Virus record (IMG/VR): IMGVR_UViG_3300032156_000001
Span: 1 to 64,000 of that record
DNA length: 64,000 nt
Source: a virus
Strand: one strand, 5' to 3'
The translations under genes and the position numbers were made by a program. Shown one piece after another: positions 1 through 64,000 of this stretch. The notes below the pieces were generated by a model. The model had not been told where the DNA came from. It searched no databases and worked only from the letters and a program-made list of their open reading frames with translations. Position 1 is the first letter of the stretch. Each line of letters opens with the position of its first letter.

Positions 1-2
1 AA

Positions 3-476
3 AGCAGGGACTACTCGCTGCCGGAGGACAAGGCGCCGCTGACCGCGTTGGCCCTCGACTTCTGCCACTGGTATGCCTACTACCTGAAGCTGCCCCCGGC
101 CAAGCTGCTGGAGGAGCTGAAGGGCGCCGTGCGGGTGTCGCCGCCGGCCGGCGACTGCATGGTCAGGCTCGTCAATGTCCTGATCCGGGTGGGGAAGATG
201 CGCATCAGGCACGAACCCATCCTGACCAGGATGAAGAACGGCGACACCCCGACGGGCCGGCTGACGTCGCTGTTCGTGGACGACGCCGAGGGGCTGGTGT
301 ACGTCCCCATCCCGGGGCTGGCCTATGCCATGCACGTCTGCGGCCACCCGTTCGTGTCCCCCTTCCGGGTCACCGAGGACCTGGCCGACAGGGGCCTCCT
401 GAGGCATTCCGACCTGTGCCCGGAGGGCTGGATGGTCGAGAAGACCTACTGGGACAGGGCCTGTTCGGGCGCCTAA
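3..476 (+). CDS. hypothetical protein, 5'-truncated by window edge
   Basis: Frame is open from position 3 to TAA at 476; phage-like codon usage. Confidence 0.7.
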   Translation, partial: SRDYSLPEDKAPLTALALDFCHWYAYYLKLPPAKLLEELKGAVRVSPPAGDCMVRLVNVLIRVGKMRIRHEPILTRMKNGDTPTGRLTSLFVDDAEGLVYVPIPGLAYAMHVCGHPFVSPFRVTEDLADRGLLRHSDLCPEGWMVEKTYWDRACSGA

Positions 477-508
477 AATACCCGCGTTTTTGCGTTATTA
501 TACTGTGG
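473..508 (+). promoter_or_regulatory. 36-bp promoter-like motif, copy 1 (CTAAAATACCCGCGTTTTTGCGTTATTATACTGTGG)
   Basis: 32/36 identical to 35457-35492; contains TATACT; AT-rich; sits at the start of an intergenic leader. Confidence 0.7.
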
Positions 509-714
509 GATGATCCTAGCAGTTCCATTGAGACTCGTTCTTCCAGGCGAGCGGTCTTCTGTGAGAGGGAGGGGCCGATGCTGTAGACGCGGCACAACCG
601 AATAAGGGACGGGTCGAGCGCTTGCCGCTCCCCGTCCCTGGCGCACACCCACGGACCGCGGCCCGGCGATCCGATGCCCTTTTTTATAGCTGTCGGAAGG
701 AGGAAGATGTGAGC

Positions 715-1110
715 ATGCACGACCCGCTCGACGTGAAAGTCGATTGCAAGTGCGACGATTGCGGCATGCGGGTGCCGCCGGACGACCTGAAGCCCATACA
801 CGACCTGTTCGACAGGCTCAGTGCCGGCGGGGTCGTTCCCGCCGGGGAATGCCCGAACTGCGGCGCCCTTTGTTACCCGATGAGCGAGGCGGAACTGTCC
901 GCGGACCGCTTCCTTCAGATCGCGCGCAACAAGACGGGTGCCAAGAAGGACGACGACCTTTGCATGACCTTCGACGAGCTGGTGCACGATTTGGCGTCGA
1001 AGCAGGCTTCAAACGTCAACAACGGCGGCGCGCGCGCCCAGGCGCTGTTCATCATCGAACAGTGCGGGCTGAACGGCGCGCTGGGCCTCCTGCCGAAGCG
1101 GCGGAGGTAG
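715..1110 (+). CDS. small Zn-ribbon protein
   Basis: CxCxxC and CPNC motifs; AGGAGG upstream. Confidence 0.7.
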   Translation: MHDPLDVKVDCKCDDCGMRVPPDDLKPIHDLFDRLSAGGVVPAGECPNCGALCYPMSEAELSADRFLQIARNKTGAKKDDDLCMTFDELVHDLASKQASNVNNGGARAQALFIIEQCGLNGALGLLPKRRR

Positions 1111-1125
1111 AGAAGGAGGAAAGCA

Positions 1126-1959
1126 GTGGAGCAGAAAGCTCTCGAGCAGAGGGACACGACGGTGACCGTCGAGCGGTTCAACCCGTCGGAGCGGGAGGCC
1201 ATCGTCGGCCTCCTGAACGCGCTCGGCATCAGGAACTGGAGCGGTTCGGCCGAGACGATATCCGGCAGGGGGAACATGGTCCTGCTGAACAACACGCCCG
1301 ACGGTTTCAACCCGTACGAGCTGATCGCCACCATCTGGCGGATCAACCGCGGCTGGTGCGCGGCCAGGTTCGTGATACACAAGCCGGACGGAACCCCGGA
1401 GTCGTTCTTCCTGACCCACGGCGAGTTCGACAAGCTGGTCATCGGCAGGCAGCCCGACACCCGCCTGCCGGTCACGACCCGCCTGGGCACGCCGGACATC
1501 CCTTGCGGCCGGGCGGTTCCCGTCAGGGCCCCGGCAGGCTCGACGCCCGTTTCGGCGGAAGCGCCCTGCCCGGCGGCGGCTCCCGCCCCGCAACCGGTGG
1601 CGGCCTCGAACGGCTCGGTTGACAAGGTGCCGGAGTTCGACGCCGCGGTGAAGGTGACCAGAACGTGGGAGTTCACGGCGCGCGTGCGGGCCTCCGGCGT
1701 GACGGAGGCGATCAAGAAGATCGCCGACATGGTAGACAATGGCGACATCAACGTACTGGACGACACGAATATCGCCGAGGGCGACTTCAAGACCGAAGTG
1801 GTCAGCCTCGCGCCGGCTACGAGCGGCGCGGAGTTGGAGAGCGATCGGCTCGACCTCAGGTCGCTCGACGACGACTGGGACGAATCCACCTACGAAGACG
1901 AAGACGAAGACGCAGAGGATCGCGGTTCGGACGCGGTCCGGGAGATAGTCGGAACCTGA
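1126..1959 (+). CDS. hypothetical protein with acidic C-terminus
   Basis: 277-aa ORF, SD AGGAGG. Confidence 0.75.
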   Translation: MEQKALEQRDTTVTVERFNPSEREAIVGLLNALGIRNWSGSAETISGRGNMVLLNNTPDGFNPYELIATIWRINRGWCAARFVIHKPDGTPESFFLTHGEFDKLVIGRQPDTRLPVTTRLGTPDIPCGRAVPVRAPAGSTPVSAEAPCPAAAPAPQPVAASNGSVDKVPEFDAAVKVTRTWEFTARVRASGVTEAIKKIADMVDNGDINVLDDTNIAEGDFKTEVVSLAPATSGAELESDRLDLRSLDDDWDESTYEDEDEDAEDRGSDAVREIVGT

Positions 1960-1966
1960 CCGAACG

Positions 1967-1999
1967 CCGGGGCGCGGCGCGTTGCCGCGCCCCGGTTTT
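1967..1999 (+). terminator. intrinsic terminator
   Basis: 12-bp stem CCGGGGCGCGGC/GCCGCGCCCCGG followed by TTTT. Confidence 0.75.
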
Positions 2000-2013
2000 A
2001 GAGGGAGCGAGAA

Positions 2014-2244
2014 ATGCCGAAGACCGAGGCGAAAAGGAAAATCGACAAAATGCGCGCCGCGCTGCGGGATTTCACCGGCGCGATCGAGGCGACGGGCGGG
2101 GTCACGGCCAGCCCCGAGGACGAGGGCTATACGGTCCCCGTCGCGGACGAGGACTGGATCGACCTGGGCGAGGCGTACTTGAAGGCGTGCGAGGCCCTCG
2201 GCAAGAAGCCCAAGACCGCCGCCCGAGGCGGGAGTTGGAGCTGA
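2014..2244 (+). CDS. hypothetical protein
   Basis: 76-aa ORF with SD. Confidence 0.65.
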   Translation: MPKTEAKRKIDKMRAALRDFTGAIEATGGVTASPEDEGYTVPVADEDWIDLGEAYLKACEALGKKPKTAARGGSWS

Positions 2245-2261
2245 GACGGAGGAGGCGTGAC

Positions 2262-2495
2262 ATGCCGAAAGCCAGGATAAGCAGGGATTGCCGCGCGAAC
2301 TGGCTGAACGACGCGATCCAGTTCCCGCGGCTCATCTCGGAGCTCCAGGCGGCCGGGGCGTTCACTGAAGAGGTGATGGCCGCGCTGCGGGCCAGCATGG
2401 ACCTGTCGGACGGCGAGATCATGGAGATCGTCGCCAGGGCTGACAAGAAGTTTGAGGACGCTAAAGCGAAAGTCATCGACGCTCTTCTGCCCTGA
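2262..2495 (+). CDS. hypothetical phage protein
   Basis: SD GGAGG, ATG at 2262; NDAIQFPRLISEL segment. Confidence 0.65.
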   Translation: MPKARISRDCRANWLNDAIQFPRLISELQAAGAFTEEVMAALRASMDLSDGEIMEIVARADKKFEDAKAKVIDALLP

Positions 2496-2501
2496 AGCGG
2501 C

Positions 2502-4340
2502 TCATTCGGCGATCGGATGCGGCGGCCGCGAAAGGACGACCTCGGAGGCCGTGAGCTTGAAGCCGCCGACGGCCGACAGGTCCGGGTAGCGCTGCTCGGC
2601 GTGCCAGAGCGCCTGGCAGGCGTAGTTGAGCGCGTGCGCGAAGTCGTCGCGCATCTTGGGCTGCCGGCGGATCAGGTAGACGTCCGTGCCGGCGGGCAGC
2701 TCGTGCTTGTCCTCTATGAGTGCCAGCAGGTCGTGCGTCACGTCCTTGGACGACTCGTATTCCGGCAGGAGTATCTGCTTGGTCTTCAGGCTGATGGACA
2801 TGAGCGCCAGCGAGCGCGCCTTGTCCAGCGAGTGGTAGCCCCTCAGCCCGCCCACCGTGGCGGACGGCTTGTTGTACGTCACGAGGTCGCGCGTCGGCAT
2901 GTGCGTGTAGCAGAAGCCGATGGTCCGGTCGACGGGGAGGCCCGCCTGGATCATGATGGTCTCGCGCGCGGAGCCGCTGCCGCCGAAGTCGTGGGCGAAC
3001 CAGTGCGCCCCGATGGCGTTGAAGAACCGCAGCAGCTCCCTCGCCTCCTCCAGGTGGGACAGGCCGGCATGGAACCGGAACGCGAAGCGGCACTCGCACC
3101 GGCCCAGGACGGAGTTGTAGCCGACCATGGCGATGGCGGTGTAGCTGATCTCGTCGAGCCCGCCGCCGCCCCAGTCCACGCCTATCGCGCGCAGGGGGTA
3201 CTTGCGCAGCTCGTTCGCGGCATCGACCAGCTTGTTGACGTTCAGCTTCGACGCGTTCCGAATATCGGTCACCGTGATCAGCTTCACCGACGTGTCGGCA
3301 CTTTCGCCATGCACCTCATTGATGACCTTCTGCTCCGTGTAACCCGGACTTCTTCCCTCGATCTTGTCGAGCAGCTCACCCCATTTCCTTTCATCCTCGT
3401 AATGGAGCGGCATTATCGCCTGCGGTACGTGCCTGCCGTGGAAATCCGGATGCTCCTGGCCCAGAAAATGCTTCCAATGACCTGTTCTCGGATTCAGCGG
3501 CTTGCCGCATTTCCTGCATACTAGCGTCTTCCTGCCGATCATCTTCGCCAGGTCTTCCTTCAGCGTTGGCGTGTTCCAATAACCGCAATCGCAAAGGATC
3601 ACCCACTCGGCCTGCGAACTCTTCTCCCATAACGCTTCCATCCCGTTGTCGAGCGTCTTCGGCGTGCCGCTGTAGAGCGTCAACCCCAATTCGGAATGGC
3701 TCATGCACTCGTTGATCACCGGGAGGAAGTCGTAATCGATGTCCTGGATTTCATCCAGCCCTATCCTATCGGTCGAATAACCCCTTACCCTGTCGACGTC
3801 CAATAGCGCATAGCTGAAGAAGATTACCGAGTTGTTCTTGAACGACCGCTGCAGCACGCGGCGGTCGCATGACTTGTCCACGACGACGTCCCTGATGAGG
3901 GCCTGGTAGATCAGGGGCCGGACGTAGTTGTTGGACAGGCGTGTCACCTGGTCGCGCCTCGGGGTGACGATCAAGGTGCGCAGGAACGGGTGCACTATCG
4001 ACGAGATCACCGCGGCGGCGGACAGGCTGGTCGATTTCGAGACCTGCCGCCCGCACTTCCACAGCGATCTCTTCGGCATCATCCGTTTGAACATCGGCGC
4101 CATGGGAAAGTGGCGTTCCAGGGTATACGGCTTGCCCTGGAGCGTGAACAGGTTGAGGAACGGGAGGAAGGTCTCCGGGTCGGCGTCTATGGCCGCCCGG
4201 ATCCGTTCGATCAGCTTGTCGACGTCGATGGCGGTAGGAACCTGTTCCTGCGCCGGGAGCTCGTCCTGCTCGGCCTCGGCCGAGTCGGACAACCCGGAGG
4301 AACCAGACATGCCGTCGTTAATGCTGCTCGTCCGGTACAT
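2502..4340 (-). CDS. terL: terminase large subunit (GpA-like); start codon uncertain
   Basis: KCGRQVSKST Walker A, LDEIQD Walker B, YSGTPKT coupling motif, CDC/CRKC Zn motifs, IGVDWGG nuclease Asp, DDFAHALNY. Confidence 0.85.
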   Translation of the reverse strand: MYRTSSINDGMSGSSGLSDSAEAEQDELPAQEQVPTAIDVDKLIERIRAAIDADPETFLPFLNLFTLQGKPYTLERHFPMAPMFKRMMPKRSLWKCGRQVSKSTSLSAAAVISSIVHPFLRTLIVTPRRDQVTRLSNNYVRPLIYQALIRDVVVDKSCDRRVLQRSFKNNSVIFFSYALLDVDRVRGYSTDRIGLDEIQDIDYDFLPVINECMSHSELGLTLYSGTPKTLDNGMEALWEKSSQAEWVILCDCGYWNTPTLKEDLAKMIGRKTLVCRKCGKPLNPRTGHWKHFLGQEHPDFHGRHVPQAIMPLHYEDERKWGELLDKIEGRSPGYTEQKVINEVHGESADTSVKLITVTDIRNASKLNVNKLVDAANELRKYPLRAIGVDWGGGGLDEISYTAIAMVGYNSVLGRCECRFAFRFHAGLSHLEEARELLRFFNAIGAHWFAHDFGGSGSARETIMIQAGLPVDRTIGFCYTHMPTRDLVTYNKPSATVGGLRGYHSLDKARSLALMSISLKTKQILLPEYESSKDVTHDLLALIEDKHELPAGTDVYLIRRQPKMRDDFAHALNYACQALWHAEQRYPDLSAVGGFKLTASEVVLSRPPHPIAE

Positions 4341-4458
4341 GATCCACGCAGTAGTGGCCGCGCTGTCTGCCCTGTCGGCCGTCCTGCCCAGCCTCGCTGC
4401 GGCAGGTTCGATACTGGCGGGCCTGGCGTGCCGCCTGGTGCTCGTGGCAACTGTTTAG

Positions 4459-4487
4459 TTGCGCCAGTACCCTTCGTGGACCATAAT
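4459..4487 (+). promoter_or_regulatory. sigma70-like promoter
   Basis: TTGCGC-N17-CATAAT, divergent from terL. Confidence 0.5.
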
Positions 4488-4526
4488 GCTTGCGGCGGGG
4501 GCCGACGTCAAGCCCCCGCCGCAGGC

Positions 4527-4769
4527 ATGAATCCGGGCGGGAACGGCATGCGGCGGAGCTCGATGGAATTCCTTCAGCGGCAGCGGCTGGTGCCGGCAAG
4601 GCGCCATACGCCGCTCTACGGCAAGAACACCATTCACAGCCACACCCGGCCGGTATGGGCGCTGCCCGAGCTGCTGCCGGCCGACCATCCGCAAGGCAGG
4701 GTCCTGACGCAGAAGGAGCGCGACCGCGTTCCCTATGTCGGCGAGGAATGCTGCCGGGCGCGCAAGTAG
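4527..4769 (+). CDS. hypothetical protein
   Basis: Short ORF downstream of the predicted promoter; weak support. Confidence 0.4.
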   Translation: MNPGGNGMRRSSMEFLQRQRLVPARRHTPLYGKNTIHSHTRPVWALPELLPADHPQGRVLTQKERDRVPYVGEECCRARK

Positions 4770-4781
4770 TCCCCGATCGAC

Positions 4782-4799
4782 TTTCCAAGGCGTTGGAAA
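4782..4799. promoter_or_regulatory. palindrome TTTCCAA-GGCG-TTGGAAA, copy 1
   Basis: Perfect 7-bp inverted repeat between a stop codon and the next SD; recurs at 9428, 24731, 38240, 51283. Confidence 0.7.
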
Positions 4800-4813
4800 C
4801 GCAAGGAGGGCCC

Positions 4814-5146
4814 GTGTCTGACGAGGTCAGGAAGACGGAACTGTTGCAGAAGCTGGTGAGGCACGCCGACGCGCTTGACAGCCTGCGGGCGGCCGCCAAT
4901 AACGATATTCATGAAGCGCGGGCGCTGCTTGCCAATCGCAGGGACGACGAGGATGCCGGCGCGGTGCGGTTCGCCGAGGTGGCATGGACGGTGGCGGACG
5001 TGCTGCAGGTGCGGCCGAACCTGTCGTACGAACAGGCAGAGCAGTGGCTGAACAAGAACGAGAAGTACATCCGCGACAGGGTGACGGAGCTTGGCTGGGA
5101 CGTCATCAAGGACCTTCTGGCGTTCGGCGGTATCAAGAAGGGGTAA
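4814..5146 (+). CDS. hypothetical protein
   Basis: GTG start after AAGGAGG. Confidence 0.65.
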   Translation: MSDEVRKTELLQKLVRHADALDSLRAAANNDIHEARALLANRRDDEDAGAVRFAEVAWTVADVLQVRPNLSYEQAEQWLNKNEKYIRDRVTELGWDVIKDLLAFGGIKKG

Positions 5147-5150
5147 GCGC

Positions 5151-5378
5151 ATGAGATTCGTGGTCATCAGCTTCAACGCCGACGAGCCCGAATGGGCCGC
5201 CGACTTCGTCGAGGAGGAGGACGAGGAGCGGGCCATGTCGTTCGTCGAGAAGCGGCGCGCCAGCTATACGGCCGTGTGCGCCCTGTCGCCGGAGTGGCTG
5301 CGCGAGAAGCGCGTCGAACTGGAAGTCATGAGCGATCAGGAGGTCAGGGAAGCGATGGAGGACATCCCCTCGGCGTAG
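5151..5378 (+). CDS. hypothetical protein
   Basis: ATG at 5151; acidic small ORF. Confidence 0.6.
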   Translation: MRFVVISFNADEPEWAADFVEEEDEERAMSFVEKRRASYTAVCALSPEWLREKRVELEVMSDQEVREAMEDIPSA

Positions 5379-5418
5379 GGGAGAGGCATGAAGGATAGGG
5401 CACGAACAAGGAGGAAAG

Positions 5419-5841
5419 ATGACAACAACCGAGCTGCTGCTCGCGGCGCCGATGGCCGTGCTGGCCAATTGGCAGGTCCTCGAGATCTGGCGGCACGGCT
5501 CGCTGTTCACCGGGATCCGCGCACGGCTGGAGGCCCGCGGCGGCATCGTCGCTGAGCTTCTCCTGTGCACGTTCTGCCTGTCCAACTGGACCGCGGCGAC
5601 CCTCGCGGCGCTCATCCTGTGCCGGCGTTTCGGCGCAAGCTGGGACGCGCTGATGTGGTGGCCCGTGCTGACGCTCGCGATAGCGCGGGCATCCAACGTG
5701 CTGAACGACCTCACGCATTCAGCATGCAGGACGCCGAGGCTGGAGGACGACATACGGCGCATGGACAAGGTCGGCGATGGGGGCGATCTCAGGTTAGTTT
5801 CCGGGCGAGGAGGGGCGCATGCCGAACGAGAAGAAACCTGA
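5419..5841 (+). CDS. DUF1360-like membrane protein
   Basis: Hydrophobic helices and ELLLCTFCLSNW (CxxC-S-W) motif. Confidence 0.55.
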   Translation: MTTTELLLAAPMAVLANWQVLEIWRHGSLFTGIRARLEARGGIVAELLLCTFCLSNWTAATLAALILCRRFGASWDALMWWPVLTLAIARASNVLNDLTHSACRTPRLEDDIRRMDKVGDGGDLRLVSGRGGAHAEREET

Positions 5842-6220
5842 CGAGGCCCCGCCGCGCAAGCCGCGGTTCGACGAGGAGATCCTTGCGGGCGCGCAGGCGC
5901 TGGCCGAGGCGCTGCTGCGCCGGCGGCCGGAGGTGAGGTCGGTGATGGTCGTGGTGGATTGGGACCTGAAGGGAGCCGACCTGCCGAACGCGACGCTGTG
6001 CAGCAAGCTGGCGGTCGACGCCGGCGTCTGCGGCAGCATGCTCGAGGCGATGGCCGTGGCGACCCATCAACTCATTCTGGAGACGGCGAGACAATCCGGG
6101 AGGAAGGATGCTCTGGACGGAGCTGGAACTCAGCGCGTGGACGCCGGAAGGCGAACCGCCAGCGAAGATAAAGCTGGGGGCCCCCCTGGCGCGCGGGATG
6201 GAAACGTGGACGTTCGTTGA
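5819..6220 (+). CDS. hypothetical protein
   Basis: SD GAGGAGG, 133 aa. Confidence 0.6.
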   Translation: MPNEKKPDEAPPRKPRFDEEILAGAQALAEALLRRRPEVRSVMVVVDWDLKGADLPNATLCSKLAVDAGVCGSMLEAMAVATHQLILETARQSGRKDALDGAGTQRVDAGRRTASEDKAGGPPGARDGNVDVR

Positions 6221-7595
6221 AGAGAACGCCGTGATGGCGGAAATGGGCAGGAGCATTCGCGCCAAGGCCGTCGGGGGTGTGCTGCGCGACAAGTTCTACG
6301 TCCTGCTGGACGCGTGCGGCGGCGACGCGGAAGCCTTCGGCAGCGCGCTGCGCAACTGCATAGCCATCGGCTTTCAGAGCTCCACCGGGCAGCAGGGCCA
6401 CTATCTGCCGCTGCGGTACGCCTTCGTGATGGCCAAGATGTACGACAGGACCCATAATCCGCTTCCCGGCCTGGCGGGCCGGTGGTTCCTCGTCATCAAC
6501 GGGGAGGTCCATCGGCCGGTCGTGGAACCGTGCGCCGTCTGCGCCAAGTTCGAGGACAGCCGGATCGGCACGTGCCGTCCGATGACTCCCACGTGCTCGC
6601 AGAACGTGTTCCGTCCGGGCGAGCCGATAACGGGATGGTTCGACGCGCACGAGCCGGACCGGGCGAACCTGATGGAGACGTTCAGGCCGTCGTTCCGGCC
6701 GGCAAACCGGCTGTTCGCCAGGGGGGAGCCGGGCAAGCTGCTGACGGCGCACAGCCTCAGTACGGACAAGGAAGAATGCGACGAAGCCCGCAAGGTGCGG
6801 TCGGCACGGGCGCGCGTCGGCGCCGTGACGGCGACGTTCAAGCGCAAGGAATGCGCCCGCTGCGTCTTCTACCGCGCCGCCGACAGCGAGCACGCCGCGG
6901 TCCTTCTGTGCAGGGGGCGAAGCTGGTCAGGGGGCGCCTGCGGCGGCCCGTTCGTCGCAGCGGATCTGCGCGCCACGGCAAGGCACGTCCTTCGCCCGTG
7001 GATGTTGCACGCCTACGCCTGCGCCGGCGAGCTGCCGGACTCCGAGCCGTGGCGGAAACTCTGCAGGGACGACGTCCGGCACCGGACTTGGGACGTCTAC
7101 GTCGTCGGTCCGGTCTACGGCGAGCCTCCCCAGGTGGCGATAGGCGCCAAGTACCTGACGGGCAGCTGGACCAAGCAGTATCTGATGCCCTACAAAGAAT
7201 TCTGCAAGTCGTTGGGCGTGGCGCCCAACTCCAAGCGGTTCAAGGCCGACGCGCTGTCGACGGTCGAGCAGATGTTGATCGTCGCCACGATGACCCATCC
7301 CTGCCTGAAGACCCGCATTTCGTCGTACAGTGGCAGGCGGTGGGCCAGGCACTTCGGCACGGTCCGCGACGCGAACAAGCCCGTCAAGCTGCTGTTCGCC
7401 ACGCCGACGGGTAGAGTGCGCACTGAGGAGATCGCCGACGTCACGGACCTGTTCCGACTGGGTTTCCTGGAGCCTTGCGACATCTTCATGACGGCGCGGC
7501 GGAGGGCCGTGTCGGCGCGCATAGCGAAGAAGTATCAGGCGTTGTACGCAGCGGCGGAAAACGAGCCGCACGAGATCAACCAGGAGGACGCATGA
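6108..7595 (+). CDS. Cys-rich hypothetical protein
   Basis: 495-aa ORF with several CxxC motifs; start uncertain. Confidence 0.65.
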   Translation: MLWTELELSAWTPEGEPPAKIKLGAPLARGMETWTFVEENAVMAEMGRSIRAKAVGGVLRDKFYVLLDACGGDAEAFGSALRNCIAIGFQSSTGQQGHYLPLRYAFVMAKMYDRTHNPLPGLAGRWFLVINGEVHRPVVEPCAVCAKFEDSRIGTCRPMTPTCSQNVFRPGEPITGWFDAHEPDRANLMETFRPSFRPANRLFARGEPGKLLTAHSLSTDKEECDEARKVRSARARVGAVTATFKRKECARCVFYRAADSEHAAVLLCRGRSWSGGACGGPFVAADLRATARHVLRPWMLHAYACAGELPDSEPWRKLCRDDVRHRTWDVYVVGPVYGEPPQVAIGAKYLTGSWTKQYLMPYKEFCKSLGVAPNSKRFKADALSTVEQMLIVATMTHPCLKTRISSYSGRRWARHFGTVRDANKPVKLLFATPTGRVRTEEIADVTDLFRLGFLEPCDIFMTARRRAVSARIAKKYQALYAAAENEPHEINQEDA

Positions 7596-8002
7596 AAGCG
7601 GTTGACAAATTCGGTTATTCGGGACCGGCGGCCAAGCGGGCCGCCAACGCGGCGGAGGAGCTCGCCAAGCACCCCGCCGCGGACTTGACACGGACGCAGA
7701 AAGCCATCTGGTCGATCTTCCTGAAGTCGCTCGCCAAGGCGCTGCGGAAGAACCACGACTACGGCGACAGCTTCTATCAGTCGCCGCCGCTCGCACCGGA
7801 GATAAGCTCACAGGAGGCCATCTTGGTGCGCATGGGCGACAAGATCAAGCGGATACAGACGCTGGGACAGCTTCGGGCGCTGGTGGCCGACGAAAGCCTG
7901 AACGACACGATCGAGGACCTGGGCGTCTACTGCTTCCTGTACCTGATCGTCGGCGAGTTGCTGGCCGAGAACTGCCCGAAGCCGCCCAAGCCGGGTAAGT
8001 GA
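7592..8002 (+). CDS. nucleotide modification-associated domain 1 (DUF1599/Nmad1-like) protein
   Basis: KNHDYGDSF...RMGDKIKRI...SLNDTIEDLGVY signature. Confidence 0.7.
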   Translation: MKAVDKFGYSGPAAKRAANAAEELAKHPAADLTRTQKAIWSIFLKSLAKALRKNHDYGDSFYQSPPLAPEISSQEAILVRMGDKIKRIQTLGQLRALVADESLNDTIEDLGVYCFLYLIVGELLAENCPKPPKPGK

Positions 8003-8976
8003 GTGGCAAAATGCGACAGCCGATCCAGTGGCGGCTGGTCAGGCCGCACGCGGAGCCCTATTTCGACCGCTTGCTGGCCGCTTTGAGGGAAAGCCGGGCC
8101 ATGAGGCTCGACCTGCCCTCTGGAAGGCACGCCCGGAGGCCGCGGAGGGCCCTGCAACGATGTTTTCGGGCCTGGGTGGCGTCCAAGTACCCCCCGGGCA
8201 TTTCAGGGGCTTGGCGGGCCTCCAATTGCGTGCCGGCGGCCGGGGAATGGGCGCTTGACGCCATACAGCCCGGCAGGGCCGGCAGGCCTTGCGAACTGAT
8301 CTATTGCCCATGGTGCTGGATACGCCAAAGCCGAAGGCTGGAACGCATGATGATAGAGAACCCTACGGCTGTACATGCGCTGTACTGGGATAGGCCCAGT
8401 CGGCGGGTGCGCGGGGCCGGGCTAGGAGAGCTGGTGGACGTAACGGCCATAGAGACCGAGGACAACCTCTTGGGGGTTCCCCTGGCGCTGGCGCGGGCGA
8501 CGTTCGACGATTTCATGCGGCGCTGCCGCGACGCCGTCCGGCACGGACTGAGAGTCAAGCAGGGCGTGGCCGTTGCCACCGGCTGCCGCGACTTTCAGCG
8601 AGCCGTGAGGTTCACCAGTCTAGTTACCCGGTCGACCGGTGACGTCAGGCTCAGGACGAGCTACGTCTATCCTGCCGGCAGCCCGGCGAACAGCGAGCCG
8701 CCGATAAGCCTGGTCGGCGAGACCGCCTCTGGGACGCTGATGATGACCCGGCGCAAGGAGCTTAATCTGCCTGAGGCGATCATGATGGCCCTGCCGTTTC
8801 CCGGGCACGTGTTCGATATGGACCCGGCGGTTGTCGATTGCCTAGTCCGGCTGTCTAAGGGCAAGAGGAGCTACGGACTGATCGGTTTTGGAAAATTAGG
8901 TAATTATGAGTCCGTGCACGTAGGGCAAAACGATGATATAGATCGTCATAACCCCAAACGCCCTCTCTCTCTTTAG
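7999..8976 (+). CDS. hypothetical protein ending inside the cruciform element
   Basis: 325-aa ORF with CxxxxCPWC motif. Confidence 0.55.
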   Translation: MSGKMRQPIQWRLVRPHAEPYFDRLLAALRESRAMRLDLPSGRHARRPRRALQRCFRAWVASKYPPGISGAWRASNCVPAAGEWALDAIQPGRAGRPCELIYCPWCWIRQSRRLERMMIENPTAVHALYWDRPSRRVRGAGLGELVDVTAIETEDNLLGVPLALARATFDDFMRRCRDAVRHGLRVKQGVAVATGCRDFQRAVRFTSLVTRSTGDVRLRTSYVYPAGSPANSEPPISLVGETASGTLMMTRRKELNLPEAIMMALPFPGHVFDMDPAVVDCLVRLSKGKRSYGLIGFGKLGNYESVHVGQNDDIDRHNPKRPLSL

Positions 8977-9033
8977 AGAGAGAGTTAACGCACAATTATA
9001 TGACCGTTAACTCTCTCTCTTACAGAGAGAGAG
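8963..9033. repeat. nested (CT)n/(AG)n inverted-repeat (cruciform) element, possible origin
   Basis: CTCTCTCTCT-TT-AGAGAGAGAG; 16-bp perfect IR AGAGAGAGAGTTAACG/CGTTAACTCTCTCTCT around a 14-nt AT-rich spacer; second hairpin CTCTCTCTCT-TAC-AGAGAGAGAG. Confidence 0.8.
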
Positions 9034-9051
9034 AGAGGGAGGAACAGCTTA

Positions 9052-10173
9052 ATGGGTTCCCCAGACCAAAGGAGGAGCACTAGCGTGTTGGCATTTGTCT
9101 CAGATACCCACTTGCGTTACTGCCTCTTCAAGTATCTTCCTGATCTTCACGGAGACAGCGTCGACAGCCTGCATTTCATCGTCGAGACGATACTGGCCCG
9201 GAAGGCCTCCGTGGTCCTGTTCGGCGGAGACGTCTTCGACGGCGGGAATCCGGATCCGGATGTAGTCCAGATCTTCCTCGACGAGATGCGCCTGCTTGAG
9301 ACTGCCGGGATCAAGTGTCTGTCTATCCAGGGGCAACATGACAAGCTCGGCGGGCAGCCCTGGTACAATCTGGACAGGCACGTCTGGGACCTGGCGGCCA
9401 TGACCGGCGACCTGACCGGCGGGAAACTTTCCAAGCCTTTGGAAACCCCGCCCTTCGTGGTCGCGGGCTTCAACGCCTGCGGCCCGAGCGAGTTAAGGAC
9501 GAGGTTGGAGGTCCTGGATCCTTCCGTCAACGTCCTGGTCCTCCATCAGACGCTGAAGGGCTCCATGCCGGAGATAGTCGGCAAGGAGAACTGGGATCTC
9601 GACCCCGCTTGGGTCAAGCCGTCGGTGCGGCTGGTCCTGCTGGGCCACGTCCACAAGCCCTACGAGGCCGTCGTCGGTCAGACCAAGTATGTCTACGGCG
9701 GCAGCACGGTGCTGTGCGCCATCGACGAGCCGCCGGCCAAGTCGTTCCTGCTCGTGCATGACGACTTCAAATTGGAACATGTCCCGATTCCGACCCGGCC
9801 GCTGCTGGCCGTCCGGGTGGAGGCGCCGGAACAGCTCGCGACGGTGGTGGACGCCGTCAAGGCGGCCGCGCCGGGGACGCTGGTGGTCGTGCGGTTCAGC
9901 CCCGCCGTGCCGGACGTTGAGGCGCGGCTGCGGGGGGCCAACGACAAGTGCGCGTTCACGTTCAGGCTGACCGTGCCGGAGGCCGCCGAGGCCCGGACGG
10001 TCCTCGCTTCCGCCGCCGCGTCCCTCGAGAGCTGCCTCGGCCAGCTCGTGGACAGGGCAAAGGAGCCGGAGCTGTACGGCCTGCTCCTGGCGGCGCTGAA
10101 CGCGCAGAACCCGAAGGAGGCATTGGCCGGGTTCAAGAAGCGGTTCCTGGAGCCGCAGAAGGAGGCCGTGTGA
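9052..10173 (+). CDS. sbcD: Mre11/SbcD-like metallophosphoesterase nuclease
   Basis: SDTHL, GGDVFD, GQHD, LHQ, LGHVH motifs; Rad50/SbcC nearby. Confidence 0.88.
   Translation: MGSPDQRRSTSVLAFVSDTHLRYCLFKYLPDLHGDSVDSLHFIVETILARKASVVLFGGDVFDGGNPDPDVVQIFLDEMRLLETAGIKCLSIQGQHDKLGGQPWYNLDRHVWDLAAMTGDLTGGKLSKPLETPPFVVAGFNACGPSELRTRLEVLDPSVNVLVLHQTLKGSMPEIVGKENWDLDPAWVKPSVRLVLLGHVHKPYEAVVGQTKYVYGGSTVLCAIDEPPAKSFLLVHDDFKLEHVPIPTRPLLAVRVEAPEQLATVVDAVKAAAPGTLVVVRFSPAVPDVEARLRGANDKCAFTFRLTVPEAAEARTVLASAAASLESCLGQLVDRAKEPELYGLLLAALNAQNPKEALAGFKKRFLEPQKEAV
9428..9445. promoter_or_regulatory. palindrome TTTCCAA-GCCT-TTGGAAA, intragenic copy
   Basis: Same arms as the intergenic copies, inside the sbcD-like CDS. 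Confidence 0.5.
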
Positions 10174-10565
10174 TCGTCGAGATCGAGGGGCGCCGGTACA
10201 GGATCTGGTGGAAGCACGTGACGTCCCCCGCGCCGACCGACTCTGTGTTCGGTCAATGCCGCGGATACACGCAGTGCTTCGTTGTTGACGAGGCGGACGT
10301 GAAACCCGGCGAGCGGCTTTGCGACACGACAGAGCGCGACAAGGTCGCCGCGGGGGCGGCCGTCTGTTCGATGCGGGAACGGAACTTCAGCAAGGAGACG
10401 GGCCGGCAGGTCAGCCTCGCGAGGGCGGTGAAGCGGCAGTGGCCGTACAGCAAGGAGATCAGGAGGGAGATATGGCTCGCTTACTTGCACAGGACCGTGA
10501 GCGCGACGGCGGCAAGCCTAAGCCCGGCGTCGTCGCAACCAAGACAGCCTACGGCTTCGTCGTAA
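10170..10565 (+). CDS. hypothetical phage protein
   Basis: GTG overlaps the upstream stop; FSKETGRQVSLARA motif. Confidence 0.6.
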   Translation: MIVEIEGRRYRIWWKHVTSPAPTDSVFGQCRGYTQCFVVDEADVKPGERLCDTTERDKVAAGAAVCSMRERNFSKETGRQVSLARAVKRQWPYSKEIRREIWLAYLHRTVSATAASLSPASSQPRQPTASS

Positions 10566-10871
10566 TCGACAGCGGCCAGAAGTTCGTCAGGACCGAGATC
10601 CTGCCGGGCGGGAAGACGCGCACGAAAGAGATCAAGATCGAGGGCGTGTCGCCGGAGACCCACCCGGCCCTCGCCGCTGCGTACGTGAAGGACGGTTGCT
10701 ACGACGTGGACATGCAGGCCGGCGTCTGCCGGTTTCACGGGAGGAAAACTGGGGCCCAGCTGGCGCGTCTGCTGCGGAGCGCCGGCCTTGGCGGCGAGGC
10801 GAAGGGCCTGCTGAGGCACGCCCGCGCGGCGAAGGCCGGCTGCGCGCCGCACTTCTACTGACGGAGGGCGC

Positions 10872-11186
10872 ATGGACATTGAGGAGATCTCCGACGAGGA
10901 AGTGTCGTCGGTAAGGCAGTACGAGTGTGTGCTGGGCCTGCGTCTCGGTGAGCTGTGGGCCGTCACGGTCCGCGTGACGGTGCCGCACACCCGGCTCTGC
11001 GGCCAGGACGCGGACAGCCTGGACGAGTTCTACTACGAGGAGGACGTCGAGTTCGACGACGATGAGGACGACGAGCTGACGCCGGACCAGAAGCGGGTGG
11101 CGCTCAAGATGATCTGCCGGCACATGAACGCGGCCGGCATCGACTGCCGGAAGAAGCCGAAGACGCGCCGGCGGAAAGGAAGCTGA
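10872..11186 (+). CDS. acidic hypothetical protein
   Basis: SD GGAGG, 104 aa. Confidence 0.6.
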   Translation: MDIEEISDEEVSSVRQYECVLGLRLGELWAVTVRVTVPHTRLCGQDADSLDEFYYEEDVEFDDDEDDELTPDQKRVALKMICRHMNAAGIDCRKKPKTRRRKGS

Positions 11187-11578
11187 TGAGCGATCGATGC
11201 TACATGGAGGTGAACTGCCGGGCTCGGGACGCCAAGAGATTCGAGGAGCTGGGATTCCACGAGGCGGACTCGAAGGCTGGCATCTGCAACATGTGCGACG
11301 AGGAAGCGGATCGCGCCCATTGCGGCGACATGCCGGAGGACATTCCCTACTACGGCAGCAGCGGCGAAGGAGACAGCTACGGGCGAAACGTGTTCGCCTG
11401 CGACGGAAAGACGTGGTGCGAGGTGGACTGTGTGCACAGTGGCGATGTATGCGTGCGGGTGGACGCCCAAGGCGGCGTGTCCGCTCGCGACCTCAAGGAC
11501 GTTAAGGAATACCTGAAAGTGCTGGCTGCGGCCAAGAAGGCGATGGGCATGAAGAAGAACTTCCGCTGGAGCAGCTAG
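11186..11578 (+). CDS. hypothetical protein
   Basis: Translationally coupled (TGATG). Confidence 0.6.
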   Translation: MSDRCYMEVNCRARDAKRFEELGFHEADSKAGICNMCDEEADRAHCGDMPEDIPYYGSSGEGDSYGRNVFACDGKTWCEVDCVHSGDVCVRVDAQGGVSARDLKDVKEYLKVLAAAKKAMGMKKNFRWSS

Positions 11579-11633
11579 GCTTGGAGCTTCCCTGGCGGAA
11601 GCCGAAGCCCTGCGCTTAGGGATGGGAGGACGG

Positions 11634-13739
11634 ATGTACGTCGAGAAGGTGACGCTCAACAACTTCTGCCAGCACGAGAAGCTGGAGGCGACGTTCGGGC
11701 CCGGGGTCATCGGAATCATCGGGCCCAACGGCGCCGGCAAGTCCAACCTGATCCACGGGCTGCTGTTCGGCTTTACCGGCTACACGAACGGCAAGAAGGC
11801 CGACGAGATCGCGCACGGCGCCGACGACGGCACCGCCGAGGTCGAGTTCATGGCCGGCGGGACGAAGGGCGTCATCAAGCGGGCGCTCAAGACCTCCCGC
11901 TGCCTGCTGAGGATCGGCGAGGCCAGGTTCGGGAGCGCCACCGAGGTCGACAGGGCCATGGAGCCGGTCATCGGCGACGCGGCCGTCCTGATGAACCTCA
12001 TCTTCGCGCGGCAGGGCGCCATAGAGGGCGTCCTGTTCCTGCGCCCCTCCGACAGGGCCAGGCAGTTCCAGGCCCTGTTCGGCACGCAGAACGCCGAGCT
12101 GATCCGGCAGCTGTTCTACGATGAGCTGAGCGCGATACCGGCGGCGCCGAACGAGGCGGTCATCAAGGAGCTGGAGGACGACAAGGCGAACGTGGCGGCC
12201 AGCCTCCTGGAGAAGGAGCGCGAGCTGCCCGCCGCCGCGGCCGGCAGGCTGGGCGCCGACGAGCAGGCGTCGTTCAACCGCGTCATACGCGCCCACGACG
12301 AGCAGGCGGCCAACGAGGCTGCCTATGCCGCCGCTAAGCTGGAGCGCGACACATTGGGAGCGCGGCTTCGCGAGACCCGGCACTTGGCAAAGGAATATGG
12401 CGACACGGTCGACAGCATCAATGCGGCGATAGCCTCGCTCCAGCCCGTGGCGGAGCGCGCGTCGGCGGAACTGGCCGCCGCGGGCGCCGCGGTCGAGCAC
12501 AACGCCAGGCTGGCCGGGCTGCGGGCCGACAAGGCGCGCTGGGACGAGGTGCGCAGGGCGCCGGAGCCCGTCTGCCCCGGCGCCCTGAACAACGTCCCGA
12601 TGCTGAAAGCCAAGCTCGAGATAGCGCGCGTGGAGTGCGTGACCAGCCGGCGGGTAGTGGAGGCCGGGAAGCAGCACAAGGGCGGCAAGTGCCCGACCTG
12701 CAACCAGCCGCTGACCGCCGAGCATGTGGCCGAGCACGCCGCGCGCAGGGCGAAATGGGAGCCCGAACTGGTTCAGCTGGAGAGCATCGTCGCCGGATAC
12801 GAGGCCCTGGCCGTCGAGCACGCCGCGGACAAGCAGACGTGGGACGCGGGACAGCGGACCGCCGGGACGGAACTGGCGCGCATCGAGAAGGCGCTGCAGG
12901 ACGCCGGGCCGGACAGGCCGGTGCCCAGCGGCGCGCGCAAGGCCGAGATGGAGAAGCTGGTCGGCGATTACGGTCTGAACAAAACCCGGCTGCATGCGGC
13001 ATCCACGAACCTGGCTGCTGCACAGGCGACAGCTACCCAACTGCAGCTTGGATGGGACGCGGTCGTCAAGCGCGTCGAGGACTGCGAGCAGCGGCTGCCG
13101 AAGCGCCCGGTCACGAAGGACGAACGCGACGTGGCCGCGAAGCTGATCGAGGGCCACACGGAGGCCATGATGAGGTTCGCCACGGTGAGCGCCCAGATGC
13201 AGTCGCTCACCGAGCGGCAGGCGGAGCTGGGCCGCCGCATAGAGGCCGCGAAGGCCCTGGCCGGCCGGTACGAGCGGCTGAAGGCGTGGCGGCAGCTGCT
13301 GGAGCGCGGCAGGCTCATCCTGCACCGCGACCAGCTGCCGAACCTGGTGGCGCGGTCGTACCTGGTCGCGCTGAATGCCCAACTGGCCCGGTATCTGGAG
13401 ATGTTCGACTCGCCGTTCGGGGCCAGGGTCCTGGACGACCTGTCGATCGAATGCCGGTTCGTCGACAAGCTCATGCCGGCGGAGCGGCTCAGCGGCGGCG
13501 AGAAGGTGGTCCTCGGGATCGCCTTCAGGTTCGTCGTCTACGCCCTGTTCGCGTCGGACCTCGGCATGCTAGTCCTGGACGAGCCGACCGTGTTTCTCGA
13601 CGACGGCAGGATAGACAGCCTGTGCGCGGTCCTGGAAAAGGTGAGGGGATACTCGCGCCAGGCCGGCCTTCAGGTTATCCTTATCACGCACGAGGATCGC
13701 CTGGCGGCGGTCTGCGACCGCGTGATTCGGCTGGGATAG
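11634..13739 (+). CDS. sbcC: Rad50/SbcC-like SMC ATPase
   Basis: GPNGAGKS Walker A, coiled coil with CPTC zinc hook, LSGGE signature, VLDEPT Walker B, ITHE. Confidence 0.92.
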   Translation: MYVEKVTLNNFCQHEKLEATFGPGVIGIIGPNGAGKSNLIHGLLFGFTGYTNGKKADEIAHGADDGTAEVEFMAGGTKGVIKRALKTSRCLLRIGEARFGSATEVDRAMEPVIGDAAVLMNLIFARQGAIEGVLFLRPSDRARQFQALFGTQNAELIRQLFYDELSAIPAAPNEAVIKELEDDKANVAASLLEKERELPAAAAGRLGADEQASFNRVIRAHDEQAANEAAYAAAKLERDTLGARLRETRHLAKEYGDTVDSINAAIASLQPVAERASAELAAAGAAVEHNARLAGLRADKARWDEVRRAPEPVCPGALNNVPMLKAKLEIARVECVTSRRVVEAGKQHKGGKCPTCNQPLTAEHVAEHAARRAKWEPELVQLESIVAGYEALAVEHAADKQTWDAGQRTAGTELARIEKALQDAGPDRPVPSGARKAEMEKLVGDYGLNKTRLHAASTNLAAAQATATQLQLGWDAVVKRVEDCEQRLPKRPVTKDERDVAAKLIEGHTEAMMRFATVSAQMQSLTERQAELGRRIEAAKALAGRYERLKAWRQLLERGRLILHRDQLPNLVARSYLVALNAQLARYLEMFDSPFGARVLDDLSIECRFVDKLMPAERLSGGEKVVLGIAFRFVVYALFASDLGMLVLDEPTVFLDDGRIDSLCAVLEKVRGYSRQAGLQVILITHEDRLAAVCDRVIRLG

Positions 13740-13768
13740 GAGAATCGATGGCGAAAAGGAGAGGATCG

Positions 13769-14098
13769 ATGAGAACGAAGCTGTGCTTGGCCGCGTCCGC
13801 GGCGCTTCTCTGCCTGTGCGGATGCGACTCGTGGGTGTCGGGCGCGGGCGTGGTCTATACCATGCCCGACGATGAGGGCAGCGTGTCGGCGAACGTCCAG
13901 TTCGGCCACGTGACCAAGGTCCTCACTATCTCGGCTGAGGCGCTGGCGGAGGCCCCCGTGGCGACGTCGCAAAAGCCGGCCCCCGGGTCGAAGGCGATCA
14001 ATACCAAGGAACTCGCCGAGAAGGCGGTCGCCGCCGCGAAGACCAGGCGGATGAAGAAGATGGCGGCCCCCGCTCCGGCGACTGACCCGGCCAAGTGA
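13769..14098 (+). CDS. putative lipoprotein
   Basis: Basic N-terminus, hydrophobic stretch, LCGC lipobox-like motif. Confidence 0.5.
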   Translation: MRTKLCLAASAALLCLCGCDSWVSGAGVVYTMPDDEGSVSANVQFGHVTKVLTISAEALAEAPVATSQKPAPGSKAINTKELAEKAVAAAKTRRMKKMAAPAPATDPAK

Positions 14099-14108
14099 GC
14101 GCCGACCA

Positions 14109-14555
14109 TTGGAAGTCGTAGCCAGGCTGCGGTTCGTGACGGCATGCCTCGGCGGCGTCCGCAAGGAAGAAAAGGACCTGATGCTCCGGGATCCCGGGGG
14201 TCAGGTCATTTTTCTCCAAAGCTGGTGGACAGCCTCCTTCCGGCAGGCCGCCCAGGGCCTCAACCGGCATTTCAGGGAGGCGCCGAGGATACTCGCAGTG
14301 CCGACGGTCGATGGGCCGCTCGGCACGTTCAGAAGGCACTACTCGAAGGACGGATTCAAGGACCACGAGGCGTACCCGCCTAACGCGCAAGTGACCGTGC
14401 GGTTCTGCCTGCCCGTCAGCCTGTCGGTCGCCGACTTCGCGGCGCTGCTCAATTTCGTGGGCGACTACGTCGGCATCAGCCCGTACGGGCACCGCGACGG
14501 GTTCGGCCGCTTCAAGGTGGAGTCGGTCGAATCGGCGGCAAAGAGCGGAGGATAA
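14109..14555 (+). CDS. standalone RAMP-superfamily (Cas7/Csm3-like) protein
   Basis: N-terminal LRFVTACLGG strand, RDPGGQVIFLQSWWTASFRQAA helix, HEAYPPNAQVTVRF, C-terminal G-rich loop VGDYVGISPYGHRDGFGRFKV; TTG start. Confidence 0.68.
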   Translation: MEVVARLRFVTACLGGVRKEEKDLMLRDPGGQVIFLQSWWTASFRQAAQGLNRHFREAPRILAVPTVDGPLGTFRRHYSKDGFKDHEAYPPNAQVTVRFCLPVSLSVADFAALLNFVGDYVGISPYGHRDGFGRFKVESVESAAKSGG

Positions 14556-14567
14556 CCGGAGATTGAG

Positions 14568-14783
14568 ATGAATTATCAGATGAGAATCTTGAAGGCCTCT
14601 CGGCAGCTGTTGCGCGCCGAGTGGCGCGGGGAGGTGTTCCCTGTGGAAGTGCGGCACGATGATGAGTGCGCGGCCCTGAAGGGGGGCGAGTGCAACTACA
14701 ACCCGGACATCGTAATGAAGACCCCTACCGGGACATTCGAGGTCGATCGGAACGGGTGCGCTCATCTTGTTCCTGCGAACTGA
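14568..14783 (+). CDS. hypothetical protein
   Basis: 71-aa ORF. Confidence 0.55.
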   Translation: MNYQMRILKASRQLLRAEWRGEVFPVEVRHDDECAALKGGECNYNPDIVMKTPTGTFEVDRNGCAHLVPAN

Positions 14784-14798
14784 AGAGAGAGGGAAAGA

Positions 14799-16238
14799 AT
14801 GCAAGTCACCCTGACCCGGATCGGGAATCTCGTTATCGTGGAGCCGCCGTGCTCCGACCTGCTGGAGCGCCATCTCGTGTTCCAGAAGCGCATCCAGCAG
14901 GGCGGCAGCGCCCGCGACGTGGCGTGGCAGACCGTGTGCCTGTACCGCATAGAGGGGAACCGGCTGTTCGCGCCGGCGGGCCTCACGAGGCGGCTCTACG
15001 ACGTCCTGAAAGAGGCCGGCCACGACATCAAGTTCGTGGATCAGCGCGAGCGCAACCTGCCCGACCCGGACCTGACCCTGCTCGATCCGTTGCGGGAGGG
15101 CCAGGACGAGGTGATCGCGGCCATCGTGGCGTTCGACCGCGGCATCATTGAAGCCCCGACCGCGTTCGGAAAATCATTTCTTCTTCGACAGATATGCAAG
15201 ATCTGGCCGACGGCCAACGTCATCATCTGCTCGCCGTTCCGCGGCATCCTGGTGGACACCATGGCGGCGCTGCGCGAGCTGTTCCCGCCCAGCCAGATCG
15301 GGCTGTGCGGACTGGGCCATCAGGAGGCCGACCGGCGGATCACGGTGACGACCGACAGAAGCCTGCGCGCCTGCGACCTGGCGAGATGCCAGGTCTTCAT
15401 CTTCGACGAGGTCCACCGGGCGGCCGCGCCGTGCACCGCGGAGGCCATCGCGCAGATAGCCAATGCGCGCATGTACGGCTTCTCGGCCTCGCCGTACGGC
15501 CGCAGCGACCAGGCGGACCTGGAGACCGAGGCCATGTTCGGCCCGTCCATCTGCAAGATGGGCTACGCCGACGCGGAGAAGTCCGGCAGCGTCGTGCCGG
15601 TGCGGGTGTTCCTGCTGGACTGCTCGCCGGTGGCGGACCCCGGCGTCACGAGCGACAACACGACGGTCCTGGAGCGCTGGGCGCTGTGGCGCAACAAGGA
15701 CCGCAACAACCTCATCATGCGCGCCGTGAAGCACGCCTACGCCGCGTACGGCCCCGACACGCAGATCCTGATAGCGACGGCCAAGGTGGAGCACTCGGTC
15801 CATCTGTTTAAGGCCGCCGTGGATGCCGGCTACCCCGACTTCCAGCTGGTGTACGGCAGCATGGACCTCGAGAAGCGCGACGCCTGGGTCCACCAGAAGC
15901 TGATCCCCGAAGGCGTCCATCCGCTGGCCTCCCACATGCGCGATCAGCTGCAGTTCATGTTCAGGGACAGGAAGATCCTGCGGGCCATCGCGACGGGCGT
16001 GTGGGGCACGGGCGTCAACTTCCCGGGCCTGAACGTGCTGATCCGCGCGGACGGCCAGAGCGGGGATATCGCCAGCACGCAAATACCCGGCCGCGTGACG
16101 CGGACGGCGGAAGGCAAGGACGTCGGCATAGTGGTCGACCTGGACGACAGGTTCAACAGGAGCCTGCTGCGGCGCGCGCAGCAGCGGGTGCGCGTCTACA
16201 GGAAGAAGGGCTGGGAGATCGTGCCGTTGACGTTGTGA
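14799..16238 (+). CDS. superfamily 2 DNA helicase (UvsW/XPB-like)
   Basis: APTAFGKS, DEVH, SAS motif III, QIPGRVTR motif VI. Confidence 0.88.
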   Translation: MQVTLTRIGNLVIVEPPCSDLLERHLVFQKRIQQGGSARDVAWQTVCLYRIEGNRLFAPAGLTRRLYDVLKEAGHDIKFVDQRERNLPDPDLTLLDPLREGQDEVIAAIVAFDRGIIEAPTAFGKSFLLRQICKIWPTANVIICSPFRGILVDTMAALRELFPPSQIGLCGLGHQEADRRITVTTDRSLRACDLARCQVFIFDEVHRAAAPCTAEAIAQIANARMYGFSASPYGRSDQADLETEAMFGPSICKMGYADAEKSGSVVPVRVFLLDCSPVADPGVTSDNTTVLERWALWRNKDRNNLIMRAVKHAYAAYGPDTQILIATAKVEHSVHLFKAAVDAGYPDFQLVYGSMDLEKRDAWVHQKLIPEGVHPLASHMRDQLQFMFRDRKILRAIATGVWGTGVNFPGLNVLIRADGQSGDIASTQIPGRVTRTAEGKDVGIVVDLDDRFNRSLLRRAQQRVRVYRKKGWEIVPLTL

Positions 16239-16256
16239 GGACGAGGAGGAGCAGGC

Positions 16257-16823
16257 ATGGTGCCCGCCAGCCCGATGGATGTTGAGGAGTGCGCGCTGGC
16301 GCTCATCAAGGCCTACGACCAGCTGCGCAGGCGTATCGACCCGACGTTCACGTCGGCCAGCCGCCAGTACAGGACGTTCGAGACCGCGGCGGAGCGGTTG
16401 CTGGCCGGCGGCGGTGGCGACCCCTACGAATACGTCGGCTATGTGTTCCAGTGCTTCACCGGCAGGATACCGCATTGCGGCTATCTGGCATCGGTGAAGT
16501 TCATCGGCGCGTTCGTGAACGACAGGCCCGTGAGACTGAAGGAGCTGAAGCTGTTCGTGGAGCTGCAGCTGGACGACGTGAAGTTCAGGATGGGCCACGG
16601 TGAGAATCTCGAGAAAATCCTTACGGACCCGTTCGCCGGGTTCTCCCCCGTGTTGTGCTGGGCGATGGCGACCACCGCTATGGATGGTGCCCTCGCGAAA
16701 AGGTTCGAGAAGGAGGCGATGGTGCAGCTAAAGTTCGAGCCCGCTTACGGCGAACTGCTTAAGGGATGGCTTCCCCAGGACGCGGTCGAGCGGGCGCGCG
16801 CGGGCGGCGTGGAGAGAGGATAG
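16257..16823 (+). CDS. hypothetical protein upstream of the replicative helicase
   Basis: 188-aa ORF, SD AGGAGGAG. Confidence 0.7.
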   Translation: MVPASPMDVEECALALIKAYDQLRRRIDPTFTSASRQYRTFETAAERLLAGGGGDPYEYVGYVFQCFTGRIPHCGYLASVKFIGAFVNDRPVRLKELKLFVELQLDDVKFRMGHGENLEKILTDPFAGFSPVLCWAMATTAMDGALAKRFEKEAMVQLKFEPAYGELLKGWLPQDAVERARAGGVERG

Positions 16824-18296
16824 ATGGCGAGAGAAAGCCTGCTGCGCGACCTGACCGAGGTCGAGCTCGACTACATGGTCGCGCACATCCTCCGCTGCGC
16901 CGACGTCGCCAGGGAGGCCGCCAAGCGGCTGAGCCCGGACCTATTCGACGACGCGGCGCAACTGAGGCAGAAGCTGCTGTACTCCATCTTCCAGGAGTTC
17001 TGGGCACGGAACGGCAGCCTGCCGGACGGCGATTACATGCTGGTTCAGGTCAGCAAGAGGTCGGCGGACTCGTTGGTGACGGACGCGTTCACCCTGCGGC
17101 CGATCTACGACCTGATAACGAAGATCTACACTTGGAAGGACGGGGCCCTCCGCCCGGCGGAGGCGATCGACCTCATCAACCACTTCATCATGTACAGGAC
17201 CGTCGGCAAGAGGCTGACCCAGGCGGTCTCGCAGAGATTCCTCACCGACGAGCAGTGGGCGGAGCTGACTGCCGCGCGCGCCTCGCTGATTCCGCATGAG
17301 GCGCAGCTGGTGGACCCGTTCAAGACGCCGTGCGTCGGCAACGAGCCGCGCCGGCGCACCGGCATAACGTGGCTGGACGCGATGATGGGCGGCGGCTTCC
17401 TGCTCGGCGAGGCCTGCGGCTTCCTGGCGCCGACGGGCGGCGGCAAGACCACGATAGGTCACCAGATCACCGTCGAGGGCGCTAAGCACGGCAACAATGT
17501 CCTGTTCGTGACGTACGAGGCGTCGTGCACCGGCGTCTACAGCGGGACCTTCTTCGCGCCCGTGTACGCCTGCGCGACCCGCATCAGCCGCAACGTGTTC
17601 GTGGGCATACCCGCCGGCGGCGACTACGCCAAGGCCCTGTCGGCCGACCAGCTGGAGCGGTTCGAGGCGGCGCGGAAGCTCCTCCAGGAGCACGTCAAGT
17701 ACGCCGACCTGTCGACCGGTGCCGGCGCGTCCGGCGACTGCGTCGCCGAGCTGGAGCAGCTGATCCAGCAGTGCGAGACGGGCGGCATGCGCGCCGACAT
17801 CGTCATCGTCGACTGGTTCTGGAAGATGATCGAGCGCGGCTACGCGGCGCTGAAGCTGGAGTACGGCAAGCGGCTGGAGCCGCGCCAGTACGCCGGCGGG
17901 GTCCTGAACGACCTGAAGCGGCTGGCCCAGCGCCGGCGCTGCTTCCTGTGGATCAATCACCAGCTCGCGGCCGCCGTGGCCGAGGCCAACAAGTCCAAGC
18001 TGGCCGTGGAAAGCGCGATGGAGATCAAGAGCTTCCCGCAGACGCTGGACATGTGCTTCACGCTCACGAAGCCCAACGAGGGCTATGCCACGATATCGGC
18101 CGGCAAGGTGCGTTCCAACCGCATGTCCACCAGGGTGGTGAAGCTGGAGGGCGAATACTCCACGTTCATTTCGGCCGACACCTTCGTGCGCGGGAAGGAC
18201 GGGAAGTACGCCGACTCGCTGGACCAGGGGAAGGTCCCCGGCGCGACCAGCAAGGCCAGGGAGGCGCATGGCGTGTTCTATGCGGATAGCCGATGA
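16824..18296 (+). CDS. dnaB: DnaB-like replicative helicase
   Basis: LAPTGGGKTT Walker A, TYE, IVIVDW, WINHQL motifs; adjacent to primase. Confidence 0.82.
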   Translation: MARESLLRDLTEVELDYMVAHILRCADVAREAAKRLSPDLFDDAAQLRQKLLYSIFQEFWARNGSLPDGDYMLVQVSKRSADSLVTDAFTLRPIYDLITKIYTWKDGALRPAEAIDLINHFIMYRTVGKRLTQAVSQRFLTDEQWAELTAARASLIPHEAQLVDPFKTPCVGNEPRRRTGITWLDAMMGGGFLLGEACGFLAPTGGGKTTIGHQITVEGAKHGNNVLFVTYEASCTGVYSGTFFAPVYACATRISRNVFVGIPAGGDYAKALSADQLERFEAARKLLQEHVKYADLSTGAGASGDCVAELEQLIQQCETGGMRADIVIVDWFWKMIERGYAALKLEYGKRLEPRQYAGGVLNDLKRLAQRRRCFLWINHQLAAAVAEANKSKLAVESAMEIKSFPQTLDMCFTLTKPNEGYATISAGKVRSNRMSTRVVKLEGEYSTFISADTFVRGKDGKYADSLDQGKVPGATSKAREAHGVFYADSR

Positions 18297-19357
18297 CGGC
18301 CGTGCAAGAGACGGTCCTCAATCCCACCCTGTACGCCGTGCTGAAGGCGACGTTCGGGGAAGTGAGAGTGACCAACCAGGGGCAGCGGGCCGTGATACGG
18401 ACCCGGCCCGGCTTCACCGATCCGTCGAAGATGGAGCGGGTGGTCATAGATTCCGGCGAGGAATACCACGTCAACTGCCCGTTTTGCGGCGACCAGCGCG
18501 GCCGGCTGTACATCAACTACAGGTGGATGTCGGTGGAGGACACTGCCAATGTCCGCTACCTGGCGCGCGGCGAGAACGGCAGCATGGCCAATCGGTACTT
18601 GGCGCATTGCTTCAACGAGGAGTGCGACCTGTCCCAGCTGGCCGACCTTCTGAAGCCGTACGTGGCCAGGAGGATGAAGATCGTGATGCCGACGGAAGAG
18701 AAGGTCACCGACAAGCTGTTCGTCGAGACGGGGCTGCCCGAGCAGAGCGTCCCCCTGACCAGCCTGCCGCCCGACCATCCCGCCATTCAGTACGTGAAGG
18801 GCCGCAACTTCGACCCGGCCGAGCTGCACGCGAAGTGGCACATCCACTTCTGTTCCTGGGATGTGAACGAGCTGGTGTCGAACCGGCTGATCTTCCCGGT
18901 CTACTGGACCGGCAAGCAGGTGGGTTGGCAGGCGAGGAGCATACACCCCAACCCCAGCGTGAAGTATTACACGATGCCCGGGCTCAACAAGAACTTTCTC
19001 CTGTACAACGGGGAACGGGCAAGGAACTACCCGTGCGGGATCCTGGTCGAGGGCGTCTTCGACTGCTTCAGAGTCGGCGAGATGGCTATCGCGCCGCTGG
19101 GCACGTCGCTCAGCGCGACGCAGCGGGACCTGATAACCAAGTTCTGGGGGGACAGGGCGTTCGGCATCATGCTCGACGCCGACGCGGAGAAAAAGGTGGA
19201 GAAGCTGAAGTGGATTTTCCAAACAGGAGCGTTCAAGCAGGGACTTTTCACCGTGAGGCTTCCGGGCGGCAAGGATCCGGCTGATCTAGCACGCGATGAA
19301 CTGTGGCAGATCATACTGGGCGAAGCGCGGCGGCAGGGAGTCAACCTCGGAGGTTAG
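18293..19357 (+). CDS. dnaG: DNA primase (Zn finger plus TOPRIM)
   Basis: CPFCGD...HCFNEEC, ILVEGVFD, LDAD. Confidence 0.85.
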   Translation: MTAVQETVLNPTLYAVLKATFGEVRVTNQGQRAVIRTRPGFTDPSKMERVVIDSGEEYHVNCPFCGDQRGRLYINYRWMSVEDTANVRYLARGENGSMANRYLAHCFNEECDLSQLADLLKPYVARRMKIVMPTEEKVTDKLFVETGLPEQSVPLTSLPPDHPAIQYVKGRNFDPAELHAKWHIHFCSWDVNELVSNRLIFPVYWTGKQVGWQARSIHPNPSVKYYTMPGLNKNFLLYNGERARNYPCGILVEGVFDCFRVGEMAIAPLGTSLSATQRDLITKFWGDRAFGIMLDADAEKKVEKLKWIFQTGAFKQGLFTVRLPGGKDPADLARDELWQIILGEARRQGVNLGG

Positions 19358-22300
19358 ATGGCTGAACAGCCGGTCAATACCCCGGCAGTTACCGACAGCG
19401 AGATCTTTCAGTACATGGACCGCGTCGTGGCGCCGTTGGCGCCGCTCACAGAGATGTACGGGCGGGGGATGAAGCTCTACAACCTGCCCGCGCCGGAGGA
19501 CGTGGCGAAGCTGGCGCTCTTCGCGCCGACGCTGCTGCCCGTGTACGAGAAGGGCAGCCCCGACGGCAGGCAGGTGTGGTTCGTGCCTTCCACGGTCTTC
19601 GACAGCAACGAGCGCGGCCCGCGCAGGAAGCACAGGGTCATGATCATCGGCAAGGTCCTCGGGAAGGACGAGGAAGCCAGGTGCGCCAACTTCATAGGCC
19701 CGTCGGGCGACCTCATCAAGAGCGTCGCCAGCGAGATAAAGCTGAACATGTCCGACTTCTACGTCGGAAACGTGGTCAGGTTCCTGCCGCCCGACGGCGG
19801 CAAGACTCTGCACCGCCTCCACATCGCGGACTGCATGCCGCTACTGCTCCGCGACATCCTGATGGTCGAGCCGGAATGGCTGCTCCTCATGGGCGCCGAC
19901 GCGGTTCGCGCCGTCTTCGGCAAGGCGTCGCTGGAGGCCGTGCGCTCCAGCGTGTTCTACTTCGAGAACGGCGTACACCAGCTCGGGTCCGGCAAGCTGC
20001 CGCCCCGGCTGGACGACGAGGCGGCGCTCGTGAAGCCGGCGAAGGGATTCAAGGTCTTCGCGACGACGCACCCCGTGCGGGTACTGCGCGAGTCCGGCTT
20101 CCTGGAGGGCTTCCGCGCCGACATGATAAAGTTCCAGAGGCTGCTGTGCGGAGGGGCCTCGCCGGTGGTCGCCAAGCCGGTCGATTACCAGTTCACGGCG
20201 AACCTGGACGGCGTCAAGCGATACGTTGATATGTACCGCCCCGTCGCCGGCCCTTTTGAGGTGGCTGTCGACTGCGAGTGGGGCGGGGATCCGCAGGGCG
20301 ACGGCGAGCTTCGGACGGTCCAGCTGTGCATGAGGGAACGCACGGCGGTCGTGCTCAGCTTGTGCGAGCCCGGCGGCATCCGCCTTCACAAGGAGAAGGA
20401 GCGCGGGGAGATCTTCGAGTATCTCCGCGTCCTGCTGACCGATCCCCTGTGCAGGATCATAGGCCACAACTTCCGCGCCGACGCCAAGTGGTTGGCGTCG
20501 CGGGGCCTGGACGTCGTCGAGCACCTGTCGTTCGACACGATGCTTGCCGACCACGTCCTCAACGAGAACTCCGAGCACGGCCTGGAGGCCTGCGCGGTCC
20601 GCTACACCGACATGGGCAGGTACGACTACAACCTGGCCCAGTGGATCAAGGCCAACGGCAACAAGAAGGAGCGCGGGTATCTCGACGTGCCCGACGACAT
20701 CCTGCTGCCGTACGCCGCCAAGGACGCCGACTGCACGCTCAGGGTCAAGAGCGCCCTGGCGCTGCAGCTGGACGACCCCAACAACGCGCCGCTGAAGCGG
20801 CTCTTCCACGAGATCGTGATGCCGTGCAACCTCCCGATCCACGAGATCGAGATGTCGGGCATCCTTGCCGACCGCAACCGCATGGTCGGGATGACGGACG
20901 CCTACGCGGCCAAGCGCGAGGAGATACAGAACGACATCCGGCTCAAGCTGGGCATGCCCGAGTTCAACGCGCGCAGCACGCAGCAGCTGCAGAAGCTGCT
21001 GTTCGGGCCGCCCGTCAACGGCGGCCTCGGCCTGTCTCCGCTCAAGACGACCGGCAAGCCGGCCAAGATGTGGGACGAGATCCCCGTCAACGAGCGCAGC
21101 CGCCACAGCGCGTCGGTGGACATGGAGAGCGTCGAGGCGCTCGCCTCGGCCCATCCCATCGCCGACAGGATCCGCGACTTCAAGATCGTGGACCAGGTCA
21201 TAAAGAACTTCCTGTGCCCGAAGACGGAAGCGGGCGACCAGGAGGACGACTACGAGAAGGGCCTGATCTCCTGCATAGCCCCGGACGGCAGGATCAGGAC
21301 CACGATCTCGCAGATGAGCGAGACCGGCCGCCACAAGAGCAGCCGGCCCAACTGCTTCGTTGCCGGCACCGAGTACCTGATCAAGCGCGGGTGGATGCTG
21401 CTGGACGAGACGAACGACAGCGACGAATTCGCCCAGATGGACACCGAAGACCGCCTGATCACCTTCGAGAAGCCGCTGGCGAAGACGTGGTTTCGCTACA
21501 AGGGCGACATCGTCACGCTGCGCAGCCGCTACGTGGACCTGGCCATGACGACCGACCACGTGTGCCTGTACTGGGACGGCCGCGGATTCCCGGGAGCCTA
21601 CTGCAGGAGGATGGCGATAGAATCGCCGCACTCCTTGAAGGCGGTACATGCCGGGCGGAGGCCGGAAGGGGAGTACCTGAACGACCTCCAGTCCGTGCTG
21701 GTTGCCATGATGGTCCTGCACGGCGGCATAATGGAAAGCGGCAGGATGCCCATCGCGGACCTGACGCCGGCGCGGGCCGCGTGGGTCCTCGAGGGACTGA
21801 AGCACTACGGCTTCGAGCACGACGGCTATTACAGCGAGGGCCGCAGGCACGCGGTGTGGATCACCGTCCCCAAGCCGCTGAGGCAGATGACGTCGCTGGG
21901 CCCGTGGATCTTCTTCCTAGCCGGCGAGTCGTGCGGCAACCTCGCGAAGGCGTTCGAGCGCTGGCAGGCGCAGACGGGCAAATTGACGTTCCCAAGCCCC
22001 TCCCAGCTTGACTGGTTCCAGGCGCTGATGGCCATGTCGGGATACCGGACAGCCCCGTGCGGCGAGCTTCAGCTGCCGTCGACGGCGCGCGCGGGGGGCG
22101 GCTACGTCAGCTCGCTGAGGCACGCGAAGCACAAGATCGAGAAGTACGACGGCTGGGTCGGCTGCGTCCGCATGCCGAAGGGCACGGTCGTCGTGAGGCA
22201 CAAGGGCAAGGTGTGCATCACGGGCCAGTGCCAGAACCTGCCGAAGAGGCGCGACGAGGACCAGGTCAGGATCATGGGCGCGGGCACGCCGAAGCTGCGG

Positions 22301-23245
22301 TCGTGCTTCACTATCCCGGATGGTAACGTCCTCATAGAGGCCGACTACAAGTCGGCGGAGATATTCACGCTGGGCCGGCTGTCGCGCTGCCAGAAGCTGG
22401 TCAGCGACGCCCGCACGGACATCCATGCCCGCGGCGCGGTCACGCGCTTCGGCGCGCCGAAATGGGACGGCTTCGACGCGAACAAATTGCCCCCGAAGGA
22501 ATGGAAGGAAGACACGCACAACAAGACGCTGCGAATCTGCAGCAAGACAGTGGTGTTTGGGATTCCGTACCAAAGAGGTGCCGCGGCGATAGCCCGCGAG
22601 ATAGTGAAAGCCACGAAAGGCCAGGTGGCCTGCACGAAAGAGAAAGCCCAGGGCTTCATAGACGGGTTCTACGATGATTACCAGGAGACCAGGGAGTACG
22701 TCGAGCTGTGCTACCGGTCGGTCCTGGTGCCCGGGTACATCACGAACGCGCAGGGGCGGCGGAGGAGGTTCTACGCCTCCGGCGCCACCGAGCGGTCCGT
22801 GCTGGCCGCGTTCCAGCGGGAGGCGACGAACTTTCCAATACAGTCCTCGGTGGCCGACACGCTCAACAACGCGCTTATCAACCTGTACCACTGGCGCCGG
22901 CTGAACCCCGGGGAGGCGACCTACAAGATCCTCCTGGCGGTCCACGACGCCATACTGATCGAGACGCCTGGCGAGTGCGCCCGCGTCGTGATAGAACGCG
23001 TGCTCCCTGAGTGCATGTCGCGGGGGGCTGTCATCCCGTCCTGGAAACCGGTGGTGCCGCACATGAAGCCGGACCCGGAGGGGAACGAGGTTGAGGACCT
23101 GCTCGGGCACATCAAGGAATGGGTGACCGAGCCGTTCACGCTCGACATAGACGTTGAGCTGGGCACTCGTTGGGGCGAGCCCGCCACGCCGGAGGACCTG
23201 AAGGCCCGCGGCGTGCCGGACGACATCATAGAGAAGTACGTCTAG
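19358..23245 (+). CDS. polA: family A DNA polymerase with N-terminal UDG family-4-like domain, 3'-5' exonuclease and intein
   Basis: UDG-like FIGPSG, YVGNVV, THPVRVLR; exonuclease VDCE, GHNFRAD, YAAKDAD; polymerase DYKSAE, KTVVFGIPY, NFPIQS, VHDA. Confidence 0.9.
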   Translation: MAEQPVNTPAVTDSEIFQYMDRVVAPLAPLTEMYGRGMKLYNLPAPEDVAKLALFAPTLLPVYEKGSPDGRQVWFVPSTVFDSNERGPRRKHRVMIIGKVLGKDEEARCANFIGPSGDLIKSVASEIKLNMSDFYVGNVVRFLPPDGGKTLHRLHIADCMPLLLRDILMVEPEWLLLMGADAVRAVFGKASLEAVRSSVFYFENGVHQLGSGKLPPRLDDEAALVKPAKGFKVFATTHPVRVLRESGFLEGFRADMIKFQRLLCGGASPVVAKPVDYQFTANLDGVKRYVDMYRPVAGPFEVAVDCEWGGDPQGDGELRTVQLCMRERTAVVLSLCEPGGIRLHKEKERGEIFEYLRVLLTDPLCRIIGHNFRADAKWLASRGLDVVEHLSFDTMLADHVLNENSEHGLEACAVRYTDMGRYDYNLAQWIKANGNKKERGYLDVPDDILLPYAAKDADCTLRVKSALALQLDDPNNAPLKRLFHEIVMPCNLPIHEIEMSGILADRNRMVGMTDAYAAKREEIQNDIRLKLGMPEFNARSTQQLQKLLFGPPVNGGLGLSPLKTTGKPAKMWDEIPVNERSRHSASVDMESVEALASAHPIADRIRDFKIVDQVIKNFLCPKTEAGDQEDDYEKGLISCIAPDGRIRTTISQMSETGRHKSSRPNCFVAGTEYLIKRGWMLLDETNDSDEFAQMDTEDRLITFEKPLAKTWFRYKGDIVTLRSRYVDLAMTTDHVCLYWDGRGFPGAYCRRMAIESPHSLKAVHAGRRPEGEYLNDLQSVLVAMMVLHGGIMESGRMPIADLTPARAAWVLEGLKHYGFEHDGYYSEGRRHAVWITVPKPLRQMTSLGPWIFFLAGESCGNLAKAFERWQAQTGKLTFPSPSQLDWFQALMAMSGYRTAPCGELQLPSTARAGGGYVSSLRHAKHKIEKYDGWVGCVRMPKGTVVVRHKGKVCITGQCQNLPKRRDEDQVRIMGAGTPKLRSCFTIPDGNVLIEADYKSAEIFTLGRLSRCQKLVSDARTDIHARGAVTRFGAPKWDGFDANKLPPKEWKEDTHNKTLRICSKTVVFGIPYQRGAAAIAREIVKATKGQVACTKEKAQGFIDGFYDDYQETREYVELCYRSVLVPGYITNAQGRRRRFYASGATERSVLAAFQREATNFPIQSSVADTLNNALINLYHWRRLNPGEATYKILLAVHDAILIETPGECARVVIERVLPECMSRGAVIPSWKPVVPHMKPDPEGNEVEDLLGHIKEWVTEPFTLDIDVELGTRWGEPATPEDLKARGVPDDIIEKYV
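21353..22228 (+). mobile_element. intein (292 aa) in PolA with degenerate LAGLIDADG-like insert
   Basis: Interrupts SRPN|CQNLP; begins CFVAGTEYL, ends VVRHKGKVCITGQ, followed by Cys+1. Confidence 0.85.
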
Positions 23246-23254
23246 GAGGGCACG

Positions 23255-24724
23255 ATGGGTTACAGGGAAAGGCTGGCGGTAGGGCAGGCGCAGGATCGGG
23301 CGGCGAAGCAGTTCAGCCTGAACTACATCACGAAGCCTGGCGCGATCCACCAGGTGTACTTCGGCGGCATGAAGGGGCCGACCATCTTCCGCATCTTCCC
23401 CGAGATGAGGAACGGCGTCGAGCTCCCCTTCCGCAACAGCGACGGGCTCAACGACTTCTCCGAGTGGATAGTCGCTGAGCGCATGGTCCGCGGGGCCGGC
23501 GCGCTGGGCAGGAAGTTCAACGCGCTGACGCGGGTCAAGGGGGTCCTGGATACGTCGTTCGGCCCCCTCGAGACGTTCCTGTCGGACCTCCGCAGGGTGC
23601 TGCGGACGCCGGGCGCCAACCCGGACATCCCGCAGGAGTGGTACAACTGGGTACGCCAGCAGAACCAGGGGCAGCAGCGGCAGGGCTTCGGCGATATCGT
23701 CCCCGCCGTGTCGATGTGCGGGTTCGTCCAGGCCGCGATCTTCGCGGTCAACAACAGGTACTTCATGGACGAGCACAGGCAGTGGAAGCCGACGATGCAG
23801 GGCGTCGTCGCGCTGATGCCGACCGCGCGCGAGTCGCTGGAGGAGATCGGCAACACCGAGAACAGGGAGTACAAGGGCGGCGATCCGAAGGACTATACCA
23901 ACCGGTACGTCCTCGGGCCGTACATCTCGCTGACGGTCGGCGGCCTGATCCAGCTGAACCTGGTGCCGCCGTCCGGCAAGAGCATCACGCACTACGAGGT
24001 CCAGCTGACCACCAATGCGTTCCCGGTCGGCGCCCAGGCCGCCGCCGTCTACTGGCAGCCGTGGGACGACCTGTTCTGGTTCATGACCGAGGAGGAGCAG
24101 CTGAAGCTCCTGGCGGACAATTACCCGCCGGAGGCGGTGGACTACGTGTTCGGCAGCGTCAAGCGCTACGCCGACAAGCTGCCGCAGGGCGTGCACGGCA
24201 AGTGGAGCGAGCTGACCCGCAAGCGGGTGTCCGCGTCGATGGGCGCGGGCGCGCAGCTGCCGATACCGGCGGGATTCCAGCCGCAGCAGCAGCCGACGCC
24301 GATCCCGAGCGCGGCACTGCCGCAGATGCCGGCCCAGAGGCCGGTCCAGGCAGCGGCGCCGCAGGCGCCGGCGACCTCCCCGCCGGGCATAGTCCCCGGA
24401 GTCGCCCTCCAGCCGTCGGGCACGACGGAAGAGGACGGCGGCGACGAGCCGGTCGCTATGGACACGGTGGAGCTTCAGAAGCAGATCCACCTGAATGAGG
24501 CAAGGAAGACGTCGGCGGAGCAGCCGATACCTCCGGCCGGAGCCGCCATAGACCCGTTCAAGCCGATCGTGGGATCGGTCCTGCCGGGCGCGGCAACGCC
24601 GCCCGCGAGCGCCGACCCGTCGATGGCCGACGCCTCGCTGGAGCGCGCGCGCAGGCAGCTGGCGGACGCGCAGAACGCCATGAAGAAGCCGACGGGCCCG
24701 GTACAGCCGCCGCCGGCGCAATAG
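23255..24724 (+). CDS. putative ssDNA-binding/recombination protein with Pro/Ala/Gln-rich tail
   Basis: Lies between polA and recA; IFRIFP motif reminiscent of gp32-type SSBs; function inferred only. Confidence 0.4.
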   Translation: MGYRERLAVGQAQDRAAKQFSLNYITKPGAIHQVYFGGMKGPTIFRIFPEMRNGVELPFRNSDGLNDFSEWIVAERMVRGAGALGRKFNALTRVKGVLDTSFGPLETFLSDLRRVLRTPGANPDIPQEWYNWVRQQNQGQQRQGFGDIVPAVSMCGFVQAAIFAVNNRYFMDEHRQWKPTMQGVVALMPTARESLEEIGNTENREYKGGDPKDYTNRYVLGPYISLTVGGLIQLNLVPPSGKSITHYEVQLTTNAFPVGAQAAAVYWQPWDDLFWFMTEEEQLKLLADNYPPEAVDYVFGSVKRYADKLPQGVHGKWSELTRKRVSASMGAGAQLPIPAGFQPQQQPTPIPSAALPQMPAQRPVQAAAPQAPATSPPGIVPGVALQPSGTTEEDGGDEPVAMDTVELQKQIHLNEARKTSAEQPIPPAGAAIDPFKPIVGSVLPGAATPPASADPSMADASLERARRQLADAQNAMKKPTGPVQPPPAQ

Positions 24725-24730
24725 TGAAGG

Positions 24731-24748
24731 TTTCCAAGGCCTTGGAGA
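24731..24748. promoter_or_regulatory. palindrome TTTCCAA-GGCC-TTGGAGA (1 mismatch) overlapping the recA SD
   Basis: Contains GGAG, 7 nt before ATG 24755. Confidence 0.6.
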
Positions 24749-24754
24749 ATGGAC

Positions 24755-26035
24755 ATGGCCAAGAAAGAATCGCCGCTCCTGGGGCAGTTCTACGCCAAGA
24801 CCAAGGAGCTGCACCCGGACAGGATACATGACGGCGGGTCCGCCGACGAGAGCATCAACGCCGGCGTGCCCATCCCCTATCTCAGCCTCATGTACCTGCT
24901 GAACAGCACGGTCCTGTCACTGTCGAAAGCGATCGGCCTGGCAGGGCCGGCCATGTCTCAGAAGTCGTCGCTGGGCTACGAGTTCATCCGGCTGGTCCAG
25001 CGGTACAGCGGCGCCGGCGTCCTGATCGACAGCGAGGGCAACAAGTTCAACCCCTCGCTGATACGGTCCATCATGGGCGACGCCGCCTACGACGACAGGA
25101 ACAAGTTCAACATCCTGACCGCGCTCGACTCGGACGAGTCGCTGCGGCACATGACCGGTTTCATGAAGTGGGTGCGCGAGAGCGAGATCCAGCGCACGCC
25201 GCTGGCCCTCGTCCTGGACAGCCTTTACGGCACCGCGACGGAGGGCATGGTGGAGAAGCAGGACAGGGAGGGCGTGCTGCAGGCGGACTTCGCGCGGGTC
25301 GCGCAGTTCTGGACGCGCAACATGCAGGCGTTCATCCCGCAGCTCGTCGGTTGGCCAGTCCTGTTCGTGTTCACCAACCATCTGAAGGACATCCCGTCCG
25401 TCATGCCCGGCGGCCCGCCCGGCAAGACCACGCCCGGCGGGGTCGCCCAGCGGTTCTACGCGTCGAACTACCTCCACATGCGCCGCGTGGAGCGCAGGCA
25501 GGCGAAGACGGCCGAGGAGGACGGCGACGCCGTGCGCAAGATCCAGGAGATCCGCACCATCGAGCTGAAGCTCAACAAGACGAGCCTGGGCATAGACGCG
25601 CGGAAGGTCAACGTCGACTTCGTGTGGTGGTACAGGGACGACACGGACAGGAAGCAGGTCACCCAGTGGGACTGGGACTCCGCCACGGCGTACCTCCTCC
25701 TCGAGGAGCAGGGCAACGCCGACAACACCGGCAAGGCGCTGCGCGGCGTGGTGGACGTTCGCATGGACAAGAAGCGGTTCAGCAGCAGCGTGCTGAAGCT
25801 GAAGGACGTGCCTGCCCACGAACTGGGTGCGGCGGTCCATGCCGACCGGGCGCTGATAGACGCGCTGGTCTCGTTCATGCACATCCAGCGCAACCCCGTC
25901 TGGCCCGGCCTGCGGCTCACGGACGCGCCGCAGGCGAAGGCGGAGGAGAAGCAGCCGGAGGAAAAGCCGGCTGAGAAGCCGGCCAAGGCGGACAAGCCGC
26001 CGCCGAAGGCGCCCAACGGCCTCGACATGGGTTGA
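24755..26035 (+). CDS. recA: RecA/UvsX-like recombinase
   Basis: GPAMSQKSSL Walker A variant, VLDSL, FTNHLKD, TPGGVAQRFYAS. Confidence 0.82.
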   Translation: MAKKESPLLGQFYAKTKELHPDRIHDGGSADESINAGVPIPYLSLMYLLNSTVLSLSKAIGLAGPAMSQKSSLGYEFIRLVQRYSGAGVLIDSEGNKFNPSLIRSIMGDAAYDDRNKFNILTALDSDESLRHMTGFMKWVRESEIQRTPLALVLDSLYGTATEGMVEKQDREGVLQADFARVAQFWTRNMQAFIPQLVGWPVLFVFTNHLKDIPSVMPGGPPGKTTPGGVAQRFYASNYLHMRRVERRQAKTAEEDGDAVRKIQEIRTIELKLNKTSLGIDARKVNVDFVWWYRDDTDRKQVTQWDWDSATAYLLLEEQGNADNTGKALRGVVDVRMDKKRFSSSVLKLKDVPAHELGAAVHADRALIDALVSFMHIQRNPVWPGLRLTDAPQAKAEEKQPEEKPAEKPAKADKPPPKAPNGLDMG

Positions 26036-26649
26036 CGGAAGTTTTGCCCTCCGTTATCATCCGTATTGTTGAGGCGGAGGGCAACTTTGTGGTCACCGTC
26101 ACGGCCGCGCGCGACATAAGGACGGACGCCGGCTTCACGATCGCGAGGGCCGGCGCGCGCGGGACCCTGCTGGAGGGCGCGGAGCCGACGCTGCCGTGCA
26201 ACTTCGGCAAGGTCCTGATCCGCTTCGACGGGCGTCAGCGCGGCTACTGGGTCGCGCCGGACGTCCTCAGGAACGGGCACGGCCTCGCCCAGTACGTCAG
26301 CCAGAAACCGAAGCCGCGCCGCGCGCCCGGACCGCCGCGGCGCGGCTTCGCCTATGAGTACGACTTCGGCGCCAACCTGCGCATCGTCCGCAAGGCCAGG
26401 GGCGTCACGCAGGCCGAGCTGGCGGCGCTGATGGAGAGGAACGGGCACGTGGCCGCGCAGAGCACCATCTGCTTCCGGGAGCGGGAGGCGGCCAGCCCGT
26501 GCAGCGAGTTCGTCAACGCGGCGGCGCGCGCGCTGGAGGTGCCGCCGTTCGTGCTGTTCCTGCCGTTCATGGACTGCGGGGTCTACCCGCAGATCAGGGA
26601 GTTCCTTTGCAGCACGTCCAGCGCGTGCTGCGCGGGAGCGGACGAATGA
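26032..26649 (+). CDS. XRE-family HTH protein
   Basis: FGANLRIVRKARGVTQAELAALM. Confidence 0.7.
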   Translation: MTEVLPSVIIRIVEAEGNFVVTVTAARDIRTDAGFTIARAGARGTLLEGAEPTLPCNFGKVLIRFDGRQRGYWVAPDVLRNGHGLAQYVSQKPKPRRAPGPPRRGFAYEYDFGANLRIVRKARGVTQAELAALMERNGHVAAQSTICFREREAASPCSEFVNAAARALEVPPFVLFLPFMDCGVYPQIREFLCSTSSACCAGADE

Positions 26650-26659
26650 GGAGACCGTC

Positions 26660-27277
26660 ATGAAGGACTTGGCAGAGATCGTCTTCATCATGGACCGCTC
26701 GGGGTCGATGGAGACGATGAGGAACGAGGCCGTCACCGGGTTCAACGCCTTCGTGGAGGAGCAGAAGAAGGTCCCCGGCGAGGCGAACCTGACTCTCGTC
26801 CTGTTCAACCAGGCTTACGAGATCCCGTATTCGGGCAAGAAGCTCGCCGACGTGCCGCCCCTGACGGACAAGACGTACGTCCCCGCCGGCACGACGGCCC
26901 TGCTCGACGCCGTGGGCAGGACGATCGACGACTTGGGCAAGCGCCTGGACGGCGCGCCTGAATCGGATCGGCCGACCCAGGTCATCGTGGTCGTCCTGAC
27001 GGACGGGCTGGAGAACGCCAGCCACGACTACAGGAACGACAGGATCAAGGCGATGATCGAGCACCAGCAGTCGAAGTACAGCTGGAAGTTCCTCTTCCTC
27101 GGCGCCAACCAGGACGCGTTCGAGACGGCCAACGGCATGGGCATTCCCCGCGCGATGTCCGTGAACTATTCCCACACGCCGGACGGTTACGCGCAGGTCT
27201 ATGCGGCGACCGGCCAGTGCGTGAAAAAGCTCAGGACGACCGGGAAGGGGACTCTCTCGGATCCCGTGGGCAAGTGA
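26660..27277 (+). CDS. von Willebrand factor A domain protein
   Basis: MDRSGSM MIDAS, GTTALLDAVG, LTDGLENAS, FLGANQDA. Confidence 0.85.
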   Translation: MKDLAEIVFIMDRSGSMETMRNEAVTGFNAFVEEQKKVPGEANLTLVLFNQAYEIPYSGKKLADVPPLTDKTYVPAGTTALLDAVGRTIDDLGKRLDGAPESDRPTQVIVVVLTDGLENASHDYRNDRIKAMIEHQQSKYSWKFLFLGANQDAFETANGMGIPRAMSVNYSHTPDGYAQVYAATGQCVKKLRTTGKGTLSDPVGK

Positions 27278-28083
27278 GCGGCGTCTTCGCCCTGCTTCGC
27301 CAACGGTATCCCAAGAGCCGATATGCGCTCTTCGCCGAGGTCGGCAGCTCTACCGGCTACCACATTTCGCGGTACGCCGACTTCGTGGTGGCCGCGCTGT
27401 GGCCGTCCGACAACCACGAGTTGTACGGCATCGAGCTGAAGGAGCATCGGTCGGACTGGCTGCATGAGCTGAAGCAGCCTGAGAAGTCCAGCGCCATCTG
27501 CGAGTTCTGCGCGCGGTGGTATCTCCTGTCGTCCAAGGGCGTGGCGAAGAAGGAGGAGATACCGCCGACGTGGGGCTGGCTGGAGCTCAACGACGATTAC
27601 ACGGCCATCCGCTGCTGGCGCGAGGCCGACAAGCGCGAGGCGGTGCCGTTGACGCGCGGGTTCATCATGGCCCTGTTGCGCCGCGCGCAGGAGTATTCGC
27701 CGGCCAAGGAGGAGATCGAGAAGGCCGTCAATCTTCGGCTCAGGACGGAGATCGACTCGCACATAGTGATAGTGAACGAGCTGAACAAGCGCTGGGAGAA
27801 GAAGTTCAAGGATTCCGAGCGCGTGATCGACGAGTTCAACAAGAGAACCGGGATCGACATACGCTATGACTGCTGGGGCCCCGGCGACGTGACGGAGGCT
27901 GTTAAGTTCCTCAAGACTAACGGGTTGGAAGGCGTTCGCGCGGATGTCGAGCGGGCCGCGCACACGCACGAGGACTGCGCCAAGGCGCTTCGCGCCGTCA
28001 TCGAGCCGGCCAAGGATAGCCGGGGCGCGAAGGGACCGGCGGTTGCCGAGGAGGACGAAGGCGCAAAGGAAGGAGATGCCTGA
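27274..28083 (+). CDS. MmcB-like PD-(D/E)xK nuclease-fold protein
   Basis: FAEV...RYADFV...GIELKEHRSDWLHEL. Confidence 0.6.
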   Translation: MSGVFALLRQRYPKSRYALFAEVGSSTGYHISRYADFVVAALWPSDNHELYGIELKEHRSDWLHELKQPEKSSAICEFCARWYLLSSKGVAKKEEIPPTWGWLELNDDYTAIRCWREADKREAVPLTRGFIMALLRRAQEYSPAKEEIEKAVNLRLRTEIDSHIVIVNELNKRWEKKFKDSERVIDEFNKRTGIDIRYDCWGPGDVTEAVKFLKTNGLEGVRADVERAAHTHEDCAKALRAVIEPAKDSRGAKGPAVAEEDEGAKEGDA

Positions 28084-28655
28084 TGGTGGTGCCGCGCGAT
28101 AAGGACATGCTGTACTACGAAGCAGGCTGCGGCTTCGCGGTCTACGTGAGGAAGCACGATCCGAAGAGCATCTTCCACGACAAGACGCGGCCGTACGGCG
28201 CGTGGTTTAGCGGCTGCGCCGTCGGCTATTCCAAGACGTTGAAGCAAGCCATCAACGTTGCTCATGCCTATCTTCTGGAGCGGATCGGGAAGGAGCGGTT
28301 GTCGGCCCTCGGCGCGCTCAAGCTGACCGACCGGTTTCTGGCGAAGCACACGCAGCCGGTTAAGATGACCCAGCCCAAGCCTGTCGACGTGCCGAAGGAA
28401 GAGGGAGTCGAACCGGTCGATCTGCTTCAGTGCCAAGTCCTGGTGCCTAACGGCTGCACATTCATGAGCTTCGGCGGTCGTCCGGGGTGCGCACGGTGCA
28501 CCAATGAGCCCATTGCGGTCCTGACGGAGAAGAAGCCCGGAAAAGGCGGCAAGCGGGGTTCCATGTCCGTGTGCGGCTCCTGCCTCATCGTGGCCTGCAA
28601 GCAGATGGACCTGCGCAAGTACGAAGTGAAGGCGATACAACATGAACAGCTGTGA
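28083..28655 (+). CDS. hypothetical protein with C-terminal Cys motifs
   Basis: 190-aa ORF. Confidence 0.6.
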   Translation: MVVPRDKDMLYYEAGCGFAVYVRKHDPKSIFHDKTRPYGAWFSGCAVGYSKTLKQAINVAHAYLLERIGKERLSALGALKLTDRFLAKHTQPVKMTQPKPVDVPKEEGVEPVDLLQCQVLVPNGCTFMSFGGRPGCARCTNEPIAVLTEKKPGKGGKRGSMSVCGSCLIVACKQMDLRKYEVKAIQHEQL

Positions 28656-29139
28656 AGAGGGCCTGCTCGATGGTCTGAGCAGGCGCTTGGCCGAACAGGA
28701 GGTAGAGGCGGAGGGGGTTTTCGAGTCCAGGGCGGTCAGGAAGCTAGCTTCGCTCCTGGACGTGCCTCTACCCAATATGTCGGTCGCTCCGGCGATCAAC
28801 TGTAGTGATTTCCTGGACAAGTACCAGGATTTCCCTGTCAAACTGACATGCATGGCCAAAACGATACAGTTGGACCGTGTCATTCTGGCCATGGAGAAAA
28901 CCAAGGTCTGGGAACGACTTATGACCGAGATCGAGCAGCACGACGATTGCACGTCGCGCGGCGTCCTGTGCCGCGACCGGCATGGCAGAATTTTCGTGCT
29001 GCACGACGCCTGGAACGTGGACAGGGAGCCGGGGCTGATTCGCGTCGAACGGCCCGCCAACGTGGCTGGCAAGGGCCTGGTCTTCGAGACGGTAGAGACG
29101 TTCGCGGCGGATATCAGGCGGTACGGCTGGCATCCCTGA
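28642..29139 (+). CDS. hypothetical protein
   Basis: 165-aa ORF. Confidence 0.6.
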   Translation: MNSCEEGLLDGLSRRLAEQEVEAEGVFESRAVRKLASLLDVPLPNMSVAPAINCSDFLDKYQDFPVKLTCMAKTIQLDRVILAMEKTKVWERLMTEIEQHDDCTSRGVLCRDRHGRIFVLHDAWNVDREPGLIRVERPANVAGKGLVFETVETFAADIRRYGWHP

Positions 29140-29149
29140 CGGAGGGTTC

Positions 29150-29410
29150 ATGAGCAATCGTTTACGCGCTTCTGCTTCGCGGCGCCTGAAGCTCATAGCC
29201 GAAGTGAGCCAGGCGGTATTCGACGCAACGGAATCATTCCGTGTGCGGAACATCGGCTCCGATCTAGCCTACCTGCTGATGGCTGTGGCAAACAACGACA
29301 AACTTGACGTATGGCCGGATGTTCCGTCGCGGCTGATCGGGATCCTCAGGGAAGAGCTGCCGGCCGGTCATGCCATTTGGCGGCACATCAGGAAGCGTCA
29401 TGCACCGTAG
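29150..29410 (+). CDS. hypothetical protein
   Basis: SD GGAGG, 86 aa. Confidence 0.55.
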   Translation: MSNRLRASASRRLKLIAEVSQAVFDATESFRVRNIGSDLAYLLMAVANNDKLDVWPDVPSRLIGILREELPAGHAIWRHIRKRHAP

Positions 29411-29801
29411 CGAGGAGTGCCCCGACAAGGAGAAGCTGAGGCAATTCGTGACGGAGATGAAGAAGGCGGGCGTGTCGGGGCGGGTCCAGGACCTGTTCCT
29501 CAGGCGTGCCGCGTATCCGCCGGATCTCCGCCTCGCGATCAACCTGAAGGTCATGCTGGGCCAGATGGTCGTCCGGGAGATCGACGACCTGCTCCACGAC
29601 GGCTTGCTGCCTGAGGAATACGCCGCCCTGGTGGAGATCCAGGCGAAGAGCCTGCCGAGGCCGATGCTGGAGGTGGGGCACGGCCTCCTGGACGTGCACA
29701 ACCGCGGCCTCCTGCTGCGGGCGGTGTCTAAACTGTTCCGCCGGGCCAAGCAGGCCAAGGACGCCAAACTGCCCGGCCTGAAGGGGATACTGGGGGATTG
29801 A
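29400..29801 (+). CDS. hypothetical protein
   Basis: ATG at 29400 overlapping the upstream gene. Confidence 0.6.
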   Translation: MHRSEECPDKEKLRQFVTEMKKAGVSGRVQDLFLRRAAYPPDLRLAINLKVMLGQMVVREIDDLLHDGLLPEEYAALVEIQAKSLPRPMLEVGHGLLDVHNRGLLLRAVSKLFRRAKQAKDAKLPGLKGILGD

Positions 29802-29803
29802 CG

Positions 29804-30163
29804 ATGGGATACGGCACGAAGGCGGAAGCGACAGTCGCGGCCAAGCGCCTGCAAAAGCGCATGTGCGGCAAGGGCTGGAAGTACCGGGTGTGGGAGAACC
29901 TCGGCTGGCACTATTCCGTGCACAACGGCGGGATGACGGTCCATCCGTCGTGCGTCAAAGGCGAGTTCTTCACGCTGCTGTCCAGCGGGGGCGATCTTGG
30001 TTCCGGCGAGTGCTACTGGACGCCTTCGGGCACGCGGTTCAAGGACCCGAACGCGGCGGTGCGGTTCCAGATCTTGAAGGCTCGCAAGTTCGTCGGTCGG
30101 GTGCAGGAGGCGGTCGAGTCGGTGGCGGTCGCCATCGGCATGAAGCGCCGCCCGTTGAAGTAG
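29804..30163 (+). CDS. hypothetical phage protein
   Basis: VWENLGWHY segment. Confidence 0.6.
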   Translation: MGYGTKAEATVAAKRLQKRMCGKGWKYRVWENLGWHYSVHNGGMTVHPSCVKGEFFTLLSSGGDLGSGECYWTPSGTRFKDPNAAVRFQILKARKFVGRVQEAVESVAVAIGMKRRPLK

Positions 30164-30179
30164 CCGGAAAGGAGAGGGA

Positions 30180-31472
30180 ATGATCGCGGACCATGTTTCG
30201 GCCGGCATCTACTATCCCGGCCGCCTGGCGGTGAAAGACATAGCGGCGGAGATCGAGCGCCAGCGCAAGGCGAAGATCGACGTGCTGGTGGACTCGCGCA
30301 AACTCGAGTTCGTCGCCGATTCCGGGCAGTTCCTGTTGCGCGTGCCGGTCAATGGTACGCCCATCCGCCTGCCGATGACCAGGATGGTGCACAACCAGAT
30401 GGCCGAATGGATCGGCATCCGGCAGGGCGACCGCCTGTACAAATGGCTCTTCAGCGGCGCGCAGCGCCCGAAGGCCGACAAGGAGGATTGGGACCCGCGC
30501 CCGCACTGGCAAACCGCGGCGAACCTGTACAACGACTTCCTCCACACGGAGAACAAGGTCCGCACGGTGCGGATCATGCAGGCGCCGCCGGCGGCCGACA
30601 TGATGACGAAGGAATGGGCGATCAAGCCGCCCGTGATGTTCGTCCGCGCGCTCCTGAGCGACAAGTACATGGACCTCTCGAACGCGGACATGATGTACGC
30701 CATCGCGGACGCCTGCCGAGAGATGAAGGCGCAACTGTGGCACGCCCGCCTCGGCGAGGACTCGTTCCACATCTACGCGGTCGCCCCGCACATCGAGGGG
30801 CAGATCCGCCTGGACAGGACGTTCGACCCCGGCGACGGCTGGCAGAGCCGCTGGTACGGGAAGGCCGGCGATACGGTCAACGCGGCCTTGGCCGGCAGCA
30901 ACAGCGAGACCGGCGGCGGCTGCTGCGAGATGAGCATGGCCATCCTGCGCCGCGTCTGCATGAACTACAGCGTCCACCACCAGCTGATCTCCAAGAGCCA
31001 CGTCGGCGCGAAGCTGCCCTTCGAGGGCGACGCGGCGGTGATCTCCGAGGAGACCGTCAAGCTGAGGAACGCGTACTTCTTCAGCCAGATCAAGGACCAC
31101 GTCCGCACGGTCTTCGACCCCGACAGGTTCCGCGCCTACATCGCCAAGCTCAACGAGGCGACGCAGGACGCCGTGAAGGAGCCGGAGCAGGTGTCCAGCG
31201 TGCTGCACTTCTGCTACGACATCAGCGAGGAGCGCGCGGCGGCGATCCGCGACCTCTTCGTGAGCGAGAAGGACATGTCCAGGTACGGGGTCATGAACGC
31301 GGTCACCAACTTCGCGCAGGGGGTCGCCTTGCCGGCGGACGTCGGCTTCGCCCTTGAGCGCATGTCCACCGACATCGCGGGGACCGAGTTCGCCGAACTG
31401 ACGCGCCGCGCCTCGGCGGTCAAGAGGGAGCGCGACAGGGCCGAGAAACGGGAGAAGGTTGCGGTCGCCTGA
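30180..31472 (+). CDS. DUF932-like phage protein
   Basis: RALLSDKY...NSETGGG...RVCMN pattern. Confidence 0.6.
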   Translation: MIADHVSAGIYYPGRLAVKDIAAEIERQRKAKIDVLVDSRKLEFVADSGQFLLRVPVNGTPIRLPMTRMVHNQMAEWIGIRQGDRLYKWLFSGAQRPKADKEDWDPRPHWQTAANLYNDFLHTENKVRTVRIMQAPPAADMMTKEWAIKPPVMFVRALLSDKYMDLSNADMMYAIADACREMKAQLWHARLGEDSFHIYAVAPHIEGQIRLDRTFDPGDGWQSRWYGKAGDTVNAALAGSNSETGGGCCEMSMAILRRVCMNYSVHHQLISKSHVGAKLPFEGDAAVISEETVKLRNAYFFSQIKDHVRTVFDPDRFRAYIAKLNEATQDAVKEPEQVSSVLHFCYDISEERAAAIRDLFVSEKDMSRYGVMNAVTNFAQGVALPADVGFALERMSTDIAGTEFAELTRRASAVKRERDRAEKREKVAVA

Positions 31473-31497
31473 CGGCCGCCCGGAGGGAAAGGACAAC

Positions 31498-32313
31498 ATG
31501 GCGAGGAAGAGGAAGGCGAAGGGCGAGAGGATGGCCGGGCCGACAAGCGAGCTGGCGCTCAGCGCCACCCCGGTCCCGATGGCGTCGGAGGCGCCGGCGC
31601 AGCCGCCGGTGCTGCTGACGGCGCAGCAGGAGAAGGAGGGCGGCCAGCGGTTCGCCGCCGAGGTGGACAGGATCGTGCAGCGGTATCAGAGCACGATCGC
31701 CACGATCCTGGCCACGCACTGGGAGACCGGCAAGTTTGTCGACTCGCTGGTGGTGCAGCCCGGCCACTGGGGCAACGTCACGGTGGAGAAACTGGCCGAG
31801 TCCCTCGCCGGCAGGCTCAAGGCGGGCGGCATCTCCCCCGCCAGCCTGTACGCGTACAGGCAGTTGTTCAATGTATTCCCGTCGCAGGAGGACGTGCGCA
31901 AGCTGGCGAACCTGAACATCCCGTGGTGGGTCGTCAACCGCATGCTGCCGTGGACCAAGGAGGCCCGCGATGAGTTCATCGCGGCGTATCCCAACCTGGA
32001 TACGAAGAAGGTCGCCGAATGGATCGACGACCGGAGCAAGGAGCTGCCCGAGAAGGCCGGCAAGAAGGCGAAGGTCAGCGACGGCCACAAGATCAGGGCC
32101 GCCCTGTCGGTGTACGACGCCATCGGCGGCATCTGCGCCGACCTCAACTCGCGGATGAACGAGCTGGGGAAGGCGGACAAGATCTGGCAGGAGGACGAGG
32201 ACAAGCCCCGCCAGGGCGAGTTCGCCAAGAAGCGCAAGGACATGATAAAGGCGCTCGAGAGCACTGGTGAGCACATCAAGATCGTCCTGGCGCGCCTTGA
32301 AGAGAAGAAGTAG
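31498..32313 (+). CDS. hypothetical protein
   Basis: ATG at 31498 after GGAGGG. Confidence 0.7.
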   Translation: MARKRKAKGERMAGPTSELALSATPVPMASEAPAQPPVLLTAQQEKEGGQRFAAEVDRIVQRYQSTIATILATHWETGKFVDSLVVQPGHWGNVTVEKLAESLAGRLKAGGISPASLYAYRQLFNVFPSQEDVRKLANLNIPWWVVNRMLPWTKEARDEFIAAYPNLDTKKVAEWIDDRSKELPEKAGKKAKVSDGHKIRAALSVYDAIGGICADLNSRMNELGKADKIWQEDEDKPRQGEFAKKRKDMIKALESTGEHIKIVLARLEEKK

Positions 32314-32355
32314 TTTTCGGCGCGTAACGCCGGTGCGCGCTGCGGTTTGGGTGCT

Positions 32356-32398
32356 GGCGGCGGAATGGTCATGAAACGTGACTGTTCCGCCGCCTTTT
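32356..32398 (+). terminator. intrinsic terminator
   Basis: GGCGGCGGAA/TTCCGCCGCC stem plus TTTT. Confidence 0.7.
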
Positions 32399-32474
32399 CG
32401 TCCGTGCACCGAACGATAACCGGCATACGAGCGATATAGTTTGTTGCAAGGCGCGCAGACTGGAGGACTTAGGA

Positions 32475-33470
32475 ATGGGACTTTGTCTCGTTTGCAAGGT
32501 CGGCATTGCCGATAGCGATGTCGAGTCGCAAGGCGTGGCTTATTGCGACATGCACAGCCTCCGCGTCGTGATGACGGCCCTGTTCCTTCGTGTTCTGTAC
32601 ACGATGCCGCGGGAGCCGGACGACTACTGCCTGGATACATGGTTCTCGGCGCTGGGGGCGTCCGAGGAGATGCCGAACACGATCCAGGAGTACAACAGTT
32701 TCTTGCTTCGGAAACTGCCGCTGGACGGAACGCCGGATTACGAGAGCTGGCCGGACACGTTCGCGATACCTTGGGTCCACCCTGCCCAAGTCTCGGCGGT
32801 GGCCGCCAGATACGGACTGGGCGCCTTCTGCAACCATTCCGACTGCGACGGCGTCCACAGCCCCGGCCAGGTCAGGGACATTGTCAGATTGTTCGAGTTC
32901 ATACGTCAACCCGCGGAAGAAATCAGCCGATCTATAAAGAGGGCGCGCTGCCTGCCGGAGCAGCGGAAGGAGAGATTCGAGGATCTTTTGGACCGGGTGA
33001 AGACGCTTGATTGGTTCTACGGCGAAGTGGAACGGGTCGGCGGATACGTCGTATTCGCGCGACGTGAGGAGGCCGCCGTGGTCGTGACGATGGTAGCCGC
33101 GCTGATACCGGAGGCGAACTTGTTCATCAGCGAGGGTTTCGTCTGCGACCTGCCGAAGGCCGCTTCCGACGGCAAGTGCCCGGAATGCGAGAAGCTCGCG
33201 GTCCGGGTGCGAATGCCCGTCGCGGGCTACGATCCCGGTCGGCGCGACTTCCTGGGCATGGAGGTGGTCCCGTTCAGGGTGGACGGCAGCGCCTACGTGC
33301 TGGTCGGCAAGCGCGTATGCTCGCTGGAGGGCGGCAAGGCGCTGGACCGCTGCCTGGATCTCAACCTTCGCGACAGGGCTATCGTCATCGAGGACACGCT
33401 GCAGCGGCACGACATCGCCCCGATCCACACCGGGCTGTACATGCTGGACACTGGGAAACTGGAGGGCTGA
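32475..33470 (+). CDS. hypothetical protein
   Basis: 331-aa ORF with SD GGAGG. Confidence 0.65.
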   Translation: MGLCLVCKVGIADSDVESQGVAYCDMHSLRVVMTALFLRVLYTMPREPDDYCLDTWFSALGASEEMPNTIQEYNSFLLRKLPLDGTPDYESWPDTFAIPWVHPAQVSAVAARYGLGAFCNHSDCDGVHSPGQVRDIVRLFEFIRQPAEEISRSIKRARCLPEQRKERFEDLLDRVKTLDWFYGEVERVGGYVVFARREEAAVVVTMVAALIPEANLFISEGFVCDLPKAASDGKCPECEKLAVRVRMPVAGYDPGRRDFLGMEVVPFRVDGSAYVLVGKRVCSLEGGKALDRCLDLNLRDRAIVIEDTLQRHDIAPIHTGLYMLDTGKLEG

Positions 33471-34001
33471 ATGGCAAGAAACAGACCGTCTGGCGGGCGC
33501 GGACAGTGGGTCGAGGCGTGCCCCGCGTGCGGCGCCCCGACCCTTTACGTTTTCAGGGCCACGCTCGTCGCGACCGGCAAGACGATTTACCCGATGGCCA
33601 AGTTGTGCGCGCAGGGTTTCGGCTTCGAGCTGCCCATCGGACAGAAGGACGGTTCCACGGAAGACGAACGCGTGTTCTGTGCGGCATGCGAACAGCAGTT
33701 CACGCTCGATCAACTGACGACCGATTCCGAATCCGAATACATCTTTACGGTGCGTTCGGTAACCAACGAAAAGGATAAGCTGGACGGCTCGATAATCGTG
33801 GCGCCGGGGGCTGTGATGGTGAAACTCATCGGTTACGGTACTTGCGTCATGGAAGACGGCAGGGGTTTTCCCGTCTGCATCGAACTGTCTACCAAGGGTA
33901 GCCCGAAAGTGATGGTCTGGGCCGACATCAACAACGAAGATCCTACCCACATGATCGATCTGTGCGGCGCGTCGGAAAGTGCCAGGAAGATCGGATCGTG
34001 A
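33471..34001 (+). CDS. Zn-ribbon hypothetical protein
   Basis: CPAC...CAAC. Confidence 0.6.
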   Translation: MARNRPSGGRGQWVEACPACGAPTLYVFRATLVATGKTIYPMAKLCAQGFGFELPIGQKDGSTEDERVFCAACEQQFTLDQLTTDSESEYIFTVRSVTNEKDKLDGSIIVAPGAVMVKLIGYGTCVMEDGRGFPVCIELSTKGSPKVMVWADINNEDPTHMIDLCGASESARKIGS

Positions 34002-34249
34002 CCAGGCGGCGATTCGAGCGGAACCTCTGTCAGAGGATGAAGAACTTCGATAGAGCGGCGAAATCCGCCGCGATGGCGATGTTCGATTCCGGTGCCGTGG
34101 AAGGCGTGGAGCAGGCGCTTGGGCCGTCCCGGGCGCTGCTTATGATCCTGGTCCTGCATGCGGCGGTGGAAGAAACCAACGAGCTCACCAAGCTGTCGCA
34201 GGAACTGAGCCGCGAATTCATCGCCAGGCTGAGGGAAAAGAAACCGTGA
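33998..34249 (+). CDS. hypothetical protein
   Basis: GTGA overlap with the upstream gene. Confidence 0.5.
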   Translation: MTRRRFERNLCQRMKNFDRAAKSAAMAMFDSGAVEGVEQALGPSRALLMILVLHAAVEETNELTKLSQELSREFIARLREKKP

Positions 34250-34758
34250 GCAGGTCGAAGGACGGCAGCATCCGGCTGCACAAGACCAAGGGCCTGAACC
34301 CGCGGTTGACCAGGTGCATGGACTGCGGCAAGGATGTCGGCGTGGCACTCCTGGGCGCGACGGACTACATGTACAAGTGCCGCTCGTGCGGCAAGACCAC
34401 CGTCGGCGTCTTCAAGCATACGAGCAAGTGCCCGCAGTGCGAGATGGCCGGCGGCTCGACGGAGGAAGTCCCGGAGTTCGCGCCGCTGCCCATGGAGCTG
34501 TGCGACGACTGCGTGAAGAAGCGCAAGGAGTTTCACGATACGCTGGTGGAGGCGGCCAAGACGGGCGGCGTGGCCGCGAAGTGCCTGAATTGCCGCGCCC
34601 AGATGGTCGTCGCGGGCAGTTCCGAGCTGGCGAAGGACACGCGCAAGCGCTCCAAGATCGCGGCGCCCGGCCTTGTCGGCGTGGAAGTGCCGGAGTGCCC
34701 TAATTGCCGGGCAAAGCCCGCGAACGAACTGGTGAAGGAGGAGAAGCATGGGAGTTAG
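34246..34758 (+). CDS. multi-CxxC Zn-binding protein
   Basis: Six CxxC pairs. Confidence 0.65.
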   Translation: MSRSKDGSIRLHKTKGLNPRLTRCMDCGKDVGVALLGATDYMYKCRSCGKTTVGVFKHTSKCPQCEMAGGSTEEVPEFAPLPMELCDDCVKKRKEFHDTLVEAAKTGGVAAKCLNCRAQMVVAGSSELAKDTRKRSKIAAPGLVGVEVPECPNCRAKPANELVKEEKHGS

Positions 34759-35224
34759 CTACTACGCGTCTGCCGCTATAGGCATACGCGTCGACCCCGA
34801 GAAGCTGTTCGTGAAGAGGCGGGTGGCGGCCTGTTACGACAGGGATGGCGAGTTCCGTCACGCCTGCCCGTTCCGCAAGACGGACATGGCGAACGAGGTG
34901 TCCGCGGCGCAACTGCCCAAGTTCTGTCCCGAATGCGGCAAGGAACCGTCGGTGGTGAAGAAGCTGCCTATCGAGGGAATGCGGTACGACGACCATGAAA
35001 GCCTTTGGATCCTGGACAGCTTCAGGGTGCTGTCGACGAGCGTCGAAAGTCGGCCGTGCGTGGTGGTCGGCAAGTTTGTTCGGACCGGATGGGACAAGCC
35101 GATCGTGTTTTTCGCTGTTCCTGACATCGACGCCATTCGTGCGAAGCTTCTTGCGGCGCTGAAGCCGCGTGGCCTATGGGACGACAAGCAGTTCGGCGTG
35201 TATGCCGTACTCTATGTCTCCTGA
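34748..35224 (+). CDS. hypothetical protein
   Basis: 158 aa; CPECG. Confidence 0.6.
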   Translation: MGVSYYASAAIGIRVDPEKLFVKRRVAACYDRDGEFRHACPFRKTDMANEVSAAQLPKFCPECGKEPSVVKKLPIEGMRYDDHESLWILDSFRVLSTSVESRPCVVVGKFVRTGWDKPIVFFAVPDIDAIRAKLLAALKPRGLWDDKQFGVYAVLYVS

Positions 35225-35450
35225 TGATGCCGCCATCGACCCCGCAGACCGCTCCTGGGAAACGACCGATCCCGAGCCGGTACGCCTTCTGGCGTGGTGG
35301 TGTTCCCTGCGCGAGTTCCAGCGGGAGCTGCTCGCCGGCGATCCCGCGTAGCCTGCCCGGCAGCGTCTTGCGGAAGAGCGGCTGGGCCCCAATGATTCGT
35401 GCCCGTGCGGGTCTGGCAGGAAGTTCAAGCGCTGCTGCCAGCACACCTGA
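35214..35450 (+). pseudogene. SEC-C motif ORF interrupted by in-frame TAG (35349-35351)
   Basis: After the TAG the same frame reads [32 protein letters not shown]. Confidence 0.6.
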
Positions 35451-35456
35451 GGCTGG

Positions 35457-35492
35457 CTAAAAAACCCCTGTTTTTGCGCTATTATACTGTGG
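35457..35492 (+). promoter_or_regulatory. 36-bp promoter-like motif, copy 2
   Basis: 32/36 identical to 473-508. Confidence 0.7.
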
Positions 35493-35585
35493 TGTGGATT
35501 CGCTCCGCATCAAATGGTCCTTCCCAGCCGGCGCTCGGCGCCGATAGCCGGCTGCCGCCTGGAAGTGGGGGCGGGCGGTCTCGAA

Positions 35586-35617
35586 CCCCGGGCTCGAAAA
35601 GGGCCCGGGGTTTTCTT
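35586..35617 (+). terminator. terminator-like hairpin
   Basis: CCCCGGGCTC-GAAAA-GGGCCCGGGG plus TTTTCTT. Confidence 0.6.
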
Positions 35618-35618
35618 C

Positions 35619-35691
35619 GGACGGTGATGGTCACCCGCCTGGCGGCGAAAGCCCCCTGGCCGGCCGGGTTCGATTCCCGGTCCGTCCTCCA
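35619..35691 (+). ncRNA. tRNA-like element lacking a canonical D/anticodon arm
   Basis: GGACGG/CCGTCC acceptor-like stem, CCGGG-TTCGATT-CCCGG T-arm, ends T-CCA. Confidence 0.5.
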
Positions 35692-35693
35692 GC

Positions 35694-35875
35694 TGAGGGC
35701 GCCGGCAACGGCGTTCCTCGACCGTCGTGTGGCCTCAAGGGACCGATCCCCGATGCGCGGCGACCCCGCGCTGACACGACGTTAACCTGTCTGCTTGGCA
35801 AGCGGGTGGGTTTTCCAGGCCTTGCAGGGCCTGGTCGCTGGGGGAGCCTGGTGCTGCTACACCGGCTCCCTCGGC
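35694..35875 (+). ncRNA. cluster of GC-rich hairpins, putative structured RNA or leader
   Basis: GCAA tetraloop hairpin; CGTCGTGT/ACACGACG-closed 3-way junction; CCAGGCC/GGCCTGG and GGGAGCC/GGCTCCC stems. Confidence 0.4.
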
Positions 35876-35914
35876 ACTTTTTACCGCCGCTGCAACGGCG
35901 GGAGGAGGCAGCGC

Positions 35915-36079
35915 ATGTCGGATAGGGAGATTCGTCAGATCGAGGAGCAGATGGCGCGTGAGCGCGAGGAGCGCGAGCGTGCGCAGCGCCTCGAGAGAGC
36001 GTATCGGGCCCAGCGTTGGGCCCAGCGCATCAAGCTGGACGAAGTGGAACGGTTGGACGAGCTCGGGCTGGAAGGCTGA
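35915..36079 (+). CDS. small basic/acidic protein
   Basis: SD GGAGGAGG, ATG at 35915. Confidence 0.55.
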   Translation: MSDREIRQIEEQMAREREERERAQRLERAYRAQRWAQRIKLDEVERLDELGLEG

Positions 36080-36157
36080 ACGTCCGCCGCGGTTCCGGGT
36101 GACTGTCGCCCCCCGACACCCGGGATCGCTGGTTGTGGGGGGAAAAGGGGGTGGCAG

Positions 36158-36568
36158 ATGGTGGCCAAGGCTCAGCCGGGACCCGGGACGGTCCCGACGG
36201 TGGAAGTGATGGGACCGGAACCGTCGGTCAAGCCGGTCGGCGTGTCGAAGGAGGAGTTGGTTACCCTGGGAACCCGGGCCTGGAACGCCGTCTACGCCCG
36301 CGCGGAGCAGGCGGTGGACTGGCTCGGCAAGCGGATCCGGGACGGGGCGAGGTGGATCTGGTTCGCCCTGGTCAAGGTCTTCGACTTCGCCAAGGAGGCC
36401 GCGATCCGCGTCGCCAGCTGCGGTTGGGAGCTGGCGAAGGTGGCCATCCACGCGGCGATCAACCTGGCCAGGCTCGCGATCGAGCTCAGCCAGTCGGTCC
36501 TGTCGGGGATCCTTCGCGCGCTGAGCATCCTGCTCGACGGCGTGAAGGAGGAGAAGGCTGCGGCGTGA
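36158..36568 (+). CDS. hypothetical protein
   Basis: 136 aa, amphipathic helices. Confidence 0.6.
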   Translation: MVAKAQPGPGTVPTVEVMGPEPSVKPVGVSKEELVTLGTRAWNAVYARAEQAVDWLGKRIRDGARWIWFALVKVFDFAKEAAIRVASCGWELAKVAIHAAINLARLAIELSQSVLSGILRALSILLDGVKEEKAAA

Positions 36569-36606
36569 AACCGGCGGGCGCGAGCCCGGCCGGGGGATGG
36601 AAGGAG

Positions 36607-36639
36607 ACGCGCGGGCTGAAACACGCCCGCGCGTTTTTT
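36607..36639 (+). terminator. intrinsic terminator
   Basis: ACGCGCGGGC/GCCCGCGCGT plus TTTTT. Confidence 0.75.
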
Positions 36640-36664
36640 CTCCGTATCGGGGAGGAAAGGCCAA

Positions 36665-37360
36665 GTGGGAACGATAGCCCTGTCGCGAACATACATCGCC
36701 CCCGCCGGCGCCCCGGTCCTTCACAGCGTCGATGAGGCGCTACTGACTGCCAAGGTGTCGCGGACTATCTGTCTCGATTGCTCCGACCGGTACTACTGCT
36801 GCCACAGGCGCGCCACGGAACGCGGCATCCTGATCGGCGCCCGCCAAGCGGAACATCTGATGTCGCTGGCCCCCGCGTTGATGCATTACACGGGCCACCC
36901 TTCGGCCGAGTGGCTTCCCGTCTTCACGCGTTGGCTGGACTGGGACAAGGTTGAGCCGGATCACGAGCAGCTGTTCGGCGGCGGGTTCTCCATTCGGTTG
37001 GCTCGAAGCAAGGGTGACTGCAACTGCGCGATGATGAACTCCATGAGCGGCTGCATCCTGCGCTGCCACGAGCGCGCTCGTGGCGGGGAAGGCAACAACT
37101 GTGTCCCTATCAATTGCCGGCTGTTGCCGGCCCAGCTCAGCAACGGAATACTGGGCCTGGCTCCGGGCTACCCCGATAGTTTCCATTGTGCGATATCGCC
37201 AACCGGCGCCCTCAATGGCGCGGTCGGCTATTCGCTGCTGGAGCTTGTCATCGGCGATATTGACTACATATTTCGCAGACTGGGGGCGGGCCTGGAACTG
37301 CGCAACATCGCCTTCTCGTGGAAGGCGAAGACGGCGAAAGTGGCCGAGGAAGTCAAATGA
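36665..37360 (+). CDS. Cys-rich (YkgJ/CxxCxxxCC-like) metal-binding protein
   Basis: CLDCSDRYYCC...CNC...C...C pattern. Confidence 0.45.
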   Translation: MGTIALSRTYIAPAGAPVLHSVDEALLTAKVSRTICLDCSDRYYCCHRRATERGILIGARQAEHLMSLAPALMHYTGHPSAEWLPVFTRWLDWDKVEPDHEQLFGGGFSIRLARSKGDCNCAMMNSMSGCILRCHERARGGEGNNCVPINCRLLPAQLSNGILGLAPGYPDSFHCAISPTGALNGAVGYSLLELVIGDIDYIFRRLGAGLELRNIAFSWKAKTAKVAEEVK

Positions 37361-37659
37361 GCAATGTTGACGAATTGAGACGGAACCCGTTGTACATGAA
37401 GTACCTGGGATGCCTCGGCCTGCTGGCCCGCTGTTCCATCCATCTTCAGGATGTGGCAGGTGAGGACTCCGCGGACGAGCTGCGCGAGACGATCGAGCGC
37501 GCCCTCAGCGACGCGCAGCATCTCGGCGTCCCCATTCGGTACAGGCGGATCCTGGCCCGGATAGAAGTGGAAGCGAAAGCCGAAGGAGAAGACGATGAAA
37601 CTGGGAAACAAGATAAGGCCGCGGGTCAGGGTGGTGGGCATCGACCCGCCGCCGGATGA
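37357..37659 (+). CDS. hypothetical protein
   Basis: ATGA overlap. Confidence 0.55.
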   Translation: MSNVDELRRNPLYMKYLGCLGLLARCSIHLQDVAGEDSADELRETIERALSDAQHLGVPIRYRRILARIEVEAKAEGEDDETGKQDKAAGQGGGHRPAAG

Positions 37660-37873
37660 GCTGTGCCACCTGTGCGGAAAGCCTGCCGACGCGTACGTCG
37701 CTGAGCTCACCAAGACCGGCGCCGTGCGGCCGGACGCCTGCAACGTTCCGATCTGCACCGGGTGCCGAAAGAAGGGTAGGTTCCTGACTTTGGTCCGGTG
37801 TGTCGCCAAGAAGCCGGCGCGTCCGGCGGGGAAGACGGATGCGGCGTGTTGCGCCGCACAGAAAGGGGGCTGA
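37595..37873 (+). CDS. Zn-ribbon hypothetical protein
   Basis: CHLC...CTGC. Confidence 0.55.
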   Translation: MKLGNKIRPRVRVVGIDPPPDELCHLCGKPADAYVAELTKTGAVRPDACNVPICTGCRKKGRFLTLVRCVAKKPARPAGKTDAACCAAQKGG

Positions 37874-38238
37874 TGAAAGTCAAGGTGGTGCCGGGCTCCG
37901 CGCGCGTGCGATTCGTGTTGACGTACGCCAACGGGAAGGCGGTTTCGCTGGATTTCGGCTCGCATGATGCGTATATCGCCGGTAAGAAGTGGCGGGTGGC
38001 CTGCTTCGGCAACGACCGCGCCGGCGCTTACGCCGAAGTGGAATTCGACGACGTTTCCGTCATTTGCGACAGGCTGTTGGAGACGATAGCCTTCGAGCTG
38101 TCGGAGGCCATCAGCGGCGCGCTGCAAGGCGGGCGGAAGGCCGCGAAGCCGAAGCCCGAGCCGGCGCCGAAGGCCGCCAAGCCGTCACCAAAGCCGAAGC
38201 CGGCGAAGGCGGCTTATACGGGCGGGATAGACCTGTAG
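37873..38238 (+). CDS. hypothetical protein
   Basis: TGATG coupling; KP-rich tail. Confidence 0.55.
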   Translation: MKVKVVPGSARVRFVLTYANGKAVSLDFGSHDAYIAGKKWRVACFGNDRAGAYAEVEFDDVSVICDRLLETIAFELSEAISGALQGGRKAAKPKPEPAPKAAKPSPKPKPAKAAYTGGIDL

Positions 38239-38239
38239 G

Positions 38240-38257
38240 TTTCCAAGGCGTTGGAAA
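38240..38257. promoter_or_regulatory. palindrome TTTCCAA-GGCG-TTGGAAA
   Basis: Perfect copy 1 nt after a stop, upstream of SD AGGAGG; two genes upstream of Ro60. Confidence 0.7.
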
Positions 38258-38275
38258 CCCGATCAGGAGGGCGTC

Positions 38276-38470
38276 ATGAAGCGGATACTGAAGTGGGCGG
38301 CCGCGCTGCTCCTGCTGAAGCTATGCTTCATGGCGGGCGACATCCGGCGTTACGTGGCGGCGCGGCTGCAGTTGTCCAGGGGGCCGGCAGCTGCGCCGTC
38401 CGTCGGCGCGCCGAGGCCGCCCGAACTCCCGCCGGCCCCGCCGGGGCCGGAGGATCCTGACAGGTTTTGA
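38276..38470 (+). CDS. small membrane-anchored protein
   Basis: Hydrophobic N-terminus, Pro-rich tail. Confidence 0.55.
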   Translation: MKRILKWAAALLLLKLCFMAGDIRRYVAARLQLSRGPAAAPSVGAPRPPELPPAPPGPEDPDRF

Positions 38471-38509
38471 TCCGCGCTGATTGGCGGCGCGGAATGAGAG
38501 GAGGAGCGG

Positions 38510-40102
38510 ATGAACCGGACGCTGTTCAAGGGGAAGGGGTCCAGGGGCGCGCCGCCGGCCGACACGGTCAACGCGGCGGGCGGCGTGGCGTACAAGATGA
38601 CCGACGAGCAGGCGCTGGCCCAGCTGGCCGTGACGGGCTGCCTGTCGGACGTCTTCTACGCCAACGCGGAGATGCAGCTCGAGCAGGTCCTGGAAGTGGC
38701 GGCGAAGGTGCCCGCGGACTACGAGGCGCGGGTGGCGCTGTACGCCTGGGAGAAGGGCTACATGAAGGACATGCCGGCCCTGCTCTTGGCGCACCTGATG
38801 CGGCGCGACGTCGCGATGGCGAAGCGGGTCTTCCCGCGGATCGTCGTGAATGGCAAGATGCTGCGCAACTTCGTCCAGGTCATCCGCAGCGGGGTGACCG
38901 GGCGGAAGTCGATGGCCACGGCGCCGTCGGCGCTCGTGTCGGCGTACCTGGCCAAGCGGACCCCGCTGGAGCTCCTCAGGGACTCGATCGGCGACAAGCC
39001 CGACTTGGCGGACATCATCAGGCTGGCGCATCCCAAGCCGCCGAACGCGCAGTACCGCGCGTTCTACGCCTGGGCGCTCGGCAAGAAGCTGGACGCCGAG
39101 CAGCAGTCGGCGCTCCCGGAGATCGTTGCGGCGTACGACAAGATGTGCAAGACGGGCGTCCTCGATCTGGACGTAGTCACCAAGCTGCCGATTCAGATGC
39201 TCGGCAGCCTCAAGATGACCGACGACGCCTGGAAGAGGACCGCGGTCAACCTTCCCTGGCACGCGCTGCGGATGAACCTCAACGCGCTGGCCAAGCACGG
39301 CGTCTGGCAGGACAAGGAAGTCCTGCTCCGCTGCTGCGACAAACTGCGGGACCTCGAGACGATCAGGAAGGCGCGGGTCTTCCCGTACCAGCTCCTGATC
39401 GCCTACAAGATGACCGGTACGGACGTCCCGAACGAGCTGAGGGAGGCGCTGCAGGACGCCATGGAAGTGGCCGTCGAGAACGTTCCCGAACTGCCCGGCA
39501 GGACGTGGGTGTTCGTGGACGTCTCAGGCTCGATGCGCTCGCCCGTCACGGGAATACGCAAGGGGGCGACCACCGCGGTCCAGTGCGTGGACGTGGCCGC
39601 GCTGATGGCGGCCGCCATCCTCCGCCGGAACCGGGACTCCAACGTGCTGGCGTTCAACGACTCGGTCGTCGAGGGCTCCGACCGGATTGTGAACCGCCGC
39701 GACTCCGTGATGACGATCGCGGAGAAGCTGGCGGGGCGGCCGTCCGGCGGGACGAACGTCAGCGCGCCCATGCGCCAGCTGGTCGACCGGAACGAGCCGG
39801 CCGACACGGTCGTGTACGTGTCGGACAACCAGTCCTGGATCGATACCGCTGCCCATCAGTACGGGATGCAGGAGGCGACGGAGACCAAGCACCTGTGGCA
39901 GACGCTGAAGAAGCGCCGCCCGAAGGCGCGGATGGTCTGCGTCGACTTGCAGCCGTACCCCGACGCGCAGGCGCCGTCGTGCGCCGACACGCTCAATGTC
40001 GGGGGCTTCTCCGACGCCGTGTTCGACCTCATCGCCCTGTTCGCCAAGGGCGAGCTCACTCCCGACCACTGGGTCGGCGAGATCAGGAAAGTCCAACTGT
40101 GA
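38510..40102 (+). CDS. rsr: Ro60/TROVE RNA-binding protein (Rsr homolog)
   Basis: NAAGGVAY, GYMKDMPALL, NGKMLRNFVQVIRSG, LPWHALRMNL, ARVFPYQLL, C-terminal vWA VDVSGSM/GGTN/SDNQ. Confidence 0.95.
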   Translation: MNRTLFKGKGSRGAPPADTVNAAGGVAYKMTDEQALAQLAVTGCLSDVFYANAEMQLEQVLEVAAKVPADYEARVALYAWEKGYMKDMPALLLAHLMRRDVAMAKRVFPRIVVNGKMLRNFVQVIRSGVTGRKSMATAPSALVSAYLAKRTPLELLRDSIGDKPDLADIIRLAHPKPPNAQYRAFYAWALGKKLDAEQQSALPEIVAAYDKMCKTGVLDLDVVTKLPIQMLGSLKMTDDAWKRTAVNLPWHALRMNLNALAKHGVWQDKEVLLRCCDKLRDLETIRKARVFPYQLLIAYKMTGTDVPNELREALQDAMEVAVENVPELPGRTWVFVDVSGSMRSPVTGIRKGATTAVQCVDVAALMAAAILRRNRDSNVLAFNDSVVEGSDRIVNRRDSVMTIAEKLAGRPSGGTNVSAPMRQLVDRNEPADTVVYVSDNQSWIDTAAHQYGMQEATETKHLWQTLKKRRPKARMVCVDLQPYPDAQAPSCADTLNVGGFSDAVFDLIALFAKGELTPDHWVGEIRKVQL

Positions 40103-40129
40103 CCACGTCGCTTGTGGGCGGCTCGCGTA

Positions 40130-40165
40130 CAGGGGCGGCAGCCACAACTGCCGCCCCTGCTTTTT
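40130..40165 (+). terminator. intrinsic terminator
   Basis: CAGGGGCGGCAG/CTGCCGCCCCTG plus TTTTT. Confidence 0.75.
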
Positions 40166-40202
40166 CCCGACTTCGCGGCAGCGACTCGCGGAAAGGGGTG
40201 AC

Positions 40203-40922
40203 ATGGAAGCGCAGTCGAAAGAGCAATTGGCGAGGGTGTTGGAAGAGTGGGCAAAGGCGTCGAGCGACGTCGAATGGTCGCGTCGGCAACTGCTTGTGAA
40301 GGAGGACAAGCTGAACAGTCTGTTGGCCGACGCTGTCAAGGCGATGGGCATCGGCGGTACGGAGCTGGCGAGTCTGGCTGGCGGTGAGGAAGCGACGGAT
40401 TGGGTGATGTTCGCCGGCGAGCTGGTTCCTGTGAGGACGGCCAGCGTCAACGGCGAGACGGCCCGCATAATGGACCTGACGGACATGGAACGGAGGGACC
40501 CGGAGAAGTTTGGGGCTGAAGCAGTGGGTCGATATCTGGAGAGCGGCATGCGGCCCGTGCCGGTGCCGATACCGGTATCGGCATCGCCGTTGACGGCGAA
40601 TCGGCTTGCTGCCGTCGGCGTGGCTCAGTCCGGCAAGGCGCTCAGCATAAACGCCATCGCACGCCAAGTGGGGAAGGACCTCGGGATACCGATGCCGGTT
40701 TCAGACAAGAGCGCGACTGCCAGCTCGCACGGCAAGCAGGCGAAGTTCACGCCGGCGGATAGGGCAGCCATCGACGCGCTCTATTTCCACAGGGATACCA
40801 TCCAGGAAGTAGCGCGGAGGTACAAGGCTGACGAGGCAGCGGCGTCTCGTTGGCTGGCCGGCATAGAAATGAAGCAAAGGGCCGCGGTTGAGAAGATCAG
40901 AAAGGAGTTGGGATGCCACTAG
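40203..40922 (+). CDS. hypothetical protein with C-terminal sigma region-4-like HTH
   Basis: TPADRAAIDALYFHRDTIQEVARRYKADEAAASRWL...EKIRKEL. Confidence 0.5.
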   Translation: MEAQSKEQLARVLEEWAKASSDVEWSRRQLLVKEDKLNSLLADAVKAMGIGGTELASLAGGEEATDWVMFAGELVPVRTASVNGETARIMDLTDMERRDPEKFGAEAVGRYLESGMRPVPVPIPVSASPLTANRLAAVGVAQSGKALSINAIARQVGKDLGIPMPVSDKSATASSHGKQAKFTPADRAAIDALYFHRDTIQEVARRYKADEAAASRWLAGIEMKQRAAVEKIRKELGCH

Positions 40923-41308
40923 TTCTGAATGCGCCCTTCAGGGGGCGGCCGGTAGACCAAAACGCCGTGAAAGAACTGGAAACCGCGCAGTACCGGCGGG
41001 AGATGAAGGTTGCGGCAGCGGCCATGCAGCCGTTGCCGGAGGACGTCGTCCTGGCGGTCGGATTGACCTTCGTGTACGAACTCACGCCGGGATACCTCAT
41101 CCGAAGGCATCGGATATCCAACGCGCCGCCGCGCATCCTCGCGTGGCTCGCGCAAGTGGGGTTCCAGCCCGGTCGCGGGATCGTCGGCGGATCGTCCGGC
41201 CACGGGTCCGGCGGCGGTTCGGCCGGCCACGGAAGCGGAGGCCATTCGCCTGGCTGCGGAAGCGGCGCTCGGGCACTGAAACGGCGGCGGTTCGGCTCGT
41301 CGCGGTAG
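40913..41308 (+). CDS. hypothetical protein with Gly/Ser/His-rich tail
   Basis: 131-aa ORF. Confidence 0.5.
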   Translation: MPLVLNAPFRGRPVDQNAVKELETAQYRREMKVAAAAMQPLPEDVVLAVGLTFVYELTPGYLIRRHRISNAPPRILAWLAQVGFQPGRGIVGGSSGHGSGGGSAGHGSGGHSPGCGSGARALKRRRFGSSR

Positions 41309-41374
41309 GACGAAACATTCGTAGTTGACGGGGATGTTCGGTTGCAGTATCAGATAGGCTTGTGTGGAACTCGA

Positions 41375-41543
41375 GGTGAATGCGCGAGGGACTACATTTC
41401 GATGAGAAGGGGCCGGAGGCCCCACAGTGCCCGACGGAGCGCGCCGGTTCGCGGCGTCGGGGTTGTGCCACCGGACCTGGCCTTTGCGGATCCAGCGGTA
41501 ACGCGGGGCCTTGTAATGCTCGTCTCTCGCATGTGTCATCACC
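41375..41543 (+). ncRNA. Y RNA-like element A (long variant)
   Basis: GGTGA(A)TG/CATCACC terminal helix, GCGAGGGAC/GTCTCTCGC second helix, GACTAC motif shared with copies B-E. Confidence 0.65.
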
Positions 41544-41554
41544 CCGCTGTTTTA

Positions 41555-41685
41555 CGGCACGAATGCCTGGAGGGGACTACCTATCGGAGGAGGAGATGCA
41601 GGTGCGACTCCTGCCCGCCGGTCTCGATCCGGCGGTAGCTCAACAGCAGAGCGCCTAAAAAGTCTCTTCCGACTTCATCGTGCCG
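41555..41685 (+). ncRNA. yrlA: YrlA-type Y RNA (tRNA mimic), element B
   Basis: CGGCACGA(A)TG/CATCGTGCCG bulged helix; T-arm GCAGG-TGCGACT-CCTGC; loop-closed acceptor-like stem CCGCCGG/CCGGCGG; D-arm TAGCTCAACAGCAGAGC; followed by T8. Confidence 0.85.
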
Positions 41686-41757
41686 CCTTTTTTTTCGCTT
41701 GCTGTTGGCAGGGCGGAGCCGGGCCGGCGCCATGATGGCGCGCCGGCTCCGCAACAT

Positions 41758-42122
41758 GGGGGCGATCATAGAATCGACCCGACGTGAATGGGAGGAGTCG
41801 CGCGCCGAGGTGGCTCGGAGGCCTCGTTAAACACCGGGCAATGCAAACGTGCCAAGAACGACAAGTTCGTTCGCGGGGGCTTCGGCCTCCGCGCTGCTGC
41901 CTAATCGAACAGCGGCTAACCCCGCTCGCGCGCCCGGCCCGGGCGCGCGGGAAGATGACGGGCTGCCGCCCAGCAAGCTGGGCTAGGTCGGTGTACAACC
42001 GATGGAGTCGTGGGAAGCGACACGAGAGGCTTGCCGGTGGGCCGGACACAGACCATCGGACACGCGCGTAGAGGCTCGACCTGAAGCGGACGGGGACCCG
42101 AGTGCGAGTCTCGGCGCCTCCA
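41758..42122 (+). ncRNA. ssrA: tmRNA (one-piece)
   Basis: GGGGGCG/CGCCTCC acceptor with G3-U70 and discriminator A; 5' GAATCGAC and GCGCGCCGAGG; 3' GGAC-CCGAG-TGCGAGT-CTCGG T-arm; 365 nt; tag ORF present. Confidence 0.92.
41851..41904 (+). other. tmRNA tag reading frame (A)AKNDKFVRGGFGLRAAA*; resume codon inferred
   Basis: GCC AAG AAC GAC...GCT GCT GCC TAA; ND near the start and AA at the end, as in known tags. Confidence 0.8.
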
Positions 42123-42149
42123 CAAATTTGTGCAGAATCGTAGGTGAAC

Positions 42150-42211
42150 GGCTCGAATGCCGAGGGGGACTACACTTGAAATGTAAAGTCTCCCTCGATT
42201 TTCATCGAGCC
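42150..42211 (+). ncRNA. minimal Y RNA-like element C
   Basis: GGCTCGA(A)TG/CATCGAGCC; GAGGGGGAC/GTCTCCCTC; TACA-CTTGAAA-TGTA. Confidence 0.75.
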
Positions 42212-42220
42212 TCCAACCTT

Positions 42221-42279
42221 TGACCCGAATGCCGTCCGGACTACATGGAAATGATGTCCGGCCACCTTTCATCGGGTCA
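42221..42279 (+). ncRNA. minimal Y RNA-like element D
   Basis: TGACCCGA(A)TG/CATCGGGTCA; CCGGAC/GTCCGG; CAT-GGAA-ATG. Confidence 0.75.
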
Positions 42280-42297
42280 CCATTTCGCTAGCGTGAC

Positions 42298-42358
42298 GGC
42301 TCGAATGCCGGGATGACTACATTGCCTAAATGAACGTCATCCCAATTCTCATCGAGCC
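42298..42358 (+). ncRNA. minimal Y RNA-like element E
   Basis: GGCTCGA(A)TG/CATCGAGCC; GGGATGAC/GTCATCCC; CATT-GCCTA-AATG. Confidence 0.75.
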
Positions 42359-42374
42359 ACCTTTGCGAGTCAGC

Positions 42375-42400
42375 GGGCGGCTTCGGCCGCCCTTGTCTTT
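42375..42400 (+). terminator. terminator closing the RNA cluster
   Basis: GGGCGGC-TTCG-GCCGCCC plus TTGTCTTT. Confidence 0.75.
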
Positions 42401-42720
42401 GGGCGCCCCGCCTACCCGGCCCGTAGCCGGGATTGCAGGCGGGGTTTCGTTGTGGGGGGGACTTGGAAGGCCGGTGGTCTCAGGCGCTGCAGAAAGGAGG
42501 GCCTGTATGCAGCCTAACGCCAGAACCTTTCATGCCACAACACTGCCCGCTTTGGCGAGGAAGGACCACCGATCGCTTCCGGGGTGCGGGATCCCCGGGC
42601 CGTGAAGGCGTGCGGCTGTACGGCGCGGCTCGGCGTATCCGGGTCGGCCGTGCGGCCGGTTTTTAGGTATGGGGCGGGCGAAAGCCTAGGCCCCGCCCCA
42701 CAGAGAAGGAGCCAGTGACA

Positions 42721-42948
42721 ATGTCCATTACCGTCAGGGTCGGCCCCATGGTGAAGGTGTTCGACCAGTTGGCGAACAAGACCGTCATGCAGATCCGACG
42801 CGACCTCGCGGGCCACATGGCCATCCCCGAGGCCTCTCGGGCGACGGTCAACAACGTGGACGTGAGCGAGGACCAGGTCGTCCAGGACTTCCAGACGATC
42901 GAGTTCGTGGTCCAGTCGGGTTCCAAGGGGACCGATTCGGTAGCGTAG
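42721..42948 (+). CDS. ubiquitin-like (beta-grasp) protein with short C-terminal extension
   Basis: 75 aa; ATVNNVDVSEDQVVQDFQTIEFV-SGSKG then TDSVA; adjacent to E2/JAB/E1. Confidence 0.75.
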   Translation: MSITVRVGPMVKVFDQLANKTVMQIRRDLAGHMAIPEASRATVNNVDVSEDQVVQDFQTIEFVVQSGSKGTDSVA

Positions 42949-43038
42949 CGCAAGGGCCGAAGTAGAAGCCTGTCAGGCCCGCCGCAAGCTACCGGGCCCG
43001 CTTCGGCGGGCCTGACAATTCGATAAAGGAATGAAGGA

Positions 43039-43758
43039 ATGGCGAACACGCCTTCTGCGACCAGGAGACAGATCCGCATAGAGGGAAACCTCGTGGCGGT
43101 GGAGAACGTCCAGGTCGAGCGCTATGTCGGAGTCGACGACTTCATCGACTGCATGACGAAGCGCCGGCCGGTGGCCAGCCCCATACTGCCCAGGAACTGC
43201 GTCCTGTACGCGAACAACACGGCGGACACGTTCCGCCAGCTGTTCGTCATCCAGGAGCCTGCCGGCATACGGCGGATAAGGTACAAGCACGACCGGGCCA
43301 GCGGCCCCGGCGAGGGGATCAACATAGAGGTGTCCATGCCCATGCTGCTGTGGTTCTTCACGTGCACGGACATGTCGCTGGCGTCGCTGAGGTGCGCCGC
43401 CGTGCGGCGCGACCTGTCGGCCGTGGCCGATCCGATGGCCACGCCGCTCCTGAACCCACTGCTGCCGAACTTCCGCGATAACGGCACTGGCGTCATGTGC
43501 ACCGGGCGCATGACGGTCGGCCAGCAGCCGACCCTGGCCAAGACGGTGGACGCGCTGATGCGCGCGATCTGGGATTCCGAGTGGAACCTGGACCTCGGCA
43601 TCGACTACGCGAACACCGGCCTGGGCGACATGCGCGACTGGGCGCACAAGAGCACCGGTCAGCCGGGCTTCCACGAGCGGATCGCGTTTCCGCCGTACGA
43701 GCCCAATCAGCTGGGCGGGATGGTGCGGCGCGCGCTGGCGCAGCGGGACGGTGACTAG
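43039..43758 (+). CDS. prokaryotic E2-like protein (Prok-E2 D / PRTRC B-like)
   Basis: MPMLLWF...LLPNFRDNGTGVMCTG (candidate catalytic Cys)...WDSEWNLDL. Confidence 0.7.
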   Translation: MANTPSATRRQIRIEGNLVAVENVQVERYVGVDDFIDCMTKRRPVASPILPRNCVLYANNTADTFRQLFVIQEPAGIRRIRYKHDRASGPGEGINIEVSMPMLLWFFTCTDMSLASLRCAAVRRDLSAVADPMATPLLNPLLPNFRDNGTGVMCTGRMTVGQQPTLAKTVDALMRAIWDSEWNLDLGIDYANTGLGDMRDWAHKSTGQPGFHERIAFPPYEPNQLGGMVRRALAQRDGD

Positions 43759-44120
43759 TGCTGCGCACCAGGGGCGAGCTGCTTACTTTCATCGGCGCCA
43801 AGGAGGACATGCGCCGGAGAGACGAAGCCAAAGCCGAGGCGAAGGCCGGGAATGAGCGGCCGAAGACCGACATATTCGCCGCCCTGGCGCGCGTGCCGCC
43901 CGTGCCGATAACCTCGCTGGAAGGGATAGCCGAGTTCGCGCTCGTCGTGCCCGACCCGGAGACGCTGGCCGAGATGCCGGGCACGCCGGCGCAGGTGCTG
44001 GTGTCGCAGTTCGTGTTCTACGCGAGGAAGTCGTTCCAGCTCGCGGAGGCGATGCGCCGCGACGCCGGCCAGTTCGAGCTGATACGCGCCGCGACGATGC
44101 GCCTGGAGGAGAGACGGTGA
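43758..44120 (+). CDS. hypothetical protein in the Ubl operon
   Basis: Translationally coupled to both neighbours. Confidence 0.55.
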   Translation: MLRTRGELLTFIGAKEDMRRRDEAKAEAKAGNERPKTDIFAALARVPPVPITSLEGIAEFALVVPDPETLAEMPGTPAQVLVSQFVFYARKSFQLAEAMRRDAGQFELIRAATMRLEERR

Positions 44121-45265
44121 GCGTTCCGATAAAGATCTATGTGATGGAGGAAGGGATGAAGATGCCGGACGACGACCTCTGCTACCTGGTCGGCGCCAAC
44201 GGCATCTTCAAGAGGACGCGATGCCCGCTGTTCGAGATCGTGATCAAGGTGTCGGAGATACCCGGCTTGGCCAACCTGGGTACGTTGGTCAGGCCGACGG
44301 TCGTGAAGATCCCCGAGCCGCTGCTGCGGCAGGTGGAATCGTTCTTCAAGGCCGTGTACGAGAAGCACAAAGCCGAAGCCGTAGTCCTGGTGCTGTACAA
44401 CGAGAAGGAGAAGGCGTGGAAGCTGCTCATACCCGACCAGGAGGTCATGTGCGGCCACGCCGACTACGACCTGAAGAAGGTGGCCATCGAATCCGGCCAC
44501 GTGCTGTTCGGTTCGATGCACAGCCACGGCAGCATGTCGGCCTTCCATTCCGGGACCGACGACAAGGATGAGTGCAAGTTCGACGGCATCCATATCACCA
44601 TCGGCGCGGTTGACGGCACGACGCTCAGCTACGCCGTGCGGTGGTCGATGGCCGGCATGCTCATCAAGGCCGACCTGGAGGACGTCGTCGACCTGCCGAA
44701 GCCGCTCAAGGTGCCGTGCGAGGAGTCGTGGCTGGACCGCGTCAAGACGAGAGGGGCCGCGCAGATCGGGTATCTGGCCCGGCCTGCCGGCCAGGACTTT
44801 CAACGGTGGAGGGAGGACTACGGCGAAGGATGGTCGGAAGAAGCGGCGGCACAGGCACCGGCGTCGCCGGCAGCGTTACCAACCGGGACCGTTACTGTAG
44901 ACCCGCAGGGCGCGGTGAAGGAGGTTTCCGCGGGCCCTTTCGCGGATGGCAAGGCCCTCTTCCAGGCGCGCGATACCGGAGACTCCTCGAATGAGCGGAA
45001 GTTCCCGCTCGCCCCGACGCGGCGCGTGCTGGATCCCAAGCTCCTGGCCGGCGAGCTGCTCGGCCTGGCGGAAGAGGAGAAGGCATATTGGGCCCTGACC
45101 GACGAGGTTCTTGAGGGGCCGCAGGGCTTTGCCACGTCGGAGGACTACCTCACCTATCTGGCCGATTGGCAGGATTATTTGGAGAGCGTGATCGTCACGG
45201 CGCAGGACATGGTCGATTACGAATCCGTCCAATACGCGCGCGCCGGCGCGGGCAAGGGGGGCTGA
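44117..45265 (+). CDS. JAB/MPN metalloprotease (PRTRC A-like) with acidic C-terminal extension
   Basis: KAEAVV (Glu)...GSMHSHGSMSAFHSGTDDKDE. Confidence 0.85.
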   Translation: MSVPIKIYVMEEGMKMPDDDLCYLVGANGIFKRTRCPLFEIVIKVSEIPGLANLGTLVRPTVVKIPEPLLRQVESFFKAVYEKHKAEAVVLVLYNEKEKAWKLLIPDQEVMCGHADYDLKKVAIESGHVLFGSMHSHGSMSAFHSGTDDKDECKFDGIHITIGAVDGTTLSYAVRWSMAGMLIKADLEDVVDLPKPLKVPCEESWLDRVKTRGAAQIGYLARPAGQDFQRWREDYGEGWSEEAAAQAPASPAALPTGTVTVDPQGAVKEVSAGPFADGKALFQARDTGDSSNERKFPLAPTRRVLDPKLLAGELLGLAEEEKAYWALTDEVLEGPQGFATSEDYLTYLADWQDYLESVIVTAQDMVDYESVQYARAGAGKGG

Positions 45266-54718: not shown

Positions 54719-55375
54719 ATGCAGATCAGGGAGGCTATGGGGCACCTGACGGGGTTGTTCGTGGCGGCCAAGCTGGCCCACGAGGGCAATCCCCTGACGG
54801 CGCAGGCGCTTGGGGCGGCCGAGGTGGCGCTCCAGACGCTGTCGGCGTACACCGAAGTCCCTCTCACGGGCTTCAAGAGCGACGAATTGGCGGCCCGGAC
54901 GAAGGTGATGCTGCCTTTGTTCGGGTTGTCTCCACAGCCTCGGCCGGACCCGCTCGCGTCAGCGACGGGCCCGGTCGCAGCACCCACGCCGGACGGCAAG
55001 CCGATGGCGGTTGCGCCAGTCGCGCCGCCCTCGCCGTCCGCAACGCCTGGCCCGCAGGACATATTGCGCCGCAGCTACGCGGCGCAGGTGGCAGGCGGCA
55101 GGCGCACCGTGTCGGCGCCGGAGGACGTTGAGAAGGCGCGCGCCGACGCGCAGTACATCATCGAGAACGCCCCGTTCGTTCCCGAAGCCGGCCAGGAGTT
55201 CGCGACGAGCGTCGCGGCCACGGCGGCTTCCATCCTGGCGACCATAGACAGGACCGACCGCGTCAGCGGCAAGCAGGCCACCGCGCTGGAGAACATGCGC
55301 GGCGGCCTGGAGAAGTGGCTCTTCAGGCGCGGCGAGGAGATGGCCGACGAAGGCGAGTGCATGAGGGACGACTGA
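54719..55375 (+). CDS. hypothetical protein
   Basis: SD GGAGG; Pro-rich linker. Confidence 0.65.
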   Translation: MQIREAMGHLTGLFVAAKLAHEGNPLTAQALGAAEVALQTLSAYTEVPLTGFKSDELAARTKVMLPLFGLSPQPRPDPLASATGPVAAPTPDGKPMAVAPVAPPSPSATPGPQDILRRSYAAQVAGGRRTVSAPEDVEKARADAQYIIENAPFVPEAGQEFATSVAATAASILATIDRTDRVSGKQATALENMRGGLEKWLFRRGEEMADEGECMRDD

Positions 55376-55774
55376 ATGCGCCCCGCCGAGCGCCGGGAGC
55401 GGCGCGCGAAGATGCGCCGGGCCAGGTACGACAGGATGGTCCGGTTCCTTCCGCGCCTGCGCGAGTTCTGCGCCCGCGTCGCGGTAACGATGAGGAAGAC
55501 CGACGGCGGGAACGGCTGGGAATTCCGCCGCGGCGAATACATCCTCCTGTGGACGCCGGCTACCAATACCGTAGTCATCCAGACTACATTGCGCGGCAGC
55601 GCCGACGTGCGCTTCAAGGAGCCCGGCCGTCCAGGCAGGCCGCGCATCCTCGTCGCGCTGGAACGGGTCTGCTCGGTCAGGCCGGGGGTGGCAAATGAGC
55701 CTACGCGAAGTCCCCGTCACCGTGTCGACGGACCAGCCGGCCATGTCGGCGTGCGCGCTGTGCGGCCGGCCTAG
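55376..55774 (+). CDS. hypothetical protein
   Basis: 132-aa ORF. Confidence 0.5.
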   Translation: MRPAERRERRAKMRRARYDRMVRFLPRLREFCARVAVTMRKTDGGNGWEFRRGEYILLWTPATNTVVIQTTLRGSADVRFKEPGRPGRPRILVALERVCSVRPGVANEPTRSPRHRVDGPAGHVGVRAVRPA

Positions 55775-56027
55775 CGGGCCCAATGACGACCCGTTCGTGT
55801 TCATCGAGACTAGCGGCACGCTGTCGGCCCTCGTGGAGTCATACTGCCGGCCGTGCTATAGGAAACTCAGATACTACGCCCTGGCCGACCTGGACAGTTG
55901 GCCCGACATAGATGCTGTCGAGCGCGGCCCTGTCCGATTCAATCTGCCGCCCTGGCTTGTCGTTGGCGGCTCCGGACTCAAGCTGTACCATTCCTGCCAC
56001 GACAAGGCCGAAGGCGAAGGCAGCTGA
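55695..56027 (+). CDS. Zn-ribbon hypothetical protein
   Basis: CALC...CRPC. Confidence 0.5.
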   Translation: MSLREVPVTVSTDQPAMSACALCGRPSGPNDDPFVFIETSGTLSALVESYCRPCYRKLRYYALADLDSWPDIDAVERGPVRFNLPPWLVVGGSGLKLYHSCHDKAEGEGS

Positions 56028-56031
56028 CATC

Positions 56032-56071
56032 GGGGGCGGGGCCGGCGCCGGCCCCGCCCCCGCCCCACTTT
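56032..56071 (+). terminator. strong hairpin / probable terminator
   Basis: GGGGGCGGGGCCGG/CCGGCCCCGCCCCC with a short T run downstream. Confidence 0.5.
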
Positions 56072-56074
56072 CAG

Positions 56075-56103
56075 TTGCGCGATGGCAGAACAGAAGGTAT
56101 AGT
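56075..56103 (+). promoter_or_regulatory. sigma70-like promoter
   Basis: TTGCGC-N17-TATAGT; same -35 as 4459. Confidence 0.55.
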
Positions 56104-56146
56104 GTTAGCGAGACTTACGCCCTACGACTGGTTGGGGGCGAGGCAC

Positions 56147-56455
56147 ATGGCGCTACACGAGCACCATAAACGCAACTTCGCGGCCATAGTTCAGGCTGCC
56201 CGAGACGGCAACGTCGCCGTCGTGGCGGTCAAGAGGAAGACCACCTGCGAGGAAGCCGCTGCGCTCTGTGCCATCTGCCATGAGCCGGACGGTCGCAGCA
56301 CGTTCGTGCCCTTTGCCATCATGGTGGACGGGAACCCGTTCGAGGACTATGAGCTGCTTCTGCCGGACTCCATCACCAAGCCGGCGACCCGCCTTGACCG
56401 CATTGCGGCTGCGCGCCGCAGGAAGGCCGGCGACGGCCCGCCGTCGGGCAACTGA
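56147..56455 (+). CDS. hypothetical protein
   Basis: ATG at 56147. Confidence 0.55.
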   Translation: MALHEHHKRNFAAIVQAARDGNVAVVAVKRKTTCEEAAALCAICHEPDGRSTFVPFAIMVDGNPFEDYELLLPDSITKPATRLDRIAAARRRKAGDGPPSGN

Positions 56456-56464
56456 CCGAAGTTC

Positions 56465-57526
56465 TTGTTGCTTTATCAATCTTGCCGATTACACTCCTTA
56501 CAACTAAGGGAGGGTTGGGCGTTGACGCTTGACGTTCGTGACACGGCTCCGTTGATGGACAGCCAAGAGCCGGCCGACGTGCACGTCCTCTATTCGGCGC
56601 GGCAGCTCGGCAACGACCTGCTGCCCGCTTGGATCGTGCACTTCCTGCGGGAGCACTGGCGGACCGGCGCGCGGGCCTTCGACGTGGACGGCCTGCGTGA
56701 CAGTAGATACAACTCCGACTTCAGCGAATCGGCGAAGGCGCTGGTCCTGCTGGACGCCGTGGAGTTCTACACGAAGAACCGGCTGCGGCTTAACGGGCGC
56801 GCCTGGACCTGCGCCTGCGCGTGGTGCTACGACTCCATCCATCCGTTCAAGACGGCGGCGTTGCCGCCCTCCGAGGTGGGCGTCCACGCCGTGTTCTCCA
56901 ACTGCGCGTCGTTCGTGAAGGAGCTGCCGGCGATGATACCGGCGGCCTTCTGCTGGAAGCCGCAGCGGCCGACGCCGCCGAAGAAGCCTTTCCCGCGGTC
57001 GGGCCGTATAGGGGCGGTGCTGCCCAATGTGGCGGACAGAGACTTCTGCCTGCTTGAGCGCGCGCGGTCCATCGCTGAGTCTGTGGGCAAACCGGCTAGC
57101 TTCACGGTCTATCTGCCGGCGTTCGCGACCATTTCCGATCTGCCCGTCAGTTTGGCGAAGCACGCCGTCGTGGGCGACAGCGAATCGTTCGGGCTGGACC
57201 GGCTCGACGCGGTGATACCCGCGCCGCGCCTGACCGACTACCGGCACGGCATCGTGCCGCCCGAACTGCTTCAGGCCCTCCTGTACGGCAAGCCTGTGCT
57301 GGCGATCTACCATCCTGCGCTGGATGCCGTAGTCCCCCACGCGCATTTCCTGCTGCGGTCGCTGTCGGCGTTCGACGAGGCCGTCGCGGCGGCGCTGGAA
57401 CTCAAGGACCTGCCGAGACTGGACCCCGACGACGAGAATGTGCGCAAGGATCTCAACACGACCCCGGAGCGGTTCGTCGACCTCGTGATGACGGCCGCGC
57501 AGAACTGGCTGAGGAGGAAGCCTTGA
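56465..57526 (+). CDS. GT-B-like glycosyltransferase (C-terminal domain motif); start uncertain
   Basis: LDAVIPAPRLTDYRHGIVPPELLQALLYGKPVLA resembles the GT4 D-x-F-x-x-P...L-E-A-x-x-x-G-x-P-V motif. Confidence 0.5.
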   Translation: MLLYQSCRLHSLQLREGWALTLDVRDTAPLMDSQEPADVHVLYSARQLGNDLLPAWIVHFLREHWRTGARAFDVDGLRDSRYNSDFSESAKALVLLDAVEFYTKNRLRLNGRAWTCACAWCYDSIHPFKTAALPPSEVGVHAVFSNCASFVKELPAMIPAAFCWKPQRPTPPKKPFPRSGRIGAVLPNVADRDFCLLERARSIAESVGKPASFTVYLPAFATISDLPVSLAKHAVVGDSESFGLDRLDAVIPAPRLTDYRHGIVPPELLQALLYGKPVLAIYHPALDAVVPHAHFLLRSLSAFDEAVAAALELKDLPRLDPDDENVRKDLNTTPERFVDLVMTAAQNWLRRKP

Positions 57527-58398
57527 GCGAGTCGGAGCCGGGCCGGATCGACTTCGCCGGCCCCAACAGGCGGTACTGGCAGCTGATGGACGGCGCCGGG
57601 CGCGGCCTGCTCGGCGAGGCCCTGACCGACGATGCCGTGGTGGAGTACACCGACGGCCTGTGGCGGGTGCTGGCGCCCGGCGAGCCGGTCACGATGGCGG
57701 TCCGGCAGATGATGGCCGCCTACGTCGGCAGGACGCTCGACTGGCAGGTGCGCCGCTCGATCTTCTGGCGGCTGGCGGCCGCGTTCGACCGGCTGCTGGA
57801 CAACGAGAAGGTGGACACGCAGTTCACGCAGACGGCGCCGTACTGGACCGGCCTGCGCGTCCTGGACGCCTGGTACTCGCGGCCGTCGCGCGAAGGCAAG
57901 TCGATGGTGGACGTGTCCATGTTCGTGTACGGCGGCCCGTTCGCCGGTCTCGACTTCACGCAGCGGGTGCCGTGGCGCTGGCTGATGCGCGTGCTGGCCT
58001 GGGACGTCGGCTTCACGCGGTTCAAGCGCGTCCACATAGGCGAGCTGGTGCAGGCGCGGCTGATAGGGCTGCTGGACACGTCGGAGGTCGGCCGCCCCAA
58101 GCTGGCGGAGTACCGCGGCAAGGCGGGGATAAAGGCGTTCAACCGGGGGCTCAGGAAAGACAGGCAGTTCTGCCGGCTGGGACTGGCTGGCCATGAGTGC
58201 TGGTCTTGCTGGATGGGCTACGCGTATGAGCCTGGCGTCATGGACCCGTGCATGAAGGCGGCCCACTCGCGGCGATGGGTGCAGCGGCCGTGCAAGGCGT
58301 GCGGGCACGACGGCTGGTTCGACCCGGGGTACGACACGTTCACGTGCCTTCGCTGCGTGGCGCGCGACAACGATCTGAGGCAACGGATAGGCGGATGA
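57523..58398 (+). CDS. hypothetical protein with C-terminal Cys motifs
   Basis: 291-aa ORF. Confidence 0.65.
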   Translation: MSESEPGRIDFAGPNRRYWQLMDGAGRGLLGEALTDDAVVEYTDGLWRVLAPGEPVTMAVRQMMAAYVGRTLDWQVRRSIFWRLAAAFDRLLDNEKVDTQFTQTAPYWTGLRVLDAWYSRPSREGKSMVDVSMFVYGGPFAGLDFTQRVPWRWLMRVLAWDVGFTRFKRVHIGELVQARLIGLLDTSEVGRPKLAEYRGKAGIKAFNRGLRKDRQFCRLGLAGHECWSCWMGYAYEPGVMDPCMKAAHSRRWVQRPCKACGHDGWFDPGYDTFTCLRCVARDNDLRQRIGG

Positions 58399-58568
58399 TG
58401 CCATGCTGCGCTGCCTGCTGTGCGAACTGGTGATGGAGCCGATCGGCATCCCGCCTGCCTGCCCGAACTGCGGGGCCAAGGTGCTGCCGTGCGATCCCGT
58501 CGATGAGCTGAGGACGGTGCAGGACAGGATGGACTGGCTGCGGCAACAGGTAACTCGGAGGACGGGCA

Positions 58569-58991
58569 ATGGTGATGCAGGTTCGGGACGGGAGCGGCAA
58601 GGGCTGGTACGCGCCTAACAGGGACCTTGCGTATGTTCTGCCGTCCCTGGTGAGCGCCACCCTGCACGCGATGGGTGACTGCAAGGCCGTTCCCAACATC
58701 GACGCGGAGTCGGTGGGCAAGGTGGCCGTAGCGCTGGCGAAGATCTTTCTCGATATCGCGGGCGACAAGCCGCCTGACAAGTTCGCAGTCCTGGAGCGCC
58801 TGCTGGAACTGGAGAAGGAGCAGCCGGCCGCCGTCCGCGAGGTGTGCTGGTCGCTCTTCAAGGTGCTCATGGGTGCCTACAGGCAGTGGGTCGGCGAGGT
58901 CAGGCCGAAGACGCCGGACGACAAGCCGCTGGAGACGGCGGAGCTGAAGCAGCTGCTGGCCCGCTTCGCCTCGCCGGAAGGGAAAAGCTGA
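58569..58991 (+). CDS. hypothetical protein
   Basis: 140-aa ORF. Confidence 0.6.
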   Translation: MVMQVRDGSGKGWYAPNRDLAYVLPSLVSATLHAMGDCKAVPNIDAESVGKVAVALAKIFLDIAGDKPPDKFAVLERLLELEKEQPAAVREVCWSLFKVLMGAYRQWVGEVRPKTPDDKPLETAELKQLLARFASPEGKS

Positions 58992-59296
58992 TGAAGGTTC
59001 CGAGAAGAGCCCGCCGGCCGGCTCGTGACTTCCTGGGCAGGCGGCTGACGCGGTTGATCAAGGAGTACCACGAGCACCGCAACCAGCAGTACCGACAGCC
59101 GTGGGACGAGGCGGCGGATCTCCGTAGGATCGAAAGGTGCTGGTCCGTCCGCGCGATCGGCGGCGGGTTCCAGTCGTGCTGCGGCACGTTCCACTTCTAC
59201 ATCCGCGGAAGAAGTGACCACGTCGAGGTGGCCGCGAACAGATACTGGCAGCCCAGGATGGCTGACGGCAGCGTGCCCGGCTCCCTCCTGGGCTAA
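58991..59296 (+). CDS. hypothetical protein
   Basis: TGATG coupling. Confidence 0.55.
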   Translation: MKVPRRARRPARDFLGRRLTRLIKEYHEHRNQQYRQPWDEAADLRRIERCWSVRAIGGGFQSCCGTFHFYIRGRSDHVEVAANRYWQPRMADGSVPGSLLG

Positions 59297-59307
59297 GGAG
59301 GCCGACC

Positions 59308-59952
59308 ATGGTGCTCGATCGCATCGGAAAGCTGTGCCCGGGCGGGAAGCTGCCTAACGACTACATCGTCTTCGACTTGGAGACGACTGGGCGGAGCATC
59401 TATTCCGATCGCGCGATCGAGCTGGGGTTCGTGGGAGTGTCGGACAGGAAGATAGCCTTCGAGCTGTCTTGGCTGGTGAACTGGAACATAGCGGTCCCGC
59501 CCGACGCGACGGCCAAGAATCACATCACGACCGAAATGGCCATGAGCGGGAAGTGGGGCCCGCGGCTGTTGCCGATGCTGCATCCGGTCCTGGAGGATTG
59601 GGCGTCCAGATACGTGTTCGTAGGCCACAACCTGATGAAGTTCGACGTGCCGCTGTTCAGGACCGAGCTGGCCAAGCTGGGGCTGAAATGGAACATCAGC
59701 GAGGACCAGATGATCGACACGCTCGGCATGGCCCGCGCGGTGTTCCTGAAGGAGGGCCCTTCCAACGGGGAGACGCTCGGCGGGTTCATGCGCCGGATGG
59801 TCAACAAGCCTGTCGGCGGCTTCTCTATGGACACCCTGACGGTGGACCTTAAGCTGGAACGGCATCTGAAAGCGGGCGAGACGACCCATAGGGCCGGGCC
59901 GGACTGCCGGCTCGAGCACTATCTTTTGGAGGAGCTTCGCAATGGCGGCTGA
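59308..59952 (+). CDS. DEDDh 3'-5' exonuclease (DnaQ-like)
   Basis: VFDLETTG, VGHNLMKFD, HRAGPDC. Confidence 0.85.
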   Translation: MVLDRIGKLCPGGKLPNDYIVFDLETTGRSIYSDRAIELGFVGVSDRKIAFELSWLVNWNIAVPPDATAKNHITTEMAMSGKWGPRLLPMLHPVLEDWASRYVFVGHNLMKFDVPLFRTELAKLGLKWNISEDQMIDTLGMARAVFLKEGPSNGETLGGFMRRMVNKPVGGFSMDTLTVDLKLERHLKAGETTHRAGPDCRLEHYLLEELRNGG

Positions 59953-60172
59953 GACGTCCGGCGGGGAGAGATTCATTCAAGGCCTATGTACTGGCGGCAT
60001 GATCGCGTTCCTTCTCACGGCTCTTTTTATGGCCGGTCCGATCGAAAGAGACCGGGACGAGTTGAAGGCCGAGGCTGCCAGACGGGGACATGCGGAGTTT
60101 TTTCTGCCGGAAGGCAAATCGTATCCTGTGTGGCGGTGGAAGGAACTTCCCTCTGAGAAGGCCAAGCCATAA
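59942..60172 (+). CDS. small membrane protein
   Basis: Single hydrophobic helix. Confidence 0.5.
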   Translation: MAAETSGGERFIQGLCTGGMIAFLLTALFMAGPIERDRDELKAEAARRGHAEFFLPEGKSYPVWRWKELPSEKAKP

Positions 60173-60181
60173 GGAGACGGA

Positions 60182-60889
60182 ATGTCGATCTTGGTTGCAG
60201 GCATCGACGCCGGGTTCGTGCATACCGGCTGGGCGCTCGTGAAGTTGTACGGCCCGGCCGACCGTCCTGGCAGGCCAGGACAGCCGGCTGGCAGGATGGA
60301 CGAACTGATCAGCGTGGGCGTGATAAGGCCCAAGGACGACGGACTTGTCCCGGCGTCCTTTCATCCCGCGCCGGACTACGCTGTCACGCTGGGCGACAAG
60401 GTCGTGTACTCCGACGCCGGCCTGTGCGTGCGGCTGGTAGACAACCTCTGCGATGTGCTATGGGGCGCTCGGGCCGCGTTCATCGAGCTGCCAAGCGGCG
60501 GGTCGCAGGGTGCGCGGGCGGGCAGGTGCATGGGCATGTCCACCGCGGTCGTCGTGACGACGATGCGGTTGTTCGGCCGGGTGCACGATTCGACGCGGGC
60601 ACCGGTGCTGTTTGAGGGCCATGAGATCTACGCGCCCGACGACGTGGAGAAGGCGCTGGGCATCCACCTGACGCCCGGCGAGGCGAAGGCGATGAAGAAG
60701 GGCGACAAGACCAAGTGGAAGAAGGAGCGCATCCGCGAGGCGGTCGTGCGCGCGTTTCCGGCATTCGACGATTGGCCGCCCGTCAAGAACGACACGCAGG
60801 ACGCCTACGACGCCGTGGCGGCGTTCCTGTGCGCGCGGAAGCGCAATCTGCTGTACGGGGAGTTGGTCCGGCGTATCGAGGAGCGCTAA
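60182..60889 (+). CDS. ruvC: RuvC-like Holliday junction resolvase
   Basis: AGIDAGFVHTGWA, AFIELP, DAYDAVAA. Confidence 0.75.
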   Translation: MSILVAGIDAGFVHTGWALVKLYGPADRPGRPGQPAGRMDELISVGVIRPKDDGLVPASFHPAPDYAVTLGDKVVYSDAGLCVRLVDNLCDVLWGARAAFIELPSGGSQGARAGRCMGMSTAVVVTTMRLFGRVHDSTRAPVLFEGHEIYAPDDVEKALGIHLTPGEAKAMKKGDKTKWKKERIREAVVRAFPAFDDWPPVKNDTQDAYDAVAAFLCARKRNLLYGELVRRIEER

Positions 60890-61078
60890 ATGCAAGTGAA
60901 GAAGCTGTCCGTAATCGTGGAGCCTTCGGTAGCTGACATCGACGATTTGCGCAGAAGCCTGCTGTTCCAACAAGGCTTCTTCCCGGGCGCAAAGAGCGAA
61001 ACGCGGCGTACGGCCGTCGAAACGGCTATCGGGGTCGTCTGCCGCTGGCTGGCTCGCAGGGAAATAGAGATAAAGTGA
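60890..61078 (+). CDS. hypothetical protein
   Basis: 62-aa ORF coupled to its neighbours. Confidence 0.45.
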   Translation: MQVKKLSVIVEPSVADIDDLRRSLLFQQGFFPGAKSETRRTAVETAIGVVCRWLARREIEIK

Positions 61079-62241
61079 GCGAACCGGAGAAAATAGGTGA
61101 AAGGGGAAACATGGCCGTCGAGATTCCAGGCAGGGAAGGCGAGGACAAGATCAGGAAAGCCGAGGCGTTGATAGCCAGCGGGGCGAAGCCGCACATCGTG
61201 AAGCCGGGTCCGGACGGGAAGCCGATGCTGTTCATGCCCGACGGCGTGACGCCGTACGTGCCGCCCAAGGCGGAAGCCGGGCAGGCGCAGGAGGAGAGGC
61301 GCTACGACCTACCCGAGGACGTTCTCGCCGAGGTGAAGCGGATCATCGAGTCGGACCAGGTCGCCGCGACGGCCATGACGACCATCATCCACGCCTTCAC
61401 GCTGGTCGAGCTGGCCAAGATGAAGCTGATCGACAGGGACGACGTGACCGACATCGTCCTGCGCGCCATGGTGATGGTTGCCCATGAGCGGACCTTCGGC
61501 AAGGCCGACATCGAGTCCATCCGGGTCATGCTGAAGAAGCTGGAAGGGCCGATGCCGAAGCTGGCGCGGAAGTGGTTCGCGTCGATGGAGATCGAGGAGC
61601 GGGCCCGCAGGAAGGAGATGAAGGAGAAGGCGGAGCGGCTGGGCAAGGACGGGCTGGCGCTGCCGACGCCGTCGCTGCGCAAGCTGTTCAAGCACGGCTT
61701 CTGGCCGTGCCGCGTCCTGGTCCTGCAGGGGCCGCAGCCCGCTGCGGTGCGCGAGGCGTGCCGGCGCTGCGCCATGGAGCAGCACGCGCGGAAGATAGGC
61801 CGGGTGACCTACCTGGCTGGCGCGATCCAGGAGGGCGAGCAGGCGTACTTCGCCGATAAGGTCGTGCCCGTTGGTGAGTGGTCGGGCATAGCCGCCGGCG
61901 ACGGCAAGCTGCGCACCGGCCTGAACAAGCTGTGCGCCGACGACACGCTCCTGCTGGTGATCGAGAGCCTGGACAACGCCAACCCGACGCCGCCCATCGA
62001 GGGCCAGTTCACGGAGGATTACAAGGCGTCGGCGGTGACGCGGCTGTTCAAGTGGGCGTCGCGGAACCTCGTCGGCGTGATCGTCGGCGACTGCACTGAG
62101 CGGCAGGACAAGCCGACGGACTACGGCGACGACATGGTCCCGCGCTGCAAGGTGGCGCTGAAGGAGCTGGACGCTGCCAAGGCGGAGCCGGGCGCGCTGT
62201 ACATCGGCGACGACCCCCTGGCGCTGAGGACGGGAGGCTGA
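61075..62241 (+). CDS. hypothetical protein
   Basis: 388-aa ORF. Confidence 0.7.
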   Translation: MSEPEKIGERGNMAVEIPGREGEDKIRKAEALIASGAKPHIVKPGPDGKPMLFMPDGVTPYVPPKAEAGQAQEERRYDLPEDVLAEVKRIIESDQVAATAMTTIIHAFTLVELAKMKLIDRDDVTDIVLRAMVMVAHERTFGKADIESIRVMLKKLEGPMPKLARKWFASMEIEERARRKEMKEKAERLGKDGLALPTPSLRKLFKHGFWPCRVLVLQGPQPAAVREACRRCAMEQHARKIGRVTYLAGAIQEGEQAYFADKVVPVGEWSGIAAGDGKLRTGLNKLCADDTLLLVIESLDNANPTPPIEGQFTEDYKASAVTRLFKWASRNLVGVIVGDCTERQDKPTDYGDDMVPRCKVALKELDAAKAEPGALYIGDDPLALRTGG

Positions 62242-62242
62242 C

Positions 62243-62851
62243 ATGGTCGACGTGCTGGATTGGGCGGAGCAGCGGCGCGGCAGCTACCAGGAAGTGAAGC
62301 TGCCGAAGCCGGGTTCGCTCAAGCAGCTGGATGCCGACGGGTATGCCGCGTTCTCGCTGGCGCCCGTCGCGAACTACGTGCCCGACATCGACGACCGGCG
62401 GCTGTTCGGCAGGTTCGCCGGCGAGCCGAACGCCGCCAAGCCCGGCGAGATCCGGGTGGCGGCGTTCGAGCTCAGCTACCCCGCGGTGGCCAACTGCGGC
62501 ATGCACGGCCTTCGGCTGCACTGCATGGATAAGCCCAGCTACGCCTGGTTCAAGCAGTGGATGCTCGCGCAGGGCTTCCTGGACCCGTTCCATGAGAACT
62601 ACTACACGGTCAGGGCCCGCGGCTGCCCGGTGATGGACCCGTTCGTCCACATGTCCAACAAGGGGCCCGACGTGGGAACCTCGCTGGAGGTCTTCGCCGT
62701 GTCGAGCATGCGCGGCAACATGGTCCCGCGGCGCGTCAACCTGCCCGGGCACGACGCCGCGCCGATGTACATCACGTTCACCAGGGAGGAGCCGGATCCC
62801 GAGGTGGTCAAGATCGGGCTGGTCCTGCTGGAGCAAAGGAGGAAGAAATGA
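62243..62851 (+). CDS. hypothetical protein
   Basis: SD GGAGG, 202 aa. Confidence 0.7.
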   Translation: MVDVLDWAEQRRGSYQEVKLPKPGSLKQLDADGYAAFSLAPVANYVPDIDDRRLFGRFAGEPNAAKPGEIRVAAFELSYPAVANCGMHGLRLHCMDKPSYAWFKQWMLAQGFLDPFHENYYTVRARGCPVMDPFVHMSNKGPDVGTSLEVFAVSSMRGNMVPRRVNLPGHDAAPMYITFTREEPDPEVVKIGLVLLEQRRKK

Positions 62852-63114
62852 AGGTCGTCGTCACGCCGATATTTTCCACTGACCTTGCCGAACCGCCCAC
62901 CGACTGGCCGGGACTGACCGTCCGGCCGACGTTCTACCGCGGGAAGCTGCGCGCGAACGCGTTCACCGTCAAGAGCTACACCGAGGGCGGCGAGCTGCTG
63001 TGCACCGCGCTGATACAGGCCAGCGGCAAGGACGGCAGCCTGCACCTGCTGGACGTCAGCGCGCCCGTCACGGCGGAGATCGACAAGCCCGCCGAGAAGC
63101 CGGACAAGAGGTAG
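62848..63114 (+). CDS. hypothetical protein
   Basis: SD AGGAGG. Confidence 0.6.
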   Translation: MKVVVTPIFSTDLAEPPTDWPGLTVRPTFYRGKLRANAFTVKSYTEGGELLCTALIQASGKDGSLHLLDVSAPVTAEIDKPAEKPDKR

Positions 63115-63116
63115 CG

Positions 63117-63557
63117 ATGAACCAGGTCATACGCGTCTTCGACGAACCGGAAGGAAAAGTGGGCGCTCTGTACGTCCTTGTGCAGCGGATCGAGGACGAG
63201 GCGGCCAAGCAGGGCTGGGGGATCCGCTCCGTCTCGGTGGTCATGGCCGACCGTCTGTACAAGGCGGTCGCCGTGATGGACCTGCCCGCCCCGCCCGAGA
63301 TCGTCCAGGAGCCCCGCGACGGGCGGAAGGACATCCCGCTCAAGGCCGGCGCGACGGCGCCGACGGTGCCGGCCTTCCTGAAGACCCCTGACGGGCTGAG
63401 GCCCGTGCAGGCGATGGCCGGCGTCTTCGGCGTGCCCGAGGGCGAGAAACTGTCGCCGACGGACGACGAGCCCGCGCCGCCGCCGCTCCTGTCGAAGTCG
63501 TGCGACCTGCGGAAGTACGGCGATGTGTTCGGCAACTTGGAGGAGCCCCATGCCTGA
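63117..63557 (+). CDS. hypothetical protein
   Basis: ATG at 63117. Confidence 0.6.
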   Translation: MNQVIRVFDEPEGKVGALYVLVQRIEDEAAKQGWGIRSVSVVMADRLYKAVAVMDLPAPPEIVQEPRDGRKDIPLKAGATAPTVPAFLKTPDGLRPVQAMAGVFGVPEGEKLSPTDDEPAPPPLLSKSCDLRKYGDVFGNLEEPHA

Positions 63558-63885
63558 GAATCCGGAGACGAAATCGACGGTGCCGGGACAGCCGCGGAAG
63601 GCGTCCTGCATCGCAGTGGTCCTTCCCGCCAAGGAGGGGGCGATACCCGTTCGCTTAGTCGCAGACAGCATTGATGACTTCCTGCCGCAACTCCACAAGA
63701 CGCTCATGGAAGTCAAGCACGGCTGGGCCACGCTGGTCATAGACGGCCAGCTGGCCAAGCTCTCGAACCCTATTCAGGTCTTCGTGCTGCGCGCGACTGT
63801 GAACGGTGGGCCGGTCGAGCATTCCGTCCACGCTACCGGCGCCCCGACGTTCGACGAAGGCGGCCGTTTCGACATCCTCAATTGA
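63550..63885 (+). CDS. hypothetical protein
   Basis: SD GGAGGAG. Confidence 0.6.
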   Translation: MPENPETKSTVPGQPRKASCIAVVLPAKEGAIPVRLVADSIDDFLPQLHKTLMEVKHGWATLVIDGQLAKLSNPIQVFVLRATVNGGPVEHSVHATGAPTFDEGGRFDILN

Positions 63886-63951
63886 AGCCGCCGGACGTGA
63901 AAGCCTAAGTGAAAGCCCTTACGAAGCCGACGTAGAAGCCGACGGTAAGCC
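63885..63951. repeat. six phased AAGCC direct repeats
   Basis: AAGCC starts at 63885, 63901, 63913, 63924, 63936, 63947. Confidence 0.65.
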
Positions 63952-64000
63952 GGAAGTCCGCGGCGGCCTGCGCGCTCGCGCGGCCGGCGGCAACCACCGG

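Follow-up and report, generated by a model that had tools for sequence, protein, structure and literature searches.

The stretch of DNA that we analysed, referred to here as the window, is 64,000 nucleotides long. It opens a virus record (G000) that is a single sequence of 188,118 bp and is estimated to be 90% complete. The window carries a replication and recombination operon in which a small gene encodes a predicted minimal RAMP protein, called mini-RAMP below. The genes around it are as follows.

9052..10173, + strand: SbcD/Mre11-like phosphoesterase (Pfam Metallophos; PHROG 100)
11622..13739, + strand: SbcC/Rad50-like ATPase (Pfam SMC_N, AAA_23 and Rad50 zinc hook; PHROG 77)
13748..14098, + strand: 116-aa ORF, lipoprotein-like at its N-terminus, filling the variable slot that separates SbcC from the RAMP (no Pfam or PHROG family)
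14109..14555, + strand: mini-RAMP, a predicted single RRM with a thumb hairpin at about residues 72-89 and a glycine-rich loop at 118-135 (AF2 model, Foldseek, hhalign)
14568..14783, + strand: 71-aa ORF between the RAMP and the helicase (a weak match to phrog_1048 only, E 0.0026)
14799..16238, + strand: XPB/Rad25-like SF2 helicase, 479 aa (Pfam ResIII, DEAD and Helicase_C; PHROG 16, DNA helicase)
16257..16823, + strand: conserved 188-aa protein between the SF2 helicase and the DnaB-like helicase (no Pfam or PHROG match)
16824..18296, + strand: DnaB-like replicative helicase (PHROG 19; Pfam KaiC/ATPase)
18293..19357, + strand: DNA primase (PHROG 47, E 4e-44)
19358..23245, + strand: 1295-aa protein with a UDG domain, a 3'-5' exonuclease and a family A DNA polymerase (PF03167, PF01612 and PF00476)

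A RecA/UvsX-like recombinase is encoded farther downstream in the operon region, and a search of G000 with PF00436 found no canonical SSB. An earlier note on this DNA, made from the sequence alone, had described the order SbcC, one small gene, RAMP and SF2 helicase, and this neighbourhood was borne out, with the addition of the 71-aa ORF at 14568-14783, which went unmentioned there. The 489-aa gene that comes after PolA (23255-24724) matches no family.

Several other features of the record deserve a brief description. Bases 1-139 of G000 recur at 187,979-188,118 as a 139-bp end repeat, and the assembly is therefore probably circular or terminally redundant; its IMG/VR entry is linear. The window contains a tmRNA at 41715-42125 (ARAGORN; Rfam RF00023, 76 bits), with the tag peptide AKNDKFVRGGFGLRAAA, which sits within a long non-coding stretch. 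Just upstream of sbcD, at 8963-9037, lies a real inverted-repeat element of the form (CT)5/(AG)5 ... (CT)5/(AG)7. It was considered as a conserved partner site and rejected as such, since it is missing from all nine homolog loci checked.

The mini-RAMP gene is a 148-aa reading frame with a TTG start in the six-frame ORF list. The public gene call (P0001) is 139 aa long and begins at a GTG nine codons downstream of the TTG. Homologs at 45-49% identity keep the first nine residues (MEVVA.LRF, strand beta-1), which makes TTG the better start call. The ORF has a GC3 of 0.83 in a genome of 66% GC, it is flanked by junctions of 10 nt and 12 nt, and its family is present as a single copy in the 188-kb genome. 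All four of the motifs quoted in the earlier note are found in the 148-aa protein and in the order given there, namely LRFVTACLGG at residues 7-16, R27-D-x-x-G31-x-x-x-F35 (with a helix beginning just after it, at residue 37), E87-x-x-P-x-x-x-x-V-x-V-x-F99, and the glycine-rich motif G118-x3-G122-I-S-P-x-G-x3-G-F-G-R-F135.

The window protein has no family in Pfam, PHROG, PADLOC or NCBIfam, the sole match being a sub-threshold one to DUF5818. A word-indexed search returned three relatives only, and HMMER, run exhaustively against 1.84 billion representatives, returned 287 homolog clusters (at 50% identity) with E<=1e-3, 156 of which had E<=1e-10. On these sequence scores the homolog signal is far above chance. 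Among the 150 HMMER matches listed, nearly all are 110-260 aa long and a few are shorter fragments; a weak search for fused or longer forms (455-2000 aa) found none. All members come from metagenome sources (Logan, ENA and JGI). No homolog turned up in 50,697 cultured phage records searched with tblastn, or in 185,579 prokaryote genomes covered by pattern scans with narrow patterns. The mini-RAMP family is so far unannotated and has been seen to date in viral and metagenomic data only.

Structure prediction places this family among the RAMPs. An AF2 model built from four sequences was weak (pLDDT 65.6), with structural matches that were already RAMPs only, and the model built from a 118-sequence alignment reached a pLDDT of 96.8 and a pTM of 0.90. 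Foldseek gave 111 matches in the PDB at E<=1e-3, the top 50 of which are all type VII Cas7, Csm3 or Cmr proteins with a TMq of ~0.6; the fold libraries run to 2026-04-08, and the Vipr structure 36pp, discussed below, is not among their entries. The VIA structural matches of the model are all CRISPR RAMPs. In the ESM Atlas, three virus-only clusters come first (TM 0.87-0.91), followed by a PF03787 cluster (TM 0.73), and the ESM Atlas feature search, in which every score was below 0.9, was uninformative. A RAMP fold, with an RRM/ferredoxin-like palm, a thumb hairpin and a C-terminal G-loop, is established as far as prediction allows, and by its model the mini-RAMP is a structural homolog of Cas7, Csm3 and Cmr4. 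The identification of a RAMP from motifs in the earlier note thus agrees with AF2 and Foldseek, which give a single RRM with a G-loop, and its description of a very small viral RAMP suits a single-RRM protein of 148 aa in a virus record. That the protein is instead a generic ferredoxin-like structural subunit and no functional RAMP at all, its resemblance to RAMPs being convergent or due to chance, seems to us barely credible.

Conservation within the family falls on the parts of the fold that handle RNA in related proteins. In the 118-member alignment, near-invariant positions include F9, L14 and G15 in beta-1, R27, F35, W39, W40 and A47 at the start of helix 1, R76 (112/118), H86 (114/118), E87 (117/118) and G92 in the thumb, and G118, G122, S124, P125, G133 and F135 in the G-loop, together with P102. 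The conserved positions map to the RNA-contacting elements of Cas7 and Vipr, that is, to beta-1, the start of helix 1, the thumb and the G-loop.

The invariant His, Glu and Arg of the thumb may also be read as catalytic residues. The mini-RAMP would then be a RAMP-fold nuclease of a Cas6- or Csm3-like kind that cuts RNA, be it primers, the RNA of R-loops or precursors such as transcripts of the TIGR-like arrays described below, with the helicase as its motor in the manner of archaeal XPB-Bax1. Among RAMPs, Cas6, Csm3 and Cmr4 are metal-independent RNases, and in archaea a nuclease acts alongside XPB; the helicase next to the mini-RAMP is itself XPB-like, its nearest PDB sequences being archaeal XPB/Rad25 (E 1e-6). 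However, the family does not conserve the position of the catalytic Asp of Csm3 and Cmr4. Its counterpart by motif order in the beta1-alpha1 loop would be D23, which is present in the window protein and kept in 33/118 members only. Together with the distribution of the TIGR-like arrays, to which we return, this leaves a nuclease a distinctly unlikely explanation.

The mini-RAMP differs from the class 1 CRISPR RAMPs that it resembles in structure. Compared with Csm3 and Cmr4 of type III, Cas7 of type VII and Csf2 of type IV, it is ~50-150 residues shorter and lacks extra domains. It has no match at cut-offs to PF03787 or the TIGR Cas7 models, and only 4/118 family members match a Csf2 model (TIGR03115), weakly, with a best E of 7.7e-4. 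Its genome also has no CRISPR array, cas1, cas2 or cas10. A search of the 188-kb genome found no CRISPR-like array, no Cas1 and no Pfam RAMP (PF03787), the last even at E<=10, so that the absence of CRISPR, which the earlier note had reported for the window, extends to cas operons and CRISPR arrays in the whole genome.

A Cas7-like fold encoded by a phage with no cas context invites the idea of a decoy against CRISPR, in which a mimic of Cas7 would spoil the assembly of a host class 1 effector or soak up crRNA. Phage mimicry of Cas components is known. Nevertheless, the mini-RAMP is a core, syntenic replication gene across relatives down to ~25% identity and not a patchy accessory gene, and it lacks close sequence similarity to Cas7 (there being no Pfam or TIGR match), its nearest relative in sequence being the viral Vipr protein. 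We consider a decoy very improbable, and the inhibition of host CRISPR that the earlier note had offered as one possible function is a poor fit to a core gene of a replication operon.

The RAMP gene directly precedes the SF2 helicase gene in 11 loci (the window, L001, L002, L004, L005, L009, L010, L011, L022, L023 and L026), among which the identity of the RAMP to the window protein falls to about 25-30%; L001 and L002 are contigs of 109 and 211 kb, and L011 is one of 185 kb. In most of the 11 the start of the helicase gene overlaps the 3' end of the RAMP gene. The 71-aa ORF is specific to the window genome and is absent at this place from the other loci, where the two genes overlap as a rule, and in L022 a gap of 135 nt separates the two genes; translational coupling of RAMP and helicase is therefore not universal. 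Downstream, the order in the relatives is helicase, a 185-246-aa protein, DnaB-like helicase, primase and PolA. The slot of the 188-aa protein holds a single gene of this size in L001, L004, L011, L022 and L026 and two small genes (118 and 121 aa) in L023. Upstream, SbcD and SbcC are found in most loci (in L026 they are not within 6 kb), and the space from SbcC to the RAMP is variable, with 0-8 unrelated small genes or tRNAs. The link to the adjacent helicase that the earlier note had suggested holds as far as adjacency goes, since this is conserved, usually with overlap, in 11 loci; joint action of the two proteins is what we infer.

Some of these loci have further features of their own. In L009 (1661-3274) and L010 (1598-2821) the SF2 helicase carries an intein, with Hint and homing endonuclease parts, directly after the GK of Walker A. 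L004 (9815-10000) and L023 (6809-7000), which belong to one subclade, have a sigma-70-like promoter for the RAMP-helicase unit (TTGAC-N17-TATAAT/TATACT), followed by a leader of ~150 nt that has diverged save for a 19-nt island, GTAGACGGTCAACCTRCTG; the island may be an operator or an RNA element and is absent from the window. In L001 (6899-6974) and L002 (6743-6818) the slot between SbcC and the RAMP holds a tRNA with a CUA anticodon (amber-reading; tRNA-Pyl according to ARAGORN), a hint of TAG suppression or recoding in those phages. The small proteins encoded upstream of the nearest helicase from a cultured phage, Bacillus phage vB_BpsS-140, were also considered as possible homologs and proved unrelated to the mini-RAMP family.

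The closest precedent for a RAMP of this kind comes from the VIPR (Viral Interference Programmable Repeat) systems, the sole relevant work that our literature search found. Vipr, described in 2026, is a minimal RAMP encoded by phages. It polymerises, with one protomer per RNA repeat, into a helical filament on vrRNAs of 9-16 YNNGG repeats, which flank vipr and carry a tail, and it reads dsDNA through the NN dinucleotides; it is accompanied by vap accessory genes and has been proposed to predate CRISPR (bioRxiv 10.64898/2026.04.26.720920, 10.64898/2026.04.26.720927). Seven types of system have been described, all with pentanucleotide-type vrRNAs, and helicase or nuclease vap genes occur in types III-V; some vrRNAs are too degenerate for a simple repeat search and needed Evo2 scoring, and alternative NNNNG repeats were detected by Evo2 alone (bioRxiv 10.64898/2026.04.26.720920, 10.64898/2026.04.26.720927).

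When the family profile was compared with all PDB chain sequences, the best match was the Vipr of Escherichia phage SUSP1 (36pp_D; E 0.038), in the G-loop half, and up to E 10 there was one further match, a ribosomal protein, and no CRISPR RAMP. Aligned by hhalign, the family and the Vipr alignment match at 94.4% (E 9.4e-8) over the C-terminal 48 columns only, which cover strand 3, helix 2, the G-loop and strand 4. The aligned pairs include G118/G170, G122/G174, G133/G183 and F135/F185, and a final GRF is common to both proteins. By this profile comparison the mini-RAMP is a distant homolog of Vipr, as seen in the C-terminal half. Both are small RAMPs that phages encode without cas genes, and each has a single RRM, a thumb and a G-loop. 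They differ in length (195 aa for Vipr of SUSP1, PDB 36pp, and 148 aa for the mini-RAMP), and their N-terminal halves do not align. In the alignment, the residues with which SUSP1 Vipr contacts GGY (H17, R138, D177, W178 and R179) are not kept in the mini-RAMP. D177 aligns with P125, a proline in 108/118 members, and R179 with position 127, where G, R or K is found and mostly G. W178 aligns with Y/F126, so that an aromatic residue is kept there; the thumb contact R138 aligns tentatively with E87, and H17 has no aligned equivalent.

The gene context differs as well. VIPR loci are compact vipr-vap units with long non-coding flanks, accessory and variable in nature, whereas the mini-RAMP gene is a tightly packed core replication gene whose position is fixed, adjoining the XPB-like helicase. 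As a YNNGG-type array is lacking, the GGY-contact residues are not kept and the gene junctions are tight, the mini-RAMP is not a VIPR system as defined. The family probably escaped the NR-based VIPR survey, given that its members are found only in metagenome sources.

Guide RNAs were sought by four scans of both strands of the whole genome, for strict YNNGG runs, for windowed counts of YNNGG and NNNGG, for stride-5 runs of G (NNNNG), and without a set motif, the last asking for >=2 conserved columns at periods 4-12. In the 188-kb genome no YNNGG, NNNGG or NNNNG array rose above shuffled controls, and the motif-free scan found nothing beyond shuffled controls at periods 4, 5, 7 and 8; its matches at periods 6 and 12 belong either to repeats within coding sequence or to the TIGR-like arrays. 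Stride-5 G runs of 11-12/12 were rejected as arrays, being all intragenic and as frequent as in shuffled sequence. At L001, L002, L004, L005 and L011, scanned with 4-10-kb flanks (the scan left out L022, L023 and L026), there was no pentanucleotide array either. In SUSP1, which served as the positive control, the motif-free period-5 scan recovered all four vrRNAs and the strict run scan most of them. Likewise, (YNNGG)6 with <=1 mismatch occurs 23 times in SUSP1 and not at all in G000 or in the related 185-kb genome G001. The guide RNA on which the earlier note had imagined the protein polymerising is thus not seen as a short-period array outside coding repeats and TIGR-like arrays, and nothing was found to link the Y-like and tRNA-like RNAs that it had put forward as partners to the mini-RAMP gene.

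These results bear directly on the main rival explanation, in which the mini-RAMP is a divergent VIPR-type, RNA-guided DNA binder whose guide is supplied in trans, is not pentameric or is too degenerate to detect, and whose SF2 helicase is a vap-like effector comparable to Cas3 beside Cascade or DinG beside Csf. What speaks for it is that the G-loop half is homologous to Vipr, with aligned glycines, final F and aromatic Y/F126, and that the near-invariant H86-E87 align tentatively with R138, a residue of Vipr that contacts bases. Published VIPR systems provide a precedent both for a helicase or nuclease among the vap genes and for NNNNG repeats detected only by Evo2, and G000 is rich in structured and array RNAs elsewhere. 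On the other hand, no array of period 5 or another short period appeared outside coding repeats in two near-complete genomes and five loci with scans that worked on the control, two of the Vipr contacts to GGY have given way to P125 and mostly G127, and the tight intergenic flanks and fixed position in a core operon are unlike the long flanks of VIPR loci. On balance we regard a cryptic guide as possible and, on this evidence, rather unlikely.

G000 does contain an array system, at some distance from the mini-RAMP. Arrays with a 36-nt unit lie at about 91,300-98,750 of G000 (L012), which is 27-35 kb past the end of the window and 77 kb from the mini-RAMP gene. They have an ATCGAG-type repeat, with 18 strict triple-unit matches, and surround a 441-aa gene that matches the IS110 family (PF02371). 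This system is like TIGR-Tas, in which tandem interspaced guide RNA arrays of 36-nt dual-spacer units accompany Nop/IS110-like Tas proteins, since G000 carries 36-nt-unit arrays around an IS110-family-like gene. The resemblance does not extend to the mini-RAMP, because the effector of TIGR-Tas is a Tas protein with a Nop domain, the mini-RAMP does not have a Nop fold, and no TasR-like gene flanks the RAMP in the window. In L022 and L001, genes of ~300 aa lie upstream of the RAMP; by BLASTP, their products show no similarity to the IS110-like protein of the arrays. Moreover, G001, which bears a RAMP, lacks both a homolog of the array-associated protein and any array built on this repeat motif. 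No obligatory link between the RAMP and the TIGR-like arrays is therefore seen, and a dedicated role of the mini-RAMP in processing their transcripts, one form of the nuclease explanation, is unlikely for the same reason.

Taken together, the absence of guide repeats and the fixed place of the gene beside a helicase in a replication operon suggest that the job of the mini-RAMP is probably a non-programmable one. We favour the explanation that it is a single-stranded nucleic-acid-binding cofactor of the adjacent helicase in replication or recombination, since its behaviour is that of a core gene for replication and recombination with ties to a helicase, and not that of a variable interference module. 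As a whole, this statement is tentative and falls somewhat short of an even chance, and its fold, family and synteny parts are much firmer; we infer the binding of nucleic acid, any polymerisation and the partnership with the helicase.

Based on the preferred reading, that of a strand-binding cofactor, we can present a rough proposal. The operon encodes, in this order, SbcD, SbcC, the product of a variable slot, the RAMP, the SF2 helicase, a ~190-aa protein, the DnaB-like helicase, the primase and PolA. The mini-RAMP would grip a single strand as RAMPs canonically do, through the face of its beta-sheet and the N-terminal end of helix 1, together with its G-loop and thumb. This strand might be ssDNA, or else the RNA of an R-loop or a primer. 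In recombination-dependent replication, or when R-loops are handled, the mini-RAMP would hold the strand or present it to the helicase. It should be added that the near-invariant H86-E87 and R76 could mean base-specific recognition or catalysis instead of generic strand binding.

A bolder version of the cofactor reading would make it a housekeeping use of the RAMP fold, independent of guides and possibly older, in which the mini-RAMP coats R-loop RNA or ssDNA and recruits or loads the XPB-like helicase. The pair would be a prototype of the partnership between a RAMP filament and an SF2 helicase that is seen in Cascade-Cas3 and Csf-DinG, and the family a third single-RRM viral RAMP lineage beside Vipr. 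We offer this extended form as a doubtful, speculative one. The pre-CRISPR function suggested in the earlier note is in line with what has been proposed for VIPR in print, and also with the finding that, of all proteins of solved structure, Vipr is the nearest in sequence.

In summary, the window gene represents a Vipr/Cas7-like RAMP lineage that has no guide array and is encoded in a replication operon. RAMPs were long known only as effector and processing subunits of CRISPR systems, until Vipr in 2026 added a viral relative that is guided by arrays. With the mini-RAMP family another lineage would join them, one of smaller and apparently guide-less proteins that a large clade of uncultured phages encodes in its core operon for replication and recombination, next to an XPB-like helicase. 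Were a cryptic guide to exist after all, recognition of the VIPR kind would extend to a new RNA code. If, instead, the mini-RAMP binds strands in a non-programmable way, as we favour, it would show what the RAMP fold does without guides, and would provide a candidate for both the ancestral function of RAMPs and the origin of the RAMP-helicase partnership found in type I and type IV CRISPR systems.

What the first reader, a model, noticed from the sequence alone, without database searches (positions are those of the whole stretch)
38510..42400. Phage Ro60 with an array of five co-varying Y RNA-like genes bracketing a tmRNA
Seen: after the Ro60 gene, five elements (41375-41543, 41555-41685, 42150-42211, 42221-42279, 42298-42358) share GAATGC...GACTAC...GTC...TCATC. 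Their flanking helices differ in sequence yet keep pairing, which is compensatory variation. Each has a terminal helix with one bulged A after (C/T)GA, an asymmetric internal loop (U-rich on the 3' side in most copies) and a second helix ending GAC/GTC. Only the apical domain differs. Established: bacterial Ro60 (Rsr) binds Y RNAs through a bulged terminal helix, YrlA RNAs carry a tRNA-like module, and Ro60/Y RNA/tmRNA are known individually from some phages. Inference: a modular Ro60 adaptor set, one protein with five interchangeable RNAs that could tether or decoy different host enzymes. I am not aware of a described five-member array of this kind.
Basis: partly seen in the sequence, partly recalled or inferred. 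Interest (0 to 1): 0.9.

Follow-up and report, generated by a model that had tools for sequence, protein, structure and literature searches.

The report
Phage Ro60 with five Y RNAs
An uncultured 188-kb phage encodes the ring-shaped RNA-binding protein Ro60 followed by five small partner RNA (Y RNA) genes flanking a tmRNA gene; the locus is real, but arrays like it turn out to be common beside related Ro60 genes in phages and bacteria, so it is a good new example, not a singular oddity.

Summary
Ro60 (38510-40102) has TROVE and vWA domains. The tmRNA (41758-42125) scores 76 bits in Rfam. Five elements lie at exactly the stated coordinates and share one "handle": stem 1 ending YGA/UCR, a bulged A, UG/CA, an internal loop, and stem 2 ending GAC/GUC followed by UAC.

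A covariance model built only from elements of other phages finds these five and nothing else in 64 kb (E 5e-16 to 5e-5). Nine of 19 handle pairs show compensatory changes among the five copies, and 19 of 19 do across 74 distinct related sequences. E2 is a YrlA-type tRNA mimic. E3-E5 are minimal YrlB-like hairpins. E1 has the handle plus a 127-nt insert with no support for structure or homology.

The claim of uniqueness falls. Related phage loci carry up to 9 such elements, often alternating with tRNAs. Eighty cellular Ro60 loci hold 335, all on the Ro60 strand. Cultured Myxococcus phage Mx1 has at least 2, one of them largely overlapped by a hypothetical-protein CDS annotation. This scan has also noted similar arrays on other DNA.

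Expression, Ro60 binding and partner enzymes remain untested. The phage encodes no detectable PNPase, RtcB, Rnl2-type ligase, SmpB or CCA-adding enzyme. I file it as a new member of the known Ro60/Y RNA kind, of moderate interest.

The parts
38510..40102 (+). Ro60/Rsr gene (530 aa; TROVE ring plus vWA domain with the MIDAS motif DVSGS...T...D)
   Evidence: Pfam vWA_Ro60 7.3e-16 and TROVE 2.5e-5. PHROG 850 2.7e-41. PDB 2nvo Rsr 3.8e-15 over residues 20-516, and phage phiLo Ro60 9kop/9l5y 7e-13. A GGAGGAG ribosome-binding site lies upstream.
40130..40159 (+). Terminator-like hairpin followed by CTTTTT, directly after Ro60
   Evidence: 12 pairs, 10 of them G-C.
40203..41308 (+). Two overlapping ORFs of unknown function (239 aa and 131 aa) between Ro60 and the RNA genes. 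They are context only.
   Evidence: No Pfam or PHROG match. No tblastn match in 33 related phage Ro60 loci.
41375..41543 (+). E1: Y RNA-like handle (GGUGA-A-UG-C-GCGAGGGAC ... GUCUCUCGC-AUGUG-CA-UCACC) enclosing a 127-nt G+C-rich insert of unknown nature
   Evidence: R2 24.3 bits, E 5.3e-5. Descriptor stem 1 = 5 bp and stem 2 = 9 bp. The insert has no homologue and no folding signal, z = +0.29. No Rfam match.
41555..41685 (+). E2: YrlA-type Y RNA. It has the handle plus a tRNA-like module (T-arm GCAGG-UGCGACU-CCUGC, a closed acceptor-like stem, a D-arm), followed by T8 at 41689-41696.
   Evidence: Rfam YrlA 39.5 bits, E 6.9e-7, model positions 1-114. R2 30.1 bits. RNAfold z = -3.68. T-arm and D-arm motifs found.
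41713..41752 (+). G+C-rich inverted repeat between E2's U-tract and the tmRNA. Its role is unknown (a processing or termination signal is possible).
   Evidence: Read directly from the sequence. ARAGORN extends its tmRNA call into it (41715).
41758..42125 (+). tmRNA with a G3:U70 acceptor stem, the tag AKNDKFVRGGFGLRAAA and T-loop UGCGAGU. No 3' CCA is encoded.
   Evidence: Rfam RF00023 76.3 bits, gathering score 47. ARAGORN. T-arm.
42150..42211 (+). E3: minimal Y RNA-like hairpin (7-bp stem 1, bulged A, UG/CA, 10-11-bp stem 2, 17-nt apex)
   Evidence: R2 59.4 bits. Rfam YrlB 25.4 bits, E 0.019. RNAfold z = -5.69.
42221..42279 (+). E4: minimal Y RNA-like hairpin (apex CAU-GGAA-AUG)
   Evidence: R2 40.0 bits, E 6e-10. 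RNAfold z = -3.19.
42298..42358 (+). E5: minimal Y RNA-like hairpin (apex CAUU-GCCUA-AAUG)
   Evidence: R2 46.6 bits. Rfam YrlB 23.7 bits, E 0.058. RNAfold z = -4.71.
42375..42402 (+). Intrinsic-terminator-like hairpin GGGCGGC-UUCG-GCCGCCC followed by UUGUCUUU, closing the RNA gene cluster

Best explanation
This is a phage copy of the Ro60/Y RNA ribonucleoprotein system. It consists of one Ro60 (Rsr-type) ring protein and five paralogous Y RNA genes, laid out in an RNA-gene cluster together with a tmRNA.

Shown: the five RNAs share a conserved, covarying handle that matches the Ro60-binding stem of YrlA and YrlB. The handle consists of a terminal helix ending YGA/UCR, a bulged A, UG/CA, a pyrimidine-rich asymmetric loop, and a second helix capped by GAC-UAC. 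The RNAs differ only in the apical module. E2 has a tRNA-like fold, E3-E5 have tiny hairpins, and E1 has a large unexplained insert.

Inferred:
- The cluster is transcribed rightward as one or two precursors, bounded by the U8 tract after E2 and the terminator after E5.
- The precursors are cut up by host tRNA/tmRNA-processing nucleases and trimmed back to the Ro60-protected stem.
- Each RNA docks by its handle, mainly the invariant 5' strand YGAAUGC, on the outer face of the phage Ro60 ring.
- The tRNA-like E2 recruits a host enzyme. PNPase is the precedent in D. radiodurans, Salmonella and Thermus phage phiLo.
- The minimal E3-E5 act chiefly as gates or stabilisers that occupy the ring.
- The net effect is to redirect host RNA decay or RNA quality control during infection.

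The phage itself supplies no detectable PNPase, RtcB, Rnl2-type ligase, SmpB or CCA-adding enzyme, so any partners would have to come from the host.
For: Protein: Pfam, PHROG and PDB matches cover the whole length and the MIDAS motif is conserved.

RNA in the window: a model built from other phages' elements finds exactly the five, all on the Ro60 strand. Compensatory changes occur among the five copies.

RNA across relatives: across 74 distinct related sequences, 93.2% of cells are paired and 19 of 19 pairs change on both sides. The covariation score is 0.773, against 0.193 for shuffles and 0.07-0.15 for slid partners.

Homology to known Y RNAs: E2 aligns to the full YrlA model with T-arm and D-arm, and E3 and E5 align to YrlB. 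Long elements of relatives hit YrlA at 37-61 bits.

Association with Ro60:
- All 77 hits in related phage Ro60 loci lie on the Ro60 strand.
- All of the 300 listed hits, out of 335 in 80 cellular loci, lie on the Ro60 strand.
- My descriptor finds 225 hits on the Ro60 strand against 1 on the opposite strand.

Processing: in L030 the elements alternate with tRNA genes at spacings of 0-3 nt. In Mx1 one element starts 3 nt after tRNA-Ile. This fits release by tRNA-processing enzymes.

Literature: Y RNAs lie within 4 kb of rsr on the same strand. The 5' strand motif CGAA is the candidate Ro60 contact. Every species tested has at least 2 Y RNAs, one of them tRNA-like (PMC4201824; bioRxiv 10.1101/312249). 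Phage phiLo Ro60 binds two phage Y RNA-like molecules and forms a complex with host PNPase (PMC12135203).
Against: There is no evidence of expression or binding for this locus.

All Rfam Y RNA matches fall below the curated gathering scores: YrlA 39.5 against 69, YrlB about 25 against 97.

The published motif GNCGAAN0-1G is only partly met. The first G is missing in E2-E5, and the C is a U in E1.

No sigma-70-like promoter was found upstream of E1 or the tmRNA.

E1's insert has no structural or comparative support, so E1 could be a decayed or atypical copy.

E3 and E5 have identical terminal stems. This fits simple duplication for dosage better than distinct adaptor roles.

R2 descends from a model seeded with E3 and its alignments are fitted to the structure, which inflates the pairing statistics somewhat.
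Confidence: 0.78

Rival explanations
1. They are genuine Y RNA genes, but the multiplicity only provides dosage and redundancy. E3-E5, and perhaps all five, do the same job (occupying or gating Ro60). The apical differences are neutral drift after tandem duplication, not distinct adaptor functions.
For: E3 and E5 share an identical stem 1 and 5' strand, and E3-E5 share one minimal architecture with only 9-18-nt spacers. Short forms of 57-72 nt recur in several copies per locus in relatives. The apices of the short forms show no conserved sequence beyond UACA.
Against: Within one locus the copies fall into clearly different classes: tRNA-like, minimal, and large-insert. Relatives keep the same mix of short and long (125-160 nt, T-arm-bearing) forms. 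That pattern argues for maintained diversity.
Confidence: 0.3
2. The handle RNAs act independently of Ro60. For example, they could be processing punctuation, decoys, or substrates for host tRNA-modifying or tRNA-cleaving enzymes within tRNA/tmRNA operons. Their linkage to Ro60 would then reflect a shared RNA island rather than direct binding.
For: In several relatives the elements sit inside tRNA arrays and abut tRNAs. In Mx1 they lie about 11 kb from Ro60. No binding data exist for this locus.
Against: The elements were found by anchoring on Ro60 and lie on its strand in phages and bacteria alike, including loci without tRNAs such as L007, L020 and L006. The conserved part corresponds to the stem of YrlA and YrlB, RNAs that immunoprecipitate with Rsr in Salmonella and M. 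smegmatis (PMC4201824).
Confidence: 0.08
3. They are not RNA genes at all, but repeated hairpins such as terminators, REP-like repeats or recombination sites flanking the tmRNA.
For: They are stable hairpins in an ORF-poor stretch. E2 is followed by a U8 tract.
Against: Unpaired nucleotides are conserved (bulged A, UG/CA, UAC). Both helices show compensatory changes. The elements are strand-specific: 225 against 1. They are homologous to YrlA and YrlB. Only one of the five precedes a U-tract.
Confidence: 0.03

Closest known systems
Bacterial Rsr with YrlA and YrlB (Salmonella Typhimurium, Mycobacterium smegmatis; Rfam RF02553 and RF02565; Chen et al. 2014, PMC4201824)
   Same: A TROVE plus vWA protein. 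Y RNAs lie within a few kb on the same strand. There is a CGAAUG-type 5' strand in a bulged terminal helix. One RNA has a tRNA-like T-arm/D-arm module (E2), alongside hairpin-type RNAs without it (E3-E5).
   Different: There are five genes here rather than the two characterised. The scores fall below Rfam's gathering thresholds. The 3' strand reads UCAUCG, giving Watson-Crick UG/CA, instead of UUGUCG. The T-loop is UGCGA rather than UUCGA. There is no rtcB/rtcA neighbour. The genes are encoded by a phage.
Thermus phage phiLo Ro60 with Yrl1 and Yrl2 (PMC12135203; PDB 9KOP, 9L5Y)
   Same: A phage-encoded Ro60 with phage-encoded Y RNA-like partners identified by a CGAA motif next to the gene. No phage PNPase is present, so host PNPase is the proposed partner.
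   Different: Two RNAs lie upstream of the gene there. Here five lie downstream, around a tmRNA. The protein match is weak: E 7e-13 over residues 19-442. The two phages infer different hosts and have different genome sizes.
Mycobacteriophage (Bxz1/ET08-type) Ro60 with YrlA, tRNAs and tmRNA (Pedulla et al. 2003 and Chen et al. 2014, as cited in PMC4201824; the gene content of these phages is from my own knowledge)
   Same: A large phage carrying Ro60, a YrlA-type RNA and a tmRNA.
   Different: About 24% protein identity. The literature I could read does not report arrays of five with minimal hairpin members for these phages. They carry many tRNAs, whereas this phage has none.
D. radiodurans Rsr/Yrn1/PNPase (RYPER) and the metazoan Y RNA families (four in human)
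   Same: This is the functional model. A Ro60-binding stem is combined with a variable effector module, and several Y RNA paralogues serve one Ro60.
   Different: Yrn1 and the metazoan Y RNAs belong to a different sequence lineage from YrlA. No homology was tested here beyond the protein match to 2nvo.

Membership tests
Ro60/Rsr (TROVE + vWA) | TROVE (HEAT-repeat ring) domain | tested here: met
   Pfam PF05731 scores 24.1 bits against a cut-off of 23, which is marginal. A full-length phmmer alignment to Rsr 2nvo (residues 20-516 against 28-534, E 3.8e-15) and PHROG 850 over residues 17-516 support it.
Ro60/Rsr (TROVE + vWA) | C-terminal Ro60-type vWA domain with a MIDAS motif | tested here: met
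   PF25045 vWA_Ro60 scores 59 bits against a cut-off of 27.7. DVSGS, GGT and SDN align with the corresponding MIDAS positions of 2nvo.
Ro60/Rsr (TROVE + vWA) | Binds Y RNA on the outer surface of the ring | not testable with these tools
   This needs EMSA or co-immunoprecipitation.
YrlA (Rfam RF02553) | Score at or above the curated gathering threshold (69 bits) | tested here: not met
   E2 scores 39.5 bits, E 6.9e-7, over model positions 1-114. Relatives' long elements score 37-61 bits, also below threshold.
YrlA (Rfam RF02553) | tRNA-like module (T-arm, closed acceptor-like stem, D-arm) inside the Ro-binding stem | tested here: met
   This holds for E2 only. The T-arm GCAGG/UGCGACU/CCUGC, the stem CCGCCGG...CCGGCGG and the D-arm GCUCAACAGCAGAGC align to the model. 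E1 and E3-E5 lack the module.
YrlA/YrlB-type Y RNA (Chen et al. 2014 criteria) | 5' motif GNCGAAN0-1G | tested here: inconclusive
   All five copies have YGAAUG. E2-E5 read CNCGAAUG, so the first G is absent. E1 reads GGUGAAUG, with C changed to U and compensated by UCA on the 3' strand.
YrlA/YrlB-type Y RNA (Chen et al. 2014 criteria) | Encoded within 4 kb of Ro60 on the same strand | tested here: met
   The elements lie 1.27-2.26 kb downstream of the Ro60 stop codon on the + strand.
YrlB (Rfam RF02565) | Score at or above the gathering threshold (97 bits) | tested here: not met
   E3 scores 25.4 bits and E5 23.7 bits. E4 has no hit. Searches with Salmonella YrlB found orthologues only in other S. 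enterica serovars, so the Rfam model is probably narrow.
Y RNA (functional class) | Stable accumulation that depends on Ro60, and co-purification with Ro60 | not testable with these tools
   No RNA data set is available for this locus.
tmRNA (Rfam RF00023) | Gathering score, tRNA-like domain with G3:U70, and a tag reading frame | tested here: met
   76.3 bits against 47. ARAGORN finds the tag peptide. The acceptor stem GGGGGCG/CGCCUCC with G3:U was read.

The most novel reading that the evidence does not exclude
The array is a true modular adaptor set. One phage Ro60 ring is loaded in turn with five handle-bearing RNAs whose different apical modules recruit or decoy different host factors. E2's tRNA mimic would engage PNPase or tRNA enzymes, E1's 127-nt domain would engage an unknown partner, and the minimal E3-E5 would act as gates. 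The same 'handle plus interchangeable cargo' arrays of 4-9 genes would form a general, so far under-described layer of Ro60 biology in both large phages and bacteria, used by phages to reprogram host RNA decay or evade RNA-targeting defence.
Probability: 0.22. Interest if true: 0.72.

Novelty: new member of a known kind. Interest (0 to 1): 0.45.

Why it matters
Ro60/Y RNA particles have been studied in only a few bacteria and one phage. The papers I could read characterise two Y RNAs per organism and say that hairpin-type Y RNAs "eluded bioinformatic discovery".

This locus, and the model built while checking it, show that the short YrlB-like class can be found by its handle. They also show that Ro60 genes of this clade usually come with arrays rather than pairs. 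The counts are 335 elements in 80 cellular loci and up to 9 per phage locus.

That gives specialists a much larger comparative set for defining the Ro60-binding determinants. It also offers a cultured entry point: Myxococcus phage Mx1 carries at least two unannotated homologues.

For the phage itself, the locus suggests that it manipulates host RNA turnover. It brings Ro60, Y RNAs and a tmRNA, while I found no PNPase, RtcB, Rnl2-type ligase, SmpB or CCA-adding enzyme in its genome.

Tried and rejected
- **MAFFT seed alignment.** Aligning E3-E5 with MAFFT shifted stem 2 by one column. I seeded the model from E3 alone instead.
- **Model R1.** R1, built from E3 only, missed E1 and E2 and also hit E3's own reverse strand. 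R2 replaced it.
- **Expression.** No RNA holder is listed. Only two sediment-metagenome DNA runs hold the stretch, and one may be the source sample.
- **Promoters.** The sigma-70 scan found none in 40000-42700. The candidate TTGACG-17-TATCAG at 41325-41353 is my own reading and fails the tool's criteria. It is also not repeated elsewhere in the window.
- **Phage-encoded partner enzymes.** RtcB, SmpB, CCA-adding/PolyA_pol, RNase PH/PNPase core and Rnl2-type RNA ligase were all absent from the 188-kb record, which is estimated to be about 90% complete.
- **Intervening ORFs.** The ORFs at 40203-40922 and 40913-41308 have no family and no counterpart in relatives' Ro60 loci. I dropped them as candidate partners.
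- **Link to the ubiquitin-like operon.** None of the proteins of the adjacent operon (42715-46760) occurs within 6 kb of Ro60 in 33 related phage loci. I treat the adjacency as idiosyncratic.
- **E1 insert.** It has no Rfam hit, no BLAST homologue in the loci or the genome, and no folding signal.
- **Literature.** I found no paper describing Y RNA arrays of five or more in phages or bacteria. The two Wolin-lab reviews (PMC10870794, PMC6047535) and the supplementary tables of Chen et al. 2014 are not held. I therefore cannot exclude that multiplicity is tabulated there.

Full report
**What the window is.** The window is the first 64 kb of a 188,118-bp IMG/VR virus record. The record is estimated to be about 90% complete, has 65% G+C and holds no tRNA genes, only one tmRNA. 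By Ro60 similarity, the nearest named relative is Myxococcus phage Mx1 at 46% amino-acid identity. The DNA occurs in sediment metagenomes.

**Check of the observation.**
- The ORF 38510-40102 encodes a 530-aa protein. It matches Pfam vWA_Ro60 (59 bits) and TROVE (24.1 bits) and PHROG 850.
- It aligns end to end with D. radiodurans Rsr (2nvo, E 3.8e-15). It also matches human and Xenopus Ro60 and the Thermus phage phiLo Ro60 structures.
- The MIDAS residues of the vWA domain align with those of 2nvo.
- A terminator-like hairpin follows the gene at 40130-40159.
- The tmRNA at 41758-42125 scores 76.3 bits against Rfam's threshold of 47 and has a tag frame.
- Each has a 5-8-bp terminal helix ending YGA/UCR, one bulged A, a 2-bp UG/CA step, a one- or two-nucleotide 5' bulge opposite a 5-8-nt mostly pyrimidine-rich 3' loop, and a 6-11-bp second helix that always ends GAC/GUC followed by UAC.
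- E2-E5 fold far better than shuffled sequence (z = -3.2 to -5.7). E1 does not (z = -0.27).

**Is it more than chance?**
- I built model R1 from E3 alone and used it to collect 17 elements from other phages' Ro60 loci. From those 17 alone I built model R2.
- With filters off, R2 finds the five elements in the window and nothing else of note. The scores run from 59.4 to 24.3 bits (E 4.7e-16 to 5.3e-5), and the next hit scores 13.8 bits with E 0.11.
- Among the five copies, 94.6% of pair cells are standard pairs and 9 of 19 pairs change on both sides. The covariation score of 0.489 is reached by none of 500 shuffles and is about five times that of slid partners.
- Across 77 hits (74 distinct) from 20 loci, 93.2% of cells are paired and all 19 pairs show double changes. 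The score is 0.773, against 0.193 for shuffles and 0.07-0.15 for slid partners.
- These alignments are fitted to the model, so the figures are somewhat flattering. An independent hand-written descriptor, however, finds 225 matches on the Ro60 strand and 1 on the opposite strand in 80 bacterial loci.

**What the elements are.**
- In a permissive Rfam scan, E2 aligns over the whole YrlA model (39.5 bits, E 7e-7). The match includes the T-arm, the closed acceptor-like stem and the D-arm. E3 and E5 align weakly to YrlB.
- All of these scores are below Rfam's gathering thresholds, so formal Rfam membership is not met.
- The consensus handle of the phage family (gGgCcGAAUGCcG..GGAcUACAU...gUCUcc..CCUUGUCgGcCc) is nevertheless nearly the same as the YrlA stem consensus shown.
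- The literature places Y RNAs within 4 kb of rsr on the same strand. It identifies the CGAA-containing 5' strand as the likely Ro60 contact. It finds at least two Y RNAs in every species tested, one tRNA-like and one a long hairpin (PMC4201824; bioRxiv 10.1101/312249).
- The window fits this picture. E2 is the tRNA mimic and E3-E5 are hairpin types.
- E1 has a good handle, but its 127-nt, 69% G+C insert has no homologue, no Rfam match and no folding signal. I count it as a probable but atypical member.

**How unusual is a five-member array?** It is not unusual in nature.
- In 34 distinct related phage loci, R2 finds 72 elements besides the window's five, all on the Ro60 strand. L013 has 9, L030 has 8, L007 and L020 have 6 each, L006 has 5, and L005 and L023 have 4 each. 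Each array mixes short (57-72 nt) and long (125-160 nt, often T-arm-bearing) forms.
- In L030 the elements alternate with tRNA genes at spacings of 0-3 nt.
- Mx1 has at least two such elements inside its tRNA island. One begins 3 nt after tRNA-Ile and is largely covered by an annotated hypothetical CDS.
- Cellular Ro60 genes are about 50% identical to the phage protein. They come from Acidobacteriota, Verrucomicrobiota, Myxococcota, Rhizobiaceae and others.
- These 80 cellular loci carry 335 R2 hits, and all 300 listed are on the Ro60 strand. Complete chromosomes are included: 7 hits in L095, 5 in L085 and 5 in L115.
- Earlier notes of this scan also record arrays of four to seven handle RNAs beside Ro60-like genes in other phages. 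I did not re-test those notes.
- The placement of a tmRNA in the middle of the array is particular to this phage. ARAGORN found no tmRNA in any of the 34 related phage loci scanned, and only a sub-threshold permuted tmRNA turned up in L013.

**Mechanism.**
- Shown: a Ro60 gene; five RNAs with a conserved, covarying, strand-specific handle homologous to the YrlA/YrlB stem; variable apical modules; terminator-like signals after Ro60, after E2 (U8) and after E5.
- Inferred from family knowledge: the RNAs are cut from precursors and bind Ro60 through the handle. The tRNA-like module recruits a host effector. PNPase is the precedent in D. radiodurans and Salmonella and in phage phiLo. Minimal forms gate or stabilise the ring.
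- The phage encodes no detectable RtcB, PNPase/RNase PH core, Rnl2-type ligase, SmpB or CCA-adding enzyme. Both the Ro60 particle and the tmRNA would therefore have to work with host proteins.
- Whether the five RNAs have distinct partners or mainly add dosage cannot be decided here. E3 and E5 share identical terminal stems, which favours duplication. The maintained mix of classes in many loci favours diversity.

**Novelty and score.**
- Phage Ro60 with Y RNAs is established: 22 phages in Chen et al. 2014, and phiLo with two Yrls.
- What I could not find described is the size of the arrays and the wide distribution of the minimal hairpin class. The key reviews and supplementary tables were not available to me.
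- I therefore file the locus as a new member of a known kind, of moderate interest. The comparative result, that arrays are the rule for this Ro60 clade, is the most useful by-product.

Noticed in passing
L050-L129 (cellular Ro60 loci), e.g. L095, L085, L115, L053, L110: Bacterial Ro60 genes about 50% identical to the phage protein are flanked by arrays of the same handle-type Y RNA-like elements. There are 335 hits in 80 loci, up to 8 per locus, on the Ro60 strand. This far exceeds the two Y RNAs characterised per species in the literature I could read.
   Followed up: partly
window 41597-41613 (E2 T-arm) and 42098-42114 (tmRNA T-arm): Both tRNA mimics of this phage have the T-loop UGCGA, with G at the position of tRNA U55, instead of UUCGA. 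Among T-arms of related phage Y elements, 16 of 18 are UUCRA. This is either a shared adaptation (for example no pseudouridine-55, or an altered D-loop contact) or a sign of common origin. It remains unexplained.
   Followed up: partly
window 35471-35900 and 487-508: The 22-nt promoter-like motif TTTTTGCG(C/T)TATTATACTGTGG occurs twice. Behind the copy at 35471 lies about 400 nt without a credible ORF. It contains a terminator-like hairpin and a 74-nt tRNA-like minihelix with a canonical GGTTCGATTCC T-arm and an encoded CCA (about 35619-35692), but no anticodon arm. ARAGORN and Rfam do not call it.
   Followed up: no
L049 (Myxococcus phage Mx1, OR576727.2) record positions 45169-45294 and 45521-45624: Two Y RNA-like elements sit in the tRNA island of cultured phage Mx1, about 11 kb upstream of its Ro60. 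Most of the second is covered by a CDS annotated 'hypothetical protein' (45524-45646).
   Followed up: partly
window 42715-46760: A ubiquitin-like/E2/JAB/E1 operon, reported separately by this scan, begins about 300 nt after the Y RNA terminator. None of its proteins is found within 6 kb of Ro60 in 33 related phage loci, so the adjacency is not conserved.
   Followed up: partly
whole genome G000 (188 kb): The phage carries a tmRNA but no tRNA gene and no SmpB. Its relatives' Ro60 loci are often packed with tRNAs: 35 in L030, 27 in L011 and 16 in Mx1 locus L001.
   Followed up: partly
L013 3626-4083; L030 4200-4268 and 5745-5807: A sub-threshold permuted tmRNA match (40 bits, gathering score 47) lies 2 kb upstream of Ro60 in L013. 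In L030 some Y elements enclose a sequence that scores as a whole tRNA.
   Followed up: no
window 41713-41752: A long G+C-rich inverted repeat lies between E2's U8 tract and the tmRNA 5' end. ARAGORN draws it into its tmRNA call. It may be a processing or termination signal.
   Followed up: no
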